Assembly (NCBI GenBank): GCA_018063165.1
Contig: JAGOQU010000001.1
Location: 130,330 to 194,329, forward strand
Direction of reading: 5' to 3'
DNA from: Minisyncoccota bacterium
Lineage (GTDB): Bacteria > Patescibacteriota > Minisyncoccia > Phycocordibacterales > UBA5272
DNA: 64,000 bases
Shown here: positions 1 through 64,000 of the stretch, piece by piece
How the letters are laid out: the number at the start of each line of letters is the position of its first letter
How positions within the stretch are numbered: the first letter of the stretch is position 1
The notes under the pieces: generated by a model
Seen by the model: the letters and a program-made list of their open reading frames with translations, nothing else
Told to the model about the DNA's origin: nothing
The model's database searches: none
Made by a program: the position numbers and the translations under genes

Positions 1-538
1 GCATAGAAGCACTACCCGTTAGTGATGCAATACTTCCTCCGAGTACTGGACCAAGAATGAACCCAAGACCAACACCAACACCTATAAGACCAAAGTTTTT
101 TGCTCTATCTTTTGGTGCAGTAATATCGGCAATGGATGCTTGTGCGATACTGATATTTGCTCCAGCTAGTCCTGCTACTGCTCGTGAAATAAAAAGTAAC
201 CAGAGTGATGACATGAGAATACCAAAACCAAAAAAGAATTGAGATATAGCTAATATAGTGATACAAATACTTAGTAATTTTTTGCGACCATAAAGATCAG
301 AAAGTTCACCAAGTATTGGTGCTGCAATAAATGTCATAATACCAGCAAGTGCCGTAATGCCTCCAGCTATCAAAAATTGTTCTTTAACTGAATATCCAAA
401 AAGAAGAAAAGAAGGGGATGATGGATCAGTAAAAATTATTGGTAAAATAGGAATAATCATTCCAAAACCAATCATATCGAGAAGTATTGTAAAGAAAAGA
501 GGAAGAAGTGCTTTTTGTTTTAACATGTGTGTTAGCAT
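1..538 (-). CDS. MFS transporter, N-terminal part (the gene continues beyond the window start)
   Basis: My own minus-strand translation from the ATG at 538 gives MLTHMLKQKALLPLFFTILLDMIGFGMIIP...LGELSDLYGRKKLL...SRAVAGLAGANI...GLIGVGVGLGFILGP. These are MFS signature motifs (GxLxDxxGRKxxL and RAVAG). The ORF track omits it because it runs off the window edge. Confidence 0.6.
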   Translation of the reverse strand, partial: MLTHMLKQKALLPLFFTILLDMIGFGMIIPILPIIFTDPSSPSFLLFGYSVKEQFLIAGGITALAGIMTFIAAPILGELSDLYGRKKLLSICITILAISQFFFGFGILMSSLWLLFISRAVAGLAGANISIAQASIADITAPKDRAKNFGLIGVGVGLGFILGPVLGGSIASLTGSASM

Positions 539-576
539 AGCATATTTTGATATTCCCTAGTACACTTACAAGTATT

Positions 577-1650
577 ATGAAAAAGTTGCTGTCGTTGCAC
601 AGATATACAGCTCACACCACAACGATATTATTTTTTGTCGGTTTTATTTTTGATATTATATTTTTACCTGACATAACACATGCAATAACTAGGTATATAG
701 GTGCTCTGTATCTTATTGTTATTGCTTTCCTTATTATGTTTCGTGAATGGGTGATATCACGAAATACAGCAAGCACGCTTGAACAAAAAATATATTCATA
801 CGCCACATTTGGTGCGGCATATTTTTCTGGATCAGCATTATCGTTTATTTTTGTATATGCTTTACGCAGTTCCTCGTTTGTTGCTTCATGGCCATTATTT
901 GTTTTATTTATAGTATGTATTGCTGCAAATGAACTTGTTTCTACTCATGGTTTTCGTCTTGCTCTTGATGTTGGTGTTTTACTTATTGCTATTGTTTTTT
1001 ATGTTATTTTTAATACACCTTTATTAATGCAAGTTCAAAATGATACTATTTTTTTTATTAGTATTATTATTTCAATAGCAGTATCTCTTATATATCTATA
1101 TTTCCTTCAATTCACTTCTGAGTCAGCAAAACATGAAATAGCAAAATTATATGCTCTTGGTGTAGGTGTACCTATGTTTATTTGTATGCTTTATTTTTTA
1201 AATGTTATACCAGCTGTCCCTTTATCACTCAAAGAAAAAGGTATTTATCATTCTATTGTAAAGGATGTTGATGGAGTTTTTTTAGCATTAGGTGAGAAAG
1301 ATACAAGAATATTAAACACATATAGAACAAAGATACATCATATAAATGACATTAATTCTAAAGTATATTTTTTTTCTAGCATAGATACACCAGCAAAACT
1401 TACCGCACCTGTAAGTCATGTGTGGCAATATTATGATACTGTTACTGATACATGGAAAGATTCAACAGTGATATCTTTTGATATATATGGTGGAAGGGAA
1501 GAAGGGTATAGAGCATTTTCATATAAAGAAAATATAACAGAAGGGGTTTGGAGGGTTGTTGTGAAAATAGGCGAAAATCGTATAGTTGGTATACAAAAAT
1601 TTGAAGTTATTCGAGACAATTCTGTTCTTTTAGAATCATCTACTTTATAA
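577..1650 (+). CDS. Polytopic membrane protein with a C-terminal beta-rich soluble domain (possibly DUF2914-type)
   Basis: 367-aa ORF. About 6 hydrophobic helices are followed by a roughly 110-aa W/Y/G-rich soluble tail (SHVWQYYDTVTDTWKD...GVWRVVVKIGENRIVG). The start could be 547 or 577. It is divergent from the MFS gene. Confidence 0.5.
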   Translation: MKKLLSLHRYTAHTTTILFFVGFIFDIIFLPDITHAITRYIGALYLIVIAFLIMFREWVISRNTASTLEQKIYSYATFGAAYFSGSALSFIFVYALRSSSFVASWPLFVLFIVCIAANELVSTHGFRLALDVGVLLIAIVFYVIFNTPLLMQVQNDTIFFISIIISIAVSLIYLYFLQFTSESAKHEIAKLYALGVGVPMFICMLYFLNVIPAVPLSLKEKGIYHSIVKDVDGVFLALGEKDTRILNTYRTKIHHINDINSKVYFFSSIDTPAKLTAPVSHVWQYYDTVTDTWKDSTVISFDIYGGREEGYRAFSYKENITEGVWRVVVKIGENRIVGIQKFEVIRDNSVLLESSTL

Positions 1651-1656
1651 GTTTTT

Positions 1657-2277
1657 TTATTGAGTAGGTGTTGTCCATTCAGCTATTTTTGCAGCGTCTT
1701 GTTCAAGTTCATGAGCAAGTCTTAATTTTTTTTTATTTTCTTTTGGAACTATCTCTATAACTGGAGTGTCATAAATGTTTTCTGCAATATCCCATAGATT
1801 ATCTTCTCTTTCTATCCATTTGGTACCAAATTTTTTTATGTTAATTGGTTTTGTGTATCCAAGTAGAGTTTTTTCACCTGTATCCACTAAAAAGTATTCA
1901 TGAAAATATGACATTACTAACTCTCGTACATTTTTGTATACAGGATCACGGAAACGAAGAACATTGTGGTTGGTTTTACTTATAGCACCATAGTAGCCAT
2001 TCTCTTTATAGAGAACAATGATGTGGTCATAATCACTTAATTTAACTTTTAAACTTACAATTAGGGGTTGTTTTTTATTGAGCCAAAGACATACGCCAGC
2101 AAGAAGTGCAGCCTCGATGCAATGAGCTTTTTTTTCTTTAAGTACTCTTTTAGGAGACATGCAGGTTTCGCCATTTTCTTCTAAATTAAAAGAAATACTA
2201 TCCAAAAAATCTTGTATTTTGTGAGGCGTATTCAAACTTTTAAGAAACTGCTTTTCTTCTTTATTTAATTCTTTCAT
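1657..2277 (-). CDS. Hypothetical protein with a possible transglutaminase-like Cys/His fold
   Basis: 206-aa ORF with conserved-looking Cys (AHCIEAALLAGVCLW) and His (DHIIVLYKENGYYGAISKTNH) segments. The family was not recognised with certainty. Confidence 0.45.
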   Translation of the reverse strand: MKELNKEEKQFLKSLNTPHKIQDFLDSISFNLEENGETCMSPKRVLKEKKAHCIEAALLAGVCLWLNKKQPLIVSLKVKLSDYDHIIVLYKENGYYGAISKTNHNVLRFRDPVYKNVRELVMSYFHEYFLVDTGEKTLLGYTKPINIKKFGTKWIEREDNLWDIAENIYDTPVIEIVPKENKKKLRLAHELEQDAAKIAEWTTPTQ

Positions 2278-2278
2278 A

Positions 2279-3415
2279 TTATTTTTTTGAACATATTTTT
2301 ATAAGCTCCTCTATATCTTCTTTTTCTAATGAAGTATCTGTACCTTTATTAATCGCGTACATAATCGATGTGTCGCTTGTGGTGTGTCCTATACCAAGAG
2401 CATGACCAAGTTCATGTGTTAGAACACGATTTAGTTTTATTTCATTTGAAAATTGATAAATATATATTTTATTTTCTTGCCCACTATACAATCCTTCTGT
2501 AAACTTTTTGCGAGAAACTGCATTACTTGTTGCTACTTTTTCGTTAGCATATGCAACATATTTATTGTAAGCGTCTATTTTTTTATTGATTATTGATAAT
2601 TCTTGAGTAATAGTATCACGAAGTATTGTAAGCTCATCTGCGTCTTTTTGTAAAGATTCTTTTTCTTTGTTTAATTCATCAAATATATTTTTTGGAGCAC
2701 CTCCTTTTTCATTCCAGGAAGCAACACTGTCGTTATAAGCTTTTTGATGTATGTTATAGCTTTCAACTTTTTGAAGATATGTATTTTTATGTTCAGTGAA
2801 CTCTTTTTCCATAGCTTCATAGTCTCTTTTTAGTACTTCTGCAGCTTCTTTTGTGTTATTTATTTCCACACCATTTAAAACATTATTATCGGTTCTTTGC
2901 TGCCTCTCATCATATATAAGATGTATGCTTAGACTAGAAGATAATTGTTGTGGGTCATATATAAATAATTTTTTACCTACTGCGTTATTCCAGAGAGATG
3001 TAGATTCTTCTATTTTTTTTAAAAAATAATCTTTAGATATGTTGAATCTTGTATCAAAAGATCCAAGTGTATAGTAAATAGGAGTATTACAAGGATTGCT
3101 TCTTCGTGAGTATGTTGCATGATCATAATCTTCTTCAATGGTTTCTTGTTCAGTTTTAGGGGCGATATGTGTTGAAGTTGCCAGTGTAAAAACCTGAGTA
3201 AACGTATCTTTTGTATTATTAATATCATCAGTTAGTTTTTCTTTTTTTGTTATTTCTTCTATCTGACTCACGTCTTTTTTTTGTACACTGTGAGTAACTA
3301 CCTGTGTGTTATTTTTTGATTCATCGTTAGTGAACGTTGAAACAACATTACTGTATAAAGCGAAGATAGAAATAACTATAATACTATATGCCTTTGTTAA
3401 TAGGGAAGATATCAT
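2279..3415 (-). CDS. Membrane-anchored metzincin (matrixin-like) zinc metalloprotease
   Basis: C-terminus carries HELGHALGIGH followed by the Met-turn SIMY. There is an N-terminal hydrophobic anchor and a central coiled-coil-like K/E-rich region. Confidence 0.75.
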   Translation of the reverse strand: MISSLLTKAYSIIVISIFALYSNVVSTFTNDESKNNTQVVTHSVQKKDVSQIEEITKKEKLTDDINNTKDTFTQVFTLATSTHIAPKTEQETIEEDYDHATYSRRSNPCNTPIYYTLGSFDTRFNISKDYFLKKIEESTSLWNNAVGKKLFIYDPQQLSSSLSIHLIYDERQQRTDNNVLNGVEINNTKEAAEVLKRDYEAMEKEFTEHKNTYLQKVESYNIHQKAYNDSVASWNEKGGAPKNIFDELNKEKESLQKDADELTILRDTITQELSIINKKIDAYNKYVAYANEKVATSNAVSRKKFTEGLYSGQENKIYIYQFSNEIKLNRVLTHELGHALGIGHTTSDTSIMYAINKGTDTSLEKEDIEELIKICSKK

Positions 3416-3451
3416 GGTGCATTCTTGGGTGTTTATTTCTTGATTACGTAG

Positions 3452-3679
3452 TTACTCTTCACTAAGCATTGTTGTATAAGAATTAACAACAGCTGGTCCT
3501 AAAAGTGCTATGCCAATCATAGGAAGTACAATAGCAAGTATCGTTACCCACATAGTAACAAGAAAATATTTTCTTGTTTTTTCTATCGAAGAATACATCG
3601 CGTCTAGCTTAGTAGCTTGTTCGTCTAGTTTATTTTTTATTTCTTGGTCCATATAAACAAGTATATAGTACTTTCTCAT
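3452..3679 (-). CDS. Small membrane protein
   Basis: 75-aa ORF with one C-terminal TM helix and no recognisable domain. Confidence 0.35.
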   Translation of the reverse strand: MRKYYILVYMDQEIKNKLDEQATKLDAMYSSIEKTRKYFLVTMWVTILAIVLPMIGIALLGPAVVNSYTTMLSEE

Positions 3680-3760
3680 TAAGAGTAAAGGTTATTTCTT
3701 GCAAGATATTCTATAAAAGAGTATTCTAACATCATTAGATACATATAATATATAACTACT

Positions 3761-4534
3761 ATGGAAACATTACGGGAATTGTTTAAAAATAATATTGTTG
3801 CTTTTGGTGTTGTTATTAGTTTTGCTTGGGTGGTAAGTTCTTTTGTTCTTGCTTCAGGCCTTTCAGGTATTAATAAGAGAGACACAATCAGTGTTACAGG
3901 AACTGCAGAACGTGTTGTAGATAGTGATGCTGCTAAATGGACATTTTCTGTTACTAGAAATGCTACACCAGAAGAGTATCCTGCTATGTCAAAACAAATT
4001 AAGGTTGATCAAGTTGTTGTTGAGAAGTATCTTCTTTCTCAAGGCATAGAAGCTAAAGATATAACGTTACAACCAGTCACTTCTAGTGTTGTATGTCAAT
4101 CACAAAGTCAAGTTATGTATGATGGGCAAGGACGTCAACAGTGTTCTGGTTATTTTACATATAGTATTAAGCAAATAATCACTGTTGATTCTTTAGATGT
4201 AAAAAAAATATATGACCTTTCTCTTAATACAGAAAATATTTTAATGCAAAAAGGTGTTCAAATACAGAATGGTTCAGTTGATTTTTTCTACACAAAATTA
4301 GCTGATCTTCGGGTAGATCTTCTTTCTATGGCATCAAAAAATGCAAAAGAAAGAGCTGTTGCTATAGCAAAAAGTACAGGAGACTCTATTGGAGGTGTTA
4401 AAGATGCTTCTCAGGGAGTCTTTCAGGTTACGCAAAAGAATAGTACTGATGTAAGTGATTACGGTAGTTATGATACATCAACAATAGAGAAAAAAGTAAC
4501 TGCCATTGTACGTGCTAGTTTTGAAGTAAAATAG
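3761..4534 (+). CDS. SIMPL/DUF541-domain protein (YggE-like periplasmic protein)
   Basis: N-terminal TM anchor followed by ISVTGTAERVVDSDAAKWTFSV... and a C-terminal ...VTAIVRASFEVK. This is the typical DUF541 architecture. Confidence 0.55.
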   Translation: METLRELFKNNIVAFGVVISFAWVVSSFVLASGLSGINKRDTISVTGTAERVVDSDAAKWTFSVTRNATPEEYPAMSKQIKVDQVVVEKYLLSQGIEAKDITLQPVTSSVVCQSQSQVMYDGQGRQQCSGYFTYSIKQIITVDSLDVKKIYDLSLNTENILMQKGVQIQNGSVDFFYTKLADLRVDLLSMASKNAKERAVAIAKSTGDSIGGVKDASQGVFQVTQKNSTDVSDYGSYDTSTIEKKVTAIVRASFEVK

Positions 4535-4535
4535 T

Positions 4536-5567
4536 TTATTTTTTGTAGACAGAGAGAACAGCAAACAAAATACTGATAATAAGAGGTCCGATAAAGATCC
4601 CAATTGGTCCAAAAAGTAGCATACCACCAAGAACTGAAAGTAAAATAAACAATGGGTGTAATTTTAGTTTGTTTCCGATTAATTTTGGTCCAAGTATGTT
4701 ATCTACTACACCTACTACACCTATTCCCCAAAGGAAGAGTAATAGTGATTCTGTTATGTTGTTTGTAATAAAAAGATAAGCAACGGCAGGAAGTATGATA
4801 ATAGATGTTCCTATTCTTGGTATAAGAGAAGCAACTATGGTAATAGTACCCCAAAGTATACTATTTGGTACACCAAAAAGAGCAAATCCTATAGTCGTTA
4901 AAACACCTTGAATAAAAGCTATTAAGAGGTTTCCTTTTACTATTGAATTAACTGCACCATGAAAACTCGAAATAAGTGTGTCATCATCTTCTTTATTAAG
5001 TGGACTTAATGATTCTATTTCTTTAATTAATTTTTTACCATCTTTAAGAAAATAATACAGTGAAATTAAAAAAATAAAGAAACTAAGAGCAACTTTTGAA
5101 ATACCTGAAAGAGCTGTACCAAGATGATCAATAATCCAAGAAAGTATTTGTTTTATATAAGCGTCTATATTGGCAGAAAGATTAGTAAAAAAGTCACCAC
5201 TTCCCGGAATGATACCATTTGAAAAAACACTTAAAGTATCAGTTAAAGAATAGATTATAGAGTGACGAGTATTTTCTTCTGTTAATGATGAGTAGAGTGT
5301 TAATGCTTGCTGAAAAAGAGTTTTTCCTATGAAAGAAAGTGGAACAACAATACATAAAATAGTGAAAATGATAGTTATCCAAGCAGAAAGTGAATCTCTG
5401 TTTTTCGTTTTTCTAAGTATGTAAGCATACAAAGGATACAGAACTATAGCACACACACCAGCTAATATTAGCGTTGAAAGAAAAGGTTTAAATATAAAAA
5501 AAGTGAGTATTAGTATACCTAAAAGGGTAAAAGCAAGAAATTGTTTTTGTGTTTTATTTGTTTCCAT
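4536..5567 (-). CDS. AI-2E family transporter (PerM/TqsA-like)
   Basis: 343-aa, about 8-TM protein with the characteristic C-terminal segment FHGAVNSIVKGNLLIAFIQGVLTTIGFALFGVPNSILWGTITIVASLIP. Confidence 0.8.
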   Translation of the reverse strand: METNKTQKQFLAFTLLGILILTFFIFKPFLSTLILAGVCAIVLYPLYAYILRKTKNRDSLSAWITIIFTILCIVVPLSFIGKTLFQQALTLYSSLTEENTRHSIIYSLTDTLSVFSNGIIPGSGDFFTNLSANIDAYIKQILSWIIDHLGTALSGISKVALSFFIFLISLYYFLKDGKKLIKEIESLSPLNKEDDDTLISSFHGAVNSIVKGNLLIAFIQGVLTTIGFALFGVPNSILWGTITIVASLIPRIGTSIIILPAVAYLFITNNITESLLLFLWGIGVVGVVDNILGPKLIGNKLKLHPLFILLSVLGGMLLFGPIGIFIGPLIISILFAVLSVYKK

Positions 5568-5623
5568 AATTACACTATATACTAAATAGAGACTTTATCA
5601 AATATTTTTTTAGAATAAAAATT

Positions 5624-5854
5624 CTAGTATCGTTTTTGTTTTTTAGATGTTGCTATATATAATTCTTCTACTTTTTTTCTAGCCCAAGGGGTTCTTCTCA
5701 AAAATACTAAACTAGACGCTATGCTCGGGTTACTTGTAAAACAGTTAATCTTGATTTCTTCTCCGAGTTCTTCAAAACCATATTCAGTAACAAGTTCTTC
5801 TAGTATTGTTTTAAGTGTTTTTCCATATAGTGGGTCATTTGTATGGGTGTTCAT
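5624..5854 (-). CDS. DUF2132 (VF530-like) small helical protein
   Basis: YGKTLKTILEELVTEYGFEELGEEIKINCFTSNPSIASSLVFLRRTPWARKKVEELYI matches the DUF2132 pattern. The start was moved to the internal Met at 5854 to avoid overlap with the upstream gene. Confidence 0.5.
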   Translation of the reverse strand: MNTHTNDPLYGKTLKTILEELVTEYGFEELGEEIKINCFTSNPSIASSLVFLRRTPWARKKVEELYIATSKKQKRY

Positions 5855-5864
5855 ACTGTTTAAA

Positions 5865-6416
5865 TTATTTAAATGAGTCTTTGATTGTATTAGTCTGTTC
5901 GTTGTAATATATATAAGCACTTTTACCAATAGAAGAATTGACTACCATAGACTCTCCTTCATTTCTGTCTGCGTAATTATATATAGTTACACCTTGTTGT
6001 AAAAGTATGGTCTGTGGTGCTATTCTGTCACCTAAAAAAATTGCATTAGTAGAAATATATGAAGTTCCAGATGCTATAGCAAGTACAGCATAATAAAATG
6101 TGCCACTGCCACCATTATTATTAACAAGTAAAACAGCTGCACCAGGCACACCTTTTTCACCAAAAATACCATATACAGGCTCTCCAAATAGTGAAAGTGT
6201 ATTTTTTGTAGCAGATTCTGGAGTTATTTCTTTAGACGCTTTTCCTTCTTTTAATACAAATAGTTCACTATCTATTATGTATGCTATGTTTTTTGGATCA
6301 TTTTTCATTAATATGTCACCTGCGTCTGTAAAATTAAAACGATATATTCCAGCTATAATAATAGATATTACAGTAACAAGTATACAATAGAATACAATTC
6401 GTATAGTTTTTTTCAT
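5865..6416 (-). CDS. Membrane-anchored hypothetical protein
   Basis: Signal-anchor MKKTIRIVFYCILVTVISIIIAG followed by a G/S/T-rich soluble domain. Start placed at the internal Met. Confidence 0.45.
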   Translation of the reverse strand: MKKTIRIVFYCILVTVISIIIAGIYRFNFTDAGDILMKNDPKNIAYIIDSELFVLKEGKASKEITPESATKNTLSLFGEPVYGIFGEKGVPGAAVLLVNNNGGSGTFYYAVLAIASGTSYISTNAIFLGDRIAPQTILLQQGVTIYNYADRNEGESMVVNSSIGKSAYIYYNEQTNTIKDSFK

Positions 6417-6515
6417 GATTAGTATAGTATACATCAAAATGTCTCTATATTTTTTTGTTTTTCCTTTACTAATTCTTTTACTTTTGAGATACTGTATGTA
6501 TAAATAAATTTTACT

Positions 6516-8219
6516 ATGGTAAAAAATACACAATCACCAAAATATATTTTTGTTGTTGGTGGTGTTATCTCTGGTGTAGGAAAAGGAATTACCGCATCTT
6601 CTATTGCAAAGATTCTTCAAAATAGAGGTCAAATTGTTACTTCGATCAAAATAGATCCATATGTTAATGTTGATGCAGGAACAATGAATCCAACAGAGCA
6701 CGGAGAAGTATTTGTTCTTGATGATGGTTATGAGACAGATCAAGATATGGGTAATTATGAACGTTTTCTTAATATCACATTACCAAGTGATAACTATATG
6801 ACAACAGGTAGGGTATACCAGAGCGTTATAGAAAAAGAACGTAGTATGTTTTATAAGGGTAACTGTGTACAAGTTGTGCCACATGTACCTATGGAAGTGA
6901 TAACACGAATTAAAACAGCACAAAAGAAAACAAACGCAGATGTTGTTGTGATAGAGATCGGGGGTACTGTAGGAGAATATGAAAATATTCTTTTCTTGGA
7001 AGCTGCTCGTATGATGAAAACAGAGAAACCAAATGATGTTGCTTGTGTTGTTGTGTCGTACCTTCCTATTCCTTTTGCTGTAGGAGAGATGAAAACAAAA
7101 CCAACACAGCATGCAGTAAGAACACTTCAGTCTTCAGGTCTTTGGCCGGATATGATTATTGCGAGAAGTGCATTACCACTTGATGATAAACGAAAAGAAA
7201 AGCTAGCTTTTTTTTGTAATGTAAAAAAGGAACATATTATTTCTGCCCCCGATGTTAAAAGTATTTATGATGTACCTGTTAATTTTGAAAAAGAACATGT
7301 AGGAGATATTATTTCTGAAATACTTGGAATAAACACTGGTACTGTATCTGTTGAAAAAAAAGCATTAGGAGAACAATCTAAAAAAGATTGGGAACTTTTT
7401 GTAAAACGTGCAAACACTGTTAAAAATGAAATAAAAATAGCTATTGTAGGAAAGTATTTTGATACAGGAGATTTTGTTTTATCTGATGCATATTTGTCGG
7501 TAATAGAAGCTATAAAACATGCATCATATGCACAAAATAAAAAACCAATTATCACATGGGTAAATTCTGGAGATTTTGAAATAAGTGACACACAAAAGCA
7601 TTCCGATGTTGTAAAAAAATTAAAATCACTTAATGATTATGATGGAGTTCTTGTTCCTGGTGGTTTTGGCTCACGTGGTATACAGGGAAAAATTGAAGCA
7701 ATTAAATATGTTCGCGAACATAAGATTCCTTATCTTGGACTTTGTTATGGTATGCAATTAGCTGTTATTGAATTTGCTCAGCATGTTGTAGGTATAGCGG
7801 GTGCAACATCAAAAGAGTTAGATGAACATGCAAAGGATCAAGTTATTACTATAATGGAATCACAAAAAGAAACAATTAAACATGCAAAATATGGAGGTAG
7901 TATGCGTCTTGGTGCGTATGATGCAAAACTAAAAAAAGGGAGTTTGGTTGCTGGATTGTATAATTCGCTTCATGTAAGCGAAAGGCATCGTCACCGTTAC
8001 GAAGTAAATAATAAGTATGTAAGTGAATTAGAAAAAGCTGGTTTAGTTTTTTCAGGTACATCACCTGATGGTTCTCTTATGGAATACATTGAACTTCCAA
8101 AAAAAGTGCATCCATTTTTTGTGGGTACACAAGCGCATCCAGAATTTAAATCACATCCAACTTCGCCACATCCTCTTTTTATTGGTTTTATACAAGCATC
8201 AAGCAAAAAAAGAAATTAA
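6516..8219 (+). CDS. pyrG: CTP synthase
   Basis: N-terminal synthetase motif FVVGGVISGVGKGITASSIA and a glutamine amidotransferase domain with GLCYGMQ and HPEF. 567 aa. Confidence 0.97.
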   Translation: MVKNTQSPKYIFVVGGVISGVGKGITASSIAKILQNRGQIVTSIKIDPYVNVDAGTMNPTEHGEVFVLDDGYETDQDMGNYERFLNITLPSDNYMTTGRVYQSVIEKERSMFYKGNCVQVVPHVPMEVITRIKTAQKKTNADVVVIEIGGTVGEYENILFLEAARMMKTEKPNDVACVVVSYLPIPFAVGEMKTKPTQHAVRTLQSSGLWPDMIIARSALPLDDKRKEKLAFFCNVKKEHIISAPDVKSIYDVPVNFEKEHVGDIISEILGINTGTVSVEKKALGEQSKKDWELFVKRANTVKNEIKIAIVGKYFDTGDFVLSDAYLSVIEAIKHASYAQNKKPIITWVNSGDFEISDTQKHSDVVKKLKSLNDYDGVLVPGGFGSRGIQGKIEAIKYVREHKIPYLGLCYGMQLAVIEFAQHVVGIAGATSKELDEHAKDQVITIMESQKETIKHAKYGGSMRLGAYDAKLKKGSLVAGLYNSLHVSERHRHRYEVNNKYVSELEKAGLVFSGTSPDGSLMEYIELPKKVHPFFVGTQAHPEFKSHPTSPHPLFIGFIQASSKKRN

Positions 8220-8225
8220 TTTTTT

Positions 8226-9704
8226 CTATTGTGTATTAAGTATATTTCTAGAGTCTTCTTTAAGAATACCTGTAACATGAATACCATTATGTTTTTGCCA
8301 TTTCTTTAAAGCTTCTTGTGTCATAAAACCAAAATAACCTGTTATCTTTGTATTAAGAAAACCAGTATCATTAAGTATTTTTTGTAATGCAATAACTTGT
8401 TCACCTTCATCCCCAATAGAAATATCTTTAGTGAAAATAAGAGTGGTGGCTCCGAGTACCAAACCTTTACCAGCATCTTTTTTGTCTCGCTGTGTTAATA
8501 CTGTTGTTGTGGATATTTCTGTAAAAGAATTATGTGAAAGAATTGTATTGTGTGAATTTCTACTTACAGCAATAGGAGCATTTTTTGAAATAACAGTATT
8601 ATCTGTAAGTATAGTATTGTTAGATCCTTGTGTGTCTCCATCTAGTTCTATTGCAGAAATAGTGTGTAAAGTTTTTGTTGTATAAGAAATAGTGTTCTGG
8701 GAAAATATGTTATTGCTACTTTCCCAAGAATAAAAAGCATTTTCTATAGTATCTACTATTTTATTTTTTATATAGGTATTGTTATTTGTATAACTAGTCC
8801 ATATACCAACAAGTCCACCAGTGATAGTATTTCCTTTAATTATATTTTCTACAGCAGGATATCTTTTGTCATTATAATCACTCACCATGACACCAGCTTT
8901 TGTACTAGTGTTTCCTTCTAAAGTATTATTGGCTACTGTTGTTTTTGATGCTTGTTTTATATTTATACCAGCTTGATTATTAAGTAATGTGTTATTAACA
9001 ATAAACACATTTTTTGTATGATGTATGAGAATGCCCGTTGCCCATATACTAGATGTACCTATAAATAAATGATTTGAAATAGTGTTGTTACTTATGGTGG
9101 CTTGATTGTCTTCCGATATTTGTATTCCATTTTGCGGCATTACATTCTTTTTTCCGTTTCCTACTAGTATATTATTATTAATTGCACCTGATACACCGCC
9201 ATATCCAGGAAAAAGTGTTGGACCATAGGTTATGCCATTTTTTTGATATTCTTGTATTGTATTATTTTCTATACGAACATTTGCATCAGAAAGGACGTTG
9301 ATACCACTTAATCCTTTTGTGATTATAAGATTACGAATAGTGACTGTTGGTTTTGATTCATCTCCTTCTATAGTAATAGTCGCTAATGTACTACTTGCTT
9401 CACCACGTATATCTGGTGATTTTTTTGATGCACCTGTAGAAGGTATGACTCCTTCACCTATTAGAGTTAATGATTTTTTAATAAGAATATTTTCTTTATA
9501 TATTCCTTGTTCAATATAAACTGTTCCACCATTTTCAACATAGTCAATTGCTTCTTGTATAGTGTTAAAAATAGTAGAAGTTGATGTGTGATATGTTTTG
9601 TTTTGTGTGTTTTGTCGTCTTACATATACTGTAGTTGCAGAAAAGGCAAAATCATAACTGATACAAAGAAAAGCAAGGAATAAATAAAAAAGTTTTTTGT
9701 TCAT
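8226..9704 (-). CDS. Secreted right-handed beta-helix repeat protein with a C-terminal peptidoglycan-binding domain
   Basis: Signal peptide MNKKLFYLFLAFLCISYDFAFS. Many NxT/NNT-type parallel beta-helix repeats. The C-terminal PG_binding_1-like segment is GDEGEQVIALQKILNDTGFLNTKITGYFGFMTQEALKKWQ. Confidence 0.7.
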   Translation of the reverse strand: MNKKLFYLFLAFLCISYDFAFSATTVYVRRQNTQNKTYHTSTSTIFNTIQEAIDYVENGGTVYIEQGIYKENILIKKSLTLIGEGVIPSTGASKKSPDIRGEASSTLATITIEGDESKPTVTIRNLIITKGLSGINVLSDANVRIENNTIQEYQKNGITYGPTLFPGYGGVSGAINNNILVGNGKKNVMPQNGIQISEDNQATISNNTISNHLFIGTSSIWATGILIHHTKNVFIVNNTLLNNQAGINIKQASKTTVANNTLEGNTSTKAGVMVSDYNDKRYPAVENIIKGNTITGGLVGIWTSYTNNNTYIKNKIVDTIENAFYSWESSNNIFSQNTISYTTKTLHTISAIELDGDTQGSNNTILTDNTVISKNAPIAVSRNSHNTILSHNSFTEISTTTVLTQRDKKDAGKGLVLGATTLIFTKDISIGDEGEQVIALQKILNDTGFLNTKITGYFGFMTQEALKKWQKHNGIHVTGILKEDSRNILNTQ

Positions 9705-9835
9705 AGAGAAGGGTAATATATTCTTATTCTATATGTATCTATGTTGTTGTCAATAATGTTAATATTTATTGACAAAAGTATAAAAAAATTTTAGTATAAA
9801 AATGCCCATTAAACACGTTCTTAAAAGGAAAAGAA

Positions 9836-10360
9836 ATGAATAAAGATTTTTTATCTTTTATTGGAGAAAAATTATTTGGTTTAAGAGTTATAATGTCGTT
9901 CTTTTTTGTAGGTTTAATCGTTGTTATTTTTGCTATTCTTTGGAAATTTTGTTTAGAAATAGGGCATCTTGTTTATGCTTTATTTGATAAAGAACTTGAG
10001 AAAACTGTTCTTATTATAAAAGTTCTTGAATTGGTTGATATGACAATGGTTGCTCAGCTTGTATGGGTTGTGGCACTTGCCGGTTTTTCTCTTTTTGTTA
10101 CTTCTGAACATTTTGACAAGAATAAAGAAATTTCAAAACCAGACTGGCTTGATCATGTAAATACTTACAACCTCAAACTTAAACTTGCATTTGCAATGAT
10201 AGCGATTTCTGGTGTTCACGCACTTAAAACATATTTGCAAGGAGGGGTTCCGTATGTAGAGATGATTGTTGTTGTGTGTATTCATTTTTTGTTTGTTCTT
10301 TCTGCTGTAGGAATTTCTTTTGCTGAGTATTTAACAAGAAAAGGTGATACCTCTAAGTAA
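9836..10360 (+). CDS. UPF0114 (YqhA) family membrane protein
   Basis: The N-terminus, LFGLRVIMSFFFVGLIVVIFAILWKFCLEIGHLVYALF, matches the YqhA-family consensus (SRWLLAPIYLGLSLAL...KFFQE). About 4 TM helices, 174 aa. Confidence 0.55.
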   Translation: MNKDFLSFIGEKLFGLRVIMSFFFVGLIVVIFAILWKFCLEIGHLVYALFDKELEKTVLIIKVLELVDMTMVAQLVWVVALAGFSLFVTSEHFDKNKEISKPDWLDHVNTYNLKLKLAFAMIAISGVHALKTYLQGGVPYVEMIVVVCIHFLFVLSAVGISFAEYLTRKGDTSK

Positions 10361-10391
10361 TATATAAAAGACACTATTTAATTATTTTTTT

Positions 10392-10425
10392 AAAACAGCA
10401 TCTTATGTAGATGTTGTTTTTTTAT
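10392..10425 (+). terminator. Rho-independent terminator
   Basis: Hairpin AACAGCATCTtatgtAGATGTTGTT followed by a T-run. Confidence 0.5.
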
Positions 10426-10509
10426 TTAAAATTAAAAAAGGAGAGTTATTTACATACTAAACGAAATAATAAGTATAAGATTGTTGGTATTATTGATATA
10501 CTTATATGT

Positions 10510-12066
10510 ATGAAAAAAATAAGCATTATTGTATTATCGTTCTTTTTTATAACTCCTAATCTTTTTGCTTTAGGATGTGTAGATATTAAAAGTAATCTTG
10601 CTCAGACACAAGAAAATGCATCTGTTAAGTTGCTTCAGGATTTTTTATTTGAAAAAGGTTTTTTACAGGCTAAACCAAATGGTTATTTTGGTGTAGGGAC
10701 ACTTGCTTCTGTAAAAAAATATCAAAAGAGTATTAACCTTTCTCAAGTTGGAGTAGCTGGTCCTGCAACTAGAGCTGCTATAAAAAAAGAAACTTGCTCA
10801 TCTTTAGTTACTCCGCATTTACAAGCTACTAGTACAAAAAGTGTAACTATTCAAAAAAAAGATGAAATAAAAGAGAGTATAAAAATACCAGAGACTAAAA
10901 CAAAAACAATTTCTGAAGAAAATAATAATAAAAGAAGTAAAGATGTTGAGACTATTTTACTGGGTCTTTATAATGACTTTTTATACACTGGAGGTGTAAT
11001 TCCTATGCCAGTTTTAGATATTCCGAAAGAGCTCTGTGTAGTACCTCAGTCTGTTATTAATGCAAACGCTACAGCTACGATACCAGTTTTACCATGTAGT
11101 AATTTTGTAGACATAACAAGACTTTCTCCTCATCGTTTAAAGAATATTCCTCGAGATCCTAAAATAGCTACAACGAGTACTCTTACTGGATACTTTGTAA
11201 CAAGAACTAATACTAATGATATTTCTGTTATAGCAAAGAATGCAGAAAATGGTATAACGATTAAAGCAACATGTAATTTTAATAATGCATGCAAAAATAT
11301 AGAGCGTATCTCACATGTTTTTTTCGATGTTCCAAATCTTGCTTCAACTAGCAGAAGTGTTCTTATTAAAGATTCTGCATTAGTTGTACCATTTGTCCTG
11401 TATGGTAAAAATTTCACAGCCTCTAATACTTTAACGTTATCTGCTAAATATTCTAATCAAAAATATATATTAGGCACCTTTCCTTCTTCAGACGGTAAAA
11501 TTATTACATTGCAAGCAAAAGATTTATCACGTAAAGTGTCTTGTGGTAATAGTTGTATACAAGAAATTCCTTTAGGTGATTATGAAATATCATTGAGTAA
11601 CCAAGGAGGTGTAAGTGTCAGTGTGATACCTGTTTCTATAAAAGGTTATTCTATGTCAGTTGTAGATAATAGTTATTCTGTAAAACCTGATACAAAAAAT
11701 ACAAAATTTGCAACAATTACTTTTTCTGTAGATATACCTGTTACTATAAAATCGTTAACGTTGACAGCAACAAATACAGCATCAGCTCTTTCAAGTAAAG
11801 TAAGTCGTTTAGTGGTGGAAGATGTTAATGAAAGTACTATGTCTAGTCCAGCAACCGGTGTCTTAAATTTAGGTTCAAAATCTATTAGCGCTGGTCAAGT
11901 AAAAAAATATAATTTATACACTGATGTTGGCATATTAGCGTATAGTGAAGTTGGAGCTGTCAGGTATTCCGGGTATATTACTGTAACTGATTCTATTACT
12001 GATAAAACACGTTCAGCCGATATTCAGATTCCTATTAAAGACTTATTTATAAATATTTCTTATTGA
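10510..12066 (+). CDS. Secreted protein with an N-terminal peptidoglycan-binding domain and a large beta-rich C-terminal region
   Basis: Signal peptide MKKISIIVLSFFFITPNLFALG, then the PG_binding_1-like segment VKLLQDFLFEKGFLQAKPNGYFGVGTLASVKKYQK. The remainder is S/T/N-rich repeats. Start placed at the internal Met. Confidence 0.65.
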   Translation: MKKISIIVLSFFFITPNLFALGCVDIKSNLAQTQENASVKLLQDFLFEKGFLQAKPNGYFGVGTLASVKKYQKSINLSQVGVAGPATRAAIKKETCSSLVTPHLQATSTKSVTIQKKDEIKESIKIPETKTKTISEENNNKRSKDVETILLGLYNDFLYTGGVIPMPVLDIPKELCVVPQSVINANATATIPVLPCSNFVDITRLSPHRLKNIPRDPKIATTSTLTGYFVTRTNTNDISVIAKNAENGITIKATCNFNNACKNIERISHVFFDVPNLASTSRSVLIKDSALVVPFVLYGKNFTASNTLTLSAKYSNQKYILGTFPSSDGKIITLQAKDLSRKVSCGNSCIQEIPLGDYEISLSNQGGVSVSVIPVSIKGYSMSVVDNSYSVKPDTKNTKFATITFSVDIPVTIKSLTLTATNTASALSSKVSRLVVEDVNESTMSSPATGVLNLGSKSISAGQVKKYNLYTDVGILAYSEVGAVRYSGYITVTDSITDKTRSADIQIPIKDLFINISY

Positions 12067-12131
12067 CTTTAAATGTGTTTAAGGATAGTATTCTCTTTGT
12101 TCTTTAAACAATGTTAGAAAGGGGTTTTTGT

Positions 12132-12383
12132 ATGGTATATAAGACTGAACATAAAGAAATCGGTCTCACAATTAAAATTTCTTCACATAGAAAACATGGT
12201 AATGGTGCAGTTGGTGGTGGTCGTAAGAATACAAGTGGAAAGAAAGCTGTTATCTCAAAAATAGGTAACGAAAATGTTGTTATTACAGCTTGTACCATGT
12301 GTCAGCTTTTAAAGGATATACGATCAAAGTTTAATATACCTCCGTATATTAAAATAAATGAAAAAGGGGAAACTTGTATATGA
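12132..12383 (+). CDS. Hypothetical small protein
   Basis: 83 aa from the internal Met, preceded by AAAGGGG 8 nt upstream. No domain recognised. Confidence 0.3.
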   Translation: MVYKTEHKEIGLTIKISSHRKHGNGAVGGGRKNTSGKKAVISKIGNENVVITACTMCQLLKDIRSKFNIPPYIKINEKGETCI

Positions 12384-12431
12384 TATACAAAAACATCAAC
12401 AATATATTGTTGATGTTTTTTTTATGTATCT

Positions 12432-12716
12432 TTATATAAAAAAAGAAATTAAAAATATCGTTAGTGTTTGTATTAAGATTACTATTAAAAGTTTGGCAAG
12501 ATTAGTACGTATTAGAGTAACATTATTATGTGTTATTTTTTGAATGATATATAGATATATAACAAGAGAGGAGAAATATAATATTGTTGCAAACACAATT
12601 ACAATAAGAAGGTTTGGTCCTTCGGGGTCATTCAAAAACCAAAAAGCTATTTTTGAAGAAAGCAGAGATACTATGTAGAGTGTGATTAAAGAAATAGTTT
12701 TCTGTTTGGTATACAT
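12432..12716 (-). CDS. Hypothetical 3-TM membrane protein
   Basis: 94-aa hydrophobic ORF in a low-coding-density stretch. Confidence 0.3.
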   Translation of the reverse strand: MYTKQKTISLITLYIVSLLSSKIAFWFLNDPEGPNLLIVIVFATILYFSSLVIYLYIIQKITHNNVTLIRTNLAKLLIVILIQTLTIFLISFFI

Positions 12717-12775
12717 ATTTAAAAGTATACAGTAGATTTTTTAATGTGCGTATTTGTATGTATTTATATACTACA

Positions 12776-12808
12776 AAAAAGTAGTCCCAATTGAGACTAC
12801 TTTGTTAG
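12776..12808. terminator. Bidirectional hairpin terminator
   Basis: AGTAGTCccaattgaGACTACT flanked by an A-run and a T-run. It serves the minus-strand gene ending at 12815. Confidence 0.5.
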
Positions 12809-12814
12809 TTGTAT

Positions 12815-13051
12815 TTATTTTGTTGACTTGGTAATTTTTGCTCTACCATAATCAACAATTGGATTCATTTGTATCTGAGCGTTGTAGTTTTCAACATATT
12901 CGATGATGCCTCTCTTACTTAGATACATGGGTGTAATATCCCAGAGAGGGCTATTTTTTGTTTTGTAAAGCCATTGCCACACTTTGTTCTTGTTAACAAC
13001 AGGTGGAATGTTTTGATTTTCTGAATTTACAATAACTAGATCTGCTTCCAT
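12815..13051 (-). CDS. Hypothetical protein
   Basis: 78-aa ORF with a GAAAGG RBS. It could be a fragment of a larger ancestral gene. Confidence 0.4.
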   Translation of the reverse strand: MEADLVIVNSENQNIPPVVNKNKVWQWLYKTKNSPLWDITPMYLSKRGIIEYVENYNAQIQMNPIVDYGRAKITKSTK

Positions 13052-13135
13052 TGGTATACCTTTCGTAACAAAATACCTTTTTTATAATAATATTATTTTA
13101 TATTTATGTCAATTTTTACTTTAAGATTTTTAATG

Positions 13136-13381
13136 TTAGAGTCCGTTAATATCTTCGTTGATATTAGTAATGTCAGCTTCAAAATTTTCTCCATCTATTG
13201 CATTAAGATCAGCATCTATAGAACTAGGTTCAGGTGTTACTACTTCTGGTGTTTTGACCTGCTCAGGTGTTGTTAGTACTGTTTCAGGAGATTTTTGCAT
13301 ATCTTTTTTTGAATAGTAGAAAACAACACTAATAATGATAAGGATTACTGCAACAACTGAGATGATTATTTTTTTGTTCAT
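13136..13381 (-). CDS. Small membrane-anchored acidic protein
   Basis: N-terminal TM (IISVVAVILIIISVVFYY) then an acidic P/E/T-rich tail. Confidence 0.4.
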   Translation of the reverse strand: MNKKIIISVVAVILIIISVVFYYSKKDMQKSPETVLTTPEQVKTPEVVTPEPSSIDADLNAIDGENFEADITNINEDINGL

Positions 13382-13399
13382 AGTATATATACAATAGTA

Positions 13400-14305
13400 T
13401 TATTTAATAGATGATAAATCAGTTGCTATTGATCGCAATGTTTCGTTTACTACCTTTATTGCTGTGTTTACAGATTCGATATCATTTTTGATGGCATCTC
13501 TGGTTTTTTCTGTATTAGTACGAAGAGTTGATTCGGTTGTGACGTCTATTGTATACACTTTTGTTGATTGATTTAAGATGAGAGTTCTTAAATTTGTAAT
13601 GCTTGACTCTACTTGAGAAAGCTTATTGGTTACAACAGAAACATCTTTGCCTTCTTCTGCTAGAGATGCTGATCTATCTTTAATTTTTTGAATAACCTCC
13701 TCTTGACGTGTTACTTTCTTTGAAAGAGTGTCTGTTGCTTTTTTGTTGAGTTCTTGGAATTTATCATTAATCGAAAGAGCTAGATTTTTTTTCTTTTCAT
13801 CTTTTATAACAGTAAGATTTTTCTGCAGTTCTTCTCTCTTGTTTGCTACGTTTTTTCTAGTTTCTTCTCGTCTTGCTTCAATTTTAACTTTAAAATCTGC
13901 TCTAGTTTGTTCTACTTGAAGTCTGTTTTCTTCTCGTTGTTTCTTAATATCTTCTCTTGTGGTAGAAGCATTAAGTTTCGGCTGTCCTACTCGTTCTTTT
14001 AATAATGCTCTTGTATTTGAAGCATTCATTTGTTGTACATTTTTAACAGCTTCTCTTCTTTCTGATTGTAATACATCTACATCTTCTCTTCTGTCTCCTC
14101 GCATAGTAGTGATGGTTTCTTTTGTCTCCATGCGCATAGCTTTTCTCTCTTCAATACGTGCACGTACTGGAGCGGGTGCGGTTTGAGTATTTTCTATTGC
14201 TGCTGTTGGTGATATACCAATTGTTTCTTGCGCGTATGCCAAATAAGATGCAGATAGAACGCAACTAAGTATAGATATTGTTGATACGTGTAGTATTTTT
14301 TTCAT
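13400..14305 (-). CDS. Secreted coiled-coil protein
   Basis: Signal peptide MKKILHVSTISILSCVLSASYLAYA, then K/E/R-rich heptad-like sequence throughout. Confidence 0.55.
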   Translation of the reverse strand: MKKILHVSTISILSCVLSASYLAYAQETIGISPTAAIENTQTAPAPVRARIEERKAMRMETKETITTMRGDRREDVDVLQSERREAVKNVQQMNASNTRALLKERVGQPKLNASTTREDIKKQREENRLQVEQTRADFKVKIEARREETRKNVANKREELQKNLTVIKDEKKKNLALSINDKFQELNKKATDTLSKKVTRQEEVIQKIKDRSASLAEEGKDVSVVTNKLSQVESSITNLRTLILNQSTKVYTIDVTTESTLRTNTEKTRDAIKNDIESVNTAIKVVNETLRSIATDLSSIK

Positions 14306-14395
14306 TATATGAAAGTGTATTATTTTTTTAAGTGAATAAATATAGTGTAACAAGGTTTTTGTTTAATCAAAAATAATAACGTCTTTAAACGTCTA

Positions 14396-15304
14396 TTATT
14401 TTTTTATGTTTGAAGATTGGTTATTTGTGTATTGTTTAAGTATGGCTTGTATTCCAGCTAGATTTTCTTCCCATTCAATTGTTTCATGAGATTGTAATTC
14501 TACCGTAATAGCGGGGATGTTGATTGAAGATAGCCAATCATCTGCAGCTCCTGTTATTTCGTATGCATCAAATGATTGTATTGCTGGATATCCCGATGCT
14601 TGAGAGTAGAGATTCATAAGTGTGAGCGTTTCTTGCATTATTCCATTCTGACATTGTGAAGCAAAGACACTATTAGACTGACTATGCCAAAAAATAACAG
14701 CAGTTGGCTTTTCGGTAAGCATGAAATGTTGTATTGCTTTTGTTTCCGGTTCAGAGAAGGGTGCTGATCCAGCACTTACTATGTTTGATTGCCATGTGCT
14801 TTTTGGTTTCCATTTACAATCAAAATTACGATTTAGGTCTACATTGTTAGCATTAAAACGTCCGGATGTTAAAATTTTTTTATCGTTAGATACATCCTCA
14901 CGAGTAAAACGACCTTCTTTACCTGTAACTTTATACGCACCATCAGGATTAACAGAAGGTACTATACTTATGGTTATGTTTTTTGGAATACTTGTGGGGT
15001 TATTGGTGAGATAATCAATGAAAGTATATGAAAGTAAAATACTATTCCATTCATACCCACCATGAATACCACCAACAAAAACAAGATGAGTAGGTCCATC
15101 ACCGAAAGTATATTTTTCAATAGCGCGTTTTTCTATAGAAGTACCAATAATAGTTTTAATTGGCCAGGTAATTACTTTTTCCTCTTTTTTGTTAGTAATT
15201 TCTATTACTGGTGTTTTTTCGTGAAGTTTTATATATGTTCCTAGACTAAGGATAATAAGAATAAAAACTATTGCAATATTTTTTTTGGATAAAAGTGGTT
15301 GCAT
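14396..15304 (-). CDS. M14-family zinc carboxypeptidase, membrane-anchored, catalytic residues intact
   Basis: GGIHGGYEWN (Zn His/Glu region), VDLNRNF (the Asn-Arg motif), FWHSQSN (second Zn His) and AITVELQ (catalytic Glu). The ATG at 15304-15302 overlaps the upstream paralogue's stop (TAATG). Confidence 0.7.
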   Translation of the reverse strand: MQPLLSKKNIAIVFILIILSLGTYIKLHEKTPVIEITNKKEEKVITWPIKTIIGTSIEKRAIEKYTFGDGPTHLVFVGGIHGGYEWNSILLSYTFIDYLTNNPTSIPKNITISIVPSVNPDGAYKVTGKEGRFTREDVSNDKKILTSGRFNANNVDLNRNFDCKWKPKSTWQSNIVSAGSAPFSEPETKAIQHFMLTEKPTAVIFWHSQSNSVFASQCQNGIMQETLTLMNLYSQASGYPAIQSFDAYEITGAADDWLSSINIPAITVELQSHETIEWEENLAGIQAILKQYTNNQSSNIKK

Positions 15305-16203
15305 TATTTGGTGTAATATGTGAGTAATGCTTTCACTCCTGCTATATTTTTTGCCCAATCTGTGCCGGTATGATTTGTTAATAAAATACTAATAGCTGGA
15401 ATATTATTTTTTGCAAACCAGTTCACCATATCTCCGGTTGTTGCGTAAAAATCAAAACTGTCGTATGCAGGGTATCCGGAGGCTGTAGCAAATACTTTTG
15501 TAATCGCGCTTGTTTCTGTGGATACGCCATTGTTACAACTGGATGCAAAAACACCACCAGCTGCACTGTACCAAACTACTACAGATATAGGTGTATGTGT
15601 TTCTGTATATTCTTTAATAGCTTTACTTTCCGGTTCAGAGAATGTGTTACTTCCAGCGCTTACTGTTTTATTTTGCCATACACCTTCTGATTTCCAGTTA
15701 CAATCAAAATTTCTACTTAGATCAACATTATTTCCATTGAATCTACCAGATGTAACAACACTTTCTAAGGTTGATACATCTGTTTTCAAAAATCTTCCAG
15801 TTGTTCCTACGACTTTATGTAGACCATCAGGATTCATAACAGGGATAATTGTAATCTTTAGAGTGTCTGGAATACTATTTGGGTTTGCTTTAAAATAGTC
15901 CATAAGATCGTATGCAAGTAAAACCGTGTTCCATTCATATCCACCATGAATACCTCCAATCAGTAAAAGTTCATTCGTTCCTTTTCCGTAGTGATATGCA
16001 ACAATCTCATTTCCTTCAACAGATGTACCTATAACTGTTTTGGTTTTATCAATAACAGTTTCTGTGGTAGAAGAGTGATTGTTGGTGTTCTTTATTTCTT
16101 CAGTGTCAGTCGTTAAATCTATTTTCTCTACAGGTCTATCAAGTAACATATATACACCTACACCAATGATCAGTACCAAAATCACAATAAATATATTTTT
16201 CAT
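15304..16203 (-). CDS. M14-like paralogue with substituted catalytic residues (probable pseudo-peptidase)
   Basis: Same fold and the same GGIHGGYEWN segment. However VDLSRNF has Asn replaced by Ser, VWYSAAG has the second Zn His replaced by Tyr, and AISILLT has the catalytic Glu replaced by Leu. Confidence 0.65.
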   Translation of the reverse strand: MKNIFIVILVLIIGVGVYMLLDRPVEKIDLTTDTEEIKNTNNHSSTTETVIDKTKTVIGTSVEGNEIVAYHYGKGTNELLLIGGIHGGYEWNTVLLAYDLMDYFKANPNSIPDTLKITIIPVMNPDGLHKVVGTTGRFLKTDVSTLESVVTSGRFNGNNVDLSRNFDCNWKSEGVWQNKTVSAGSNTFSEPESKAIKEYTETHTPISVVVWYSAAGGVFASSCNNGVSTETSAITKVFATASGYPAYDSFDFYATTGDMVNWFAKNNIPAISILLTNHTGTDWAKNIAGVKALLTYYTK

Positions 16204-16244
16204 ATACGTTAAGTATACACTTCTCACAGCAATTAGATATCTTC

Positions 16245-17177
16245 CTAATCAAATATATGTATGAGATAAGTATCTATTTCTCTTTGGTCAATATCGTAGA
16301 AATTAAGTGTATTCTTGTGAAGATATGTAGCCAATTCTATACCAACAAAACGCCAATGCCACGGTTCATAAACGTAGTATTTATTACCTTTTGGATAAGA
16401 AAGTACAAATCCAAAACGGTAAGCATTATTAAGAAGCCATGTATAAGCGTCTGTTTTATCAAAAGCAGTAGTAAGTTGACCATTAAGTCCTGTTGTTATA
16501 AAGTCCAGTGTTACCCCAAGTTGATGCTCAGAATATCCTTGATCAGCAGAAAAGGTGTTGGAAGTTCCAGCGCCATATTTCACTGTATATGCTGATTTGA
16601 GTGACTTTTGTTCATCAAAGGATCTATATCCAGATTTTACATAAAGAGTAACTCCATCTGCTTTAGCAGAAGTAAATAAATGTAATAAATAAGGCAAAGA
16701 CTTTGTAGAAAAATATTCTTGTCTTGTTGAACTGTAGGTATACTCAGGTGGAATAGTACTTAAATCTAATGGTTTATAGTTTTCGTTTAAAAAGTATACT
16801 TTCGAATATTTTTTTAAAAGCTCAGGGTCTATTTGAGAAAGTTTCTGCAAATCACCGACTGTACCAGATATGGAACCAACTGTTTGTGCTACGCCACCAA
16901 CTTGATTTTTTACTGATTCAATATTTTGTTGTGTGTTGTTAAGAACATCAGAAATTCCTGTTGTCTGTGTATGTAAGTCAGTGATATTTTCTGAGAGTAA
17001 CTTCGTATTTTGCATTAAAGCATGTGAAGTAGAAGACAATTCACTGTTAAGAAAAAGTATATCTTTTTTTAAACTAGATATTTGTATATATCCATACACA
17101 ACAGAACCTCCTAATACAATAAAAATAATTCCAGTTAGAAAAACATATGATGATTTTTTTGGTGTATGTTGTTGCAA
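16245..17177 (-). CDS. M15 (VanY-type) D-alanyl-D-alanine carboxypeptidase family protein
   Basis: SGYRSFDEQ...SEHQLGVTLD (H-x6-D) ...EPWHWRFVG. There is an N-terminal TM plus a coiled-coil linker. Confidence 0.75.
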   Translation of the reverse strand: MQQHTPKKSSYVFLTGIIFIVLGGSVVYGYIQISSLKKDILFLNSELSSTSHALMQNTKLLSENITDLHTQTTGISDVLNNTQQNIESVKNQVGGVAQTVGSISGTVGDLQKLSQIDPELLKKYSKVYFLNENYKPLDLSTIPPEYTYSSTRQEYFSTKSLPYLLHLFTSAKADGVTLYVKSGYRSFDEQKSLKSAYTVKYGAGTSNTFSADQGYSEHQLGVTLDFITTGLNGQLTTAFDKTDAYTWLLNNAYRFGFVLSYPKGNKYYVYEPWHWRFVGIELATYLHKNTLNFYDIDQREIDTYLIHIFD

Positions 17178-17233
17178 GATGTATATAAGTATAGCACTAA
17201 TGAGTTTATGTGTTGTTATCTTGTTGTGTGTTA

Positions 17234-17791
17234 TTAATTTCTTGTTTGCCAGAGTATTAAGTCGAGCATTTTTGTTTTTGATATTTTAGAAGTTGGATAT
17301 TCTTTGGTGAATTGTTCAACCAAATATTTACCAGTTTCTGTTTTAAGAAATAGAGAAAATTCTTTAACCAAGGTTTGATAAATTTTAAGAATTTTTACTT
17401 CTCTCTCTTTGTCATACGAGTAGGGTAGTTTTAATTTAAGATTCTTCAAAACGATACTATCTATAACAGGCATCTTTGGATCTATTGTCGCAACAAGTTT
17501 ACTTGCAAAAGAAGATTCTATTTTTCCTGTCTTCTTAAAAAGTTTCGACAGAGTATTTTTAAAAGTTACAGTATCCTTTTTACTTTTTTGAAGTAGGGAA
17601 TAAAATTCTTTTTGCCACTCTTTGTTTCTGTGGGGTGTAATTTTATAGAAGTAATTAAATTTCTTTTGGAACTCAGCATCTTTGCTTACGTCTTTCTTCA
17701 TTACTTCATTTTGAATCCACAGGTATTGATCAAGACCTTTTTTAACCTTGGGTAGAGCTTCGTGAATTTGTTCCTTTGTAAGCGATATCAT
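17234..17791 (-). CDS. Hypothetical protein
   Basis: 185 aa, K-rich, no recognisable motif. Confidence 0.45.
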   Translation of the reverse strand: MISLTKEQIHEALPKVKKGLDQYLWIQNEVMKKDVSKDAEFQKKFNYFYKITPHRNKEWQKEFYSLLQKSKKDTVTFKNTLSKLFKKTGKIESSFASKLVATIDPKMPVIDSIVLKNLKLKLPYSYDKEREVKILKIYQTLVKEFSLFLKTETGKYLVEQFTKEYPTSKISKTKMLDLILWQTRN

Positions 17792-17884
17792 TGTATATAT
17801 TTTGATTTTAACATTATTTTTTAAATATAGTTATATATTTTCAATGTGTTACTAAATACAATAATCATACTAAACAATAACAAG

Positions 17885-18133
17885 ATGTTATCCATTGAAA
17901 TTGACCTAGACGAGATAGGAATGAAAGAGAAGATAAAAGATGAGGTTAATAGATTCAAACGCTTCCAAATAGGTGTTTTAGGTGTTAAGGATAGTACCAG
18001 TGTAGGTGATGTGGATATACGAAACTATGCGAAGTATATTTTGAGAGATGGGAAAGATATTGAGAAAAGAGAGTTGTTAAGTTGTCTAAGAAGTAGGATT
18101 CTACTAAAGAATAAAGAATTGAGTTTAGTTTAA
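17885..18133 (+). CDS. Hypothetical small protein
   Basis: About 82 aa from the internal Met. No HTH recognised. Confidence 0.3.
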   Translation: MLSIEIDLDEIGMKEKIKDEVNRFKRFQIGVLGVKDSTSVGDVDIRNYAKYILRDGKDIEKRELLSCLRSRILLKNKELSLV

Positions 18134-18155
18134 TTTATTTATCCACAGTTTGTTC

Positions 18156-18187
18156 TATTGTATTAGAACAAATGTTCTAATACAATA
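18156..18187. promoter_or_regulatory. Perfect 15-bp inverted repeat with a 2-bp spacer, upstream of the methyltransferase
   Basis: TATTGTATTAGAACA aa TGTTCTAATACAATA, about 90 bp upstream of the methylase start. No T-run follows it. Confidence 0.5.
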
Positions 18188-18274
18188 ATAATGTAAGCAA
18201 AACAGTGTGTATTTAAGGATAAAACAATACACAATCATTTACTAAAAGAAAATGTTAAACTAAATAGTAATTTT

Positions 18275-19384
18275 ATGACACCTGTTAACAAAAAAACAAA
18301 ACTTCAAACAATAAAAAAGCCACTAGATTTATTTTCTGTACAGAAAAAAGAGGTAAAGAATAAGAATGCACTTAAAATGATTGATCTCTTTGCTGGCATT
18401 GGTGGCATACGACAGGGATTTGAAAGTGTTGGGTGTGAATCTGTTTTTTCATCAGAGTGGGATGCTCCCGCTCAAAAAACTTATGCTGAAAATTTTGGAG
18501 ATATTCCGTATGGTGATATAACTCAAATTGATCCTGAACAAATTCCTTCCTTTGATATTCTGTTGGCTGGATTCCCATGTCAGCCATTTTCTCAGGCAGG
18601 AAAAAAGCTTGGTTTAGCTGATACACGTGGAACACTTTTCTTTGATATAGCTAAGATAGTTAATCATCACAGACCAAGAGTTGTTTTTTTGGAGAATGTG
18701 AAGAGATTTAAAAGTCATGATGGTGGAAAAACATTTGAAACAATTAAATCAATTTTAGAGGATCTTGGTTATCAGATTCATGCTAAAGTTCTGAACGCAA
18801 GGGATTTTGGAGTTCCTCAAAACAGAGAAAGAATTTATATTATTGGATTCCTTGGAGAAGTTGATTTTTCATTTCCAGAACCATTAGGAAAAAAGACTAG
18901 ACTTGGTGATATTTTAGAAAAAAATGTAGATTCTAAGTACACTCTTTCAGACAAGCTTTGGGCAGGACACCAAAGAAGAAAGAAAGAGCACGCCGCTAAG
19001 GGGTATGGTTTTGGGTATTCTATGTTTAACGAGAAGTCAGAATATACTAGTACAATTTCTGCGCGATACTATAAAGATGGTTCGGAAATATTAATTGAGC
19101 AAGAAGGTAAAAACCCAAGAAAGCTCACACCTCGTGAAGCTGCAAGACTGCAAGGTTTTCCTGATACTTATAAACTTCCAGTAAGTGATATGCAAGTATA
19201 TAAACAGTTTGGTAATAGTGTAGCTGTGCCAGTTATTAAAGCACTTGCTAAAGAAATTGATAAAGCTCTTAAAACTTTGAAACAGAAGAAAACTTCAGAT
19301 CTTAGTAATATTGATATTGATAAAATTAAAGCGGACAGTGTTAAAACTGTTATGTTGAATCTTAAAAAAGAAGCTACTGTTTAG
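18275..19384 (+). CDS. DNA (cytosine-5)-methyltransferase
   Basis: Motif I DLFAGIGG, motif IV GFPCQPFSQAG, motif VI FLENVKRF, and the C-terminal QFGNSVAVPV. Confidence 0.95.
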   Translation: MTPVNKKTKLQTIKKPLDLFSVQKKEVKNKNALKMIDLFAGIGGIRQGFESVGCESVFSSEWDAPAQKTYAENFGDIPYGDITQIDPEQIPSFDILLAGFPCQPFSQAGKKLGLADTRGTLFFDIAKIVNHHRPRVVFLENVKRFKSHDGGKTFETIKSILEDLGYQIHAKVLNARDFGVPQNRERIYIIGFLGEVDFSFPEPLGKKTRLGDILEKNVDSKYTLSDKLWAGHQRRKKEHAAKGYGFGYSMFNEKSEYTSTISARYYKDGSEILIEQEGKNPRKLTPREAARLQGFPDTYKLPVSDMQVYKQFGNSVAVPVIKALAKEIDKALKTLKQKKTSDLSNIDIDKIKADSVKTVMLNLKKEATV

Positions 19385-20151
19385 TGGGTATCTGTAATTA
19401 GTGATTCCCAATAGTTATTATTAGCTCTCCATTGTGAATATGGTCTTGGGTTACCTGCATACATTCCACTATCAAAAAAAATTAAACCTTTCTTTACTCC
19501 CGTTATCCAAGTTTTAAAATTTATTGGATCACCAAAGACAATACTTGTGTAAACACCTTCAGAATTTTTGTTGCATTTAAACCAGCCAAGTTTATTAAAC
19601 TTCTTCTCAACTCTTTTCTTCATTAACTCAGCACTCCAGCTTGCAATTATCAATCTATTTTGTTGAAGATCTTTAGGAACTATATTATTTTTATCTAGTC
19701 TTTTGTCTTTTTCAAATGAATATATCGTGAGAATGTTATCGTATTCATCAATTTCAAGTTTCTGTCCAAAATCATTATATGTATTAATCTTAGGACAAGG
19801 TTTTCCAGACCAAGAGTAACGGTTTTCTTTTTCTACGTTAGGTGCTCCAAAAAATTGAAGAAACTGATCTCTCTTTAAAATATTTACTTTCTTTTTGAAC
19901 AATGAGTAGTCAGGCGACCAGTCACCAAAAGTGGTTTTACTTGCTGTGTGGTTTTTCATTTCAAAACCATCTATATCAGGCGCATTATTTCCATTATGTG
20001 CAATTCCCATTTGTGTTTCAAGCCAATGACCATCTTTACCGTCATGTCCAGCATTTGAAGAAGTGGTGTCAGATTTTTTACCTCTAACTTTTTTATCAAA
20101 TAGAGTGATTATCTTTCTTTTTGTTTCCTCACGATTTTGAGTATTTGTCAT
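19381..20151 (-). CDS. Putative type II restriction endonuclease, MutH/Sau3AI-like PD-(D/E)xK fold
   Basis: Convergent with the methylase and overlapping its stop by 4 bp. The segment HWLETQMGIAHNGNNAPDIDGFEMKNHT resembles the MutH catalytic region [26 protein letters not shown] (PD...ExK). Confidence 0.5.
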   Translation of the reverse strand: MTNTQNREETKRKIITLFDKKVRGKKSDTTSSNAGHDGKDGHWLETQMGIAHNGNNAPDIDGFEMKNHTASKTTFGDWSPDYSLFKKKVNILKRDQFLQFFGAPNVEKENRYSWSGKPCPKINTYNDFGQKLEIDEYDNILTIYSFEKDKRLDKNNIVPKDLQQNRLIIASWSAELMKKRVEKKFNKLGWFKCNKNSEGVYTSIVFGDPINFKTWITGVKKGLIFFDSGMYAGNPRPYSQWRANNNYWESLITDTH

Positions 20152-20181
20152 TAAATGAATACTATCAAATAATGAACTTTA

Positions 20182-20685
20182 TTACGAGTTTTCATTATCT
20201 AAAATAGTCTTTGCTTCAGAAACTAGCGACTTAGTCACACTTAAATTCCAAGCTCTCATCGTACTGTGCCATTTTCTAAATTTTAAGAATTGTCCCCAAG
20301 AAAGTTCTAAGATTTTTTTTGGTTTGTAGTTTTTATAGATTTGCACAATAACAACATATTCAAATTTTTTATCAGGGGTAGTATTATCATTTTCTCCACA
20401 TCCATAAAATACACCAGTAGTTGCCCCAGGTTCTGAAATTGTCTTGATACTGTATCTTTCTCCTTTCCTACTTAGTGCGTCCACATTCTGAGTACCTTCT
20501 GGTGCTGCATGTAATTTTGGTAATCCATTTATTGAATTATATGTCTCAACAACGAGAAATTCACCTCGTTCACCAACCATGTTATTAGTTCTAACAAGCT
20601 CACGTTTTTTAAGTTCTTGTTGAATTTCACCATACGCCAACCATAATTCTTCGTTATTTAGTTGATTAAGATCTATTTTGTTCAT
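20182..20685 (-). CDS. Hypothetical protein in the same operon as the nuclease
   Basis: 167 aa, 30 bp upstream of the nuclease gene. It contains ...NVDALSRKGERYSIKT..., which is only weakly nuclease-like. Confidence 0.45.
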   Translation of the reverse strand: MNKIDLNQLNNEELWLAYGEIQQELKKRELVRTNNMVGERGEFLVVETYNSINGLPKLHAAPEGTQNVDALSRKGERYSIKTISEPGATTGVFYGCGENDNTTPDKKFEYVVIVQIYKNYKPKKILELSWGQFLKFRKWHSTMRAWNLSVTKSLVSEAKTILDNENS

Positions 20686-20705
20686 AAATAGCTTTAGTAA
20701 GTTTC

Positions 20706-21596
20706 TTAGATTTTAAATTTTTTAAATGCACACTTAAAGTAGAGGGTTTGTAGAAATGAAAGAATAGGGTAAAAGATCTTATTTGCTTTTAAAATTTTAG
20801 GTAGTATTGTGTTTGCTAAACCTAAAGAAACTATTCCATACATAGTTGTTAGAAAATTATTTGTAAAAATATTAGTTAACCAAGCTGGTTTATAATTAAA
20901 AAAATAAAATAATCCATAAATAAAAAGGTGAAAAGAACAATATAATGCAGCAACCCATGCTTCAACCTCGTATTCAAAGATTTTAATACCTCTACCATTT
21001 GTACTAACAATATCTTTTTTTAATGATTGGTTTAGGTAATATTTTGACTCAGTTAAATTCTCAAAAATATGTATTTTTTTACCGGATATGAAATACTGTA
21101 AACCTGAAAATATATTGAATACGAAAATAATAATTGAAGCAAGAATTCCATGAAACAAAAATAGTTTCGTTCTTATTGATATGCCAGCAATAGGTCTCGT
21201 TGGTTTTAAATGCTGAATATCTACTTGCTTTAGTATGTCTATGCCGGAAATTATTTTATTATTTTTATCAAAAAAATTGTTTATTTTTATATTATAAAAA
21301 TAATCTTTTTCAGAAATTAACTCTATAGGCCAATCTCTTCCTCTTTTAAAATTTGAAGATGAAATTGTTATACCATTTTCAGTTTCTTTACCATAACTAA
21401 CTGATACAACAACAGGTTTCAGTATATACTCTTTCTCTATGTCTTCATTTCTAATGTACACCCTAAAAAGAGATTTAAACCCCTTAGTTTCTCTTTCTTT
21501 ATAAACAGAAAAGCCAACTTGAGTATCCTGTAAATCAACCGGTTCTAAAAAACCATTTTGAGGTAAATTAAATTTTAATTTAAATTCATTTTTCAC
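20706..21596 (-). CDS. Membrane protein with an N-terminal cytoplasmic domain of about 150 aa followed by 4 TM helices
   Basis: 296-aa ORF, first gene after tRNA-Gln and 20 bp upstream of the 167-aa gene. No domain recognised. Confidence 0.5.
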   Translation of the reverse strand: MKNEFKLKFNLPQNGFLEPVDLQDTQVGFSVYKERETKGFKSLFRVYIRNEDIEKEYILKPVVVSVSYGKETENGITISSSNFKRGRDWPIELISEKDYFYNIKINNFFDKNNKIISGIDILKQVDIQHLKPTRPIAGISIRTKLFLFHGILASIIIFVFNIFSGLQYFISGKKIHIFENLTESKYYLNQSLKKDIVSTNGRGIKIFEYEVEAWVAALYCSFHLFIYGLFYFFNYKPAWLTNIFTNNFLTTMYGIVSLGLANTILPKILKANKIFYPILSFLQTLYFKCAFKKFKI

Positions 21597-21640
21597 TTTT
21601 TAAGTTTTAAGCTCTTCGGGCACTTGAATCTGATTCAACT

Positions 21641-21714
21641 TGGCTGGGGTACAAGGACTCGAACCTCGATACTCAGGACCAAAACCTGATGTCCTACCAT
21701 TAGACGATACCCCA
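21641..21714 (-). tRNA. tRNA-Gln (anticodon UUG)
   Basis: My own fold. Acceptor TGGGGTA/TACCCCA with U1-A72 (typical of bacterial tRNA-Gln). D-stem GTCT/GGAC. Anticodon stem TCAGG/CCTGA with loop TTTTGGT. T-arm CGAGG-TTCGAGT-CCTTG, discriminator G, then CCA. Confidence 0.85.
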
Positions 21715-21875
21715 ATGTAATATGTAGCACGTACTTACTCTTTATTGTCCTTCATATCAAGGACAGTAATCTCTTAGATAACCGAGAGACTACACTTAGA
21801 AGATACTATCATATTTAAAGTTTTTTTTCCATTAAAGTATGTGTGTAAAATAGATAATAAAGAAATGATACTTCT

Positions 21876-22310
21876 TTATATTTCTTTTGATAAAGAAAGA
21901 ATAGCTTCTGTTTCTTTTTGATTAAAAATACCTGTATCTAAAAAAAGATTTTTTGCTCGTGTAAGACGAGGGCCTTTATATGTTTTTAGTATTGTTTTTG
22001 CGTAGGGTTGTATATCTTGTATAGAACCTTTTCGAATATCTTCTTTTGAAAGTAACTGTTCTTCAAACATATAGTCAAGTGCAAATGGTGTACCTAAACG
22101 TATTTCTTCAAAAGCTTTATCTAATAATTCTTTTTTTACCCATTCATATGTAAGTGATGTTTCGCTAGTTACTTCTATGTTAAAAAGAAAAAGTAAATCT
22201 TCTTGAATGTGTCTAAATTTTGGAACAAATTCAATAATTGTTTCATTAGAAGGTGATATGGGTGATCTTTTTTCTAAAGAAATAGTAGAATTATTTTGAA
22301 GTGACTCCAT
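21876..22310 (-). CDS. Hypothetical protein
   Basis: 144-aa ORF, no motif recognised. Confidence 0.45.
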   Translation of the reverse strand: MESLQNNSTISLEKRSPISPSNETIIEFVPKFRHIQEDLLFLFNIEVTSETSLTYEWVKKELLDKAFEEIRLGTPFALDYMFEEQLLSKEDIRKGSIQDIQPYAKTILKTYKGPRLTRAKNLFLDTGIFNQKETEAILSLSKEI

Positions 22311-22519
22311 ATATATAAAGTATAATCATCTTTATATAAATAAACAAACAAAGAAAAATATTTTTTGTCAATTATTACTATGTTTTTTGTCTTGTTTTTG
22401 AACAGATATGTTGATGTATATTTTTTTACACAACAACACAAAAAAATCGCTTGCGCGAGAATAGAAAGAGAGAGTATACTCATTTCTATTACTACGTTAT
22501 TTTTTATATTCCTCTTTGT

Positions 22520-22771
22520 ATGTCGCAAGAATTTTCACCAACACAAATAGCTACCGAGAACGTTGATGCAAATACAGTACGATCATTGTTTAAATTAGAA
22601 GGACAGTTTTTACACAAACATACATTAGCTACACAAGAATATAATAAAGCACTTTCAATTGCAGAAAATATAGATGACAGAGAGGAGACATCTGTTCCAT
22701 ATAGAAGAAATGCAGTATACGCAGCGTCACTTCTTACTATTGCAAGTTTGCGAGGTGCTCAAATTGCATAA
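22520..22771 (+). CDS. Hypothetical small protein
   Basis: 83 aa from the internal Met. Confidence 0.3.
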   Translation: MSQEFSPTQIATENVDANTVRSLFKLEGQFLHKHTLATQEYNKALSIAENIDDREETSVPYRRNAVYAASLLTIASLRGAQIA

Positions 22772-22884
22772 CATACTATTCTTTTTTAAAAAAAGGTATA
22801 CACAGATATATCTTGACGTTTTCTTCTTTTTATGAGAGAGTAAAAGTATATTTGACCTTATAAATTAAAGGTAAAATTAAAAAC

Positions 22885-23178
22885 ATGGCACTTAGTAAAG
22901 ACTTATCAAAGATCCTTGAGGAATCCGCACTTACTTTTGAAGAGGTGAGGGCTTTTGAAACAGGCTTACTTTTGCTTACTCCAGAAGAACAAGATGAGTT
23001 CATGGAGATTATTAAGCAAGATCCAGAATTAATTTATCCTTTGTATATTAATTTTAAAGTGAAGTTGCGCGCAGTACATGGCACAGAAGAAGAATGGTCT
23101 GAAGCAATAGAAACAGAAATAGTTCAGCTTGAAGAATATATAGCAAAAAGAAAAAAAGTTGGCAGTGAGATACGTTAA
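22885..23178 (+). CDS. Hypothetical acidic protein
   Basis: 97-aa E-rich ORF followed by a strong terminator. Confidence 0.45.
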   Translation: MALSKDLSKILEESALTFEEVRAFETGLLLLTPEEQDEFMEIIKQDPELIYPLYINFKVKLRAVHGTEEEWSEAIETEIVQLEEYIAKRKKVGSEIR

Positions 23179-23195
23179 GATACATATATAAAAAA

Positions 23196-23226
23196 GTGGA
23201 AACCGAAGGTTTCCACTTTTTTTGTT
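23196..23226 (+). terminator. Rho-independent terminator
   Basis: GTGGAAACCgaaGGTTTCCAC followed by TTTTTTTGTT. Confidence 0.75.
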
Positions 23227-23280
23227 GTGGGTACTATGATATTTTTCTTGATATATACATGTGATACACTTGTATATACT

Positions 23281-23820
23281 ATGAAACATTTAGTTACGAG
23301 TCTCACGCTTATCATGCACAGAAAAGATAGTAGATGGGTTATTATCATTGCAACACTTGTTTGTATGCTGTTGTTACTCCTTTTGCAAAATGGTAAAGCT
23401 GCTAATGAGATACTTAACCTTGAAATACTTTCATTTGGTAAACGTATATCTCTTGCAACAAGAACGTTATTTGATATACAAAATACTTTTACAGCGGGTG
23501 CTCTCATTCTTGCTGTACTTGGTTCTTTTTTGGGAGGTATTAATTTATCACTAGCATATACATATATGAGGTTGAGGGGGGAAGTGCTTTTACATAGTGG
23601 ACTATATAGTGGCATCGGACTTCTTTTTGCTTTTTTTGGTATCGGGTGTGCTGCGTGTGGTACTGCACTTCTTAGTATTATTCTTAGTTTTTTTGGTTTT
23701 TCAGCAATGCTGGATGTATTGCCGTATCAAGGTCAGGAAATTGGTTATATAGGGTTACTTCTTTTGTGTATAGCGACCTATACACTAGCTCATAAAGTGG
23801 CAGTACCTAATGTGTGTTAA
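23281..23820 (+). CDS. Polytopic membrane protein
   Basis: About 5 TM helices and a GIGCAACGT segment. No family recognised. Confidence 0.45.
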   Translation: MKHLVTSLTLIMHRKDSRWVIIIATLVCMLLLLLLQNGKAANEILNLEILSFGKRISLATRTLFDIQNTFTAGALILAVLGSFLGGINLSLAYTYMRLRGEVLLHSGLYSGIGLLFAFFGIGCAACGTALLSIILSFFGFSAMLDVLPYQGQEIGYIGLLLLCIATYTLAHKVAVPNVC

Positions 23821-23829
23821 ACTCTATAT

Positions 23830-24414
23830 ATGTCAGCACATGGAGCAGGTATTCCGAAAACAGCGAATAAGTTTTTGATTTTTTTGGCGGGTATTATTAT
23901 CTCTGCATTTGTGTATCATGTTCAAAATTCTGGGCTTGTTGAACTTGGATTACCAAACACAGTACCAAATATGGTTGGGGTGTATTATAAGGTTACAAAA
24001 GTTACAGATGGGGACACTATACATATAGAAATGGATGGTCGTGACGAGGTGGTAAGATTTATTGGTATCAATACACCAGAAACAGTTGACCCACGACGTG
24101 AAGTAGAGTGTTTTGGTAAAGAGGCTAGTTCTCGTATGAAAGAGCTCGCTAGTGGCAAAATTGTACGTCTAGAGTATGACGAATCTCAGAGTACAAGAGA
24201 TACATATAATAGAATACTCGCATATGTATATCTTGAAGATAATCAAATGCTTAATCGTAAAATGATAGCAGAAGGATACGCTTATGAGTATACGTATTTA
24301 ACACCATATAAATATCAAAAAGAATTTAGAGATTTGCAGGCGTTTGCAAGAAATAGTGAAAGAGGTTTGTGGTCACCAGAGAGTTGTAATGGTAGTAAAA
24401 AAATAAAACGATAA
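23830..24414 (+). CDS. Thermonuclease (staphylococcal nuclease-like), membrane-anchored
   Basis: TM anchor, then the SNase core VTDGDTIHIEMDGRDEVVRFIGINTPETVDPRREVECFGKEAS...YNRILAYVYLEDNQMLNRKMIAEGYA. Confidence 0.85.
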   Translation: MSAHGAGIPKTANKFLIFLAGIIISAFVYHVQNSGLVELGLPNTVPNMVGVYYKVTKVTDGDTIHIEMDGRDEVVRFIGINTPETVDPRREVECFGKEASSRMKELASGKIVRLEYDESQSTRDTYNRILAYVYLEDNQMLNRKMIAEGYAYEYTYLTPYKYQKEFRDLQAFARNSERGLWSPESCNGSKKIKR

Positions 24415-24423
24415 TTTATATTT

Positions 24424-25140
24424 ATGGAATCAATAAAATTTCTTATTACTTTTTTGTTTAGAATATCAATAGTTATATTTTTAGTTGCATTTGTGTGGTG
24501 GCTTGTGTCTGTCCTTGCACCATCTTTTAGTCCAAAAGCTTTGATATTAGGAAGACCAGCTACAGCACTTGATAAAGAAGGGTGGCTTCCTTCACCTCGA
24601 AATTTTAATGGATTATTTGGAAAAGTAAAAGCGCCAAGTAGTCAAGATAATGTATATGACGGAACATTGTATATATATAAGAGTGACACACAATATGAGC
24701 ATAACAATACTGTAGAATATATTTCTTATTCGTATCCATCATATGCAAATCAGGGGATAAAAAAAGCCACAAGTACGAATGTTTCATCTGTTCAAAATAC
24801 AAATAATGCACCTAAGAGTCTCTACATACGAAATCTTTCATTATATCAAAATGGTCGTATATATCAGGGTATTTCTTTTACAGGCGAAGCTAAAAACATT
24901 ATGTTTTTGCAAGGAAAATTTCCTGTTGTAATTGTCGATCAGGCTACAGGAAGAGTAATATCTGTTTCTTTTGCTGAAGCGACAACCGATTGGGCTATTC
25001 CTGGTTGGGTACGTTTTAAAGTTACAATTAATAATGTTGGAGCAAATAAAATACCTTGTACTATGGTTTTTGAACAGGCACGGGTTCAAAATTCTCAAGC
25101 TGTACCATCTCGTGTAGCTGTACCATTTATTTGTAATTAA
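24424..25140 (+). CDS. Secreted or membrane-anchored hypothetical protein
   Basis: N-terminal TM followed by a beta-rich domain. Confidence 0.5.
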   Translation: MESIKFLITFLFRISIVIFLVAFVWWLVSVLAPSFSPKALILGRPATALDKEGWLPSPRNFNGLFGKVKAPSSQDNVYDGTLYIYKSDTQYEHNNTVEYISYSYPSYANQGIKKATSTNVSSVQNTNNAPKSLYIRNLSLYQNGRIYQGISFTGEAKNIMFLQGKFPVVIVDQATGRVISVSFAEATTDWAIPGWVRFKVTINNVGANKIPCTMVFEQARVQNSQAVPSRVAVPFICN

Positions 25141-25154
25141 TTTTTTTAGAGAAT

Positions 25155-25188
25155 AAAAAAACGCTCACACTGTGTGAGCGATTTTTGT
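25155..25188. terminator. Bidirectional terminator
   Basis: CGCTCACACtgtGTGTGAGCG flanked by an A-run and a T-run, between convergent genes. Confidence 0.7.
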
Positions 25189-25210
25189 GTAACCTGGTTG
25201 TTATATGATC

Positions 25211-25453
25211 TTACAGATCACCCGCGGCTGCACGTTTGTAGTCTTTTCTTTTTTGACTAACTCTTGGCATTCTTGCTTTTTCTTTTTTAATATATTTTGC
25301 CCTTATTTCCTCCACTATTACATCCCTAAATGGAGTTTCTTTCATGATTTTATCAAAAGAATCTTTCCCCATGATTCTTTCTGCTTCTGCAACAAAGTCA
25401 CTCGTAGACATTTTTTCAAGAAGCAAAACATCTTCCTCAGTAAACATAGCCAT
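25211..25453 (-). CDS. Hypothetical small protein
   Basis: 80 aa from the internal Met, with a basic C-terminus. Confidence 0.4.
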   Translation of the reverse strand: MAMFTEEDVLLLEKMSTSDFVAEAERIMGKDSFDKIMKETPFRDVIVEEIRAKYIKKEKARMPRVSQKRKDYKRAAAGDL

Positions 25454-25593
25454 AAAGGTACCTTTCTTTAGTGATGGTGTATATTTATTATACAATATTT
25501 ATGATAAAAAGTCAAATTTATAATAATTGATTATAATATTTTTTTTAAACAAAAAGCATTCCAAATAGGAATGCTTTTTAAGGTCTGGGTACA

Positions 25594-25848
25594 TTATTTT
25601 TTTGGTACCACTTTTATTTTTGCTGACCTTCTTTTTGATATACCACTTCTTTTACCACCAAGAGAGCTAATACACTGTTTAACCCTTAAAGGAACATCAC
25701 GGTAGCTATTATAGCCAAAGTATTTTGCTGCTTCCCAGATGTTGTAAATATGTATCGGGTAGTTGTACATTTTTGCACGCTCTCTGATCTTTGCTGCAAG
25801 CTCTTGCTCTTCTTCAGTGAAAACAAGGGTCTCTTTTTTTGTGGCCAT
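25594..25848 (-). CDS. Hypothetical small basic protein
   Basis: 84 aa with a K/R-rich C-terminal tail. Followed by a hairpin terminator at about 25553-25583. Confidence 0.45.
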   Translation of the reverse strand: MATKKETLVFTEEEQELAAKIRERAKMYNYPIHIYNIWEAAKYFGYNSYRDVPLRVKQCISSLGGKRSGISKRRSAKIKVVPKK

Positions 25849-25938
25849 GTAAAGCCTCCTTTCATAAAAAACAACAAAAACACTTTATCATAAAAATGAT
25901 AAAGTGTCAATGTTTTGGTTACTGCGGTATGAGTTGTT

Positions 25939-26385
25939 TTACGCTGTAAGTCTATCTATAACAGCTTTTACAATAGCACCATCTGCTGTGTCTCCAAGTT
26001 CTTTCATCATGAGTCCTACGAATTGTCCTTTCTTAGTAGGGTCAAGTGGTGATTCTGCTAGTTTTGCAGATACTTTACTTTCTATTTCAGCTTCTGTCAT
26101 TTGAGCTGGAAGAAATTCTTCAATGATAGCAAGTTCTGCTTTTTCATCTTCTGCGAGTTCTGGACGACCACCAGAAATATATTGTTCAATAGAGTCTTTT
26201 CTTTGTTTTGATAGACGTTTAATAACTTTCATGCAGTCTGCATCTGACAATGGATCAGTTGGAGGGTGGCCTTGAGTAACGAGTTCATTAGTAAATGCAG
26301 CCATGATCATACGAATAGTACCTACACGCACACTATCCTTAGCTATCATAGCTGGTTTAAGTGCTGATTTAATTTGTTCTTGCAT
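25939..26385 (-). CDS. GatB/YqeY domain protein
   Basis: MQEQIKSALKPAMIAKDSVRVGTIRMIMAAF...AEIESKV matches the YqeY/GatB C-terminal domain family. Confidence 0.85.
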   Translation of the reverse strand: MQEQIKSALKPAMIAKDSVRVGTIRMIMAAFTNELVTQGHPPTDPLSDADCMKVIKRLSKQRKDSIEQYISGGRPELAEDEKAELAIIEEFLPAQMTEAEIESKVSAKLAESPLDPTKKGQFVGLMMKELGDTADGAIVKAVIDRLTA

Positions 26386-26478
26386 AATGTATGTATTCTA
26401 TCATGAGCTTGATAATTATAAAAAGAAAATACCCCAATAATGAATTATGTGGGGTCTTCTTATATAAGAAGTGGTGTA

Positions 26479-26805
26479 TTAGACTTCTTCTAATTTTGTA
26501 ACATAGAAAGCATTAGGTAATTCTGAAATACCTCCAACATAACAACGTGAACCATTGTCCATGTTTGCCATTACCTGAGGAACAGATACTACATTTGGAT
26601 GGAGTAAAAGAAATTCGCTCCACCTGCCGAGATCTTTGCTGTTGTTGTCTATTGAATATTCAACAACTTCAACACTTGGTAAATTAGTACGTATCCAGTC
26701 TTTTGCTTCTTCGCAAAAATGACATTTAGGTGTTTTTCTTACAAAAATTTCAAGAAAAAGTATTCTTTCTTTTTTAAGAAGTTGTCTAAGCATAACCATT
26801 ATCAT
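26479..26805 (-). CDS. Glutaredoxin-like (NrdH-type) thioredoxin-fold protein
   Basis: 108 aa from the internal Met, with a CHFC active-site motif near the N-terminus and a GAGAGGAA RBS. The ORF-track N-terminal extension is probably spurious. Confidence 0.55.
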   Translation of the reverse strand: MIMVMLRQLLKKERILFLEIFVRKTPKCHFCEEAKDWIRTNLPSVEVVEYSIDNNSKDLGRWSEFLLLHPNVVSVPQVMANMDNGSRCYVGGISELPNAFYVTKLEEV

Positions 26806-26934
26806 TTCCTCTCGATGTAAAAAAGAACAAATATCAAAGTAACATAATGTCACTGAGTATTTATTAATAACATATTTATATACTTCTTTGCAAATTTTAT
26901 GTTTGAGAAGTTTGTCATGATACACTAAAAATAT

Positions 26935-27996
26935 ATGACTTCGACAACAATCGCTATTATTATTTTCGGTGTTCTTATCGTTGTACTCCTTGTTATTATT
27001 CTTATTCGTACATATTCTTCCAAAAAAGACGACATAGACGATCAATCTTTTCTTATTCTTCAAGATCAACTTGAGCGCTTACGCAATACTGTAGAAAATA
27101 AATTAGAAAGATCGTCTTCTGATCTTCATCAGGTGCTTCATCGTCAGAATACAGAAGCAACAAGACTTATTACAGAAATTACACGTGAGCTTACTGAAGT
27201 AAAAGAAGGTAATAAACAAGTTTTTTCTATGACTGAGCAACTTCAGAATCTTGAAAAAGTGCTTACTCATCAAAAGCAGCGCGGAAATCTAGGAGAAGCA
27301 TCTCTTGAACTTATTCTTTCTAATATGCTTGCACCAGGTCAATATGAAATGCAGTATTATTTTAAAAATGGAGAAGTTGTAGACGCTGTTATACATACAA
27401 AAGAAGGAATAATACCAATAGACGCAAAGTATTCACTTGATAATTATCAGCGTCTTATGAACGCAACAGATGAAGAAGATACAGCATATTATCAAAATGA
27501 ATTTAAAAAAGATATACAGAAGCGTATCGACGAAACTTCAAAATACATACGACCAGAAGAAGGAACGCTCCCATTTGCATTTATGTTTATACCAGCTGAG
27601 GGTATCTATTATGACCTTCTTGTTAATCAAGTGTCACGTGGTGCTGTTAATACTCAAAATTTAATTGAATATGCATATAACAAACGTAAAGTAATTATTG
27701 TTTCTCCTACTACATTTTATGCATACTTACAGTCAGTATTGTATGGTTTTAAAGCATTTAAAATAGAAGAAAGTGCAAAACATATTGAAAAGCGTGTGGA
27801 AGAACTTGGTAAACATCTTGAAGCATTTGAAGAATATATGAAAAAACTAGGTGTTACTTTAGGTACAAGTGTTAATCATTATAATACTGCATATAAAGAG
27901 TTAAAAAAGGTAGATAAAGATGTTCTTCGTATTACAGGAGATACTATTGGTATAGAGCCAACACTTCTTGATAAGCCTAGTTTTGAAGAAGAATAA
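26935..27996 (+). CDS. rmuC: DNA recombination protein RmuC
   Basis: N-terminal TM and coiled coil, then the RmuC nuclease-like core (GNLGEASLELIL...PIDAKYSLDNYQRL...PFAFMFIPAEGIYYDLL). Confidence 0.85.
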   Translation: MTSTTIAIIIFGVLIVVLLVIILIRTYSSKKDDIDDQSFLILQDQLERLRNTVENKLERSSSDLHQVLHRQNTEATRLITEITRELTEVKEGNKQVFSMTEQLQNLEKVLTHQKQRGNLGEASLELILSNMLAPGQYEMQYYFKNGEVVDAVIHTKEGIIPIDAKYSLDNYQRLMNATDEEDTAYYQNEFKKDIQKRIDETSKYIRPEEGTLPFAFMFIPAEGIYYDLLVNQVSRGAVNTQNLIEYAYNKRKVIIVSPTTFYAYLQSVLYGFKAFKIEESAKHIEKRVEELGKHLEAFEEYMKKLGVTLGTSVNHYNTAYKELKKVDKDVLRITGDTIGIEPTLLDKPSFEEE

Positions 27997-28046
27997 CAAA
28001 AAACTGCTCTTACAAGAGCAGTTTTTATATAATGAAATTTACGTAA

Positions 28047-28235
28047 TTAGTATTTTTTTTGCAAAAATCTTCGTACCGAATTAACAATGTCTTCTTTTTT
28101 TAAAAAGATATAAATAATACAACAAAAGATTGCTAAACCTATTAAAAAAGATAATAACCAAAGAGGCCAATTGACCTCATCGACACTTTCTAAGTACGAA
28201 TACCCAGGGTACGCTTTTACTAAATATGTTTCCAT
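28047..28235 (-). CDS. Small membrane protein
   Basis: 62 aa with one TM helix. Confidence 0.3.
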   Translation of the reverse strand: METYLVKAYPGYSYLESVDEVNWPLWLLSFLIGLAIFCCIIYIFLKKEDIVNSVRRFLQKKY

Positions 28236-28335
28236 TAAAACCTTTCACTGTATAAAGATCAAGTATACTTTAACACACACACTAAAATAGTCTACAACTA
28301 TAAAATAATATGTCAAGACATCTTATGATTTTCCC

Positions 28336-28364
28336 TTGCAGAGTTTTACTAAATAGTGTATAAT
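28336..28364 (+). promoter_or_regulatory. Sigma70-like promoter for rplU (TTGCAG, 17-nt spacer, TATAAT)
   Basis: The -10 box ends 9 nt before the rplU ATG, which implies a leaderless or near-leaderless transcript. Confidence 0.45.
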
Positions 28365-28373
28365 TTCAAAACT

Positions 28374-28691
28374 ATGTCATTCGCAGTTATACAAACAGGG
28401 GGAAAACAATATAAAGTTGCCGTTGGTGATGAAATCGCAGTTGAGAAAATCAAAGGTGATTACAACGTTGGTGACAAAATTACTATAGAATCAGTTGTTC
28501 TTAAAGATGATGGAAAGGTTACAGAACTTGGTGCTCCGTATATCGCAGGATCTACTGTTTCTGCTACTATTACAGAATCAGGTAAATTAGACAAGGTTAT
28601 GGTGGTTCGATATCGTCAGAAATCACGTTATCATAAACGTAATGGTCATCGTCAGCCGTACATGACTCTTAAAATAGACGCAATTAAGTAA
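28374..28691 (+). CDS. rplU: 50S ribosomal protein bL21
   Basis: MSFAVIQTGGKQYKVAVGDEIAVEKIKG..., 105 aa. Start placed at the internal Met that matches bL21 N-termini. Confidence 0.9.
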   Translation: MSFAVIQTGGKQYKVAVGDEIAVEKIKGDYNVGDKITIESVVLKDDGKVTELGAPYIAGSTVSATITESGKLDKVMVVRYRQKSRYHKRNGHRQPYMTLKIDAIK

Positions 28692-28695
28692 CAAT

Positions 28696-28721
28696 AAAAA
28701 CCGCTCATATGAGCGGTTTTT
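28696..28721 (+). terminator. Rho-independent terminator
   Basis: CCGCTCATATGAGCGG followed by TTTTT. Confidence 0.75.
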
Positions 28722-28813
28722 AGTTTCTTTATATATAACACTTTTTGCATTTTTGTCAATAAAATGATAGTCTAGTATCATTCGTTAGTTCTTTTATTAT
28801 GTGAAAGGGTATT

Positions 28814-29299
28814 ATGATAAGAAAAGAAATTCTTAAAAGGGTAAAACCTGTGTTACCTGCTATGTATATATTTGGTGTAACCGTAGTATCATTTTTCTAC
28901 ATCCTTCAAGGATTTGGATATATGTTATTATTTGGAGATTATTTTAATATCTTTCAATCAGAAGATAAAGAATTTTCTGAAACACAAAGATCAATTATAG
29001 GTTTTTTCTTAGTTTTTGGTTCTTTGTCCATGTCCACATTTTTGAATACAATTATGTATATGGCAATTAATCCATACACATTTTTTGAACGTAATACCGA
29101 AAAAAATAATTATTTAGATAGAAATAGAATAAGAATGTATTGTATATATATAGGTCTGACATATCTTTTATTAACAAAGATTGAAGAATATTATTACAGT
29201 ACTTTTTCTTTTATTTTTAATCTTTTTTTAGCTGTCTGTTTATTTTGTTTTATATTTCTTGAACGTTATAAACAAGAATACATACAAAAAAAGATGTAA
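28814..29299 (+). CDS. Polytopic membrane protein
   Basis: 161 aa, about 4 TM helices. No family recognised. Confidence 0.45.
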   Translation: MIRKEILKRVKPVLPAMYIFGVTVVSFFYILQGFGYMLLFGDYFNIFQSEDKEFSETQRSIIGFFLVFGSLSMSTFLNTIMYMAINPYTFFERNTEKNNYLDRNRIRMYCIYIGLTYLLLTKIEEYYYSTFSFIFNLFLAVCLFCFIFLERYKQEYIQKKM

Positions 29300-29334
29300 T
29301 AGTTAAAACACCTTCACTTATGTGGAGGTGTTTT

Positions 29335-29961
29335 TTAATGTCTTCTTTCAAGTGCGCTTTTAAAGGTTTCTCTATCAACGTATTCGAGTTCAAGACCAGA
29401 AGAAAGCCCTCGTGCCAAATGTGACAGGGTAACGGTCTCTATACCTACTATTTGTTTGATGGTTTTTTCTACGTATTCTGTAGTAACATCCCCATAGTCT
29501 GTTACAGGAAGAGCAAAAATGACTTCTGTTATCGTTTTATTTGTTATGTCTGTATGTATGCGTGATGTCAGTTCTCGTATGCGTATAATTTCAGAAGGTT
29601 TTTCTGTAAGAGGTGGAACAAGACCTCCTAAAATAAAATATAGACCATTGTATGAGCCAGCTTTTTCTATGGCATCTAAGTCAAGTTCTTTTTCTAGTAT
29701 CATTAATTGTGTAATATCACGAGATTCTGATGAACATATTGAACATAAAGGTTTTGGAAGTTCTGTATTTTTATCACCAAAAAAGCGATAACACTTTTCA
29801 CATTGTCTTCCGGTAAACTTTAATTCTTCAAGAGTTTTAATAAGTTGCTCTTTATAGTGTGAGTGTTCACGTAGAAGAAAGTATACAAAACGTTTAGCTT
29901 GCTTTGGTCCTATTCCAGGGAAACGCATAAAAAGCTCAGTGAGACGATCTGTAGGATTCAT
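29335..29961 (-). CDS. recR: Recombination protein RecR
   Basis: HhH motif RFPGIGPKQAKRF, zinc finger CEKCYRFFGD...CSICS, and a Toprim domain. Confidence 0.92.
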   Translation of the reverse strand: MNPTDRLTELFMRFPGIGPKQAKRFVYFLLREHSHYKEQLIKTLEELKFTGRQCEKCYRFFGDKNTELPKPLCSICSSESRDITQLMILEKELDLDAIEKAGSYNGLYFILGGLVPPLTEKPSEIIRIRELTSRIHTDITNKTITEVIFALPVTDYGDVTTEYVEKTIKQIVGIETVTLSHLARGLSSGLELEYVDRETFKSALERRH

Positions 29962-30105
29962 AGAGTTAATTTGTTAAGTATAACAAATTAACAGTTCTTA
30001 GCTATTAGCTGATAGTTTTTAGCTAAATACATACTGACGACATAGAAATAAGTAAAAAAAACAGAAAAACAAAAACCGCAACGCAGTTTTTGCGTGGCGG
30101 TTGGT

Positions 30106-30726
30106 TTAGTGAACGCAATACTCACGAATGAGTTCCTTACGTGTAGATGTTTTAAGACCACGAAGAGGAATCTTGCGAATCAGTTCTTGTTCTTCGCAAA
30201 ACTTTCTTTTATTCTTTGCTTGTTCTTCAGCAAGATCTGTAAGATAGGATTCTCGCCAGTAATCGAAATCAGTATACCCTTGAAGTTGACAGTCATCATC
30301 TAAAGGTATAAAAGTATCAAATTCATATGAATATTGACCAGGGAACAATCTGTCATCTGAGTCATATCTGTACAAATCCCAGTTTGGGTCTCCTGCTTCA
30401 AACCATAGATCCTCCATTCTTTCGAGTTTGTGGAACAGCTTTGCTTCGTTATTGTTAAGCTCACGCCATCCGCGTTCCATAGCAAGACAAAGGTAATCGT
30501 CGGTCATCCGATCGAATTTACTATCTCTTATCTCCATCATCCAGTCAAGGAAACGGTCATCTTCACCGAAATCTTCAAAGTCAAAGATGTGAAAGTGCGA
30601 TTCAAGTTCTTGACTTAAATGGTAATTAAATTCCATCCGGTCGATTTCTTCATTGCTTGGTGCCGTAAGGTACGGCAGGGTTGCGACGAATTTTTTCGAA
30701 CCAGAAACTTTACGATTTTTAGCCAT
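30106..30726 (-). CDS. Highly acidic Trp/Asp/Glu-rich hypothetical protein (cassette 1)
   Basis: 206 aa from the internal Met MAKNRKVSG, with a GGAGA RBS. Composition and local GC content are atypical for the window. Confidence 0.55.
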   Translation of the reverse strand: MAKNRKVSGSKKFVATLPYLTAPSNEEIDRMEFNYHLSQELESHFHIFDFEDFGEDDRFLDWMMEIRDSKFDRMTDDYLCLAMERGWRELNNNEAKLFHKLERMEDLWFEAGDPNWDLYRYDSDDRLFPGQYSYEFDTFIPLDDDCQLQGYTDFDYWRESYLTDLAEEQAKNKRKFCEEQELIRKIPLRGLKTSTRKELIREYCVH

Positions 30727-30839
30727 TTTTATCTCCAAAAGTTGTTGAAAAGTACAGAAATCTTTAGTGAAATGAACAATATTCAATTCAAAAAGCAGAA
30801 TTATAGTATACACTAAATATAGAAAAAGTCAAGTAAAAT
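30727..30839 (-). repeat. Copy 1 of a 113-bp promoter-plus-5'-leader module
   Basis: Near-identical to 31387-31498 (3-4 mismatches). On the minus strand it reads TTGACT, 16 nt, TATACT, then about 75 nt of leader, GGAGATAAAA and the ATG. Confidence 0.7.
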
Positions 30840-30906
30840 TGAATTGAAAAGTATTATTAAATATGAAAAACAAAAACCGCTAATGCAGTTTTTGTCTAGC
30901 GGTCTA

Positions 30907-31386
30907 TCAGTATGCAGTTTGTAGCGGTCCATCTTGCCAACATGTTTCCTCGAGATATTCTTTCTCAGGTGCAGATATTGGATCAGGATTCAGCCATGAA
31001 TAGCGAGCGGGTATCACAGCCCAGGTTAATCTTGGTCGTGAGTCCCACCAGTCTACAGCAAAACGAAGATCAGTCTTTTCCTGTAAAACTTGACGTAGTT
31101 TAGCACCAAGATATAACTCAGGGGATTCAGTCTGGTCTTTTAGGTGTAGTGCAACAAGCAGTGATCCGCTTGTCTTACATGTTTTGCATTCACGGTAGTT
31201 TTCAAGGTATCCATTACCGTTACAGTCAATACATCTATCGTAATATAGTTCCCATGCAACCTCATCATCATGATCATCAAAATAATCATCATACAGACCA
31301 TCGATACCCCAAGGGCCCATTACAACAAGTGCGGTCAAGGTCTCAGAAACTTCACGTGAACTTGGTTTAAAGCGGTTTGCTTTCAT
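30907..31386 (-). CDS. Hypothetical acidic protein with a CxxC...CxxC zinc ribbon (cassette 2)
   Basis: 159 aa containing CIDCNGNGYLENYRECKTCKTSG. It is W/D-rich. Confidence 0.55.
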   Translation of the reverse strand: MKANRFKPSSREVSETLTALVVMGPWGIDGLYDDYFDDHDDEVAWELYYDRCIDCNGNGYLENYRECKTCKTSGSLLVALHLKDQTESPELYLGAKLRQVLQEKTDLRFAVDWWDSRPRLTWAVIPARYSWLNPDPISAPEKEYLEETCWQDGPLQTAY

Positions 31387-31498
31387 TTTATCTCCAAAAG
31401 TTGTTTAAAAGTACAGAAATCTTTAGTGAAATGAACAAAATTCAATTCAAAAAGCAGAATTATATTATACACTAAATATAGAAAAAGTCAAGTAAAAT
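31387..31498 (-). repeat. Copy 2 of the 113-bp promoter-plus-leader module
   Basis: See copy 1. The 3' flanks of the two ORFs (30066-30102 and 30866-30903) are also related hairpin terminators. Confidence 0.7.
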
Positions 31499-31816
31499 AG
31501 TAAAAAAGTCTTTTAAAATAATGAAAACAAAGCAATAAAGAAGATTTTGCTTGAGTTGCTTTATATTGTATTTCACAGACTCAAGTTTTTCATTTTAAAA
31601 GTTTCTCGGAGACTGACGAGTCGAGAGGGAGCGAATTGCGAAGCCGAGCAATTACGCGACTTTTAAAATGGAAAACTAAAAAGAAAACAAGAATTGATGT
31701 AAGGAAGAGTTTGATATTTAAACAGAGAAAATTTCTATATTTCAAAAAATAAGAATATAAAATATTTTATACAGAATACGGACCTGGATTCCATATCAAG
31801 CCTGGAATGATAAATA

Positions 31817-31856
31817 CAAAGAGCGAAACCGAAGGTTTCGCTCTTTGTATTTTTAG
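31817..31856 (-). terminator. Terminator downstream of dnaB
   Basis: CAAAGAGCGAAACCgaaGGTTTCGCTCTTTG with T-rich flanks. Confidence 0.6.
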
Positions 31857-31913
31857 TTACAGTCTACCCAGTAGATAATTCTACTGAATCACATGCTAAT
31901 CACTAAAAGCTCT

Positions 31914-33401
31914 TTAGAAGTCCTGTATATTTACACTAACATTCGGCATAGAAAAATCTCCAAACTCTGATTTCTCAACAGAAACGAACGAGGTCTTCTT
32001 GTCATCAAAGTATAGTTCTACCATACCAGTTGGTCCATTACGGTGTTTTTCAATTAAAATTTCTACAATGTTTTTACGTTCAGTTCCTTCAGTTCCATAT
32101 TTGTCTTCACGATGTATGAACATAACCACGTCCGCATCTTGCTCGATAGATCCAGAGTCACGAAGGTCAGAGAGTCTTGGTTTTCCTCCACGAGATTCAA
32201 CGGCACGAGATAACTGTGACAGTGCTATAACCGGAGCGTTAAATTCCTTTGCGAGCGCTTTAAGAGAGCGAGAAATTTCTGTTACTTGATTCACCATGTT
32301 GTCATAGCTTTTAGACGTTCCCATAAGCTGGAGGTAGTCCACGATAATAAGTCCAATAGGTTTATCTGTATTGAGTCGACGAAGTGTACTACGCATGTTA
32401 AGAATAGTATTAGCAGCTTTGTCATCTACAAAGATTGGTGCACGCATGAGTTCGTGCATACCTTGTTGAAGACGTTCGAACTCTTCATCGAGTGAAAGTT
32501 TTGCTGTACGAAGTTTCCAGCTATCAACTTGTGATTGAGCTGAGAGCATACGATCAACAAGTTGTTCTTTACTCATTTCCAGAGAAAAAATTGCAACAGG
32601 TATACCATGTTTTACTGCAGCATTACGAGCAAAATCTAGTGCTAACGATGTCTTTCCAACAGAAGGTCGTGCAGCTAGAATAATAAGATCTGATGGTTGA
32701 AAACCAGATAGTTTGTGGTCAAGGTCTTTGAAACCAGAAGGTGTTCCACGCATACCACCTTCTTTTTCTGACATTTTTTCAATACGGGACCATGTTTCAT
32801 CAATAAGTTCATTAAAGCCTATTAGTCTATCAGATGTACCTCCTTTTGTTGTAATCTCGTATATACTTTTTTCTGATTCTTCTAAAATTGATTCAAGAGA
32901 GTCTGTTTCTTCATAAGCAATTTCACCTATGTGTGTTGTTGCTTCTATGAGTTTACGAAGTAGCTCTTTTTTTCTAACTATCTGTGCATAGTATTTTACA
33001 TTAGATGCAGACCCAACAAGACCAAGAAGATCTGAAAGGTATGAAGCACCACCTATTTGATCAAATTCTTTTCGTTCACGAAGCGCAGCACTTACTGTAA
33101 GTATATCTACAGGTTCTTTTCTGTTTACAAGGTCTTCTATAACTTCGTAAATGATTTGATGCTTTGCTGCATAGAAACTTTGAGAATTAACAACATCTGC
33201 TATGTCAAACATAGCATCAGAAGAAAGAAGAAGTGAGCCTAGTAACGCTTTTTCTGATTCTAAATCTTGTGGAGGTATACGTGGACCACGGAGAGGGTCT
33301 TCTGTAGGTTTACGATCGTAACTTTCATAGTTTCCACCATATTTACTTCTTCCTTTATATTTTTGTTTTGAAGATGATGATAATTGGTCAAGTGGAATCA
33401 T
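31914..33401 (-). CDS. dnaB: Replicative DNA helicase DnaB
   Basis: N-terminal DnaB domain (ALLGSLLLSSDAM), Walker A ARPSVGKTSLAL, and the C-terminal RecA-like fold. Confidence 0.95.
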   Translation of the reverse strand: MIPLDQLSSSSKQKYKGRSKYGGNYESYDRKPTEDPLRGPRIPPQDLESEKALLGSLLLSSDAMFDIADVVNSQSFYAAKHQIIYEVIEDLVNRKEPVDILTVSAALRERKEFDQIGGASYLSDLLGLVGSASNVKYYAQIVRKKELLRKLIEATTHIGEIAYEETDSLESILEESEKSIYEITTKGGTSDRLIGFNELIDETWSRIEKMSEKEGGMRGTPSGFKDLDHKLSGFQPSDLIILAARPSVGKTSLALDFARNAAVKHGIPVAIFSLEMSKEQLVDRMLSAQSQVDSWKLRTAKLSLDEEFERLQQGMHELMRAPIFVDDKAANTILNMRSTLRRLNTDKPIGLIIVDYLQLMGTSKSYDNMVNQVTEISRSLKALAKEFNAPVIALSQLSRAVESRGGKPRLSDLRDSGSIEQDADVVMFIHREDKYGTEGTERKNIVEILIEKHRNGPTGMVELYFDDKKTSFVSVEKSEFGDFSMPNVSVNIQDF

Positions 33402-33494
33402 AATAGAATTAAGTGTACACGAGTAGGTACCACTTGCACAAAAGAAATATATATTGTGTTACTTATAAAATCTGTGGATACTGTGGATAACGAA

Positions 33495-34889
33495 TTAAAT
33501 ACGTTCTAATTCTTGCTCGTTACCATTGTCTTGTATAGAAAAACCTAAACTAGCTATTTCATCACGTAATCTATCTGACTCAGTATAGTTTTTTGCATTT
33601 CTAGCGAGGGTTCTCATTTCGAGTAGTTTCTTCACTTCTTCTGGTATTTCTATTATTTCTTTTTTTGCTTCTTGTATACCAAGACCAAGCACTGAATCAA
33701 AAGAAAGTAATGTCGTATATATATCAGCAGATGACGCTGTATCATCTTTAAGCATTGTCCAAATAAGAGCAATTGCTTTTGGTGTATTAAGATCATCTGC
33801 TAGAACTTCATTAAATTTTTCTTTATATGTTTCTAAGATTGTTCCTGTTTCTTTGTTGTGTTCTATTGACCATGCAATTAGCTTGTTGTACGCATTGCTA
33901 GATGCTTCGAGACTTTCGAAAGAAAAATCTATTTCTGATCTATAGTGAGCTGTAAGAACGTAATATCTAAATAGAAGAGGAGAGTATCCTTTAGCTGATA
34001 ACGTATCTAATCGTAAAAAGTCTTCATTAGATTTTGACATTTTACCTTGTTTATCGTTCAAAAAATTAACATGCATCCAATAGTTTACGTATGTTTCTCC
34101 TGTAACAGATTCGCTTTGAGCTATTTCATTTGTATGGTGTACTGGTATGTGATCTATTCCTCCTGTATGTATATCAAAATGATTACCAAGATATTTCATT
34201 GACATTGCTGAACATTCAATATGCCATCCTGGAAACCCTTTTCCCCAAGGGCTTTCCCATTCCATATGTCTTGTTTCATTATGTGGTGAAAATTTCCAAA
34301 GAGCAAAGTCTGTTATATTTCTTTTTTCTGTGTTTTCTTCTACACGTGCACCACTTTTTAAACCTTCTATATCAAGATGTGCAAAATCTGCATACGCTTT
34401 GAATGTTGATGTATCAAAATAGACACCATCAGAGATAGTGTATGTATGTCCAGATATTTCAAGCGCTGAAATAAGAGCTATTTGTTCTCGTATATGATCT
34501 GTTGCACGAGGAAATGTATATGCGTTAGTTGGTATAGAAAGACTTTCCAGATCTTTCAAAAAAGCATCTGTATACATTTTTGCAATTTCCCAAGCATTTT
34601 TACCTTCACGTATAGCACCTTTTTCTAATTTATCTTGGCCATCATCACCGTCACCAACCATATGACCAACATCTGTTATGTTAATGATGTGTGTTACGTT
34701 GTATCTATTGTAGATAAACATTCTGCGAAGTGTATCTGCAATAATATATGCACGTAAATTGCCTATATGAGCATAGTGGTATACAGTTGGTCCGCAAGAG
34801 TATATACCAACAGAATTTGGTATAATAGGAATGAATTCCTCAACTGATTTTGATTTTGTGTTATAAAGTTTTATTGCTGTAGAGCTCAT
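33495..34889 (-). CDS. cysS: Cysteine--tRNA ligase
   Basis: HIGN (the HIGH motif) and KMSKSNEDF (the KMSKS motif). Confidence 0.95.
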   Translation of the reverse strand: MSSTAIKLYNTKSKSVEEFIPIIPNSVGIYSCGPTVYHYAHIGNLRAYIIADTLRRMFIYNRYNVTHIINITDVGHMVGDGDDGQDKLEKGAIREGKNAWEIAKMYTDAFLKDLESLSIPTNAYTFPRATDHIREQIALISALEISGHTYTISDGVYFDTSTFKAYADFAHLDIEGLKSGARVEENTEKRNITDFALWKFSPHNETRHMEWESPWGKGFPGWHIECSAMSMKYLGNHFDIHTGGIDHIPVHHTNEIAQSESVTGETYVNYWMHVNFLNDKQGKMSKSNEDFLRLDTLSAKGYSPLLFRYYVLTAHYRSEIDFSFESLEASSNAYNKLIAWSIEHNKETGTILETYKEKFNEVLADDLNTPKAIALIWTMLKDDTASSADIYTTLLSFDSVLGLGIQEAKKEIIEIPEEVKKLLEMRTLARNAKNYTESDRLRDEIASLGFSIQDNGNEQELERI

Positions 34890-34934
34890 AGGTATCTATA
34901 TATTACTTATTCCTTTCATTCTAGCACATATACG

Positions 34935-36212
34935 ATGTATACTAAGAAACATATGTCTACAATGAACAATTTTTCAGATGGTGTACTGCCTCATCATTTT
35001 TCTAAGAAAATGGCTATTAAGAGTATTGCAATAGGTTCTTTTATTTTTGCATTATTTGCGCTTGGTTTTTTGATTGGAAATGCTACAGCTAATAAAACCT
35101 ATGCTTCAAATATTACTGTAACAGCGCTTGATGGCGGTGACCTTTTTTCTAAAGTTAAGAGTACTGTTTCAGATAAATTTATTTTTTGGAAATCTTCCTC
35201 AACTCTTCCTACTGCAAAAGAACTTGAATATGGCATGATATCAGGATACGTTGCTAGTTATAAAGATCCATACACTGTCTTCTTTCCACCAAAAGAAGCT
35301 AAAAGTTTTGCTGAAAATGTTAAGGGTTCATTCGGAGGTGTTGGTATGAATGTTGGAATGAAAGATGGAAACATTGTTGTTATTGCTCCTCTAAAAGATA
35401 GTCCTGCCATGAAAGCTGGTATTAAAGCGGGTGATATTATTACAGCTGTAGATGGAAAAAACATGCTAGGTATGCAGTCAGATGAAGCTGTCTCTCTTAT
35501 ACGTGGTGAATTAAATACTTCAGTAAAAATAACAGTACTTCATGTTGGTGATAAAGAAGTTACAGATATTACTATTGTCCGTAAAGAAATAAAAATACCA
35601 ACACTCGATACTGAAAAGAAAAACGGAGTATTCGTTATTCATTTGTATAATTTTTCTGCAGAGTCACCAGAATTATTTAAGAATGCTCTTATTGAATTTG
35701 TTAATTCAAAATTGCGCTACCTTGTGGTAGATCTTCGTGGTAATCCAGGTGGATATCTAGAAGCTGCTGTTAATATGTCTAGTTATTTCTTAAAAGATGG
35801 ACAGGTTGTAGTTAGTGAAAGACAGGGTAAAAATGAAACAGTTGTCAATCATAGAAGTTCGGGTATTACTGGTCTTCCTTCTGGTATTAAAATGGTGGTA
35901 ATGGTAGATGGAGGTTCTGCATCTGCATCAGAAATTTTGGCTGGAGCATTGAAAGATCATGGTATAGCAAAAGTTGTTGGAATAAAATCTTTTGGTAAGG
36001 GGTCTGTTCAAGAACTTATTAATTTTGATGATGGCTCATCTCTTAAAGTAACTATTGCTAAATGGTATACACCAAACGGTGTTAATATTTCTGAAAGTGG
36101 TATTAAGCCAGACATAGAAGTTGCTGTGGCTACAACAACACCAAAAGGATTTAAAGGGGTATATGATGCACAGCTTGAAAAAGCTATTGCTGTAGTAAAA
36201 AGTATCAAATAA
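34935..36212 (+). CDS. Carboxyl-terminal processing protease (S41 family) with a PDZ domain
   Basis: PDZ segment GIKAGDIITAVDG, and the S41 core LRGNPGGYLEAAV...GGSASASEILAGALKDHG...KSFGKGSVQ. Confidence 0.9.
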   Translation: MYTKKHMSTMNNFSDGVLPHHFSKKMAIKSIAIGSFIFALFALGFLIGNATANKTYASNITVTALDGGDLFSKVKSTVSDKFIFWKSSSTLPTAKELEYGMISGYVASYKDPYTVFFPPKEAKSFAENVKGSFGGVGMNVGMKDGNIVVIAPLKDSPAMKAGIKAGDIITAVDGKNMLGMQSDEAVSLIRGELNTSVKITVLHVGDKEVTDITIVRKEIKIPTLDTEKKNGVFVIHLYNFSAESPELFKNALIEFVNSKLRYLVVDLRGNPGGYLEAAVNMSSYFLKDGQVVVSERQGKNETVVNHRSSGITGLPSGIKMVVMVDGGSASASEILAGALKDHGIAKVVGIKSFGKGSVQELINFDDGSSLKVTIAKWYTPNGVNISESGIKPDIEVAVATTTPKGFKGVYDAQLEKAIAVVKSIK

Positions 36213-36236
36213 TAACTTTTAAACAATAAGAAAAAA

Positions 36237-36267
36237 GAGTGAACGCGAAGCGTCCACTCTTTTTGTA
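36237..36267 (+). terminator. Rho-independent terminator
   Basis: GAGTGAACGCgaaGCGTCCACTC followed by TTTTT. Confidence 0.65.
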
Positions 36268-36439
36268 TTAGTTAGAAAAAGACAAGACCGCTGATGAGGC
36301 GGTCTTTAAGAAACGATCTGGTGCTTGTTCTTGCTTGGGTTGTTACAGGGAGTTGAACAAGTCTTCAACCATCGTTTAACTCATGTATAAGTTTAAACAT
36401 ACTTTTAAATAGTGTTCAAGGGTTTCTGTATAGTAGAGA

Positions 36440-36468
36440 AAAGGGCGACATGCTTCGCATGTCGCCCT
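36440..36468 (-). terminator. Terminator for the lipoprotein gene
   Basis: AAGGGCGACATGcttcGCATGTCGCCCTT with a T-rich tail on the minus strand. Confidence 0.65.
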
Positions 36469-36485
36469 TTAGCATCAATCTTCAT

Positions 36486-37643
36486 TTACGTATTTTGATA
36501 CACAGCTAAAAGATTGGATTTTGTTTTAAGTGCATAAGGAGCTATTCTATGCTTGCCATAGGCAGCAAAGATAGACTTTGACATGTTTTTTTGTATCCAT
36601 GCTTTTGTCATATTTTTTGCTGGCTCTGGCGCATGATGTGCTGCTGCTATATACATCACTATCTCGTCTTGGTAGTTACCGTGCTTCTCTTTTAAGATTG
36701 TTACACCTTTAGGAGAAAGCGAGGCGACAAGGCGGGAGAGATTATGTACCGCAAAATAAAATGCGGCGGTATGATGCTCGTGTCCCTTTAATTTCACGAC
36801 TGAATCAGCTATCTTGTCACCACCTTCTTTTACAAAAGCGTTGACAATAGATGCTCCATCAGTAGATTGATTATCTTTTCTAACAGCATACATAGTAAAC
36901 TGATAGAATCCGATCGAAGTGAGGCCATCACCGAGTGCTGGAATGTTATAAACAAATTCAGCGCCTGCGTTCTGCAGAAGCACATCCATATACTCGACGT
37001 TCAGTCTTCCTTCGGAAGAAGGGAGGAGTTCTGTCATGCCATAGGCAATCAAATCTTTTCCTTGTAGATTAGAAATGACTGCTTTGTTGACCTGACATTT
37101 TTCTTGTGTAAGTTTGTAATGCTTACACAATTTATTCCAATCAAGAGATTTTTTTCCAGAAGCAACTTTTTGGTTTGCGACTGAAACAAAATTCTTGAAG
37201 CTCATCTTTTTTCTATCCGAGATGAGGTAGTTCTCGTAAAGTTCTGGTACCTTACTTAGTACTGTTTCTGTACTCTCCTTACACACTCCTTTTTTGTTAC
37301 ACTTTTCAAAGTTTATTTTTTGTTCAAATAACTTTGAAAGATTTTCATCGAAAGAAATATCTGTATGAGGTGGTACAGACCCATTAGGAAGACCAAGGTA
37401 TTTTGCATACAGGTCTCCTAGTTTTCTGCCAGCAAGTGGACCAAGGTTGATAGTTTTTTTATCACCAGCCTTTTCCTCTTTTGCAGTCTTCAGAGCTTCC
37501 AGAGAGGCATTTTTACGATCCTCACGGGTTGTAGGTATTACTGCAATAGATTTCTCAATTACTTTCTTTTCGTATGCTTGTTGTTCTTTTTCAGAACAGC
37601 CAAACATTCCAATAATAGAAAGCAACATAATGAAAAAATTCAT
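36486..37643 (-). CDS. Hypothetical lipoprotein
   Basis: Lipobox LLSIIGMFGCS. 385 aa. No catalytic motif recognised with confidence. Confidence 0.5.
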   Translation of the reverse strand: MNFFIMLLSIIGMFGCSEKEQQAYEKKVIEKSIAVIPTTREDRKNASLEALKTAKEEKAGDKKTINLGPLAGRKLGDLYAKYLGLPNGSVPPHTDISFDENLSKLFEQKINFEKCNKKGVCKESTETVLSKVPELYENYLISDRKKMSFKNFVSVANQKVASGKKSLDWNKLCKHYKLTQEKCQVNKAVISNLQGKDLIAYGMTELLPSSEGRLNVEYMDVLLQNAGAEFVYNIPALGDGLTSIGFYQFTMYAVRKDNQSTDGASIVNAFVKEGGDKIADSVVKLKGHEHHTAAFYFAVHNLSRLVASLSPKGVTILKEKHGNYQDEIVMYIAAAHHAPEPAKNMTKAWIQKNMSKSIFAAYGKHRIAPYALKTKSNLLAVYQNT

Positions 37644-37780
37644 CTTATCTCCAGTTTTAAATTAAAAAGAACAGGGTAGTTTTTATATAAAAACTAGTAT
37701 TACATTATAGCACATTTTAGTATAAAAGTCAAGTAAATTATCATTTGTTTATAAGGCTTTTTTGCTGTATTATAGAATAT

Positions 37781-38221
37781 ATGAAAGTAATACTCTTAAA
37801 AGATATATCAAAAATTGGCAAACGTGGTGATGTAAAAGAAGTGGCAGATGGATATGCTATTAATGTTCTTATTAAAAAAGAGATGGCACTTCGTGCTACA
37901 CCTCAGGAACTGATGAAGTGGAAACAAAAAGCCGATTCTCAAGATCATAAAAAAGCACTTGCGACAAATACATTTGTACAACTCATAGACGCTATTCGTA
38001 ATGAAAAAGTTGTGATAACTGGAAAAAAAGCAGATCAAAAAGGACAGCTTTTTGCTGCTGTGCATGAAAATGATATAGTAGATGCTATTTTTGCCGTAAC
38101 TAAATTATCTGTTGACCCGAAGCAGATACTTATAACTGGTCATATTAAATCTATTGGTGTACATACTCTAGAAATAAAACAAGGAGACAAAAAAGAAAAA
38201 ATTACTATTGAGATAAAATAA
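37781..38221 (+). CDS. rplI: 50S ribosomal protein bL9
   Basis: MKVILLKDISKIGKRGDVKEVADGYAINVLI... Confidence 0.9.
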   Translation: MKVILLKDISKIGKRGDVKEVADGYAINVLIKKEMALRATPQELMKWKQKADSQDHKKALATNTFVQLIDAIRNEKVVITGKKADQKGQLFAAVHENDIVDAIFAVTKLSVDPKQILITGHIKSIGVHTLEIKQGDKKEKITIEIK

Positions 38222-38223
38222 GT

Positions 38224-38826
38224 ATGTTTTCCAAAAAACTTTCTGAGTTGCTTAGTTTTTCGAAGGTTGTTAATGCTTTACAGGGTGTAGAAAGAGTTGT
38301 TCGAATTCCAGAAACCGAAAGAAGAGAAAATGATGTAGAACATAGTTATCATTTAGCTATGCTTGCATGGTATGTTGCTGATTCAAATGGACTTTCGTTT
38401 GATAGAAATCTTCTTCTTAGATATGCACTTATTCATGATTTTGTTGAAGTATATGCTGGTGACACATATATTTATTCCACAAATAAAGAGCATCACGATA
38501 CGAAGAAGGAAAGAGAAGAGCTTGCTCGTATTCGTTTAGAAAATGAATTTCCTGAATTTAGCGAATTACACAGCACTATTTTAGAATATGAAATGCAGGA
38601 AAATAATGAGAGTAAATTTATTTATGTTCTAGATAAACTTCATCCAGTATTTCAAATATATTTGGATGGAGGCAGAGACTGGAAGAAACATCAAGTAACA
38701 TTAGAAATGCTTATCGGTAAAAAAGAAAATAAAGCAAAAATGTCACCAGAGCTTCTTCCTTATTGGAATGAACTACTTAGTATTCTTCGTGCTAAGGAGA
38801 AAGATCTTTTTCCAGAAGAAAAATAG
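38224..38826 (+). CDS. HD-domain phosphohydrolase (YfbR-like)
   Basis: HSYHLAMLAWYVA...LIHDFVEVYAGDT (an H...HD...D motif). Confidence 0.8.
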   Translation: MFSKKLSELLSFSKVVNALQGVERVVRIPETERRENDVEHSYHLAMLAWYVADSNGLSFDRNLLLRYALIHDFVEVYAGDTYIYSTNKEHHDTKKEREELARIRLENEFPEFSELHSTILEYEMQENNESKFIYVLDKLHPVFQIYLDGGRDWKKHQVTLEMLIGKKENKAKMSPELLPYWNELLSILRAKEKDLFPEEK

Positions 38827-38853
38827 GGTAGTGAGATTATTCAGTTCCAATGA

Positions 38854-39174
38854 TTATTCGTAATTGATAATAAACCCTCGTAACTTTTTATTTGCTTCTA
38901 AACTATTTGCTATCTCTTTTGCATCTAATGTACCATACAACATAAATACTTGTTTTGTTGCTTTTGTAATAACTGTCATCTGTACCATAGAAGAGGTAGA
39001 GACAATTTTGATGGACTGATTTCGTGCACCGATTCCTGCTTCAATAAAACCATTTTGTATACGTATATTTGGAAAAGATGTGGTAAGTGTATCAAGAATA
39101 ATTCTAGCACCTGTAATAATTGTTGTGTGTGTGCCAGCCTTGCTTTTACCATCAAAATGTTTTTGTCTAGCCAT
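38854..39174 (-). CDS. SpoVS-like protein
   Basis: FIEAGIGARNQSIKIV resembles the SpoVS segment EIQAIGAGALNQAVKAV. 106 aa. Confidence 0.45.
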   Translation of the reverse strand: MARQKHFDGKSKAGTHTTIITGARIILDTLTTSFPNIRIQNGFIEAGIGARNQSIKIVSTSSMVQMTVITKATKQVFMLYGTLDAKEIANSLEANKKLRGFIINYE

Positions 39175-39224
39175 GAGTAAATGAGATAGTTAAAAGCGAC
39201 ACCGTAAGGTGTCGCTTGTAACTG

Positions 39225-39506
39225 TTATGCCTTTGGTTCGACATTAGCTAGCTTCTTTCTTTTTATTGTTCCGTCTAAATGTTTCATACGACGTTCAGAA
39301 AAAGATACTTTTCCTTCTACAAGAGCGAATAGTGTATGATCACGTCCAAGTCCAACATTTTTTCCTGGCATGATTTTTGTACCACGCTGACGAACAATAA
39401 TTGCTCCAGCTGATGCTGTTTCTCCGGCGTAAAGCTTGGTACCTAGGTACTTTGGCTTACTGTCTGTTAGGTTTTTTGCCGAACCTGCGGCTTTTCTTGT
39501 TGCCAT
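39225..39506 (-). CDS. rpmA: 50S ribosomal protein bL27
   Basis: [16 protein letters not shown]...[32 protein letters not shown]. Confidence 0.92.
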
Positions 39507-39529
39507 AGCGTATACTTAATAAATATTAT

Positions 39530-39880
39530 ATGGGTAGCAGTATACAAGATTATTTAAAAAAAATCAATAGCAAGCTAACTTGGCTTGATTGTGTAAGTCT
39601 TTTAGTTACAATGCTTTTTATTATGATTTGTGTGGTATTTTTAATCATAAAGAAAAAAAGTTCAAATATTCCCGTTTCGTATATAGTAGGTAAACCACTT
39701 GTTTCAACTGTTGTTGACGCGCAAGATATTCGTCCTTTTGGAAGTAAACATGGTACAACATATACTTTTTACTGGTGTAAAAAACAAGAAATGATACGTG
39801 AATATAATAAAATTTATTTTAATAACGAAGAAGAAGCAAAGAAAACAGGTAGAACACTTTCAAAATTTTGTCAAAAATAA
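39530..39880 (+). CDS. Membrane-anchored protein with a C-terminal Ada-like zinc-binding motif
   Basis: TM anchor, then TYTFYWCKKQEMIREYNKIYFNNEEEAKKTGRTLSKFC. This resembles the Ada N-terminal segment YHRPSC...ENVRFFHSAEEAEAAGYRPCKRC. Confidence 0.4.
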   Translation: MGSSIQDYLKKINSKLTWLDCVSLLVTMLFIMICVVFLIIKKKSSNIPVSYIVGKPLVSTVVDAQDIRPFGSKHGTTYTFYWCKKQEMIREYNKIYFNNEEEAKKTGRTLSKFCQK

Positions 39881-39890
39881 TCAAAAAAAA

Positions 39891-39918
39891 GACCCCAGCA
39901 CACATTAATGCTGGGGTT
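39891..39918 (+). terminator. Rho-independent terminator
   Basis: GACCCCAGCAcacattaaTGCTGGGGTT. Confidence 0.7.
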
Positions 39919-40114
39919 TAGAGTATTTGGTGAATCGGACACCCGACACTTTTCATACTCTACGTAAAGAAATTATTCAGAGGGTGGGAGGTGAAAATCT
40001 CTGAAACGTCTACGCACGTAATATTGTAACACATTTATTTAAGTTGTCTATTCCATACAAAATAATGTGTATTTATCCACACTATTTTTTTGTAAAAGTC
40101 TATATACTGTATAT

Positions 40115-40180
40115 ATGGCAAAAGAAGAAAAATATCATAAAAAAGAACAAAAGAAACCAAAGAAAGTTGTTACTAAATAA
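40115..40180 (+). CDS. Candidate 21-aa lysine-rich micro-protein (MAKEEKYHKKEQKKPKKVVTK)
   Basis: The ATG lies 8 nt after a TATACT -10 box, which implies a leaderless transcript. The stop is followed immediately by a strong terminator (40191-40221, AAAACCCCATCGACgtaGTCGATGGGGTTTT). Confidence 0.3.
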   Translation: MAKEEKYHKKEQKKPKKVVTK

Positions 40181-40242
40181 TGTGTAGTAGAAAACCCCAT
40201 CGACGTAGTCGATGGGGTTTTGTTTTGAAGGTATACCTCCTG

Positions 40243-40650
40243 CTAATTATTGTGTTTTAATCCTATGTATCCTGTATATATTACAAGTGCTGATATGGGT
40301 ATCATCGGAATAACCAGCATTGAAGCTAAGATATTTGTAGTGACGCCATCTTCTGAATATATACGTAGCAGAATTATGCTTGCGTATAATGATGTGCATA
40401 TATTTGTTAGTCCATAACAAGTGGTTATCCAAGTTATTTGAGCTGGGTATTTTGTTATCCAGCGTAGCGTTGTCAGTATGACAATGCAAGGTGAGACAAA
40501 CAAAATCAAAACAAATGAATGTATTACAAACCAAGATGCAGGGATGATTCCCCACCTAAAGAATAGTATAGGTATAATACCTATACTAAATAAACAAGTA
40601 AGAAGAGATGATACGGGGTGTATATACTCTTTTTTTAAAATATTTTTCAA
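40243..40650 (-). CDS. 4-TM membrane protein
   Basis: 135-aa hydrophobic ORF. Confidence 0.45.
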   Translation of the reverse strand: MKNILKKEYIHPVSSLLTCLFSIGIIPILFFRWGIIPASWFVIHSFVLILFVSPCIVILTTLRWITKYPAQITWITTCYGLTNICTSLYASIILLRIYSEDGVTTNILASMLVIPMIPISALVIYTGYIGLKHNN

Positions 40651-40808
40651 TGAAATCTCCTAATAGAATATATAAAAACAAAGATCCTATATTTATATTA
40701 TACACTATTTATGTGTAATTGTCAATATTTACATATTTTAAATAATATTTTATTTAAATATACGATTATTCGCTTAGTACCTCTGTAATTTGCTATACTT
40801 ATAAGTAT

Positions 40809-41402
40809 ATGATGTTTACTCCACGTATTAATGAGGCTATTAAGCTTTCGTGCCATCTTCACCGAAACCAGACAAGAAAAGATTTTTATAATACACCATA
40901 TGTGAGTCATCTTTTTTCTGTTGGTATGATTTTGTCTTCTGTGACCAATGATGAAGAAATTATGATAGCAGGTCTTATGCATGATTCCTTGGAAGATGTA
41001 CCAGACTACTCATATGACATGCTTGTAAAAGATTGTGGTAAAAGAGTTGCAGATATCGTAACACACGTAACAGAGCCACTTGATGCTAACAAAAGAGAAG
41101 ATGAACAGCTTCCGTGGCTTGAAAGAAAAGAAGCATATTTACATGTGCTTAGAAATGGAGAAAAAGAAAGCGCAATGGTAAGTGCGGCAGATAAAATACA
41201 TAATACTGAAAGTTTTCTTTTTGATGTAGCAAAAGAAGGTGATGTTTTTCTTTCTCGTTTTCATTCAAGTCTTCGTAATAAGCTTTGGTTTCATGAAGAA
41301 GTTCTTGCTATTGTGAGTCAAAAATTAGGCAATGATAATCCTCTTGTTACAAGACTTGTGTTATGCACAGAAGAATTTAGAAAATTGTGCGAAAATAGAT
41401 AG
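40809..41402 (+). CDS. HD-domain protein of the RelA/SpoT (p)ppGpp-hydrolase type
   Basis: PYVSHLFSVGMILS...IAGLMHDSLEDV...ADKIHN. Confidence 0.75.
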   Translation: MMFTPRINEAIKLSCHLHRNQTRKDFYNTPYVSHLFSVGMILSSVTNDEEIMIAGLMHDSLEDVPDYSYDMLVKDCGKRVADIVTHVTEPLDANKREDEQLPWLERKEAYLHVLRNGEKESAMVSAADKIHNTESFLFDVAKEGDVFLSRFHSSLRNKLWFHEEVLAIVSQKLGNDNPLVTRLVLCTEEFRKLCENR

Positions 41403-41418
41403 CTAGTCTAGATATTGT

Positions 41419-42171
41419 ATGATTCAAACTTATATTTCTATTATTTTTTCTCTGTTTATTATTGAAGTTCTTCTTTCGGTAGATAACGCACTTGTGAATG
41501 CAACACTCGCTGAGTCACTTCCAGAAGAAAAGAGAAAGAAGGCACTTCGTATTGGTATTCTTTTGGGTGCATTCTTTCGAGTTGTTGCACTTTTCCTTGC
41601 AGCACTTATTATTCAAAACATTTGGCTTAAGATAGCGGGAGGTCTCTATCTCGTCTATTTGGCAATTAACCATCTTGGGCGAGTTGTTTCTGAAGACGGT
41701 AAAGAAATTAAAGCAAAGACGACATATAGGGGAGTTATCTTGCAAATCGCTCTAGCGGATATTGTGTTTAGTCTCGATAATGTAATCTCTGCTGTAAGCT
41801 TTTCAGAAAATATTTATATTGTGATGCTTGGAGTTGGTATAGGTGTTATCTCAATGCTCTTTATCACACCAATACTTTCGAGGCTTATACATAAGTATAA
41901 TGGGATGCCTCAAGCTGCGTATACAATAGTGGGTGTTGTTGGTGTAACTCTTCTTATAGAAACGTTTATGCATATTCATATTTCTGAATTTAGTAAATTT
42001 GTAACTGTTTTTTCTATAGCGTTGTTTACCGTATGGTATGAACACAGTTTTATTGTTAGACGTATTTCTAATCCTGTTCTTAAAAGTTTGCAGTATATTA
42101 TCGCAATTCCTGTTGATATTGTATATGCTATTAAAAGTGTATTGGTTAGAGTATTTGAAAAGGTTAGATAA
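41419..42171 (+). CDS. TerC-family integral membrane protein
   Basis: LSVDNALVNATLAESLPEEKRKKALRIGILLGAFFRVVALF and a second DN-containing half-repeat. Confidence 0.85.
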   Translation: MIQTYISIIFSLFIIEVLLSVDNALVNATLAESLPEEKRKKALRIGILLGAFFRVVALFLAALIIQNIWLKIAGGLYLVYLAINHLGRVVSEDGKEIKAKTTYRGVILQIALADIVFSLDNVISAVSFSENIYIVMLGVGIGVISMLFITPILSRLIHKYNGMPQAAYTIVGVVGVTLLIETFMHIHISEFSKFVTVFSIALFTVWYEHSFIVRRISNPVLKSLQYIIAIPVDIVYAIKSVLVRVFEKVR

Positions 42172-42173
42172 AA

Positions 42174-42284
42174 AAAGAAAAGTGCGAAACCGAAAGGTTT
42201 CGCACTTTTTACATTCTTTGAAGTGTCATATATTTCATTTCTTTTTCTTGTACCTTTTTTTCTTTTTCGTGTGGAGGGAGAGAT
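42174..42284. repeat. 111-bp direct repeat, copy A (3' coding end plus terminator)
   Basis: Identical apart from 1 mismatch to 42866-42976. Confidence 0.8.
42177..42210. terminator. Bidirectional terminator (copy A of the shared 3' module)
   Basis: AAAAGTGCGAAACCgaaaGGTTTCGCACTTTTT between convergent genes. Confidence 0.75.
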
Positions 42285-42766
42285 GTTGTGCAAAGAAGAT
42301 ATTCAATTAGAACTGACAAAAATATCAACATTGAAAAACAAAGAAAATTAAACAAAAAAATTAACTCAATAAGATTTGTTTCATTTTTACTGCCAAGAAA
42401 TATAAAGAAAGGAAGAGAAAGTATACAAAGAAAACTAACTAAAATTAGTATAATTCTAGGCTCTTTCCTATTTTTTATTTCAGCTGGAAGTATTCCGAGC
42501 GGCTGGTTTCTTTTCGAAATCATTTCCCATATCATGAGGTTTAAGGTGCATGTAGTCATAAAAACTAAATTTATGATTGCACTTATAAAATTACTTTCAA
42601 GTATAAATCTTGTTGTTCCTACGAGAAAGAAAACAAGTAATCCTACCCTTATAAGTGATAAGCAAAAGTTAGTCAAGTCTTTCCTAGTTATTTTTGTATA
42701 GAGTTCAAATTGCCTTACAGACCATTGTGTCATGTTAATAAGTCCTGTATCGATTGTAGAGAACAT
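42209..42766 (-). CDS. 4-TM membrane protein, paralogue A
   Basis: 185 aa. The N-terminus MFSTIDTGLI and the C-terminal 25 aa SLPPHEKEKKVQEKEMKYMTLQRM are shared with paralogue B. Confidence 0.5.
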   Translation of the reverse strand: MFSTIDTGLINMTQWSVRQFELYTKITRKDLTNFCLSLIRVGLLVFFLVGTTRFILESNFISAIINLVFMTTCTLNLMIWEMISKRNQPLGILPAEIKNRKEPRIILILVSFLCILSLPFFIFLGSKNETNLIELIFLFNFLCFSMLIFLSVLIEYLLCTTSLPPHEKEKKVQEKEMKYMTLQRM

Positions 42767-42865
42767 GCTAATTCCTTTATATTTGAATAAATATTGTTGA
42801 AAATCTAAGAGTAGACTACATTAACATCCGTCTTTCGTCAACAAGGTGTAAGATATTTTTTGATA

Positions 42866-42976
42866 AAAGAAAAGTGCGAAACCGAAAGGTTTCGCACTTT
42901 TTACATTCTTTGAAGTGTCATATATTTTATTTCTTTTTCTTGTACCTTTTTTTCTTTTTCGTGTGGAGGTAGAGAT
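42866..42976. repeat. 111-bp direct repeat, copy B
   Basis: See copy A. Confidence 0.8.
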
Positions 42977-43437
42977 CTGGCACACAAAAAATATTCAACC
43001 ATTATGGTAAGAAATAATTGAAAAACAATACATACGCTATTTTTATATATATCATGTTCAACAAGAAAAAGGAGATACAAAAAGAAAATATTAATAGGAA
43101 AGGAAAAGAGCCAAATAAGTCTGATATCTTTTCTTGAAATAATTACCTTCGGTAAAGTACTTTCTTGTTTTTGTTTTTTTATTATCTTGTATTGTTGATT
43201 ACTAAGTATAAAAGTAAGCACACAATACATAATAAGATTAAAGAAAGCCGCTAAGCGTTGTAAAATAATATCTTGATTGTTGTAGACTAAAAATACAATA
43301 GAAATAATACTAACTATTTTTAGAAAAGTGGTACAAATATAAATAAGTTTTTTCTTAGTTATTGATGTATGTATTTCTAGTGTATGTAGTATTTTTTCAC
43401 TAATTTCTATTAATGCAGGATCAATTACAGAGAACAT
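42901..43437 (-). CDS. 4-TM membrane protein, paralogue B
   Basis: 178 aa. N-terminus MFSVIDPALI, the same C-terminal tail and the same terminator as paralogue A. The central region is divergent. Confidence 0.5.
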   Translation of the reverse strand: MFSVIDPALIEISEKILHTLEIHTSITKKKLIYICTTFLKIVSIISIVFLVYNNQDIILQRLAAFFNLIMYCVLTFILSNQQYKIIKKQKQESTLPKVIISRKDIRLIWLFSFPINIFFLYLLFLVEHDIYKNSVCIVFQLFLTIMVEYFLCARSLPPHEKEKKVQEKEIKYMTLQRM

Positions 43438-43539
43438 AAAAACCTTTCTATGAAATTATTTCACACAAAATCTATATCTAACTTACAGTAACATGTATAT
43501 TTAGTCAATATAACGTATACTTAGATGTATATTACTTGT

Positions 43540-46500
43540 ATGAATAAAAATAGCAAAGCACACAATATATTATTTGAAGATCGTTATAAAGCCTTAAATA
43601 AAGCTCAAAAGAAAGCAGTTGATACTATAGATGGACCGGTTATGGTGATAGCAGGTCCTGGGTCAGGTAAAACGGAACTTCTTTCTCTCCGTATTGGAAA
43701 TATTTTAAAAGCTGGCACTGCACGAGCGTCATCGATTCTCTGTCTTACATTTACAGAAACTGCCGCACGTAACATGAGAGAGCGACTTGAGAAACTTATA
43801 GGAGCAGATGCATACCGTGTTGCTATTTATACATTTCATGGTTTCTGTACAGATATCATTGGTAGATATCCAGAATATTTTTTTAATGCGACACATTTTA
43901 GGCCGGCAAGTGATCTGGCACAGAGTGAAATTTTGGAAAAGATATTTGAGAGACTTCCATATAAACATGTGCTTGGAGGTTTTCATCCTGAGCGGGGGTA
44001 TTCATATCTGAAAGAGTGTCAATCAAAAATAAAAGATATAAAAAAAGGAGGGCTAACACCAAGTAGGTTTAAGGAAATAATACAAGAAAACGCACTTGTA
44101 TATCCAATGCTTAATAAAATTCTTGCAGATAATTTACCTGATCGTGTCGGGAAGGATTCATACAATTCTTTTGTAACAATGAGAGACCTTTTCATACAGT
44201 CGGAAACATCACTCGGTGCGAGGTATGCTATTTCGATAGGTAGAGCGCTCGAGGCAGTAGACCAGACCGAAAAGAATACTCCGCTGTCTGCATGGAAAAG
44301 TGAGAACACAACAAAAGATGAAGCAGGTAACAGAGTGCTCAAAGATTTTTTACTTACAGAAAAATTACTTGCTCTTGGTGATGTATATGAGATGTATCAG
44401 GTTGCTCTCCATCAGAATGGGTATTTTGATTATGAAGATATGATACTTCAAGTGGTTGAAGCACTCACTAAACATATTTCTCTTCGTACTGAGTTAGAAG
44501 AAATGTATCAGTATATTATGGTTGATGAATTTCAAGATACGAACAACGCTCAGCTTTCACTTGTAAAAGCAATATCAAGTAATCCAGTTCATGAAGGAAA
44601 ACCTAATGTATGTGTGGTGGGTGATGACGATCAAGCAATTTATAAATTTCAAGGTGCAGAAATTTCTAATATTCTTTCTTTTAAAAAATTATATGATGAT
44701 GTAGAAGTTATTGTTCTTACTGAGAATTATCGTTCCACACAAAAGATTCTTGATTTTGCTCGAGCTATTGTTGTCCAGGGTTTTGAGCGTTTAGAGACAC
44801 GTGAAAAGATTAGTAAAAATCTTACAGCAAAAAATAATACATTACATGATGGTGATATTTATACGCTTTCATTTCCATCTCCTGAAGAAGAGTATGCGTA
44901 TATAGCAGGAGAAGTGGCTACGTTGCTTAAAAATAAAGTAGAAGCAAAAGAGATAGCATTAATAGCACGTGAACATAAACAACTTATTTTACTTCTTCCG
45001 TATCTTGATAAATTAGATATTCCGTATATATATACTCGTAAAGAAAACGTGTTTGATGAACAACATGTAAAAGAACTTATAACTCTTTGTCGTTTCCTTG
45101 CTACTATCGGTGACACAAAATATGAACGTGATGATTTGTTACCAAGTATTCTTGCGTTTCCATTTTGGGGACTTGATCGTATTTCTATTTGGAGAATTGC
45201 CGAGCAAGCTAAACGAGAAAATGTTTCTTGGCTTTCAGCTATGGAACAATCAAGCGATAAAAATATTGCTGAACTCGCAAAGTTTTTAATCGAACTGGGG
45301 ATAGCATCTCAAACAACACCACTTGAAATTATTTTAGACACTCTTATTGGAAGTAAAGATATTCCTCTTACTAGTGAATCACCTGATGACGACGCTTCTT
45401 TTTTGCGTGAAAATATTACCCTTACAACAGAGTTCACATCACCATACAAAGCTTTTTATTTTGGTAAAAGTGCGCTTAAAGAAAATGCGAGTTCGTATAT
45501 ACATTTTCTTTCGTCACTTAGAGTTTTTATGCGAGCACTTCGTGAGTATAAAGAAGGGGAGTCTCTTAGGGCACATGATGTAGGAGATTTTGTTGATATG
45601 CATGTATCATATTCAATACCGCTTATTAACGAAACTTCATTTGCACATAATGAAAATTCTATTCAATTACTTACTTCACATGGTGCAAAAGGTCTTGAGT
45701 TTGAATATGTTTTTGTGGTGGCTGTAAATGATGCTGTTTGGGCTGGAAGTAAAAAAGGTAGTAAGCTTTCATTTCCTGAGAATTTACCGTTAACCGGAGC
45801 GGGTGACAATGAAGATGATTTCATTAGACTCTTTTATGTAGCGCTCACACGTGCACGACATACTATATATATTACACATCATAAAAGTCCTCTTAGATTT
45901 TTACAAACAAGTGAATTACCAGAAACAAAAAATGAATACGCTGAAGTAGCTTCTTCGGAACTTTTGGCTCATGGACTTTCTGTATATCAAGCTCCACCAT
46001 TTGCAAAAGATGAAAGAGCTCTTCTTGAAAAAGTTGTAGAAGGATATATGCTTTCACCAACACATTTAAATAATTTTTTAAATATTATAGATGGTGGACC
46101 AATGATGTTTCTTGAACAAAATCTTCTTCGTTTTCCTCAAGCAAAAACAGCAAGTAGTGTTTATGGAACTGCTATACATAAAGCACTTGAGGATGCACAT
46201 GTTATGGTGCGTAAAGATGGAAAGCTTCCAAAAGTAGAAGCGCTTATAGGTATATTTGCTAAAGAATTAAAGTATGGAAGATTACAAGATTTTGAAGAAG
46301 ATAAATTACGTAATCGTGGTGAAAAAGTTCTCAGAACATATTATGAATTAAAAAAAGATGAAATCAAAAAAGGGTCTTTAGTAGAAATTAATTTTTCAAA
46401 ACAATCTGTTATGGTAGATGGTGCGTTGCTCACTGGTAAAATAGATAAAGTTATAGAAGATGAGGATAAAAATTGGATTGTGGTTGATTTAAAAACTGGT

Positions 46501-46863
46501 AAAGGGTTCAGTGAGTGGAATGAGAAGGGGCAGAGTGCTTATGATGAAATTAAATTACATCATTATAAATATCAACTTATGATGTATAAAATACTTGTTG
46601 ATAACTCACGTGATTATAGTGTACACACAGTAACTTCTGGTGTACTTGAATTTGTTGAAGAAGAAGTTGAACAGAAGATACAAGAACTCTCTCTTATTTT
46701 TTCTGGTCATGATATAGATCATGAACTTCCTCGTTTTAAAAAACTTATCGTATCTGTATATAAAAAAATTGCTACACTTGATTTTCCAGATACAGAAAAA
46801 TATGAAAAAACGTTAGAAGGTATTAAAGAGTTTGAAGAAGATTTGATTGCTGGTGTTGTGTAA
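43540..46863 (+). CDS. UvrD/PcrA-type helicase fused to a C-terminal PD-(D/E)xK (RecB-like) nuclease domain (AddA-like)
   Basis: Walker A AGPGSGKTELL. The UvrD motifs DEFQDTN and VGDDDQAIY, then YRST. The C-terminal ...VVDLKTGK...YKYQLMMYKIL (DxK plus QxxxY) is a RecB-family nuclease signature. Confidence 0.85.
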   Translation: MNKNSKAHNILFEDRYKALNKAQKKAVDTIDGPVMVIAGPGSGKTELLSLRIGNILKAGTARASSILCLTFTETAARNMRERLEKLIGADAYRVAIYTFHGFCTDIIGRYPEYFFNATHFRPASDLAQSEILEKIFERLPYKHVLGGFHPERGYSYLKECQSKIKDIKKGGLTPSRFKEIIQENALVYPMLNKILADNLPDRVGKDSYNSFVTMRDLFIQSETSLGARYAISIGRALEAVDQTEKNTPLSAWKSENTTKDEAGNRVLKDFLLTEKLLALGDVYEMYQVALHQNGYFDYEDMILQVVEALTKHISLRTELEEMYQYIMVDEFQDTNNAQLSLVKAISSNPVHEGKPNVCVVGDDDQAIYKFQGAEISNILSFKKLYDDVEVIVLTENYRSTQKILDFARAIVVQGFERLETREKISKNLTAKNNTLHDGDIYTLSFPSPEEEYAYIAGEVATLLKNKVEAKEIALIAREHKQLILLLPYLDKLDIPYIYTRKENVFDEQHVKELITLCRFLATIGDTKYERDDLLPSILAFPFWGLDRISIWRIAEQAKRENVSWLSAMEQSSDKNIAELAKFLIELGIASQTTPLEIILDTLIGSKDIPLTSESPDDDASFLRENITLTTEFTSPYKAFYFGKSALKENASSYIHFLSSLRVFMRALREYKEGESLRAHDVGDFVDMHVSYSIPLINETSFAHNENSIQLLTSHGAKGLEFEYVFVVAVNDAVWAGSKKGSKLSFPENLPLTGAGDNEDDFIRLFYVALTRARHTIYITHHKSPLRFLQTSELPETKNEYAEVASSELLAHGLSVYQAPPFAKDERALLEKVVEGYMLSPTHLNNFLNIIDGGPMMFLEQNLLRFPQAKTASSVYGTAIHKALEDAHVMVRKDGKLPKVEALIGIFAKELKYGRLQDFEEDKLRNRGEKVLRTYYELKKDEIKKGSLVEINFSKQSVMVDGALLTGKIDKVIEDEDKNWIVVDLKTGKGFSEWNEKGQSAYDEIKLHHYKYQLMMYKILVDNSRDYSVHTVTSGVLEFVEEEVEQKIQELSLIFSGHDIDHELPRFKKLIVSVYKKIATLDFPDTEKYEKTLEGIKEFEEDLIAGVV

Positions 46864-46949
46864 AGTAGATAATATTGACTTTATTGATTTTTCTTGTAGT
46901 ATTGTGTGTGGAGTATATTGTTAACATTAATTAATGTAAGGAGACACTA

Positions 46950-47408
46950 ATGAATGATTCTTTAAAGAATAATGCTTGTTTCCCGGTTTTTTTTGACCGT
47001 GCACAATTGGTTAAACAAAATCAACTTGGTGAGAAATACAATGCTGCTTTTATGTATGCAAAAAGTATTTTTTTAAAAGCGGGTGCTATTTGTGATTATG
47101 AAAAATATTTTTTATCTCCACAAATTGTTGAAAGGTTTTTTATTAATGATAAAAAAGTGTTAGGGTATCAATGTGTTTTTTTTGATAAATACACAGAACT
47201 CAGTTCTTTGGAAAGAGAAACATTGCAAGGATTAACTTTTAAGGAGCTTGTTGATTCTTTAGATAGACAAGTTCTTGTAAAAATTGGTCTTGTTTGGGAA
47301 AAAGGTCCAGATAAAGCTCCCACATTGACACTTTGTTCTAACACTATGGAAATCAAAGATTTAGATTTTATGAAATTTATGCTTAAACCTTTTGATTTTT
47401 ATATGTAA
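46950..47408 (+). CDS. Hypothetical protein
   Basis: 152 aa with a strong AAGGAGA RBS. Aromatic-rich. No motif recognised. Confidence 0.5.
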   Translation: MNDSLKNNACFPVFFDRAQLVKQNQLGEKYNAAFMYAKSIFLKAGAICDYEKYFLSPQIVERFFINDKKVLGYQCVFFDKYTELSSLERETLQGLTFKELVDSLDRQVLVKIGLVWEKGPDKAPTLTLCSNTMEIKDLDFMKFMLKPFDFYM

Positions 47409-47423
47409 TAAAAGGAGATAAGA

Positions 47424-47891
47424 ATGTGTATGTTCTATGGAAGAAATTTTTGGAGCGATGCTGTTGTGCAAGATGAATGTGATTTTAAAATTCACTTTCC
47501 TTTTGCTTATGAACATAAAGAGTATCTTGAACGACAAATGAAGAGTCTTTGTGATAAAAGAACTTACGATAGTATTATTCTGTCTAAAATTTTTCTTTAC
47601 AAGAATTATACAGATTGTATTGTGAGGTGCTATCATCATAGTACTTTTCTGCAAAGAAAAAAGTTTGCTGAAAAACATCCAACATTTCATTTATTTTTTG
47701 GAACTTTTTTACCATCGATAGAACTTGCGTCAGTTACTATCCGGTGGGAATATGGGGTTAATCAGATTCCTGTGCTTCATACGTATGAGTTTTATTTTGA
47801 TATAGAACTACAAGATTCAGTTTTAAAAGAATTGTTATCTCCAAGTGCAGCAAATGACCCTCGTTTTTCAAAAAAAATAACATGGGAATAA
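47424..47891 (+). CDS. Hypothetical protein
   Basis: 155 aa with a strong AAGGAGA RBS, starting 16 nt after the previous stop. Confidence 0.5.
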   Translation: MCMFYGRNFWSDAVVQDECDFKIHFPFAYEHKEYLERQMKSLCDKRTYDSIILSKIFLYKNYTDCIVRCYHHSTFLQRKKFAEKHPTFHLFFGTFLPSIELASVTIRWEYGVNQIPVLHTYEFYFDIELQDSVLKELLSPSAANDPRFSKKITWE

Positions 47892-47963
47892 CGTATAAAC
47901 ACATCATATATAACATATGATGTGTTTTTAATTTGTGTATCACCTGATATACTAAAATTTATT

Positions 47964-48851
47964 ATGGCTGATAAATATTCTGCGGTGTGGGTATCGCATT
48001 CTTCTATGGGGGATTTTATTAAATGTCCACGTTTGTATTATTTACATAATATGTATAAAAGTGGAAAGACAGGCAGAAAAATGTCTATTGTAAGTCCTTA
48101 CATGTCTTTAGGTATTGCTGTTCATGAGGTGTTAGAAGGTCTAGCAGAATATCCTGCACACGAAAGGCTTGATCGTGATTTATTTGCTTTGTATGAAGAA
48201 GCGTGGAGTAAAGTAAGTGGTAAAAAGGGTGGTTTCACTTCAACCGAAGAAGAAGAAATGTTTAAAAGCAGAGGAAAAGAAATGATTTCTAATGTTATTA
48301 ATGATCCAAAATTTTTATCTAACAAATGTATAAAACTTAAACGTGACACTATGCCATGTAATTTTTATATTAGTGAAGATCATAATATTATTTTAAATGG
48401 TCTTGTGGATTGGATAGAATATTTACCAGAAACTGACTCTCTTCATATAGTTGATTTTAAAACTGGGAAACATGAAGAAAAAGAAGGGTCTCTCCAACTT
48501 CCTATTTATCTTCTTCTTTGTGACGCTCTTCAAAAAAGAAAAGTAACTAAAGCAAGTTATTGGTATTTAGATAGTGGAAAAATGGTAGAAAAAGAATTAC
48601 CAGATATCGAAGTTGCTAAACGAGATGTGCTTGATACAGCAATGAAAGTAAAAGAAGCTAGACGTATTGCAAAGAAAGAAGGCGAAGAACAAGTATTTGT
48701 ATGTCCTTCTGGAAAGTATGATAAGGATACTAAAGAGGGTGGTTGTGTACACTGTCGTCCATATGAGTGGATATTAACTGGAGATTCTCGTGTCGAGCCA
48801 GTTGGTATTGGTGGATTTAATCAAGATATATTTATTCTTAATAAAGAATAA
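47964..48851 (+). CDS. Cas4/AddB-like PD-(D/E)xK nuclease with Cys residues placed for a 4Fe-4S cluster
   Basis: An N-terminal Cys (FIKCPRLYY). The nuclease core IVDFKTGKHEEKEGSLQLPIYLLL (DxK, QxxxY). A C-terminal Cys triad CPSGKYDKDTKEGGCVHC. Confidence 0.65.
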   Translation: MADKYSAVWVSHSSMGDFIKCPRLYYLHNMYKSGKTGRKMSIVSPYMSLGIAVHEVLEGLAEYPAHERLDRDLFALYEEAWSKVSGKKGGFTSTEEEEMFKSRGKEMISNVINDPKFLSNKCIKLKRDTMPCNFYISEDHNIILNGLVDWIEYLPETDSLHIVDFKTGKHEEKEGSLQLPIYLLLCDALQKRKVTKASYWYLDSGKMVEKELPDIEVAKRDVLDTAMKVKEARRIAKKEGEEQVFVCPSGKYDKDTKEGGCVHCRPYEWILTGDSRVEPVGIGGFNQDIFILNKE

Positions 48852-48852
48852 A

Positions 48853-49478
48853 TTAGTATTCTAAACGATACGTTTTATAATTTCTTTTTGTTGGTGTTAT
48901 AACTTCCATGAAAGAAAATTTTTCTTGTATATCAATATTTTCTTTTACTGCTTCTGTCACAAAAATTTCTCCTGTTTTTGCAATATCTTCTCCTAGTTTA
49001 CTTGCTGCATTTACTTCTTCACCGAAAACATCAGTGTCTCCTATCTTTAGTACTTTTCCGTAGCCAAGGCCTACACATAAAAGTACTTGTTCTTCTTTAC
49101 TTTTCTTTTTGTTGTATATTTTGAGTGATTTTTGCATCTTGACCGAAGCATGAAGTGCTTTAGAAATATTTCTAAAAATAACTAAATAGCTATCGCCTTC
49201 AATTTTTAAAAGTATACCGTCATGATCTTCTAATATAGGAATAAGCAATCTTTGAGATTCTTGTATTGTTTGCAAAAAATGTATAATACCAAACTTTTCT
49301 ACATGTCTAGAAAACCAGATAGATCTGTAAACATGACACACCATTCTTCTCCAAACAAATCCCATATTCTTTTGTCTATTTCTTTTTTATTGGTACCTTT
49401 TTGTAATCGTTCTGTAATAAGATTTTCCAATCTATCTTCCGAAGCTGAAGTGAGTATAAGTTTTTGTAAGTCATAAGG
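48853..49478 (-). pseudogene. Stand-alone class III nucleotidyl cyclase catalytic domain, split by a frameshift at an A4 run (plus-strand 49311-49314)
   Basis: The downstream frame gives ...KIEGDSYLVIF...GLGYGKVLKIGD...FGEEVNAASKLGE (cyclase motifs). The upstream frame, my own translation, gives ...RIWDLFGEEWCVMFTDLSGFLDM*, which carries the first metal-binding Asp in F(T)DLSGF. One extra T on the minus strand would fuse them as ...TDLSGFSRHVEKFG... Confidence 0.55.
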
Positions 49479-49544
49479 TGTGCAAGTGATATATAATATC
49501 TATATTCTAGTATTATTTTATGAAATAGTAAAAGTGTATAAAAT

Positions 49545-49585
49545 AAAAAGGGTGATTCGCGTAGCGAATCACCATTTTGTTTATG
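49545..49585 (-). terminator. Terminator downstream of the PhoH2 gene
   Basis: GGTGATTCGCgtaGCGAATCACC with a T-run on the minus strand. Confidence 0.65.
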
Positions 49586-49593
49586 TTTATATA

Positions 49594-51158
49594 TTACAAT
49601 ACATCATTTGCATAACTTGCAAGTCTGGAACGTTCACCTGTTGGAAGTATGAGATGTCCACCATATTTCCATCCTTTGAAGCGTTCTACAACATATGTAA
49701 GACCAGAAGATCCTTCTGTCATATATGGTGCGTCAATTTGCGTTAAATTTCCAAGGAGAACCATTTTTGTACCAGGACCTGCACGCGTTACAAGTAATTT
49801 TGTTTGCTTTTGTGTCAGGTTTTGAGCTTCGTCTACTATTACAAATTTATTGAGAAATGTTCTTCCTCTCATGAAGCCTAAGGTTTTTACTGAAATCATT
49901 TCAGTGATTTCTTTTGCTTTTTCTCGTTTTTCCATTTCCCTTATTGTGTGAGAATGGTTAGATGTACTAGGTCGTTCAATTTTTTTTGTTTCACTGGTTT
50001 GGGTGTATTCAGCAAGAAACTCTAAATTGTCGTGTAATGCACCCATCCATGGATCCATCTTTTCTTTTTCTGTTCCAGGTAGGAATCCGATATCTTCACT
50101 TGTAGAAATTAATGCTCTTGTTATGATAATTTCTGAGTATATCCCTTTTCTTACTTGATCAATGCCCGCAGCTAATGCAAGGAGTGTTTTTCCTGTACCT
50201 GCAACACCAAGTAAAGTAACAATGTCAATATTTTGATCCATAAGCAGATTTGCAGCATAATTCTGCTCTCTGTTACGAGTCATAATACCAAGAATATTAT
50301 TTTTAGGTATCGAATAATCAGTAATTGTTTCAAGAATTGTTACTGCGTCATCTTTATCAACAATTCGAAGATCTTTTTTAAAAGATGACTCTCTTAAATC
50401 GTAAATAAATTCATTAGGAAGTAGTGGCTTTGCAAGTTCGTGAGGTGTTTTATACTGAGTCTGTACTCCATTTTTAGAAGAGGCAAAATTATCAAGCTTG
50501 TCCCAAAATCTCTGATGAAGTGCAGTTGATCCTGGGTATAGTAAATCTATATCTTGAATTACCACGTCATTAAAATAATCCTGAACCAGAATGCCTTGAG
50601 TTTTTGCTTCAATAAACATATTGTTATCTTTGGTTACAAGAATAACTTGATATTTACCTTCAAATTTTTCAGTAAGCTTTTTGGCAACAGAAAGAATTTT
50701 TGTATCTGCTTTTGTTGTACTCTCGTCAATTTCAATATCGTTTGTCTGAAGATACAGTCTACCAGTTGCAATTTTTTGGACGCTTCCTTAAGTGGGATAC
50801 CGTCTCTAATGTTCTGAGAATGTTTAGATAATTCACTTTTTAGAGTTCGAGAAAACTCTCTACTATTTCTTGCTGTATCGTCGGTACCTTTTTTGTGATT
50901 ATCAAGCTCAGCGCGTACAACTGTTGGTATGTAGACATCATTATCTTCAAATTTAAAGATACAATTAGGGTCACTAAGAATAACATTTGTATCCAAGATA
51001 AACAATTTCCGAAGGGGAATGATTTTTACTTTTTTTCTTTCAACTTGAGAAAGATTTCCTTTTTTTTGAGATGACAAGTTTACTGCTTGTTGTTGTAGAC
51101 GTGAACGAGTTTGCTTTCCTTCAAATACATTCCGAGTGGAATTATTTTTTGGTAACAT
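49594..51158 (-). pseudogene. PhoH2 (PIN domain fused to PhoH-like ATPase), interrupted by a frameshift at a T6/A6 homopolymer (50773-50778)
   Basis: The upstream ORF (50634-51158) holds the N-terminal half of the PIN domain (FILDTNVILSDPN...VVRAEL). The alternative frame continues IATGRLYLQTNDIEIDESTTKADTKILSVAKKL...VILVTKDNNMFIEAK straight into the PhoH ORF (Walker A GVAGTGKT, then FVIVDEAQN). A7 instead of A6 on the minus strand would restore ...ASKKIATG... Confidence 0.7.
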
Positions 51159-51271
51159 ACTTTTCTCCTTGAAGTTTGTTAAAGAACTTTAAAACCATAT
51201 ACAATACTGGACTTTTTTAAATATAATGCAAGTTATTTTTTTTGAATGGTAGAATGTAGTTATAATATAGT

Positions 51272-51850
51272 ATGGGTAAAATAAAATTAGAATTTCAAAA
51301 AGAAATACTTCTTTTAAATAAAAATATAGTGTATACACATAAAAAGAGTAAAACTAGTTCTAGTATTAAACTTGCTGTGTATAAAAATGGAGATTTTATT
51401 GTTACATCGCCATTTTTTGTAACTGAATCGTCTGTCTATAATTTTATTATTGCTAAAGCATCTTGGATATTAAAAAAAATTGAGTATTTTAAAAATAAAC
51501 CACAACAAGAAAGAATTATACATTCAGCTGGTGAAATTATTGCATACAAAAAACAGGCAGAAGATATTCTTTCAAAAAGATTGCTACACTTTAATGCACA
51601 TTATAATTTTTCATATAATAGAGTGACTATTAAAAATGTAACTACACGATGGGGGAGTTGTTCAAGTAAAAGTAATCTTAATTTTAATTACAAGATGGCA
51701 CTTTTACCAGAAGAATTAGTGGATTATATTGTTGTACATGAACTTTGTCATTTACGAGAGATGAATCATTCAAAAAAGTTTTGGCAATTGGTTGAAGAAA
51801 AAATTCCTAATCATAAAGAATTGCGAAAGCAATTAAAATTCTACCAATAG
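51272..51850 (+). CDS. YgjP-like (DUF45) metal-dependent hydrolase with an HExxH motif
   Basis: TTRWGSCSSKSNLNFNYKMALLPEELVDYIVVHELCHLREMNHSKKFW. Confidence 0.8.
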   Translation: MGKIKLEFQKEILLLNKNIVYTHKKSKTSSSIKLAVYKNGDFIVTSPFFVTESSVYNFIIAKASWILKKIEYFKNKPQQERIIHSAGEIIAYKKQAEDILSKRLLHFNAHYNFSYNRVTIKNVTTRWGSCSSKSNLNFNYKMALLPEELVDYIVVHELCHLREMNHSKKFWQLVEEKIPNHKELRKQLKFYQ

Positions 51851-51905
51851 ATGTAAAACATAAAAGTATCTAAATTACAATAAATATGCTATACTGTCTA
51901 GTATT

Positions 51906-52655
51906 ATGACAGAAAAAATCTATCTATATGGTCGAAACCCTTTAAAAGAGGCACTTCTTGCAATTAAACGCGGAAAGACATCTCTTATTGAAAAACTTTT
52001 TATTACAAAACAAGCAGAAGAAGATCCTAAAATAATGAGTCTTATTCAAGCTAATAAACTTACGTATGATGTTGTAACGTATCAAGAAATTGAAAGTATG
52101 GTTGGTAAAGGAGTTGTTCATCAGGGTGTATGTGCTCTCCTTAAAGAAAGTGAGTTATATACTTCATTTGAAAAAGTTTTAGCTACAGCTAAAGCTAAAG
52201 AAGGTAATTCAGTTTTTGTGCTTCTTGATAAACTTCAGGACCCTCACAATGTTGGAGCAATTATTCGTTCATCTGTAGCTTTTGGCGCAGATGCTATCCT
52301 TCTGCCAGAGCATGATCAAGCCCTTCTTTCTGGTACAGTTATAAAAACTTCTTCTGGCATGTCTTTCGCTATTCCTGTAGTAAAAATTGGTAACACTAAT
52401 ACACTATTAACTAAATTAAAAGATAATGGTTTTTGGACATATGGCTTAACCGGTGAAGGTGAAACAAAATTGCAATCAGTAACATTTGATACAAATACAG
52501 TAATCGTAGTGGGAGGTGAAGGAGATGGTGTACGTACAAAGACTCTAGAATTGTGTGATTTTAGATTATCTATTGAAACAAGTGATTTGTGTGAATCACT
52601 TAATGCATCAAACGCAAGTGCTGTTGTGCTTTATGAATGGAAAAAGCAAAATTAG
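51906..52655 (+). CDS. rlmB: SpoU-family 23S rRNA 2'-O-methyltransferase (RlmB-like)
   Basis: N-terminal LYGRNPLKEAL, then LDKLQDPHNVGAIIRS and VVGGEGDGV. Confidence 0.85.
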   Translation: MTEKIYLYGRNPLKEALLAIKRGKTSLIEKLFITKQAEEDPKIMSLIQANKLTYDVVTYQEIESMVGKGVVHQGVCALLKESELYTSFEKVLATAKAKEGNSVFVLLDKLQDPHNVGAIIRSSVAFGADAILLPEHDQALLSGTVIKTSSGMSFAIPVVKIGNTNTLLTKLKDNGFWTYGLTGEGETKLQSVTFDTNTVIVVGGEGDGVRTKTLELCDFRLSIETSDLCESLNASNASAVVLYEWKKQN

Positions 52656-52687
52656 TTAGAGTAAAATTGGAATTATAATAAAAATAC

Positions 52688-53956
52688 ATGTCAGTACCAG
52701 AACAACAGAATAAGATATGGGATGTCGTAGTTATTGGTGGTGGTCCTGCGGGTATGATGGCTGCTGGACGTGCAGGGGAGCTCGGTAAAAAGGTTCTTCT
52801 TCTTGAAAAAAATACAGTACTTGGTAAAAAACTTTTAATTACTGGTGGTGGTAGATGTAATGTAACAAATAATAAAACAAACACACGAGAGATGCTTTCG
52901 AAGTACAAAGGAAATGATCAATTTCTTTTTTCTGCTTTTTCACAATTTGATGTTACGTCAACACTTTCTTTTTTTAATGAAAAAGGTATGCCTACAAAAG
53001 AAGAAAATGAAGGAAGAATTTTTCCTGTTTCTAATTCTTCCCAATCTGTGTACGATGTACTTTACGCTTACATGAAAAAAGGTAATGTTGAAATCAGAAA
53101 AAGTAGTATTGTTGGAGGCATAGAAAAATCAAAAGATGGTGACTCTCTTGTTATACGTACTAAGAGTGGTAATGATATACATACAAAAAAGTGTATCCTT
53201 GCAACAGGTGGAACATCTCGTCCTGAAACTGGATCAACTGGAGAAGGGTTTATGTGGCTTAAAAAATTAGGACATACTGTTACTGAAAGTAGTGCATCTT
53301 TAGTGCCAGTTGCTCTCTCTGATACATGGGTTAAAAAGATAAGTGGTCTCACATTAGATGATGTACGTCTTACTACGTATCAAAATGGGCAAAAGCAAGA
53401 AGCTTATAAAGGAAAATTATTATTTACTCATTTTGGTATAAGTGGTCCAATGGTTCTTAATATGAGTAAAGATATAGGTGAACTTTTGAAATATGGAGAG
53501 GTTACACTAAAGCTTGATCTTTTTCCTGGAAAAGATGGAAGTAAAATTAAAAATGAGTTACAAAATATTCTTGTAACAGAAAGCAATAAAAAATTAAAAA
53601 ATGTTCTTGGTGTGATGATACCTTCAGCGCTAGTGACACCACTTCTTGATATAACAACTATAGATGGACAAACACCTAACCACAGTGTAAGTAGTGAAGA
53701 TAGAGTAAAACTTGTTAAGTATATGAAGGAGATACCTCTTTCTGTAAAAGAATTGTTAGGAAAAGATAAAGCTATTGTTTCTTCTGGAGGAGTTGCTCTT
53801 ACTGAAGTTGATTTTAAAACTATGGAATCACGTATAGTAAAAAATGTATATATAGTTGGAGATGTTCTTAATATAGATAGACCTTCTGGAGGATATAGTT
53901 TACAACTATGTTGGACGACAGGATATGTTGCAGGTACAGCAATAGGTAAAGAATAG
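52688..53956 (+). CDS. HI0933/BaiN-family NAD(P)/FAD-dependent oxidoreductase
   Basis: WDVVVIGGGPAGMMAAGRAGELGKKVLLLEKN...LITGGGRCNVTN. Confidence 0.85.
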   Translation: MSVPEQQNKIWDVVVIGGGPAGMMAAGRAGELGKKVLLLEKNTVLGKKLLITGGGRCNVTNNKTNTREMLSKYKGNDQFLFSAFSQFDVTSTLSFFNEKGMPTKEENEGRIFPVSNSSQSVYDVLYAYMKKGNVEIRKSSIVGGIEKSKDGDSLVIRTKSGNDIHTKKCILATGGTSRPETGSTGEGFMWLKKLGHTVTESSASLVPVALSDTWVKKISGLTLDDVRLTTYQNGQKQEAYKGKLLFTHFGISGPMVLNMSKDIGELLKYGEVTLKLDLFPGKDGSKIKNELQNILVTESNKKLKNVLGVMIPSALVTPLLDITTIDGQTPNHSVSSEDRVKLVKYMKEIPLSVKELLGKDKAIVSSGGVALTEVDFKTMESRIVKNVYIVGDVLNIDRPSGGYSLQLCWTTGYVAGTAIGKE

Positions 53957-53981
53957 AATTGTCGTATTAAAAATATAAAAA

Positions 53982-54010
53982 GTGTAGCTTATTATAGCTA
54001 CACTTTCGTT
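53982..54010. terminator. Bidirectional terminator
   Basis: AAAGTGTAGCTtattatAGCTACACTTT between convergent genes. Confidence 0.6.
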
Positions 54011-54031
54011 AATTATTTAAAAGATATTTTC

Positions 54032-54364
54032 TTATCCGGCATCTATTTTTGCAATAGTTTTATCATCTTTATCCCGTATAAATGATAATGTTCCATTATC
54101 AATTTCTTTTGCACTTACTATCGCTTCTTGCAATGTGATAAAAACTTTCTTCTTCCGTATATGTTGATATATGCCTTGAACTATAAAAGGTCCTTTTTCA
54201 TTAAGTTTGTCGGGTATTTCTTGTAATTGTTTACTAATATACAAGCCTTCTTTGTATGGTTTTAAAGCTAATGCATACTCTGCAATAAAATACACAAGAA
54301 TAGACGAACGAAATCCATTAAATGTAAAAGGCATTTTATAAAAATGCTCATCGTTGTATTTCAT
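54032..54364 (-). CDS. Hypothetical protein
   Basis: 110-aa ORF, no motif recognised. Confidence 0.4.
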   Translation of the reverse strand: MKYNDEHFYKMPFTFNGFRSSILVYFIAEYALALKPYKEGLYISKQLQEIPDKLNEKGPFIVQGIYQHIRKKKVFITLQEAIVSAKEIDNGTLSFIRDKDDKTIAKIDAG

Positions 54365-54472
54365 AGAAGTGTCCTTATTTGAATATGATGAGTAAAGAGC
54401 TGGTATTATATTACTATTATTTTATATTTTGTCAAAGAAGATTAGACTATATAAATATGTTAGAATGATTAC

Positions 54473-55522
54473 ATGTTTAATCGTTTGTACCAAAATTTTT
54501 CTAATGATATCGGAATAGACCTGGGAACGGCGAACACCCTTGTGTATCTTCGTGGTAGAGGTATCGTCATTAATGAGCCTTCAGTTGTTGCACTTAATAC
54601 AAAAACTAATCGTGTTGTGGCTGTAGGTCTTGAAGCAAAAAATATGATGGGTCGTACACCTCATCATATACGTATAGTAAGACCTCTTGTTGATGGAGTT
54701 ATTTCTGACTATGAAGTAACTGAAGAAATGCTTTCTTATCTTATTAATAAAGCTAATGATTCTGTAAAAAAACTTTTTAGACCACGTGTTGTTATCGGTA
54801 TTCCTGTTGGAATAACAAACGTAGAAATGCGTGCTGTGTATGATGCTGCAAAATCAGCTGGTGCACGTGAGGTATATATTGTAGAAGAACCTATGGCTGC
54901 AGCTATAGGTGTCCACATGCCTATACATGATCCTGTTGGAAGTATGATGGTGGACATTGGTGGTGGAACTACAGATATTGCTGTTATAGCTCTTTCTGGT
55001 GTTGTAAGAGCAAAGAGTTTAAAGATTGCTGGAGATAAGTTAACAGAAGATATTATTGCGTATATGCGTGATGAGTTTAAAATGCTGATTGGTGAAAAAA
55101 CTGGTGAACATATAAAAATAACAATAGGTTCAGCGCTTCCTGATGAAAATGGAGAAGAATTAAGTATAAAAGGAAGAGATCTTGTTACAGGTCTTCCTCG
55201 CGAAGCTGTTATAACAGATGTTGATATTCGTGAAGCGATGTATGGTTCTATTTCTCAATTAGTTGATGCAATAAGAGAAGTTCTTGAGACTACTCCGCCA
55301 GAAGTACTTTCGGATATTATGCAAAAAGGTATGACACTTTCTGGTGGTGGAGCACTTATTAAAAATTTACCACAACTTCTCGAAATGCAGTTGAAAGTTC
55401 CTGTAACAGTAGCTGATGACCCACTTACTGCTGTTGCTCGAGGTGCTGGTATTATTTTAGAAAATGTTGGTCTTTATAAAGATGTTTTAATTCAAGATAC
55501 CAATGACATATCTTTCAGGTAG
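54473..55522 (+). CDS. mreB: Rod shape-determining protein MreB
   Basis: IGIDLGTANTLVY...DIGGGTTDIAVI (the actin-fold phosphate loops). Confidence 0.95.
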   Translation: MFNRLYQNFSNDIGIDLGTANTLVYLRGRGIVINEPSVVALNTKTNRVVAVGLEAKNMMGRTPHHIRIVRPLVDGVISDYEVTEEMLSYLINKANDSVKKLFRPRVVIGIPVGITNVEMRAVYDAAKSAGAREVYIVEEPMAAAIGVHMPIHDPVGSMMVDIGGGTTDIAVIALSGVVRAKSLKIAGDKLTEDIIAYMRDEFKMLIGEKTGEHIKITIGSALPDENGEELSIKGRDLVTGLPREAVITDVDIREAMYGSISQLVDAIREVLETTPPEVLSDIMQKGMTLSGGGALIKNLPQLLEMQLKVPVTVADDPLTAVARGAGIILENVGLYKDVLIQDTNDISFR

Positions 55523-55544
55523 AGATCAAAAAAAGAAAAAAATA

Positions 55545-56306
55545 ATGTATATTTTTTTTCCGATAGTTTTTTTCTTTTTCTGTATTATGTATTGGGTGTA
55601 TGCACGAGGTTTTTTGTACCCTTTTTTTGTCACTGTAGTTACAAAATATAGTTCAGTTAAATATTCTATTATGCATGTGCCAGATTTTTTTTCTACATAC
55701 ACCACCTCACGCGCATTACTCACAGAAAAAAATAAAACATATGAAATTACTATTGAAAGGCTTGAAAATGAGTTGGCAGAAAAAAATGCAAAATTAAAAG
55801 AGTTTGGTGTTATATCTGTTGATTTAGGTGATTCTTATGTATCATCTACTATAGTGATGTATCCACTTGTGGAAGATATTACTAAAATATATTCCACTAT
55901 TCTTCTTTCAAAAGGTTTCAAAGACGGTGTAGAAAAAGATGCAAATGTGTATGTTCGAGGATTACAACCTGTATGTAGTATAAAAGAAGTATTTACTTCT
56001 ACATCTCTTTGTGAACTTTTATCTGCTTCAGGACGAGAAGTAGAAGCTGTTATTGGAAACGAAACCTCATCATCGACAATAGCTGTTACTTTGATTGGTC
56101 GAGGAGGGGGAGCGTTTTTGGCTGATGTAGCAAGGGATACGCCGATAGTTGTAGGAGATGCAGTTTTTTTAAAAAGTGATCAATCTATGCGTATAGGTCA
56201 TGTTGTAGATGTTATACATAATAATCAAGATACTTCGTGGAGGGTGTTTGTTAGAGGGGCTTATAACCCTGTTACTTCTTCTACATTTTACATAAGAAGA
56301 AAATAA
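55545..56306 (+). CDS. mreC: Rod shape-determining protein MreC
   Basis: TM anchor, a coiled coil (LENELAEKNAKLKEF) and beta-rich C-terminal domains. Sits immediately after mreB. Confidence 0.75.
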   Translation: MYIFFPIVFFFFCIMYWVYARGFLYPFFVTVVTKYSSVKYSIMHVPDFFSTYTTSRALLTEKNKTYEITIERLENELAEKNAKLKEFGVISVDLGDSYVSSTIVMYPLVEDITKIYSTILLSKGFKDGVEKDANVYVRGLQPVCSIKEVFTSTSLCELLSASGREVEAVIGNETSSSTIAVTLIGRGGGAFLADVARDTPIVVGDAVFLKSDQSMRIGHVVDVIHNNQDTSWRVFVRGAYNPVTSSTFYIRRK

Positions 56307-56308
56307 AA

Positions 56309-56470
56309 TATGTCGTACAAAACTTTGATTATTTTTTTAGCTATTTTTTTTACACTTATGTTTGATACTGTTTTAGGTACATCAAGATATCCAATTCTTA
56401 CTATTATTCTTTGTGGTATAGTAAGTATATACATATATGTTTCACCTTTTATCTACACATCGCGCTAGAA
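56309..56470 (+). CDS. Candidate MreD-like micro-membrane protein (53 aa)
   Basis: My own translation gives MSYKTLIIFLAIFFTLMFDTVLGTSRYPILTIILCGIVSIYIYVSPFIYTSR*. It lies between mreC and PBP2 and is below the ORF-track length cutoff. Confidence 0.35.
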
Positions 56471-58176
56471 AAGCAGCGTCTCATGAAATAGATCCTGAGG
56501 ATGTTTTTTTAGATTCACAAAATCTTTCTTCTTTGAACATAGACCAGATGGAAGGACAATTAGAAAAACCTCTCGGTAAAAAAGTTTTTTATTTTTTTGG
56601 TATAGGTGTTTTTATTTTTTTAAGTCTATACACATATAGACTATTTAGTATGCAGATACTTAATGGAGAAGTGTATGCTGTAAAAGCAAATAATAATCAT
56701 TTAAAAAAATTACCACTGTTTGCTCTTCGTGGAACTATTTCAGACAGAAATGGTGAGTTACTTGCTTGGAATACGCTTGGAAATTATATTTATAAAAATA
56801 CACAGGCATCATCTTCAGAAAAAGTGTCTGTTGATGATATTCCTATGCGTGTTTATACAGAATCTGCAGGTTTTTCACATTTGTTAGGATATGTAAGTTA
56901 TCCAAAGCGTGATACTAGTGGAGTTTTTTGGCAAGATGAATATATAGGTAAAGATGGTGTTGAAAAGCAGTATCAAGACGCTCTTCAAGGTGAAAAAGGA
57001 GAAAGAATTATAGCAATTAGTGCACTCCGTCAAATAGAAGCACAAAATGTTGTCGTATATCCGAAACATGGTGCCAATCTTCAGTTAAGTGTAGACAAGG
57101 AAGTTCAGGCGAAATTATATGAAAGTATTGAAAATCTTGCAAAAAAAGCACCTTTTGTGGCTGGTGCCGGTATTATTATGGATATTACCAATGGTGAAAT
57201 TTTGGCTATAACAAGTTATCCAGAATACAGTAACAACATGATGACTAATGCAAAATCAAAAGAAGAGAATAAACAACTAGGTGAAGATCTTCTTGATAAG
57301 AGACGTAAATTTTTAAATAGGGCAGTGAGTGGTCTTTTTACTCCAGGGTCTACGGTTAAAACATTTGTGGCTTTAGCTGCTCTTATGGAAGGTGTGATTA
57401 CCCCTGAACAAAATATTTATAGTTCTGGTAAATTGGTTATCAAAAATAAATATGGAGGACCAGATACTGTTTTTAAAGATTGGAAAGCTCATGGATATGT
57501 TGACATGAGAAAAGCGATAGAGCAATCTTCTGATGAATATTTTTATCAAGTAGGTGGTGGTTATAAAGATCAGAAAGGTATTGGTATTGAAAAAATAAAT
57601 AAATACGGAAAGATGTTTGGTTTTGGTACAACTACGGGTATTGATTTACCTGGAGAGGAATATGGTGTTATACCTTCTCCAGAATGGAAGAAGAAAGTTT
57701 TTAATGAAGATTGGTTAGTTGGTAACACGTATCACACTGCTATTGGTCAGTATGGTTTTCAACTAACACCACTTGAACTCATTCGAGGTGTGGCAGCGTT
57801 AGCAAATGGCGGTTATTTGGTTACACCACACGTTCTTTTGGGGTTACCTACCTCAAGTACATCACTTGATTTACCTCAAAAAGATTTAAAAGTAATTCAT
57901 GAAGGAATGCATTTAGTTGTGCATGGAGAAGGTGGCACAGGAAAAGCTTTAGACATCCTTGGTGTTGATGTAGCGGCAAAATCAGGAACAGCAGAACTCG
58001 GTGTTAGTAAGCAACAGGTTAATTCACTTATTACAGGTTATTTCCCTTATGAAAAGCCACGGTATGCTTTTGTTGTAGTAATGGAAAAAGGTGATAGACA
58101 TAACCCTTATGGAGCTATATTTGCTATGAGGGAAACTCTTGAATGGATGAGGGATAATACTGAATACACAAAGTAA
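56437..58176 (+). CDS. mrdA: Penicillin-binding protein 2 (elongation transpeptidase)
   Basis: TM anchor, a dimerisation domain, and the transpeptidase motifs STVK, SSD and KSGT. It follows mreBCD. Confidence 0.85.
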   Translation: MFHLLSTHRARKAASHEIDPEDVFLDSQNLSSLNIDQMEGQLEKPLGKKVFYFFGIGVFIFLSLYTYRLFSMQILNGEVYAVKANNNHLKKLPLFALRGTISDRNGELLAWNTLGNYIYKNTQASSSEKVSVDDIPMRVYTESAGFSHLLGYVSYPKRDTSGVFWQDEYIGKDGVEKQYQDALQGEKGERIIAISALRQIEAQNVVVYPKHGANLQLSVDKEVQAKLYESIENLAKKAPFVAGAGIIMDITNGEILAITSYPEYSNNMMTNAKSKEENKQLGEDLLDKRRKFLNRAVSGLFTPGSTVKTFVALAALMEGVITPEQNIYSSGKLVIKNKYGGPDTVFKDWKAHGYVDMRKAIEQSSDEYFYQVGGGYKDQKGIGIEKINKYGKMFGFGTTTGIDLPGEEYGVIPSPEWKKKVFNEDWLVGNTYHTAIGQYGFQLTPLELIRGVAALANGGYLVTPHVLLGLPTSSTSLDLPQKDLKVIHEGMHLVVHGEGGTGKALDILGVDVAAKSGTAELGVSKQQVNSLITGYFPYEKPRYAFVVVMEKGDRHNPYGAIFAMRETLEWMRDNTEYTK

Positions 58177-58229
58177 CTATTCAGTAGTATTCTTGGACTA
58201 AAATGACTTTTTATGTTAGTATATGATGT

Positions 58230-58688
58230 ATGGAATATTTAACATTAGAAAAGAAAAATGAATTAGAAGCAGAGCTTGCACAGCTCAAAACAGTTCGACG
58301 TAAAGAAATTGCAGACTCTCTCGAGTATGCTAAATCTCTTGGTGATCTTTCTGAAAATGCAGAATATCATCAGGCTCGTGAAGATCAGGCTAATTGTGAA
58401 GATCGTATAAATCACATTGAACAAATACTCAAAAATGCTGTCATAATGGAAGGTAGTGTTGTTGCTGGTGTTGTACATGTTGGATCTACTGTTACTGTTC
58501 TTAAAAAAGGAAGTAAAGAAGAAAAGACATTTGCACTTGTTGGAAGTGAAGAAGCTGATTCTGTTTCAGGAAAGATTTCAAATGAATCGCCCCTTGGTGA
58601 AGCGCTTTTAGGAAAGAAAAAAGGAGATAAAATTATTGTACACGCACCTAAAGGTGATATCGAGTATTCTGTTGTTGAAGTAAACTAA
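58230..58688 (+). CDS. greA: Transcription elongation factor GreA
   Basis: LSENAEYHQAREDQ and the C-terminal FKBP-like SPLGEALLGKKKGD. Confidence 0.9.
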   Translation: MEYLTLEKKNELEAELAQLKTVRRKEIADSLEYAKSLGDLSENAEYHQAREDQANCEDRINHIEQILKNAVIMEGSVVAGVVHVGSTVTVLKKGSKEEKTFALVGSEEADSVSGKISNESPLGEALLGKKKGDKIIVHAPKGDIEYSVVEVN

Positions 58689-58704
58689 AATACGTTTTTT
58701 AGAT

Positions 58705-58738
58705 AAAAAAGCGCGAGCCTTCGGCTCGCGCTTTTTTT
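58705..58738 (+). terminator. Rho-independent terminator
   Basis: GCGCGAGCCttcGGCTCGCGC followed by TTTTTTT. Confidence 0.8.
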
Positions 58739-58831
58739 ATCGACTTAATCATTAGTTTTTGTTATGATGAAAATATATCTAATCATTATTGGTTAAGCAT
58801 ATACCTACTAATTAATATTTTTTTATATTAT

Positions 58832-60283
58832 ATGGCGTCACTTGAAGAACTTCGTGCTGAGCGAATAAAAAAATTAGAAATGCTACAAGCAAAAGGTATT
58901 TCTTCATACCCAAGTAAATCTTCTAGAACTCATGAGCTTAAAGATGTTATCGCTACTTTTGCAGCACTTGAATCAACACAGGAGGTTATATGTATAAATG
59001 GTCGTGTAATGACATCTCGTGGTCAGGGAGCTATTTCTTTTATTGATTTATATGATGGATCAGCTCGTATGCAAGTGGTTATCAAACTTCCTGAATCGAC
59101 AGAAGAGGTTATGAGTTTTTATCGAGAGTATGTAGATAGTGGTGATTTTGTTGAAGTTACAGGCACAGTATTTATAACCAAATCTGGACAACAGAGTATT
59201 TTAGTATCTAAGATATCAATGTTATCAAAAGCACTTCTTCCTTTACCTGATAAATTTCATGGTATTCAAGATGAAGAGCTTCGTATGCGTGAAAGATATC
59301 TTGATATTCTTACAAATGAAGAGCTTCGTGATATGTTCGAAAAGAAGGCAAAATTTTGGCAGGTTGTACGCACATTTCTTAACGGTAAAGGATATCTTGA
59401 AGTGGAGACACCAACACTTGAAGTAACAACAGGAGGTGCAGAGGCGAGACCATTTGCTACACATCATAATGATTTTGATCTTGATGTATATATGCGTATT
59501 TGTATTGGCGAACTTTGGCAAAAACGTCTCATGGCAGCTGGTTTTCCTAGAACATATGAAATAGGAAGAGCGTATCGTAACGAAGGGTCATCACCGGACC
59601 ATCTTCAAGAATTTACTAATTGTGAATTCTATACTGCGTATTCTAATTATGAAGATGGAATGAATCTTGTACAAGAATTATATAGAACTATTGCCCATGA
59701 AGTGTTCGGAACAAGTACATTCACAACACGTGGACACACATTTAATCTAGAAGATGAATGGAAACACATTTCGTATAGAGGTGAAATACTTTCTCAGACA
59801 GGAATTGATATAGACATAGCAACAGATGAAGAGATTGTTCAAAAATTAAATAAACTTCAAGTGAAGTATGATGGAACGAATCGTGAACGTTTGACTGATA
59901 CTATTTGGAAGTATTGTCGAAAAAATATTTCTGGTCCAGCGTTTCTTATTGACCATCCAGTGCTCGTTGCACCGCTTGCAAAGAAAAATGAAAATAGTCT
60001 CACTGTACAACAATTCCAGCCAATACTTGGTGGAAGTGAGCTTGGTCGTGGATATAGTGAGCTTAACGATCCTCTTGATCAGCGTGCACGATTCGAAAAA
60101 CAACAAGAATTACTTGCAAGTGGTGATGAAGAGGCGATGATGGCTGACTGGGAATTCGTAGAAATGCTTGAGCATGGCATGCCACCAACGTGTGGTTTTG
60201 GTTTTGGAGAAAGACTCTTTGCTTTCTTTATGGATAAACCTGTACGAGAAACACAAATGTTTCCACTTATAAAACCAAAATAA
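58832..60283 (+). CDS. lysS: Lysine--tRNA ligase (class II)
   Basis: OB-fold N-domain. Class II motifs YLEVETP, FPRTYEIGRAYRNEG and GFGFGERL. Confidence 0.95.
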   Translation: MASLEELRAERIKKLEMLQAKGISSYPSKSSRTHELKDVIATFAALESTQEVICINGRVMTSRGQGAISFIDLYDGSARMQVVIKLPESTEEVMSFYREYVDSGDFVEVTGTVFITKSGQQSILVSKISMLSKALLPLPDKFHGIQDEELRMRERYLDILTNEELRDMFEKKAKFWQVVRTFLNGKGYLEVETPTLEVTTGGAEARPFATHHNDFDLDVYMRICIGELWQKRLMAAGFPRTYEIGRAYRNEGSSPDHLQEFTNCEFYTAYSNYEDGMNLVQELYRTIAHEVFGTSTFTTRGHTFNLEDEWKHISYRGEILSQTGIDIDIATDEEIVQKLNKLQVKYDGTNRERLTDTIWKYCRKNISGPAFLIDHPVLVAPLAKKNENSLTVQQFQPILGGSELGRGYSELNDPLDQRARFEKQQELLASGDEEAMMADWEFVEMLEHGMPPTCGFGFGERLFAFFMDKPVRETQMFPLIKPK

Positions 60284-60299
60284 TAATTAAATTGAATTT

Positions 60300-61040
60300 A
60301 TGGAAAATGAAACTAAAAAATCATATAATCCTTTTAAAATGTATGGAAGTTGGATTGGTTTTATTATTGGAATAACAGGAATTTTAACTGGGCATATTTT
60401 CTTACAACCCGTTGCCATATCTACAAATCATTTTGGTGATTTAGTCCTAGTATATAATCCATTTTTCTGGATTGCTTTTCATTCTTTATCTAGAGTTGGT
60501 TTTCTTGTTGTTACTATTATTACCACACCAGTAATATTTTTTATTTATGGTTGGATAATTAATTCTATTTTTAGAAAATCAAATAAATTAAGTAGAATTA
60601 TTTTTGCTAGTATATTTATTCTGTATATTATGGGTTCATTTATTTTCTCTTATTTAGGTAACTTAGAGAATGGCTCAAAGTCGTTTAATTACATAGATGG
60701 TTATATTTACTCTAAAATAATAAAAAGAAACTTTGAAAAATTAAAAGCAGAAACAAATAATTTGTCGTTAATTAATGAGGTTCTTAAAGTTGCCTCTAAT
60801 CAATCAATTTCAATTGATGTAAGAATTGAAGTGCTTGAATTATTGGAATCAAGAATAAGTCTTCTAAGCTCAGAAGAGAAAATTCTTTTAGTAAAATATT
60901 TAGATATGTTAGATGATTATATTAATAAACAAAATCAATTATTAGATCTAAATATTAAATCTGACTTAGTTATCAAGGAAGAAAATCAAAAAATAATTTC
61001 TGAAATCAAGAATTTAAAAGATTTATTAAATAAATATTAA
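60300..61040 (+). CDS. Membrane protein with a C-terminal coiled-coil domain
   Basis: 4 TM helices followed by a K/E/L-rich helical tail. Confidence 0.5.
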   Translation: MENETKKSYNPFKMYGSWIGFIIGITGILTGHIFLQPVAISTNHFGDLVLVYNPFFWIAFHSLSRVGFLVVTIITTPVIFFIYGWIINSIFRKSNKLSRIIFASIFILYIMGSFIFSYLGNLENGSKSFNYIDGYIYSKIIKRNFEKLKAETNNLSLINEVLKVASNQSISIDVRIEVLELLESRISLLSSEEKILLVKYLDMLDDYINKQNQLLDLNIKSDLVIKEENQKIISEIKNLKDLLNKY

Positions 61041-61078
61041 TTAGTTGAACACAGGGTAACTTTAGAAAGAAATACAAA

Positions 61079-61115
61079 ATGCGCGAGCCGAAGGCTCGCG
61101 CTTTTTGTTTTTTCA
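61079..61115 (+). terminator. Rho-independent terminator
   Basis: GCGCGAGCCgaaGGCTCGCGC followed by TTTTTGTTTTTT. The same stem family occurs at 58705. Confidence 0.8.
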
Positions 61116-61204
61116 GCAGTGATATTCAAAAATAACTCTAAAGAGCGACTAAAAATGCTTCTTTTTAGTTATCCACAAGATTTTTCTAGTCTTTTTGTAC
61201 TAAA

Positions 61205-61240
61205 GTGGAGTATAATGGGTCCTAGTGGGGGAAAGTGGGA
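61205..61240 (+). promoter_or_regulatory. Candidate MraZ operator: three GTGG(G/A) direct repeats spanning a TATAAT box
   Basis: GTGGAG (61205), TATAAT (61211-61216), GTGGGG (61225), GTGGGA (61235). Spacings are 20 and 10 bp, upstream of mraZ. Confidence 0.5.
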
Positions 61241-61304
61241 GCTTTTTAAAAAGTTCTTAATTTGTGTTTATTTCAAATTAACTCTTTTTACCTCATATAT
61301 TTGT

Positions 61305-61739
61305 ATGCTAATCGGAAAATACACGCACGACCTAGATCCAAAAAAACGACTAACGCTTCCTTCAAAGTGGCGTACTGATCTTGGTAAAAAAGTTGTGGTT
61401 ACAAGTGGGCTAGATAATTCATTATTTGTTTTTGCAATGAGTGAATGGGAAGTAGTCGCACAAAAATTAGCACAATCAAGTTTTGGTAATCATGACTCTC
61501 GTAGTTTCAATAGATTTATTTTAGGAAATGCTTTTGAAACTGACGTAGATGCTGCAGGACGTATTGTTATTCCTGATACCTTAAAAGCTTTTGCTAATCT
61601 TTCCGATAAAGTTGTGCTCGCGGGTATGTATTCACGAATAGAAATTTGGGACGAGAAATCATGGGAGTCTAATATCGCAAAAGTTAATGGAGAAGCAGAC
61701 GCTCTCGCAGGAAAACTAAGCGACTTAGGTATTTTGTAA
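61305..61739 (+). CDS. mraZ: Transcriptional regulator MraZ
   Basis: MLIGKYTHDLDPKKRLTLPSKWR...RIVIPDTL (two DXXXR half-domains). Start placed at the internal Met. Confidence 0.9.
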   Translation: MLIGKYTHDLDPKKRLTLPSKWRTDLGKKVVVTSGLDNSLFVFAMSEWEVVAQKLAQSSFGNHDSRSFNRFILGNAFETDVDAAGRIVIPDTLKAFANLSDKVVLAGMYSRIEIWDEKSWESNIAKVNGEADALAGKLSDLGIL

Positions 61740-61740
61740 T

Positions 61741-62697
61741 ATGGAAACACTTCTGTCTCAATTTTCATTTTTAAATAATTCAACATCAAACACCACTATT
61801 AAATCTATGCATATTCCTGTACTTCTAGATGAAACAATAGAAGGACTCGCCATAAAGGAGGGTGGTATTTATGTTGACTGTACTACTAATCGTGGAGGGC
61901 ATAGTATAAAAATCGCAAAAGCACTTAAAGGAAACGGTACACTTATTTGTATAGATTTGGATAAAGACGCTCTTAAAGAAGCGGAAAAAGAAATTTCAAG
62001 TATAAAAAATCCACCAACACTTCATTTTGTTCATTCAAATTTTAGATACATACAATCAATTCTTAAAGAATTAGGTATTAGTCATGTGGATGGTATATTA
62101 GCTGACTTAGGTCTTTCCTCACAAGAACTCGATGAATCAAAGAGAGGTTTTTCATTTAGATTTGATGAGCCACTCCTTATGACATATGACGCTCACCCTA
62201 CAGAAGACATGACCACCGCTTTTGATATTGTTAATTATTGGAGTGAGTCTACTATTGCTGATATTCTATTTGGTTTCTCTGACGAAACATACAGAGGAAG
62301 AATTGCTAGAGCTATTGTTGAAAGTAGAGAAAAGAAGCAAATAAAAACAACATTTGAGTTGGTAGATATTATAGCTAGTGCTGTTCCTGTTATGTATAGA
62401 CATAGAAAGACACATTTTGCTACGAAAACGTTTCAAGCACTACGTATGGCTGCAAATGACGAGCTTGGTAGTATTAATGATTTGATAGAAGCTCTTCCAC
62501 ATGTACTTGCTTCAAACGGTCGTGCGTGTATTATCACATTTCATAGCACAGAGGACAGGATAGTAAAGCAGGGGTTACGAACAAGAATAGAAATGCTTAA
62601 ACCAATTACCAAGAAAGCAATTATTCCAAATAATGAAGAATTAGAAAAAAATCCCCGTGCAAGAAGTGCTCAGCTTAGAATAGTAGAAAGAATATAA
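61741..62697 (+). CDS. rsmH: 16S rRNA (cytosine1402-N4)-methyltransferase RsmH
   Basis: HIPVLLDETIEGLAIKEGGIYVDCTTNRGGHS...DLGLSSQELD. Confidence 0.92.
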   Translation: METLLSQFSFLNNSTSNTTIKSMHIPVLLDETIEGLAIKEGGIYVDCTTNRGGHSIKIAKALKGNGTLICIDLDKDALKEAEKEISSIKNPPTLHFVHSNFRYIQSILKELGISHVDGILADLGLSSQELDESKRGFSFRFDEPLLMTYDAHPTEDMTTAFDIVNYWSESTIADILFGFSDETYRGRIARAIVESREKKQIKTTFELVDIIASAVPVMYRHRKTHFATKTFQALRMAANDELGSINDLIEALPHVLASNGRACIITFHSTEDRIVKQGLRTRIEMLKPITKKAIIPNNEELEKNPRARSAQLRIVERI

Positions 62698-62701
62698 ACA
62701 T

Positions 62702-63019
62702 ATGCCATTACAATATAAATCATCAACTCTATATGAAAAAACAGTACATGCTATGTTTGGTACTCTTTCGGTGTTAGCTCTTGTGTATTGTTTTGTTCTT
62801 CTTTCTCTTGTTTTTTCTGTGATTGATCGTAAGCAAAATACATTAGCTAATAGAGATCTTGTATCACAATTAAGTGCGCTTGAAGCTAATTATGCAAATC
62901 AGCTTAGTTCTATTAACGAAACAGTGTTAGAAGCGAATGAATATACACGTATAGATAGTACAACATTTGCTGTGAGAAAAGATGCAATAGCTAGTTATAC
63001 TGTGCTATATGAGCGCTAA
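62702..63019 (+). CDS. FtsL-like small bitopic membrane protein
   Basis: 105 aa with a single TM. Sits between rsmH and ftsI. Called from context and topology only. Confidence 0.45.
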   Translation: MPLQYKSSTLYEKTVHAMFGTLSVLALVYCFVLLSLVFSVIDRKQNTLANRDLVSQLSALEANYANQLSSINETVLEANEYTRIDSTTFAVRKDAIASYTVLYER

Positions 63020-64000
63020 CAAGCAGATACCTCTAACAAACGATCAGGTTTTACGTTCTAACGATAGGGCATATATTATTTTATTTGTTTGGATGATTGT
63101 AGCTCTTTTTATTATAGGAAGAGCTTTTTATGTACAGGTAATTAAACATACATATTATGTTTCTCTTGGTAGTAAACAATATGTATCTTCTGTTCCTATT
63201 AATTTTGACAGAGGTACTATTTTTTTTTCTAATTACAAAAAAACACCAGTACCAGTTGCACAGCTTCGTACAACGTATCGTATAGCTATTGATCCTACAC
63301 AAATAGAAAACCCACTTACAACATACACTACTCTTTCGAAATATATATCGCTAGATAAGGATACTTTTATTGAAAGAGCTTCTAAGAAAAATGATCCTTA
63401 TGAAGAAATAGCTAAAGGTGTAGATACTGACGTAGTTACATTATTAAAATCAAAAAAAATAAAAGGAGTTTCTTTTTATCGTGACAATGAAAGGTCGTAT
63501 CCTCAAGAAAATGTTGGTGCAAAAGTTATTGGTTTTGTGGGTAATAATGGTGACAGGGTTAAAGGGCAATATGGTTTAGAAAGATATTATGAAGATATAC
63601 TTACTCGTAGCAGTGACGACAAGACTGTTAACTTTTTTGCAGAGTTATTTACTGATATAGAAAAAACAATTGTTTCAAATGTTGATAAAGAAGAAGGGGA
63701 TATTATTTTAACTATTGACGCAGAAGCTCAGCGTGTACTTCATGCGACACTTATTGATACACAAAAGACATGGAAGTCAGATATTATAGGTGGTATTATC
63801 ATGGACCCAAAAACAGGTGCAATTATTGCAATGGACTCACTCCCATCTTTTAATCCAAATAAGTTTCAACATGTTAAAGATGCTAGTTTTTTTGTTAACC
63901 AAAACGTGTCCGGTGTATATGAGATGGGAAGTATCATAAAACCTATAACCATGGCTTCGGCTATAGACGCTGGTGCTGTTGATGAAACAAAGACAACATA
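63009..64000 (+). CDS. ftsI: Penicillin-binding protein FtsI/PBP3-like, N-terminal 330 aa (continues beyond the window)
   Basis: My own translation from the ATG at 63009: MSANKQIPLTNDQVLRS..., a TM, a dimerisation domain, and ...MDPKTGAIIAM...GSIIKPITMASAIDAG (SxxK). No stop before the window end. Confidence 0.85.
   Translation, partial: MSANKQIPLTNDQVLRSNDRAYIILFVWMIVALFIIGRAFYVQVIKHTYYVSLGSKQYVSSVPINFDRGTIFFSNYKKTPVPVAQLRTTYRIAIDPTQIENPLTTYTTLSKYISLDKDTFIERASKKNDPYEEIAKGVDTDVVTLLKSKKIKGVSFYRDNERSYPQENVGAKVIGFVGNNGDRVKGQYGLERYYEDILTRSSDDKTVNFFAELFTDIEKTIVSNVDKEEGDIILTIDAEAQRVLHATLIDTQKTWKSDIIGGIIMDPKTGAIIAMDSLPSFNPNKFQHVKDASFFVNQNVSGVYEMGSIIKPITMASAIDAGAVDETKTT

Follow-up and report, generated by a model that had tools for sequence, protein, structure and literature searches.

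The window analysed here, a stretch of 64,000 nucleotides, comes from the MAG of an uncultured, ultrasmall Candidatus Pacebacteria (CPR) bacterium. On its minus strand, dnaB is followed by a structured RNA-like element, after which come module copy 2 with ORF B and a terminator, then module copy 1 with ORF A and a second terminator, and finally recR (Table 1). Both outer genes are conserved and syntenic in relatives (dnaB in those whose contigs extend to it), forming the upstream and downstream edges of a variable slot, and the inverted repeat at the dnaB terminator has 32-nt arms that are 84% complementary. Our literature searches found no description of this dnaB-recR locus.

Table 1. Features of the recR-dnaB interval (positions counted from the first letter of the window)
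Feature	Position	Strand	Description	Basis
recR	29335..29961	-		Pfam RecR_HhH + Toprim_4
Predicted intrinsic terminator of A	30060..30101	-	ACCGCCACGCAAAAACTGCGTTGCGG then TTTTTGTTTTT	hairpin -13.3 kcal/mol
ORF A	30106..30726	-	206 aa, pI 4.71	ORF call
Module copy 1	30727..30839	-	promoter, leader, SD	by sequence
Module copy 1 leader	hairpin 30762-30795; box 30754-30762; SD 30733-30736	-		sequence prediction
Module copy 1 promoter	-35 30827-30832; -10 30805-30810	-		sequence prediction
Predicted intrinsic terminator of B	30862..30903	-	ACCGCTAGACAAAAACTGCATTAGCGG then TTTTTGTTTTT	hairpin -7.5 kcal/mol
ORF B	30907..31386	-	159 aa, pI 4.58	ORF call
Module copy 2	31387..31498	-	promoter, leader, SD	by sequence
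Module copy 2 leader	hairpin ~31421-31454; SD GGAG 31392-31395	-	~75 nt; GAUUUCU box	sequence prediction
Module copy 2 promoter	-35 31486-31491; -10 31464-31469	-		sequence prediction
Closing hairpin of upstream element	31523..31560	-	hairpin + T-tract	predicted stem conserved in window, L001, L004, L034
Candidate structured RNA (upstream element)	31582..31679	listed -, strand ambiguous	three stems, closing stem ~18-19 bp	RNAalifold
dnaB terminator	31799..31865	.	strong hairpin, T-runs on both strands	inverted repeat I1
dnaB, replicative helicase	31914..33401	-		Pfam DnaB + DnaB_C, E = 3e-99

The two module copies form a direct repeat (30727-30839 against 31386-31498) of 113 nt at 97% identity, as an earlier note on this DNA had described, and with gaps allowed the homology extends upstream to 148 nt at 90.5% (30727-30874 against 31386-31531). 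They are the only copies in the 64-kb window, where the next best match is a partial one of 28 nt (47109-47136). The promoters predicted in them, TTGACT-16-TATAAT (11/12 matches to consensus) and TTGACT-16-TATACT (10/12), rank as the best sigma70-like sites within the surrounding 10 kb, in agreement with the strong promoter already proposed for each copy. Each is followed by GGAGAT, an A run and then the ATG. The 3' flanks of A and B are likewise related to each other, a hairpin and T-run of the form ACCGC...GCGGTTTTTGTTTTT, again as had been noted; the hairpins of this family are stable (-7.5 to -14.4 kcal/mol) and show compensatory changes, e.g. GCT/AGC to ACT/AGT. An exact 32-mer of the terminator is found behind different cargo in six loci.

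The ORFs have the sizes reported earlier, and their coding sequences are indeed unrelated to each other (BLASTP E = 1.8; hhalign probability 0.1%). Of the window's 64 ORFs, only A and B fall below a pI of 5; they also lead the set in negative charge per residue and in GC (0.40 and 0.43, respectively, against a median of 0.33). By GC3 (0.36 for A, 0.30 for B) they come first and third of 39 selected ORFs, the median of which is 0.19. The deviant local composition is thus real, but calling the proteins highly acidic was an overstatement, as their net charge is only about -0.07 to -0.08 per residue. The idea that high GC3 marks high expression was dropped, since the remaining genes with high GC3 comprise an orphan, TerC and a restriction endonuclease.

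Each unit would consist of four parts: a near-consensus sigma70-type promoter, predicted from the sequence; a 5' leader of ~75 nt with a hairpin near its 5' end, a GAUUUYY box complementary to the Shine-Dalgarno (SD) region and a strong GGAG; an acidic orphan ORF; and a predicted Rho-independent terminator. The interpretation we favour, and consider probable, is that A and B occupy two independent single-gene expression units in a small hypervariable dnaB-recR islet of one Candidatus Pacebacteria clade, with flanks that are regulatory and recombination-prone. We take the locus for a genuine expression slot that is prone to recombination, rather than for an integron, the remains of a prophage or a fault of assembly.

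Occupants and flanks of the slot in relatives

The context of the homologs of A and B that we fetched covers 13 distinct loci, and all of these homologs adjoin dnaB and/or recR where the contig extends that far. The module precedes every one of them, and a terminator of the ACCGC..GCGGTTTTT family follows them, with the exceptions of B in L037, which lies at a contig end, and of L039 and L040, in which an extra ORF intervenes. The dnaB-recR loci show at least 8 gene arrangements, including B-A (the window), A-B (L037), either gene by itself, further orphan ORFs, chimeras and one remnant of B, while protein identity across loci is 89-97% for DnaB and 80-93% for RecR. The search of related genomes that the earlier note had suggested, for module copies and the ORFs behind them, therefore returned differing occupants, and its description of conserved flanks around variable cargo holds in a wider form: the same module and terminator family surround A, B or both, in either order, at a fixed position.

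Several loci carry mixed or broken genes, which we read as direct traces of recombination. L039 has, behind A, a 53-aa ORF corresponding to the C-terminal end of a B protein (63% identity, E = 1e-16), with neither a terminator nor a module between the two. P0027 joins an A-type N-terminus to the tail of a B variant (E = 4e-5), a 121-aa ORF of L038 bears the A-type C-terminal motif (E = 4e-4), and L033 has a duplicated dnaB 3' fragment within the islet. The other occupants (107 aa, 135 aa, 601 aa and 121 aa) could not be assigned to a family.

Module copies cluster by genome lineage and not by cargo. The modules of A in L010 and B in L034 are 87% identical, and those of A in L033 and B in L148 have lineage-specific variants in common. 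Paired copies within a genome are 93-97% identical in the window, compared with 77% in L006 and 71% in L037, which points to recent gene conversion or duplication of the module in the lineage of the window. Between genomes, module identity is 83-85%, to be compared with 80-88% for the dnaB coding sequence, 63-75% for that of A and 57-72% for the spacer between terminator and recR. Given that the module differs by ~15-17% and synonymous sites between the same genomes by 45-70%, the module must be under strong purifying selection. Its best conserved part is the promoter core, with a mean pairwise identity of 0.89 in the -35 element, 0.83 in the spacer and 0.92 in the -10 element, against 0.49 just upstream. 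These comparisons identify the shared flanks as working regulatory DNA and RNA that purifying selection maintains, and not as the ends of a mobile element.

Pattern searches beyond the A and B homologs yielded no further modules. The promoter-core pattern gave 20 matches in genome contigs, none with a full module; they are generic near-consensus AT-rich promoters from unrelated phyla. A strict pattern had no match in metagenome contigs (L004 fits it, and its sample lies outside that collection), and a tolerant gapped pattern had 97 matches in metagenome contigs and 10 in viral contigs, none of which fits the module profile at E < 0.08.

How the cargo changes is most simply explained by homologous, not site-specific, recombination. 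The flanks would give any occupant of the slot the same strong, co-regulated expression, and, as sequences that recur within a genome and from one genome to another, they would also provide substrates for ordinary homologous recombination, with dnaB and recR supplying long homology arms. Such recombination would have homogenised the two copies in the window, by gene conversion or recent duplication, and would add, delete, reorder and recombine cargo among relatives, probably after DNA uptake; both recombination and uptake are inferred from the patterns above. Natural competence has been demonstrated in Saccharibacteria, a CPR class other than Paceibacteria (PMC10633639, PMC10187176). The locus can be described as a comparatively validated regulatory unit of promoter, 5' leader and terminator that stays near-constant under selection while its cargo changes, and it appears that repeated functional regulatory sequences are enough for cassette-like variation without a recombinase.

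Most genes of CPR bacteria (Patescibacteria) lack a known function, and next to nothing has been learned of how these organisms control expression. The unit of promoter, leader and terminator is a candidate for work on regulation, and the genetics now emerging for this group could use it as a natural expression cassette.

The leader as RNA or as operator

A stronger claim, compatible with the favoured interpretation, is that the leader is a structured cis-regulatory RNA, either thermometer-like by sequestering the SD or binding a factor, and that the structure itself is selected. We consider this possible, with the balance somewhat against it. The hairpin is present in the minimum-energy fold of ~14/16 copies, and 88% of its cells are paired, a share that falls to 36-52% once partners are shifted by 1-3 columns. 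Of the two stem positions that vary, one has 3 pair types and the other 5. There are 7 double-change cells against 3.2 in shuffles, a count reached by 1/500 shuffles and uncorrected for relatedness, and by hand count G.U cells (7) outnumber A.C cells (2). In addition, box and SD vary in step (AUUUC and AUUUUC with GAGAU and GAGAAU), and cognate duplexes are stabler than the others (-4.17 vs -3.80 kcal/mol, p ~0.03, relatedness uncorrected; a control segment gave 0.12). The leader also evolves far slower than synonymous sites. However, the hairpin pairs are mostly invariant, 6-7 of the 15 sequences leave the variable positions unpaired, and the RNAalifold consensus reaches only -1.41 kcal/mol, with no compensatory pair among its predicted pairs. 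Fold z scores of -0.2 to -0.4 for copy 1 and -0.7 for copy 2 are in the same vein, most copies folding no better than shuffled sequence, and Rfam gave no match at gathering score and none at E up to 5. The evidence for a structured RNA is therefore modest: a conserved hairpin, weak covariation and a hint of anti-SD pairing.

Leaders that sequester the SD are exemplified by the fourU thermometers, and 5'-proximal stabiliser hairpins are another known kind. The present leader resembles them in having a hairpin a few nt from the predicted 5' end and a U-rich box complementary to GGAG(A) through U-A and U.G pairs. Unlike in those known kinds, the predicted pairing is weak (~-4 kcal/mol as a duplex, with a loop of ~16-23 nt), and no Rfam family corresponds to it.

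Alternatively, the conserved inverted repeat TGAnnTGA...TCAnnTCA just downstream of the promoter could serve a dimeric repressor as its DNA operator, with the conserved promoter spacer as part of the protein-binding site; the module would then be a transcriptional switch and not an RNA element. Such an arrangement, which we regard as rather unlikely, fits the invariant stem parts, which are palindromic half-sites, and the unusual conservation of the spacer (0.83 mean pairwise identity); a palindrome would also stay symmetric while the specificity of its regulator drifts. Yet the arms differ among close relatives, no transcription-factor gene is found among the called neighbours with Pfam hits (several neighbours are unannotated), and G.T "pairs" exceed A.C in the hand count, suggesting selection on one strand. 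A LexA or Cheo-box reading of the hairpin was dropped, as by eye its arms are not conserved among relatives.

The proteins A and B and the origin of their units

Both proteins are orphans, found among billions of proteins in 19 clusters for A and 8 for B. A has a conserved motif at each end (KKFVATLPYLxAPSDEEIDQME at the N-terminus, CPEQAIVREIPLRGLKxSVRKALIREYC at the C-terminus) and between them a variable, indel-rich, acidic and aromatic middle, which is probably flexible because it is rich in indels and is predicted with low confidence. An AF2 model from the family alignment reached a pLDDT of 52.8 and a pTM of 0.20, both too low for a fold to be read from it. Sequence and profile searches of Pfam, PHROGs, PADLOC, NCBIfam and PDB returned nothing for A; a lone weak match to the T4 Gp59 helicase loader (E = 0.01, 1/13 members) was treated as chance.

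B combines a conserved N-terminal region with one DnaJ-type CxxCxGxG...CxxC zinc knuckle (CIDCNGNG and CKTCKTSG). Six of 7 members of the family match PF00684 (DnaJ_CXXCXGXG) weakly, the best E being 3.7e-4 and the score of 16 bits lying under the gathering cut-off of 32.7 bits. B thus carries a DnaJ-like knuckle but lies outside the DnaJ family. Searches of Pfam, PHROGs, PADLOC, NCBIfam and PDB gave only sub-threshold DnaJ or anti-TRAP zinc knuckles, its profile met only LIM or DnaJ zinc-finger noise among PDB sequences, and its AF2 model from the family alignment is of low confidence (pLDDT 45.2, pTM 0.29).

The dN/dS ratios of 0.25-0.40 for A and 0.15-0.18 for B, against 0.03-0.06 for dnaB and recR, mark A and B as real genes. 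The idea of positive selection on the middle of A was dropped, dN/dS being 0.2-0.35 throughout. With low confidence, we infer that the products are moderately constrained, fast-evolving cytoplasmic proteins. As to their function, our best guess, likewise of low confidence and based on composition, the sub-threshold knuckle match and evolutionary rate only, would have them bind other proteins in abundance as modulators or inhibitors of an immunity, anti-defence or adaptor type; B would act via its zinc knuckle, and A via its conserved terminal motifs linked by a flexible acidic linker. The dS of A equals that of the neighbouring genes, and A has therefore been inherited vertically.

An extension of the favoured interpretation, which we think unlikely as a whole, would make the locus a recombinase-free plug-and-play slot, in which portable selected flanks are both homology arms and a new cis-regulatory RNA, and the occupants serve anti-defence, immunity or host interaction. 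Fast-evolving orphan effectors would be swapped, stacked, reordered and made chimeric via natural transformation and RecA-dependent recombination, the leader RNA would tie all occupants to one signal, and the occupants would serve an epibiotic lifestyle. The slot does flag a few fast-evolving, lineage-restricted proteins, and host-interaction or conflict factors are expected in such places.

The Mollicute vlp, vsp and vsa lipoprotein families combine a conserved promoter and 5' region with differing coding bodies, and their repeats promote recombination. They share with the present locus a small-genome bacterial host and a conserved 5' expression region common to several genes. In contrast, A and B are without signal peptide or lipobox, there is neither a homopolymeric phase-variation tract nor an invertase, and the conserved region stops at the start codon.

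A closer parallel in layout is the purF-radC island of Clostridia CAG-217 that carries AcrIIA22, also a fixed slot between conserved genes, with small, mostly uncharacterised ORFs in many arrangements among close relatives, and with no integrase, transposase or recombinase, its turnover being put down to homologous recombination (PMC8545432). In the dnaB-recR islet, unlike that island, each unit has the same conserved promoter-leader and terminator, two alternative orphan families instead of one conserved gene are the anchor genes, the host belongs to the CPR, and no phage homologs were detected.

The cassette array or morons suggested in the earlier note fared unevenly, as the conserved flanks, variable cargo and moron layout stand, but no integrase, attC or phage homolog was found. 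An origin of the islet as a phage or other mobile-element remnant, with A and B as morons for anti-restriction or DNA-mimic proteins, seems to us improbable. Each unit does have the promoter-ORF-terminator layout of a moron by sequence prediction, A and B top the window's ORFs in acidity and GC and have atypical GC3, a restriction endonuclease of the LlaMI type is encoded elsewhere in the window, and the turnover is like that of the phage-fed purF-radC island (PMC8545432). Against this, IMG/VR and GenBank phages contain no homolog of A or B (CPR phages being poorly sampled), A has no PHROG or PADLOC family and B only zinc-knuckle-level PHROG matches, none of the 13 loci has an integrase or phage gene, and the dS of A speaks for vertical inheritance. 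Phage morons likewise have their own strong promoter and Rho-independent terminator and are inserted between unrelated genes; here, however, the units lack a prophage context and phage relatives, sit among housekeeping neighbours, have one regulatory module in common and carry vertically inherited cargo.

With the DNA mimics Ocr and ArdA, A and B share small size, acidity and a strong promoter, here a predicted one. The charge density of Ocr is much higher than that of A and B, which is modest, and structures of both mimics are in the PDB; the profile of A had no match among PDB sequences at E up to 10, the presence of Ocr and ArdA among them being assumed. A and B differ from the mimics in that no sequence similarity to any solved structure was detected, in the indel-rich, probably flexible acidic region of A, and in their chromosomal, vertically inherited context.

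It is still less probable that A and B are ancient paralogs, born by tandem duplication of a whole unit whose coding parts diverged while the regulatory flanks were retained. The flanks are identical in kind around both genes, a TL(P/T)xL motif at residues 16-20 is common to both families, and both window proteins have a short basic start (MAKNRK and MKANRFK). This last likeness is specific to the window, since other B proteins begin with MTATRFEP; moreover, hhalign gives a probability of 0.1%, a zinc knuckle is found in B alone, and every genome examined has the families as distinct ones already.

An integron-like array of cassettes exchanged by site-specific recombination, with the 3' hairpins acting like attC sites, is very hard to credit. 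Integron arrays do resemble the locus in having variable ORFs, each with a related imperfect palindrome, whose presence, absence and order vary, and the identical 32-mer behind different cargo in six loci would fit as well. However, no integrase or recombinase lies within 5-10 kb at any locus, the called neighbours in the 13 loci being cysS, dnaB, recR, L21, RmuC, YqeY, a PDZ protease and orphans. IntI and attC are missing, each unit has its own near-consensus promoter where integron cassettes are promoterless, and the palindromes are terminators, with GC stems, T-runs and terminator-type compensatory changes and, by eye, no GTTRRRY core. The integron reading is essentially refuted.

Finally, the high identity of the copies and their origin in a MAG might raise the suspicion of an assembly duplication, but this is next to impossible, as the copies differ by substitutions and one indel, have distinct, unique junctions and flank two different genes, and two-module arrangements also occur in independent assemblies from five runs (L006-L009 from four runs; L037).

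The element upstream of the units

The RNA-like element between dnaB and module copy 2 adjoins the two units and may fall outside them. RNAalifold found compensatory changes in 13/44 and 13/34 pairs in two runs, and the fold z scores are -3.85 (minus strand) and -5.06 (plus strand). Its closing hairpin precedes the first module even at single-unit loci (L001, L004). This bears on the degenerate third 3' flank seen earlier at about 31520 and taken as a hint that the array was once longer: the stretch is actually the 3' half and T-tract of the closing hairpin and, being present in single-unit relatives too, provides no evidence of a lost third cassette. A 51-aa hydrophobic ORF overlapping the element was considered as a type I toxin and dropped, its reading frame not being conserved. 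The element had no match in Rfam. Its orthologs are found in L001, L004, L034 and L037, and a copy lies in the Saccharibacteria contig L025; as an RNA candidate common to Paceibacteria and Saccharibacteria, it is a separate lead.

A probable accessory slot between dnaB and recR

The two-unit arrangement is real and goes beyond chance. The acidic ORFs A (206 aa) and B (159 aa) lie between dnaB and recR, each preceded by a near-identical module of promoter and ~75-nt leader. The module copies, exactly two in the 64-kb window, are 97% identical over 113 nt (gapped homology spans 148 nt at 90.5% identity) and contain the best sigma70-like sites within the surrounding 10 kb (TTGACT-16-TATAAT and TTGACT-16-TATACT). 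Intrinsic-terminator scoring was positive for the 3' flanks of both ORFs, and the terminators of this islet are stable hairpins with compensatory changes. A perfect bidirectional terminator outside the islet, AAAAACCGCTCATATGAGCGGTTTTT, has ACCGC/GCGGT stem ends identical to those of the islet terminators, so this stem motif also occurs beyond the islet.

Features of the window locus and of compared contigs (L numbers; positions without a contig are window coordinates)
Feature	Position	Strand	Remark
dnaB	31914-33401	-	
dnaB hairpin terminator	31799-31865		3' of dnaB, then AT-rich stretch
Structured-looking element	about 31582-31679		between AT-rich stretch and module copy 2
Hairpin and T-tract	31523-31560		closes the element
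Module copy 2	31387-31498	-	
ORF B	30907-31386	-	159 aa
Hairpin and T-run after B	30862-30903	-	
Module copy 1	30727-30839	-	
ORF A	30106-30726	-	206 aa
Hairpin and T-run after A	30060-30101	-	
recR	29335-29961	-	preceded by its promoter region
Bidirectional terminator	28695-28722		between L21 and next gene
Basic orphan ORF	36486-37643	-	385 aa
Restriction endonuclease gene	19381-20151	-	LlaMI/MvaI-BcnI type
ORF adjacent to endonuclease gene	18275-19384	+	369 aa
Other element copies	L001:4707-4804; L004:4690-4811; L034:3661-3808; L037:1-65		
Element copy, Saccharibacteria	L025:5183-5278	-	
Membrane-protein ORF	L006:5602-5925; L033:1146-1469		107 aa
B remnant	L039:755-916		53 aa
Apparent chimera	L038:408-773		121 aa
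dnaB 3' fragment	L033:3727-3792		inside islet
Promoter-like sequence	L025:2160-2186; L030:2247-2273		Saccharibacteria

The genomic context was fetched for every A or B homolog obtainable, and modules, terminators and genes were mapped across the loci. Every fetched homolog adjoins dnaB and/or recR wherever the contig extends that far, and all of them have the module in front. A terminator of the ACCGC..GCGGTTTTT family lies 3' of each, except for B in L037, which meets the contig end, and for L039 and L040, where an extra ORF intervenes. Synteny around the slot is otherwise conserved (cysS, dnaB, slot, recR, L21, rmuC). The window slot holds B then A, and L037 holds A then B; A stands alone in L001 and L004, and B in L034, L035 and L148. 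Other slots combine B with a small ORF (L040), B with a 107-aa membrane ORF and a truncated A (L006), A with a small ORF (L010), a 121-aa ORF with a following A (L038), A with a B remnant (L039), or A with a 107-aa ORF, an opposite-strand 601-aa ORF, a duplicated dnaB 3' fragment and a 135-aa ORF (L033). The earlier note's view of conserved flanks around variable cargo is thus borne out, the same module and terminator family accompanying differing genes among loci. The extra occupants are orphans for which no family was found, including the predicted 107-aa membrane protein conserved in two islets, whose gene has its own different promoter, yet the islet terminator family.

The best-supported reading of the locus is a clade-specific accessory slot for single-gene expression units. 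The units would share a selected promoter-leader and terminator, their cargo would turn over by homologous recombination, and the flanks would have been recently homogenised in the window genome. Among the described cases that we found, the nearest is a hypervariable island of Clostridia, the purF-radC island of small ORFs, which lacks a recombinase and whose turnover is ascribed to homologous recombination (PMC8545432). Unlike that island, the dnaB-recR slot has shared regulatory flanks for each unit, shows no phage links and resides in a CPR host. Saccharibacteria are naturally competent (PMC10633639, PMC10187176), so that a route of DNA uptake and subsequent recombination is plausible within CPR and might operate in the class of the window genome too.

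The islet could instead be the remnant of a phage or mobile element, with A and B as morons for anti-restriction or DNA-mimic proteins. The unit layout does fit the moron proposal of the earlier note, but the phage context is missing: no integrase, transposase or phage gene occurs in any locus examined, and neither IMG/VR nor GenBank phages hold phage relatives. The evidence on DNA mimicry or anti-restriction is neutral: the charge density is modest, the acidic part of A seems flexible, and the structural models are poor. The phage-remnant explanation as a whole we regard as quite improbable. An integron-like reading of the cassette array suggested earlier is rejected because the loci show neither an integrase nor attC, and every unit carries a promoter of its own; an assembly artefact is rejected because similar two-module arrangements occur in independent assemblies.

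Selection on the flanks and recombination footprints

Between the window and three relatives, nucleotide identity is 83-85% for the module, 80-88% for the dnaB coding sequence, 63-75% for the A coding sequence and 57-72% for the terminator-recR spacer. Synonymous sites are 45-70% different (dS from 0.7 to >1.9), so that change in the non-coding module is several-fold slower than at neutral sites. This selection leaves no doubt that the leader has a function. Mean pairwise identity among module copies is 0.49 in the 35 nt that precede the -35 box, 0.89 in the -35 box, 0.83 in the promoter spacer, 0.92 in the -10 box, 0.73 in the leader hairpin and 0.76 in the box after it.

Judged by their sequences, the module copies track lineage, not cargo. 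They do not cluster by cargo (for example, the copies preceding A in L010 and B in L034 are 87% identical), and the most divergent B, that of L148 with 33% protein identity to window B, has a module almost equal to that preceding A in L033, as well as the exact canonical 32-nt terminator on its 3' side. Same-genome module pairs are 93-97% identical in the window, as against 77% in L006 and 71% in L037, which points to recent flank-limited gene conversion or duplication in the window lineage.

Recombination has, as we read it, left direct footprints in several loci. In L039, the 53-aa ORF comes directly after A, with neither terminator nor module in between; it has its own SD and corresponds to the C-terminal 35 residues of a protein of the B family (63% identity to P0035, E = 1e-16). 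Either a deletion within an A-B array left it behind, or it is a mini-protein with a function. The protein P0027 is an apparent chimera of an A-type N-terminus and the 'MAEDAHxDPELY' tail of short B variants, and the 121-aa ORF of L038 apparently joins a different, CxxC-containing N-terminus to the A-type C-terminal motif (LxLKGL...R..I.RDYC). In L033, the duplicated fragment codes for the last 22 DnaB residues, adjoins the 601-aa orphan gene and is followed by a dnaB-type terminator and then a promoter with a different leader driving the 135-aa orphan, which suggests insertion via homology at the dnaB 3' end.

Proteins A and B

A and B are real, fast-evolving genes, with dN/dS of 0.25-0.40 for A and 0.15-0.18 for B, compared with 0.03-0.06 for dnaB and recR and 0.11-0.14 for cysS. 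Along A, dN/dS is about uniform, with no signal of positive selection. Since dS is alike across all of these genes, A and B were vertically inherited together with their neighbours. Identical A and B proteins are on record in Candidatus Pacebacteria MAGs. Family A comprises 13 clusters in a word-seeded search and only 19 members in a profile search run exhaustively over 1.84 billion representatives; family B comprises 8 clusters. A and B show no relationship by sequence, and their being ancient paralogs is unlikely.

Searches of both families against Pfam, NCBIfam, PHROGs, PADLOC and PDB sequences gave no match apart from a DnaJ-type CxxCxGxG zinc knuckle of B, which scores below threshold and is seen in 6 of 7 members. 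This knuckle follows a conserved N-terminal region and precedes alternative C-termini, and A has conserved N- and C-terminal motifs around an indel-rich, acidic, aromatic middle. AF2 models from the family alignments were of low confidence (pLDDT 52.8 for A, 45.2 for B). One of 13 A-family members weakly matches the N-terminal domain of the T4 Gp59 helicase loader (E = 0.01); though intriguing beside dnaB, this is most likely chance.

The deviant composition of A and B noticed earlier holds: among 64 window ORFs only these two have a pI <5, and they lead the set both in GC content and in negative charge per residue. Their GC3 ranks first and third among 39 selected ORFs, the second being a 385-aa basic orphan with no Pfam match (GC3 0.32, median 0.19). 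GC3 is also elevated in the restriction endonuclease gene, and the adjacent 369-aa ORF might encode the methyltransferase of that enzyme.

Two candidate RNA elements

The locus carries two candidate RNA elements, the leader and an element situated after dnaB and ahead of module copy 2. That the leader is a structured RNA is modestly supported. The inverted repeat CUUU-UGAnnUGA...UCAnnUCA-nn-AAAG begins a few nt past the transcription start predicted from the -10 box, and about 14 of the 16 module copies form its hairpin in their minimum-energy fold; 88% of its cells are paired versus 36-52% in slid controls. Its pairs are mostly invariant; the two variable stem positions form a pair in no more than 8-9 of the 15 sequences but show 3 and 5 pair types, and double changes number 7 versus 3.2 in shuffles (1/500 shuffles). 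RNAalifold gave only -1.41 kcal/mol, single-sequence z-scores were mostly non-significant, and an Rfam search of the leader returned no match. The hairpin is followed by a conserved box, GAUUUYY, with complementarity to the SD region, and variants of the two tend to match (AUUUC/GAGAU, AUUUUC/GAGAAU). Cognate box-SD duplexes have a slight stability advantage over non-cognate duplexes (-4.17 vs -3.80 kcal/mol), with a permutation p of ~0.03 when relatedness is ignored (0.12 for a control segment). The most economical model would be a 5' stabiliser hairpin with a weak anti-SD; a role as DNA operator is a live alternative.

The second candidate has the behaviour of a structured RNA: it measures about 100-150 nt, has three stems and is rich in compensatory changes (13 of 44 and 13 of 34 pairs in two analyses, with only 4-5 sequences). 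Its fold z is -3.85 on the minus and -5.06 on the plus strand, Rfam gave no match, and an overlapping 51-aa hydrophobic ORF is not conserved. Some dnaB-recR islets of Paceibacteria have the element, and the Saccharibacteria contig L025 carries a fifth copy, there with other gene neighbours; no further copies occur in the 587 kb of sequence searched. The strand signal in the original four sequences is balanced (3 G.U vs 3 A.C cells), and two G.U pairs in L025 favour the minus strand by hand count.

L025 and L030, both Saccharibacteria, also have in common an almost identical promoter-like sequence, tacttgacaatatRtatatttagtgtataatata, which precedes short ORFs that by eye seem GC-rich and unrelated; it may reflect a comparable sharing of a promoter in another CPR class, or chance.

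Follow-up and report, generated by a model that had tools for sequence, protein, structure and literature searches.

A covarying folded element beside dnaB in a patescibacterial genome is most likely a small structured RNA

Analysis of the intergenic DNA next to dnaB in a 64-kb window (the whole stretch of DNA that was analysed) revealed a real, previously unlisted and lineage-restricted folded nucleic-acid element, which is most likely a small structured RNA. The window derives from a metagenome-assembled genome of the Paceibacteria (Patescibacteria). The element, a stretch of 92-94 nt, folds into a three-way junction made up of a long closing helix (P1) and two hairpins (A and B), and this fold has been maintained by compensatory changes in related genomes. 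We see about an even chance that the plus strand of the window is read into a small structured RNA, of which the element is the gene or a module. Patescibacteria (CPR) have minimal genomes and, to our knowledge, almost nothing is known about their regulatory or structural RNAs; no report of such an element was found in the literature.

The gap between dnaB and the 159-aa gene

The gene-free gap that contains the element is 527 bp in length (31387-31913). It is bounded on one side by the stop codon of dnaB (31914-33401, minus strand; Pfam domains DnaB and DnaB_C) and on the other by a gene that encodes a 159-aa protein (30907-31386, minus strand). A first-pass annotation of the sequence had put the gap at about 410 bp and had regarded it as unusually long; when ORFs of 110 aa or more were roughly mapped, it was just the fifth largest in the window, behind gaps of 1333, 864, 798 and 703 bp, with a median of 65 bp. 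Part of the gap also was explained by neighbouring features. The promoter and 5′ UTR of the 159-aa gene occupy 31387-31495 and include a consensus promoter, TTGACT-16-TATAAT, with 11 of 12 matches (31464-31491, minus strand), which lies outside the element and has a duplicate at 30807-30832. At the other end of the gap, a strong 19-bp hairpin with T-runs on both strands (31812-31852) forms a bidirectional terminator after dnaB, and is the sole terminator within reach of a plus strand transcript of the element. A terminator scan of 31300-32000 called no terminator-like site.

Contrary to the earlier statement that the gap held no ORF beyond a few codons, mechanical ORFs of up to 51 aa cross the element region, although none of them is conserved. 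One candidate, a plus strand ORF of 38 aa that begins with TTG at 31636 and has a GGGAG site, was rejected; its frame was kept in the closest relative (L089) and there was no start codon in L092. The GC-rich core that had been claimed for 31591-31670 was real for the interior (31603-31658, 57% GC), but the full span had a GC content of only 45%, compared to 32.5% for the window and 27% for the rest of the gap. Across the whole 64-kb window, Rfam yielded just one tRNA.

Predicted fold and parts of the element

The 12-bp perfect inverted repeat reported in the first-pass annotation was exact: CATTTTAAAAGT (31591-31602) and ACTTTTAAAATG (31659-31670) are exact reverse complements. The repeat extends further, to 19 nt with 95% complementarity, so that the 5′ arm of P1 is AGTTTTTCATTTTAAAAGT (31584-31602) and the 3′ arm is ACTTTTAAAATGGAAAACT (31659-31677), with two U·G wobbles on the plus strand. 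Both of the hairpins described earlier were present at the places given for them. Hairpin B (31604-31626) consists of a base helix, TCTCG/CGAGA, a 3-nt purine bulge and an inner stem, GACT/AGTC, that is closed by a GACG loop, the inner stem-loop GACT-gacg-AGTC lying at 31611-31622. It is separated by a junction of four nucleotides, GGGA (31627-31630; UGAA in L018), from hairpin A (31631-31657), which pairs GCG-AATTGC with GCAATT-A-CGC, has a bulged A at 31654 and carries the loop GAAGCCGA; written out, hairpin A reads GCGAATTGC-gaagccga-GCAATT-a-CGC.

Upstream of P1 on the plus strand is a spacer (31553-31583) that is 93% identical to L089 and carries TTGTATTT (31566-31573), a candidate -10-like element; read on the minus strand, this spacer is the linker AAAUACAA. 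Beyond it, just upstream of the cassette promoter, lies the terminator-like hairpin T1 (AAGCAA/TTGCTT, 31530-31552), a putative insulator, which together with its minus strand T-run spans 31516-31552. In L099 and L092 a scan scored T1 as a terminator in the opposite orientation. On the other side, P1 is followed by a conserved A-rich flank, TAAAAAGAAAAC... (31678-31708), and likeness to L089 stops at approximately 31708. The element was rejected as an intrinsic terminator: P1 is followed by A-rich sequence on the plus strand or by CUUGAG on the minus strand, with no U-run.

The predicted RNA fold of the plus strand had a free energy of -36.4 kcal/mol (z-score -5.9), which was not equalled by any of 200 shuffled sequences, and that of the minus strand had a free energy of -27.0 kcal/mol (z-score -5.2), again with no shuffle as good; the z-scores were therefore similar on both strands. 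As single-stranded DNA the two strands gave -23.8 and -20.8 kcal/mol, with z-scores of about -6. The first-pass annotation had called for a comparison with shuffled controls, and the fold was more stable than all of them. The length of about 80 nt that had been suggested for a transcript is the size of the folded core only. The 26-nt core of the element occurs once in the 64-kb window.

Homologues and their genomic setting

Searches with blast and covariance models located copies in six other related sequences, one of them partial (L093), and a doubtful copy in L059. The L089 locus was located by means of its near-identical DnaB (97% identical to that of the window) and its element by blastn, in the same context as in the window. 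Three loci were located via homologues of the cassette proteins. In L099/L100 (DnaB 95%) the element is more diverged and is flanked by the dnaB 3′ hairpin on one side and the first cassette promoter on the other; in L092 (DnaB 89%) it also is more diverged and occupies the same place as the window copy; and the L093 contig begins inside the element.

The remaining copies were found with covariance models. In L018 (DnaB 79%; 58 bits, rising to 91) the element precedes dnaB by 81 nt, points the same way as that gene and adjoins a divergent membrane-protein gene, an arrangement that a local inversion of dnaB would produce. In L027 (DnaB 58%), a refined model scored 26 bits, and 65 bits once this sequence was included; here the element sits inside a tight 177-bp dnaB-recR spacer in the direction of the operon, and its hairpin A is identical to that of L018 at 20 of 25 positions. 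The doubtful copy in L059 (DnaB 56%; covariance model, 20.6 bits) lies just after recR. No copy was found in approximately 25 other genomes of the clade within the ±3.5 kb examined; the distribution is patchy, or the element is located elsewhere in those genomes. It adjoins dnaB or recR in at least four gene arrangements and in both orientations, a linkage that is in part an ascertainment effect, since all loci were gathered around dnaB or the cassette proteins.

Ancestrally, the genes are arranged as cysS-dnaB-recR in the 80 relatives compared at species level. The length of the dnaB-recR spacer varies between 14 bp and about 1.1 kb, and the small ORFs in it differ from genome to genome; the spacer is without any insert in several genomes whose DnaB is 94% identical. 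In the window, the spacer comprises the element and two unrelated small genes, which encode proteins of 159 aa and 206 aa and are each preceded by the same promoter-plus-5′ UTR module of approximately 125 bp. Both families are very small and comprise 7 and 13 clusters, respectively, among 5.8 billion sequences. Neither cassette protein belonged to a Pfam or PADLOC family, and the 159-aa protein had one marginal PHROG match, of unknown function. L018 and L027 carry the element without cassettes, and T1 and the linker also occur in L090 and L101, both of which are without the element. The TTGTATTT word is found 10-11 nt before P1 in four of the five copies that share the context of the window (16 nt before it in L093) and is absent in L018 and L027.

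Architecture, covariation and selection

In all copies P1 is an A/U-rich helix of 16-27 bp, the sequence of which is free to vary. The base helix of hairpin B, CUCUCG/CGAGAG, is nearly invariant and is accompanied by a short purine bulge. The interior of this hairpin varies in length: it measures 12-13 nt in four copies (window, L089, L018, L093), 37 nt in that of L099 and 66 nt in that of L092. Its loop is GACG in the window, L089 and L018 and GACUG in L027, and its inner stem covaries, with GACU/AGUC of the window replaced by GGCU/AGCC in L089 and by GGCG/CGCC in L018. The junctions are short (0-4 nt) and variable (GGGA, UGAA, AGA), the one between the hairpins being a purine stretch of 3-4 nt (GGGA, or UGAA in L018). 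Hairpin A has 9-11 pairs, and its loop is AGCA in five of seven copies and GAAGCCGA in the window. An A bulges out of its 3′ strand, separated from the base of the hairpin by three to four pairs (by one pair in L099). L018, L027, L092 and L099 keep both this bulge and the loop of hairpin A, and the partial copy in L093 keeps the AGCA loop.

In the seven-sequence model alignment, which was fitted to the structure of the model, 95.3% of the pair cells were standard pairs, compared to 69% after shuffling. Changes on both sides were observed in 28 of 35 pairs, and none of 500 shuffles reached any of these measures. By helix, two-sided changes affected 17 of 19 pairs in P1, 7 of 9 in hairpin A, 2 of 4 in the base of hairpin B and 2 of 3 in its inner stem. 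When, as a control, the 3′ partner was slid by 1-3 columns, pairing fell to 40-54%. A hand-made segmentation that was carried out without the model gave 155 Watson-Crick pairs out of 163.

The comparison with L089 provided a measure of constraint. The element is identical to that of L089 at 91 of 94 positions, and two of the three differences constitute a compensatory pair, GACU/AGUC to GGCU/AGCC. By comparison, four-fold degenerate sites were approximately 68% identical in dnaB, 64% in cysS and 56% in recR, so that the binomial probability of three or fewer differences in 94 positions at the neutral rate was approximately 4e-12. That the element is nearly unchanged while four-fold sites have diverged argues for selection on the structure; judged from these alignments, the element is under strong purifying selection. 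The surrounding DNA did not behave uniformly: the adjacent spacer and T1 were identical at 57 of 61 positions, the cassette promoter at 32 of 32 and the cassette 5′ UTR at 56 of 77, identity beyond 31708 was about 47%, and the neighbouring protein was about 70% identical (67% by BLASTP, 71% by global alignment). Identities as uneven as these speak against one recent transfer of the whole block.

Conservation and covariation together exclude a chance palindrome. They also agree with the expectations of the first-pass annotation, which had proposed a structured non-coding RNA outside the standard families and had looked to related genomes for conservation of the element; the element is kept there, with abundant compensatory changes, and the proposal is supported by both the fold and this conservation.

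Comparison with known families

On both strands, at gathering thresholds and at E values of up to 10, none of 4227 Rfam 15 models matched the element, which agrees with the earlier failure to match it to tRNA, tmRNA, SRP RNA or RNase P. No Rfam match was obtained for the homologues in L092 and L018 either, and the permissive matches that were returned were of the chance miRNA or snoRNA type, far below threshold and none of them on the element. ARAGORN detected no tRNA remnant at seven loci. Group II intron domain V/VI and K-turns were checked by eye against consensus motifs and did not fit, and no known ribozyme core was present.

It is scarcely credible that the element belongs to a known ribozyme or riboswitch class or is a non-functional chance palindrome. 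The three-way-junction topology and the word CUGACGAG (31613-31620), which resembles the CUGANGA core, do recall a hammerhead ribozyme. However, there is no GAAA strand at the junction and no hammerhead model matched at E values of up to 10. The first-pass annotation, which had dismissed a hammerhead, had listed the word as a heptamer; it is an octamer, CTGACGAG (31613-31620), which contributes to the stem and loop of hairpin B, not to the junction, and is absent in L099, L092, L093 and L027. A purine-type three-way-junction riboswitch was rejected on several grounds: a complete promoter (31491-31464) separates the element from the next gene, the junctions of 0-4 variable nucleotides form no conserved pocket, a P1 of 16-27 bp is far too long, and the favoured strand of the element is opposite to the coding strand of the cassettes.

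With its 19-bp terminal inverted arms around a short interior the element resembles a MITE or REP repeat, but its copies diverge in sequence yet keep their pairing; this identity was rejected, there being one copy in 64 kb, at most one per related locus, and no target-site duplication. A replication origin or terminus was rejected as well: GC skew stays positive across the window with no sign change, and 12 relaxed DnaA boxes were counted in the window compared to 13.6 expected, with none in the gap. When the gap was compared by blastn with 50,697 phage records, nothing matched. Viral contigs that were scanned for exact patterns did not yield the element, and the one promoter-pattern match (L095) was to the consensus promoter only; exact-pattern scans of metagenomes gave no matches, with a first pattern that would also miss the L089 variant.

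Strand and alternative explanations

In the plus strand orientation, which is that of the model, the 213 pair cells comprised 191 Watson-Crick pairs, 12 G·U pairs, one A·C pair and nine others. The G·U wobbles arise at independent positions in the window and L089, in L099 and in L027, although the bias rests on just four to six or so independent events. Unpaired bases on this strand are 70% purine and the bulged base is an A. The wobbles, the purine-rich loops and the bulged A favour the plus strand as the strand that is folded. The plus orientation also has the same direction as dnaB and recR in L018 and L027 (and in the doubtful L059), so that the element could be co-transcribed with them. 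Signals for transcription were less clear. A promoter scan found no consensus promoter before the element on either strand, only weak -10-like elements; TTGTATTT resembles TGTATAAT, the -10 element of the clear promoters of the clade, but TGTATTT-like words are common in the AT-rich DNA of the window. On the plus strand, 135-220 nt of DNA that is unconserved even in L089 separate the element from the nearest terminator, whereas on the minus strand the terminator-like T1, with its T-run, lies approximately 40 nt beyond the element. Overall, we place half of the weight or slightly more on the plus strand, with the rest divided about equally between the minus strand and a strand-independent or DNA-level role.

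A minus strand RNA with the same fold, either a small RNA with a weak promoter near 31696-31720 or the tail of a dnaB transcript, is possible though unlikely. Such an RNA would end at T1 (31530-31552 plus the T-run), and its unpaired UCCC/CUC could pair with GGAG ribosome-binding sites such as the UUGGAGAU of the cassette genes. Consistent with this reading, T1 has a run of four to six Ts in all five same-context copies and stems that covary (L092, L093, L099), and the block conserved with L089 (31523-31708) extends as a compact unit from a -10-like hexamer to the T-run. Furthermore, the insert in L092 forms G·U pairs on this strand, z-scores are slightly better for it in L089, L099 and L092, and UCCC is unpaired in the fold. 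However, the wobbles become A·C mismatches (five A·C and no G·U in the shared helices by manual tally) and the unpaired bases would be pyrimidine-rich with almost no A. T1 and the linker are present in L090 and L101, which have no element, and so belong to the cassette promoter context, and in L027 the dnaB-recR operon, to which the minus strand is antisense, is too tight to accommodate a promoter. An antisense role is unlikely: the sole candidate seed, UCCC, is lost in L018, where it is UUCA, and duplexfold searches with the RNA of either strand against the conserved cassette 5′ UTR gave long duplexes that were inconsistent (z-scores of -4.7 to +1.1, no common site). The UCCC RNAs of the RsaE/RoxS type from Firmicutes are similar in that the minus strand has an unpaired UCCC/CUC that could pair with GGAG and is followed by a terminator, but the element has no homology to them in sequence or fold, UCCC is not kept in L018, and the wobbles and loop composition of the element favour the other strand.

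Two further readings dispense with a particular strand. One takes P1 (16-27 bp) as a double-stranded RNA stalk that serves, on either strand, as an RNase III-type processing, stability or insulation site in dnaB-recR transcripts or beside them, and we consider it quite improbable. P1 is unusually long and almost perfectly paired, and the element occurs in both orientations relative to dnaB and recR, being found in an operon spacer (L027), upstream of dnaB (L018), possibly after recR (L059) and inverted in window-type loci; but a stalk does not need conserved loops, a bulged A or an invariant CUCUCG/CGAGAG helix, and strand-biased wobbles would not be expected. The other, which we hold to be doubtful, is a site that acts at the DNA level, as single-stranded DNA or a cruciform: a recombination or replication mark of the attC/attP type, an invertible segment or a decayed MITE. 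It would account for the z-scores of about -6 for single-stranded DNA on both strands and for the predominance of Watson-Crick pairs (191 of 213 cells), as well as for the two orientations between genomes and the position of the element at the edge of a variable cassette array in the dnaB-recR hot spot. Integron attC sites have a conserved extrahelical base and keep their structure while their sequence is free, and the element shares with them and with the CTX-phage attP site an imperfect palindrome of conserved structure with an extrahelical base, next to cassettes. In contrast to these sites, it has no R″/R′ core sites (no RYYYAAC/GTTRRRY; the arms read 5′-GTT...AAC-3′), no integrase, invertase or transposase is encoded in any of the islands, the cassettes have their own promoters, and an array has a single copy of the element instead of a copy for every cassette. 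In L027 and L018 no cassettes accompany the element, the single copy in 64 kb has no target-site duplication, neither a GC-skew switch nor a cluster of DnaA boxes was seen, and an interior of 56 bp is very short for site-specific inversion. A DNA-level site would bear on how CPR genomes acquire accessory genes. A more specific proposal, that a site folded from a single strand, be it DNA or a cis-acting RNA, travels with dnaB-recR in CPR bacteria and marks the spot at which promoter-bearing cassettes are gained, lost or shuffled, is very unlikely; if true, it would represent an integron-like or inverton-like cassette system without a recognisable recombinase, in which the bulged base and the loops would be the recognition marks.

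Putative role of the plus strand RNA

For the preferred reading, a structured RNA on the plus strand, the pattern of conservation is informative. Loops and a bulge that stay fixed while the stems covary freely, together with the lack of a conserved junction pocket, make an RNA that is recognised by a protein most likely; the partner of the putative RNA is probably a protein, and we infer that the pattern is unlike that of a ligand pocket or an antisense seed. In the window, transcription would be convergent to dnaB and may start from the weak -10-like TTGTATTT (31566-31573), and the transcript would either stop at the bidirectional terminator (31812-31852) or be processed down to the core protected by P1. 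The product would be a stable RNA bound by its protein partner, and its role may concern how the dnaB-recR region is expressed or processed, or else the variable cassette genes located there.

As a covarying motif under selection, the element offers a handle for tracking in metatranscriptomes and for fishing for the protein partner, and it could help to explain how a rapidly evolving cassette hot spot, flanked by two conserved genes of replication and repair, is organised in these reduced genomes. It resembles the small RNAs and protein-binding motifs that comparative genomics has identified in bacteria in being a short GC-rich intergenic island in AT-rich DNA, with covarying helices, conserved loops and a conserved bulge, and a narrow phylogenetic range; it differs from them in its unusually long, near-perfect closing helix and in its variable orientation to the neighbouring genes.

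The dnaB-recR spacer and its cassette genes

The spacer between dnaB and recR (window 29962-31913; loci L002-L023 and L089-L102 in related genomes) is a hot spot. In relatives it was between 14 bp and about 1.1 kb long, and the small, fast-evolving ORFs that it contained, none with a family assignment, differed from one genome to another. The two small cassette genes of the window encode proteins of 159 aa and 206 aa. The 206-aa protein was approximately 70% identical between genomes in which DnaB was 97% identical. The 159-aa protein (30907-31386, - strand) contained two CxxCxGxG-like motifs, CIDCNGNG and CKTCKTSG, that recall DnaJ-type zinc fingers; its family was small, with just 7 clusters in a set of 5.8 billion proteins.

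These two genes, which are unrelated to each other, were each preceded by a copy of a promoter-plus-5'UTR module of approximately 125-150 bp (30727-30906 and 31387-31520, - strand), the two copies being about 90% identical. The module was arranged, on the - strand, as TTGACT-16-TGTATAAT followed by a leader of about 75 nt with GGAGAT at its end. The same promoter-leader module was found before the cassette genes of L089, L090, L092, L093, L096, L099 and L102, and its leader hairpin showed covariation (GAAUUGAA/UUCAUUUC, GAUAUGAUU/AAUCAUAUC and GAGUCGAAU/AUUCAACUU). The module may be a cis-regulatory leader common to the cassette genes. It may also serve as a substrate for the shuffling or deletion of cassettes; the 159-aa gene was absent from L089.

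Sequences flanking dnaB

In relatives, a covarying hairpin came after the dnaB stop codon. It read CGTAAAAAC-TAGCAAG-GTTTTTACG, with variants, and had its T-run on the strand antisense to dnaB. Located 3' of this hairpin was a conserved motif of approximately 20 nt, AATTAGCCTAC(C/A)TCCTTA, within which lay an anti-Shine-Dalgarno-like CCTCC. Hairpin and motif were found together at L089 5477-5545, L099 2062-2125 and L102 140-215, as well as in L022, L003, L090 and L096, and occurred in relatives with or without the cassettes or the element, the GC-rich three-way-junction motif located beside dnaB in the window. Both were absent from the window, where the hairpin at 31812-31852 stood in their place.

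A second short motif, ATCCAGGT(T/C)C, was located between dnaB and the element and was common to L092 (about 2525-2560), L089 (about 5570-5600) and the window (about 31780-31800). The L092 version, GGTTCGAAT, resembled a tRNA T-arm; ARAGORN detected no tRNA. The shared motif could be the scar of an old attachment site.

Just upstream of dnaB, the 93-bp cysS-dnaB spacer of the window carried a perfect DnaA box, TTATCCACA (33482-33490, - strand). Another such box in L018 (3413-3421), immediately after the element, was likewise upstream of dnaB, and these boxes may reflect control of dnaB by DnaA.

A candidate remote copy of the element

Just after recR in a Taylorbacteria genome of 50% GC, a sequence at L059 5559-5656 may be a remote copy of the element; it scored 20.6 bits, with an E-value of about 0.08 in a search of 724 kb. 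Its closing helix (P1) was long, and two hairpins were present, one of U6/A6 with AGCG in its loop and the other containing GACG; the CUCUCG/CGAGAG helix was missing.

Other intergenic regions and RNAs in the window

Apart from a tRNA gene (21644-21714, - strand), no RNA of the Rfam or ARAGORN classes was detected across the 64 kb of the window. Gaps larger than that of the element, as sized on a rough ORF map with a 110-aa minimum, were located at 12067-13399 (1333 bp), 22311-23174 (864 bp) and 38827-39529 (703 bp); none of the three had an Rfam match, nor did the 798-bp gap at 25141-25938. Within this 798-bp gap there was a near-consensus promoter, TTGACT...TGTATAAT (about 25522-25487, - strand), with no ORF of at least 110 aa downstream on that strand; this promoter may drive a small gene or RNA.

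Follow-up and report, generated by a model that had tools for sequence, protein, structure and literature searches.

A shared 112-nt 3' end with terminator, probably spread by gene conversion, in two diverged tandem genes for four-helix membrane proteins

Two tandem genes for small membrane proteins, here termed A and B, were analysed in a continuous stretch of 64,000 nucleotides from a Minisyncoccota bacterium (GenBank assembly GCA_018063165.1, contig JAGOQU010000001.1; called the window in the following). The most likely explanation of the locus, in our judgement a probable one, is that A and B are diverged members of a constrained protein family and that a direct repeat at their 3' ends originated by recent segmental gene conversion between the tandem copies. 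The genes would then share 112 bases of 3' end and terminator because this DNA was recently copied between them. The same pattern could be left by an incoming gene-A unit which used the stretch as integration homology, or be the relic of a recent duplication in which a foreign allele later took the place of one gene body.

Gene A (42209..42766, minus strand) codes for 185 amino acids and gene B (42901..43437, minus strand) for 178, as the first-pass annotation had read these two adjacent genes. Hydropathy predicted four transmembrane (TM) segments each, at equivalent positions. Gene A is a canonical family member (family HMM, E=7e-59) with the N-terminal motif MFSTID..QWSVRQFELYT, the loop LPAEIKNRKEPR and the C-terminal EYLLCTTSLPPHEKE. 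Gene B is of a derived type (E=2e-44); in its N-terminal motif other residues stand in place of the near-invariant W15, R18 and Q19 (SEKILHTLEIHT), and the loop and C-terminal motifs are retained. Over their full length the proteins are 36% identical. Without the tail identity drops to 25%, the same range as between random family members, and the earlier description of the TM cores as heavily diverged was correct. The final 24-25 residues are the same; the reported common 25-residue tail stands, save for one M/I exchange. The public annotation of gene A covers only the C-terminal 104 amino acids (KBC41_00980); the missing N-terminal half exposes gene-calling errors.

Gene A is convergent with a gene for a TerC-family membrane protein (41419..42171, plus strand; Pfam TerC, E=6.8e-42). 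Gene B is divergent from a gene for a UvrD-type helicase with a C-terminal PD-(D/E)XK nuclease (43525..46863, plus strand; Pfam and synteny). An HD-domain protein and ribosomal protein L27 are further neighbours. Consensus matching located a promoter-like block upstream of either gene. That of gene A (42799..42841, minus strand) consists of TTGACG, 17 nt and TAGTCT, includes ATGTTAATGTAG and is followed by AGATTTTC. That of gene B (43466..43508, minus strand) consists of TTGACT, 17 nt and TAAGTT, followed by AGATTTTG, and sits in the intergenic region common to the divergent helicase gene. In an alignment of nine upstream regions, other genomes included, the TTGAC, TA...T and AG.T columns were invariant. 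Judged by these elements, each copy appears to form a full transcription unit, in which a conserved promoter block, a gene and the same bidirectional terminator follow one another, and both genes are probably expressed.

Copy 1 of the repeat (42173..42284) follows directly on the TerC stop codon; it spans the 24 final codons of gene A and the terminator. Copy 2 (42865..42976) spans the corresponding part of gene B, again 24 codons and the terminator, and is located upstream of the gene A promoter region. The tail DNA is rich in A, and its complexity is fairly low. A near-identical direct repeat had been noticed before; its dimensions, given as 111 bp with one mismatch, were amended to 112 nt with two mismatches, at 42236 (M/I) and 42278 (synonymous, Leu). 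With the remaining alignment about 48% identical, the probability of two or fewer mismatches in 112 nt is about 4e-32. Such a block cannot be due to chance.

A terminator scan and folding energies predicted a bidirectional intrinsic terminator in copy 1 (42178..42209), common to the convergent TerC gene (plus) and gene A (minus). It is a stable stem-loop of 14-15 bp with six GC pairs and U-runs on both strands (dG -23.1 kcal/mol on the plus and -21.3 kcal/mol on the minus strand, z about -6). An identical hairpin in copy 2 (42870..42901, dG -20.6) is the predicted terminator of gene B, ahead of the gene A promoter. The hairpins are positioned after the coding regions and overlap the stop codons of genes A and B by 1 nt. 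This agreed with the proposal that the repeat includes a terminator hairpin, and also with the proposal that one copy terminates terC, since the hairpin at 42178-42209 begins 6 nt past the TerC stop codon. An Rfam scan of the whole window yielded a single tRNA and no family over the repeat region. An exact hairpin search and a protein-pattern search of a genome-contig collection gave no match and do not provide a genome-wide copy count; in viral contigs no hairpin copies were found.

The likeness of the protein ends has to be seen against the family as a whole, which comprises about 146 cluster representatives, nearly all of full length, from one Candidatus Pacebacteria MAG and from metagenome contigs. 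Three cytoplasmic segments, MFSxID..QWxVRQxELYT, LPxEIxxRxxxR and EYLLCTTSLPPGEKE, are kept in every member, and the TM helices are variable in every member. Column entropies, calculated from 62 members, were lowest in the C motif (0.9 bits), followed by the N-terminus (1.6), and reached 3.2-3.3 in the TM pairs; the last ten residues are variable (2.4 bits). Asp6, Arg104, Cys159 and Pro164-Pro165 are invariant. The conserved parts, a helix at the N-terminus, the loop between TM2 and TM3 and the EYLLCTTSLPPGEKE motif at the C-terminus, presumably have a functional role. Most likely these are small inner-membrane proteins with both termini in the cytoplasm. Because the same segments are conserved in every member and the helices change quickly in each of them, conserved ends and a variable core are a family trait. 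Family constraint alone accounts for the similar ends and different middles of proteins A and B. The idea that both ends were homogenised is not supported: homogenisation concerns the 3' end only, and the N-terminal likeness reflects protein-level conservation across the whole family. Likewise, calling the N-terminal decapeptides identical was an overstatement; MFSTIDTGLI and MFSVIDPALI agree in 7 of 10 residues, DNA identity is limited to the first 9 nt and the synonymous difference in the N-terminal region is 0.47.

The family is unannotated, and neither by structure nor by sequence does it have a relative whose function is known. Searches of Pfam, NCBIfam, PADLOC and PDB gave no significant match, and no relatives were found in viral contigs. 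Sub-threshold hits to Promethin, PspC, TIGR01218 and EscU (Pfam, NCBIfam, PADLOC) were discarded as hydrophobic-composition noise. TIGR01218, the 'tandem five-TM protein', scored 13.1 bits against gene B (E=0.059), failed to hit gene A and gave sub-threshold hits in 2 of 62 family members. Membership was rejected since the score is far below the cut-off of 35 bits and four instead of five TM helices are present. An AF2 model built from 62 sequences had a pLDDT of 95.2 and four long helices; an earlier model from three sequences had reached a pLDDT of 70 and matched generic helical bundles only. A fold search with the better model (pLDDT 95) again returned generic 4-helix or membrane bundles and no PDB match. 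In hydropathy and in the AF2 model the predicted external loops are short, about 2-7 residues. With its synteny and a high-confidence model, this unannotated membrane-protein family would merit a DUF-type entry.

At the 3' end the similarity is of a different kind. Identity between A and B in windows of 30 nt was 30-73% along the genes and 97% in the last two windows. A dN/dS ratio for A against B would be meaningless, since saturation is reached at synonymous sites (0.83); we compared the synonymous difference between regions instead. It rose from 0.08 in the tail to 0.83 in the core. Where both proteins have the same residue, the codon is also the same in 22 of 23 cases in the tail, and in 21 of 48 cases elsewhere. 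The non-coding hairpin is 100% identical between the copies. Thus, a sharp boundary of similarity exists which includes synonymous and non-coding positions. Within this block the paralogues are closer to each other than to orthologues: the coding tails of A and B are 97.3% identical at the nucleotide level, compared with 84.9% to locus L003, 80% to L001 and L013 and 75% to L018. The hairpins of L001 and L018 differ, and that of L003 is homologous with two compensatory pair changes. The suggestion of gene conversion made in the first-pass annotation is supported by a footprint of recombination or gene conversion at the 3' module, where synonymous and hairpin sites match, the remainder is saturated and the tails of relatives differ.

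The gene trees point in the same direction. With the tail excluded, gene B joined P0005 from L003 in each of 300 bootstraps and P0020 in 234 of them; genes A and B grouped in 3. With the tail included gene A moved beside the gene-B clade, a grouping of A, B, P0005 and P0020 that is present in the point-estimate tree only. The putatively converted segment and the rest of the gene are thus phylogenetically incongruent, within the resolution of saturated neighbour-joining trees. At distances of about 1.3-1.8 these trees are compatible with an old duplication and subsequent losses as well as with lateral stacking. In core columns the nearest relative of gene B is P0005 (53%) and that of gene A is P0009 from L018 (38%). 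Outside the tail, A and B form no sister pair; they are two deeply diverged family members. The option originally considered, that the genes duplicated recently and that selection then acted rapidly on the core, is not supported, given 25% identity outside the tail, 3 of 300 bootstraps and closer relatives elsewhere.

The same gene pair was present in two further assemblies. GCA_017992935.1 (JAGONQ010000005.1) represents the same strain and is 100% identical over 6.5 kb. GCA_020050275.1 (JAHZTE010087185.1) represents a different strain, which is 97.0% identical with 118 differences and no gaps. The copy-specific differences are kept in both strains. Strain differences are distributed as a mosaic over a background of about 0.5%, with dS of 1.6 in one helicase tract. 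Gene B differs by 1 nt between strains. In gene A a tract from TM3 to the tail (42249..42518, minus strand) carries 22 differences and reaches into the repeat; this tract is polymorphic between strains. Here strain 2 reads SLPPGEKEKKVLEKE and the window reads SLPPHEKEKKVQEKE, like gene B. Between 42248 and 42173 the four copies are the same except for the I codon of gene B in the window (42928, the partner of 42236). The strain-2 tail difference lies at the edge of the 270-bp divergent tract, which may itself be an import from a third lineage. The two strains also provide the only unsaturated comparison of gene A, with 16 non-synonymous and 6 synonymous changes and a dN/dS of about 0.7. This is indistinguishable from neutrality and not above 1, and the diversifying selection proposed at the outset is not in evidence.

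How, then, may the block have been formed? Non-reciprocal homologous recombination would have recently made a stretch of 112 bp, 24 codons plus the terminator, identical in both genes. The exchange probably started within the coding stretch of strongest conservation, and the version of gene B, i.e. of the resident locus, is the most likely donor to gene A. In a donor test the window gene A had the H and Q of the B copies, and the Q also occurs in the B-type tail of L003; strain-2 gene A had G, the family consensus (SLPPGEKE), and L. These are few sites, and import from a third lineage could have produced them too. In length and sequence the closest match to the tail is the L003 B-type tail. 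We infer conversion in preference to other recombination, and this direction of it, from two strains and few informative sites, on which the estimate of recency also depends. The locus shows homologous recombination at work within the genome and between strains of an uncultivated CPR lineage with a reduced genome.

Every other distinct locus examined contains one copy of the gene; two copies occur in this species only. Where contigs were long enough, the gene occupied a slot between the helicase gene and the TerC or HD-domain gene (L001, L003-L013, L016-L018). The helicase is kept beside it, by synteny, in L001, L003, L007-L012, L016 and L018, and that of L018 is 83.6% identical to the one in the window. 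L015 has a single copy in a different neighbourhood. The alignment with L003, the closest relative, runs through gene B to the stop codon and resumes from the gene A tail into TerC. Therefore, the window has one extra unit of 692 bp, bounded by the repeat. The 112-bp direct repeats make this gene-A unit prone to deletion, and L003 has exactly the structure expected after such a deletion. Since the repeats flank a whole gene, the arrangement is naturally unstable, and its presence or absence could be tracked in metagenomes.

The extra unit is also an argument for the strongest rival to gene conversion, which we regard as unlikely. It takes the identical block as a junction instead of a later conversion: a complete gene-A unit with promoter, gene and tail, coming from a related lineage, was inserted into a resident B-only locus by recombination in the conserved tail and terminator, or the whole unit was recently duplicated in tandem and one of the bodies was then exchanged for another allele through a crossover in the tail. 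Both routes result in a duplicated tail and terminator. Gene A brings its own conserved promoter block, and the nearest relatives of A and B reside in different genomes. The clade of gene B, with members in the window, L003 and L013, tracks the similarity of the flanking HD-domain protein (91% and 74%), as expected if B is the resident orthologue. What fills the slot varies between genomes; L018 has an unrelated membrane ORF there and L016 an ORF of 83 aa, and mosaic recombination tracts flank the locus. The L018 ORF was considered as a hidden family member, i.e. as part of a second tandem pair, and was rejected (hhalign probability 0.4%, no internal repeat). The difficulty of the junction is that a single crossover between diverged tails generates two different hybrid modules, and homogenisation, or a donor with the same sequence over this block, is still needed. 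Moreover, the databases hold no closer donor-like relative of gene A, the best being 38-40% identical, and in a saturated tree gain is inseparable from differential loss.

A wider and more speculative view, which we consider rather doubtful, is that the slot between helicase and TerC is a recombination hot spot in the Pacebacteria-related clade, where very divergent alleles of a rapidly evolving membrane protein are swapped between lineages and occasionally stacked, the window species being in a two-allele state. If this were true, the conserved stretches that code for the cytoplasmic ends and the flanking core genes would be the homology anchors, and two alleles would be kept since A- and B-type proteins differ in function or form a heteromer.

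We consider it quite improbable that the genes represent a diversity-generating cassette, an immunity array or a receptor array, with conserved ends as recombination anchors and cores swapped under diversifying selection by phages, toxins or host contact. Highly divergent cores between conserved ends are indeed present, recombination tracts exist at the locus, and the gene type switches between A and B from one fairly close relative to the next (L018, L003, window). In addition, the dN/dS of about 0.7 in TM3-TM4 of gene A is far above the 0.08-0.31 of neighbouring genes. However, it does not exceed 1, the N-terminal DNA is not homogenised, each other locus has a single copy and silent cassettes were absent from the loci examined. 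The variable parts are membrane helices joined by tiny external loops, and exposed, positively selected regions were not found. Neither a toxin, bacteriocin, secretion or defence neighbour nor a PADLOC hit, a viral relative or a recurrence as an array was detected. With a conserved housekeeping neighbourhood in all but one of the other loci, the immunity-array or phage-receptor interpretation first offered for these genes is not supported. A caution emerges here: the cassette-like look is the product of family-wide constraint on cytoplasmic motifs plus one short 3' recombination tract.

Still harder to sustain is an identity of the block by selection on the nucleic acid, as a terminator plus 3'-UTR or antisense element, with recombination not being the cause. 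A strong predicted bidirectional terminator is used by three genes, and the homologous hairpin of L003 is maintained via its two compensatory changes, which indicates that the structure matters. Yet selection on a terminator fixes a structure, not each base, and the sequences in L003, L001 and L018 do differ. Between the 75 coding bases and orthologous tails identity is no more than 75-85%, the last ten residues are variable across the family and Rfam has no match in the region. Finally, an assembly artefact by wrong expansion or chaining of two strain alleles, conceivable in a metagenome-assembled genome with a short-read contig of a further sample breaking exactly inside the repeat, is practically excluded by the two further assemblies and by copy-specific differences common to both strains, and A and B are not alleles merged by the assembler because their bodies are 25% identical as proteins; the repeat, for which the first-pass annotation had allowed for an artefact as a refutation, is real.

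Several known systems invite comparison. Bacteriocin and polymorphic-toxin loci carry arrays of immunity proteins which, as here, are small, divergent multi-TM proteins in tandem. Genes A and B differ in that no toxin, export or processing gene is nearby, PADLOC has no match, the housekeeping context is conserved in all but one other locus and the cytoplasmic motifs are strongly conserved. The pilE/pilS system of Neisseria is a case of cassette-based antigenic variation. Conserved stretches around variable sequence and recombination between copies are common features; here, however, silent partial cassettes are lacking and just two full genes, each with its promoter block, make up the set, a single copy exists in all relatives and the variable parts are embedded in the membrane and not exposed. 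The TIGR01218 proteins of low-GC Gram-positive bacteria are small multi-TM proteins in tandem as well, with the weak sub-threshold hit described above, but phylum and helix number are different and tandem occurrence is exceptional in the present family. With bidirectional Rho-independent terminators of convergent genes the hairpin between TerC and gene A shares a GC-rich perfect stem between an A-run and a T-run. The sole oddity is the second identical copy between co-directional genes, inside the repeat.

Closest to our favoured explanation is gene conversion between bacterial paralogues, examples of which are tufA/tufB in Salmonella, rRNA operons and babA/babB in Helicobacter pylori. The latter have near-identical ends and a divergent middle, and serve antigenic or adhesin switching. 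A change of phenotype, as in bab switching, is not among the features seen for the putative exchange between A and B. Gene conversion and concerted evolution in prokaryotes have been surveyed in general (PMC6053082). Genes A and B share with such paralogues that they are closer to each other within a segment than to orthologues, a sharp boundary which includes synonymous and non-coding sites, a conflict of trees between segments and a strain-variable tract. They differ in that the rest of A and B is as diverged as any two family members and in the host, an uncultivated CPR bacterium. Also distinctive is the tract itself, which is very short (112 bp), confined to the 3' end and includes the terminator.

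Gene A (42209-42766, minus strand, 185 aa) and gene B (42901-43437, minus strand, 178 aa) are neighbours, bounded by a convergent TerC gene (41419-42171, plus strand) on one side and a divergent UvrD/PD-(D/E)XK helicase gene (43525-46863, plus strand) on the other. The two proteins are 36% identical with 14% gaps (BLASTP). The 3' ends of the genes share a direct repeat whose period is 692 bp. The repeat reported by the first-pass annotation as 111 nt with one mismatch was found, yet in exact register the copies (42173-42284 and 42865-42976) are 112 nt long with two mismatches, at 42236 (Met/Ile) and 42278 (a synonymous Leu codon). Besides the last 24 codons, the repeat contains a perfect hairpin, AAAAGTGCGAAACC-GAAA-GGTTTCGCACTTTT, which occurred exactly twice in the 64-kb window and not at all in shuffled sequence. 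The hairpin scored as a terminator on both strands and folded with -20.6 to -23.1 kcal/mol (z about -6). Because its first copy begins 6 nt past the TerC stop codon, the earlier view that it serves as the terminator of terC as well is reasonable. The repeat may even run on over this stop codon with a 3-nt gap (42163-42172, TTAGATAAAA, versus 42858-42864, TTTGATAAAA). The internal copy may then hold a remnant of the TerC 3' end, a match which is very short and AT-rich.

An assembly artefact was rejected. The window stems from a Candidatus Pacebacteria MAG (CPR/Patescibacteria). Over 6.5 kb, contig JAGONQ010000005.1 of GCA_017992935.1 matches it at 100% identity, gene pair included. A different strain, GCA_020050275.1 (contig JAHZTE010087185.1; strain 2), also has the pair, with 97.0% identity over 3,974 nt without gaps. 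Copy-specific differences, e.g. C versus A at 42278/42970, were retained in both strains. Another sample yielded a 1.9-kb Logan contig that ended within the repeat; short-read assemblies break at true repeats.

How far does the similarity of A and B extend at the DNA level? Synonymous and non-synonymous differences were 0.83 and 0.49 in the core, 0.47 and 0.40 in the first 30 codons, and 0.08 and 0.017 in the last 24 codons. At identical residues the same codon was used in 22 of 23 cases in the tail and in 21 of 48 elsewhere. With about 48% identity in the remainder of the codon alignment as background, the probability of such similarity in the block is about 4e-32. Judged by these figures, homogenisation of DNA is confined to the 3' end. 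This supports the proposed gene conversion of the 3' module; a homogenised N-terminus was not observed. The supposedly identical N-terminal decapeptides, MFSTIDTGLI and MFSVIDPALI, agree at 7 of 10 residues, and their DNA is the same for no more than the first 9 nt. Purifying selection was excluded as the cause of the tail identity, because orthologous tails of relatives are only 75-85% identical to that of the window and are followed by terminators of different sequence. What can account for it is recombination between the two copies. The hairpin of the closest relative (L003) is homologous to that of the window, those of L001 and L018, two loci from other genomes, are unrelated. In L003 (10555-10585 versus 42178-42209 in the window) the hairpin carries two compensatory changes, U-A to C-G and A-U to G-C, which indicates selection for the predicted stem.

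Single-sequence searches with family proteins returned almost no matches. A profile of A, B and P0004, a further member, run against 1.84 billion representatives yielded 146 clusters, nearly all of 165-210 aa and matching end to end. In an alignment of 62 members (A4) three segments were conserved, N-terminal MFSxIDxxLIxxxQWxVRQxELYTxxTRK, a loop LPxEIxxRxxxR and C-terminal EYLLCTTSLPPGEKExxKxEKEM. Mean column entropy was 1.6 bits at the N-terminus, 3.24 in TM1-TM2, 2.5 in the loop, 3.30 in TM3-TM4, 0.9 in the C motif and 2.4 in the last ten residues. Similar ends around a dissimilar middle are thus, at the protein level, the look of any two family members, owing to the family-wide conserved segments. 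By hydropathy A, B and P0004 each have four TM segments, in corresponding positions, and AlphaFold2 with the 62-sequence alignment (pLDDT 95.2, pTM 0.87) modelled helices at 2-23, 28-57, 60-85, 101-127, 132-158 and 165-178. Basic residues are concentrated in the tail and in the loop between TM2 and TM3. The positive-inside rule accordingly predicts cytoplasmic N- and C-termini, with all three conserved segments facing the cytoplasm. The family had no above-threshold match in Pfam, NCBIfam or PADLOC, a PDB sequence search returned nothing, and none of 62 matches from a profile search of 5.8 billion proteins had a Pfam domain or an informative name. In public annotation gene A was apparently started at an internal Met (the 104-aa protein KBC41_00980), gene B has no name in any source, and several further database members are likewise called over the C-terminal half alone, at 101-116 aa.

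Loci with family members were recovered from metagenome collections. When the ORFs of the window and of L001-L012 were scanned with a family HMM, the window species alone had two copies and every other locus had one; the gene tables of L013 and L015-L017 each contain a single family-sized gene, and a direct test of the second ORF in L018 as a family member was negative. Where contigs reach far enough, the family gene forms a divergent pair with the helicase-nuclease gene and a convergent one with TerC or an HD-domain gene, even where the helicase is only 42-45% identical; one member, P0007, is located elsewhere. The content of the slot between helicase and TerC differs among related genomes. 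In L018 an extra, unrelated 186-aa multi-TM ORF (6315-6875; hhalign probability 0.4%) lies between family gene and TerC, in L016 (5647-5898) and L017 an 83-aa ORF lies between helicase and family gene, and TerC is absent at this position in L009, L012, L013 and L016. Nearby, a hydrophobic 135-aa ORF (40243-40650, minus strand), 89% identical in L003, and a 116-aa ORF with an N-terminal hydrophobic segment (39530-39880, plus strand), with an identity of 72% in L003 and of 43-53% in more distant loci, are both conserved and syntenic in relatives; neither has a Pfam match. The sole Rfam match at gathering threshold in the window is a tRNA (21644-21714, minus strand).

A promoter-like block was present upstream of all family genes examined. 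The upstream regions of A (42799-42841, minus strand), B (43466-43508, minus strand) and seven orthologues (L001, L003, L007, L009, L010, L012, L013) align on TTGAC, 17 nt and TAnnnT, including ATGTTAATGTAG, followed about 6-7 nt on by AGATTTTC. Gene A thus carries its own copy of the putative promoter, and the repeated unit is a whole predicted transcription unit. A further motif, AGTATACG, 5-6 nt upstream of the -35 box in single-copy loci and gene B and decayed at gene A, may be the predicted -10 box of the divergent helicase promoter.

Gene B is of a derived type with other residues in place of the near-invariant W15, R18 and Q19. Its orthologue P0005, 53% identical in core columns, is the sole copy in L003 (DNA 78-83%; TerC 84%, HD-domain protein 91% and helicase 81% identical to the window proteins). 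Gene A is canonical and matched best to P0009 of L018 (38% identity, one gap, 117 bits; helicase 83.6%, TerC 80%, HD-domain protein 75% identical); A against B scored 76 bits, raised by the common tail. Neighbour-joining with the tail placed A next to the B clade. Once the tail was left out, A and B were 25% identical over 150 columns and grouped in 3 of 300 bootstraps, whereas B and P0005 grouped in 300 of 300, joined by P0020 from another genome in 234. The window-L003 alignment runs through gene B to its stop codon and resumes in the gene A tail into TerC, so that relative to L003 a single additional 692-bp unit, delimited by the repeat, lies in the window. Either of two histories fits such a unit: loss of gene A from L003 through recombination between the repeats, or gain of a gene-A unit at the tail in the lineage of the window. 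As for the pair itself, with tree distances saturated, it may be an old duplication with losses or a second allele stacked in.

Differences between window and strain 2 formed a mosaic: 0-0.7% in the HD-domain gene, TerC and the intergenic regions around A and B, 1 nt in gene B, 22 nt in gene A (42249-42518) and about 80 nt in the helicase (44100-44418; dS 1.6, dN/dS 0.09). In this 320-bp helicase tract differences fall mostly on third codon positions between strains otherwise 97% identical, which suggests import of the tract by homologous recombination from a lineage far more diverged. Of the changes in the gene-A tract, 16 are non-synonymous and 6 synonymous; the resulting dN/dS of about 0.7 was indistinguishable from neutrality (p = 0.44) yet clearly above that of neighbouring genes (p = 8e-4 against 0.16), indicating weak constraint, not positive selection. 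A recent duplication with rapid selection on the core, as initially suggested, is not supported by this ratio or by the tail-less tree; an immunity or receptor array is not supported by the ratio, the single copy per other locus or the PADLOC result. The divergent tract extends into the repeat. Gene A of strain 2 reads SLPPGEKEKKVLEKE, the G being the family consensus, and that of the window reads SLPPHEKEKKVQEKE like both B copies; the Q also occurs in the B-type tail of L003. In length the window tail equals that of L003, to which it is also closest (85%). Together these observations, with few informative sites among them, favour a transfer that took the B or resident version into gene A, the window strain having the longer tract.

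Taken together, the comparisons describe two tandem, otherwise ancient paralogues of an unannotated family of Patescibacteria membrane proteins, between which a short tract comprising the 3' end and terminator underwent gene conversion or recombination. The finding is real and ordinary in kind. Examples of gene conversion between bacterial paralogues are tuf and bab. General background on concerted evolution in prokaryotes is available (PMC6053082).
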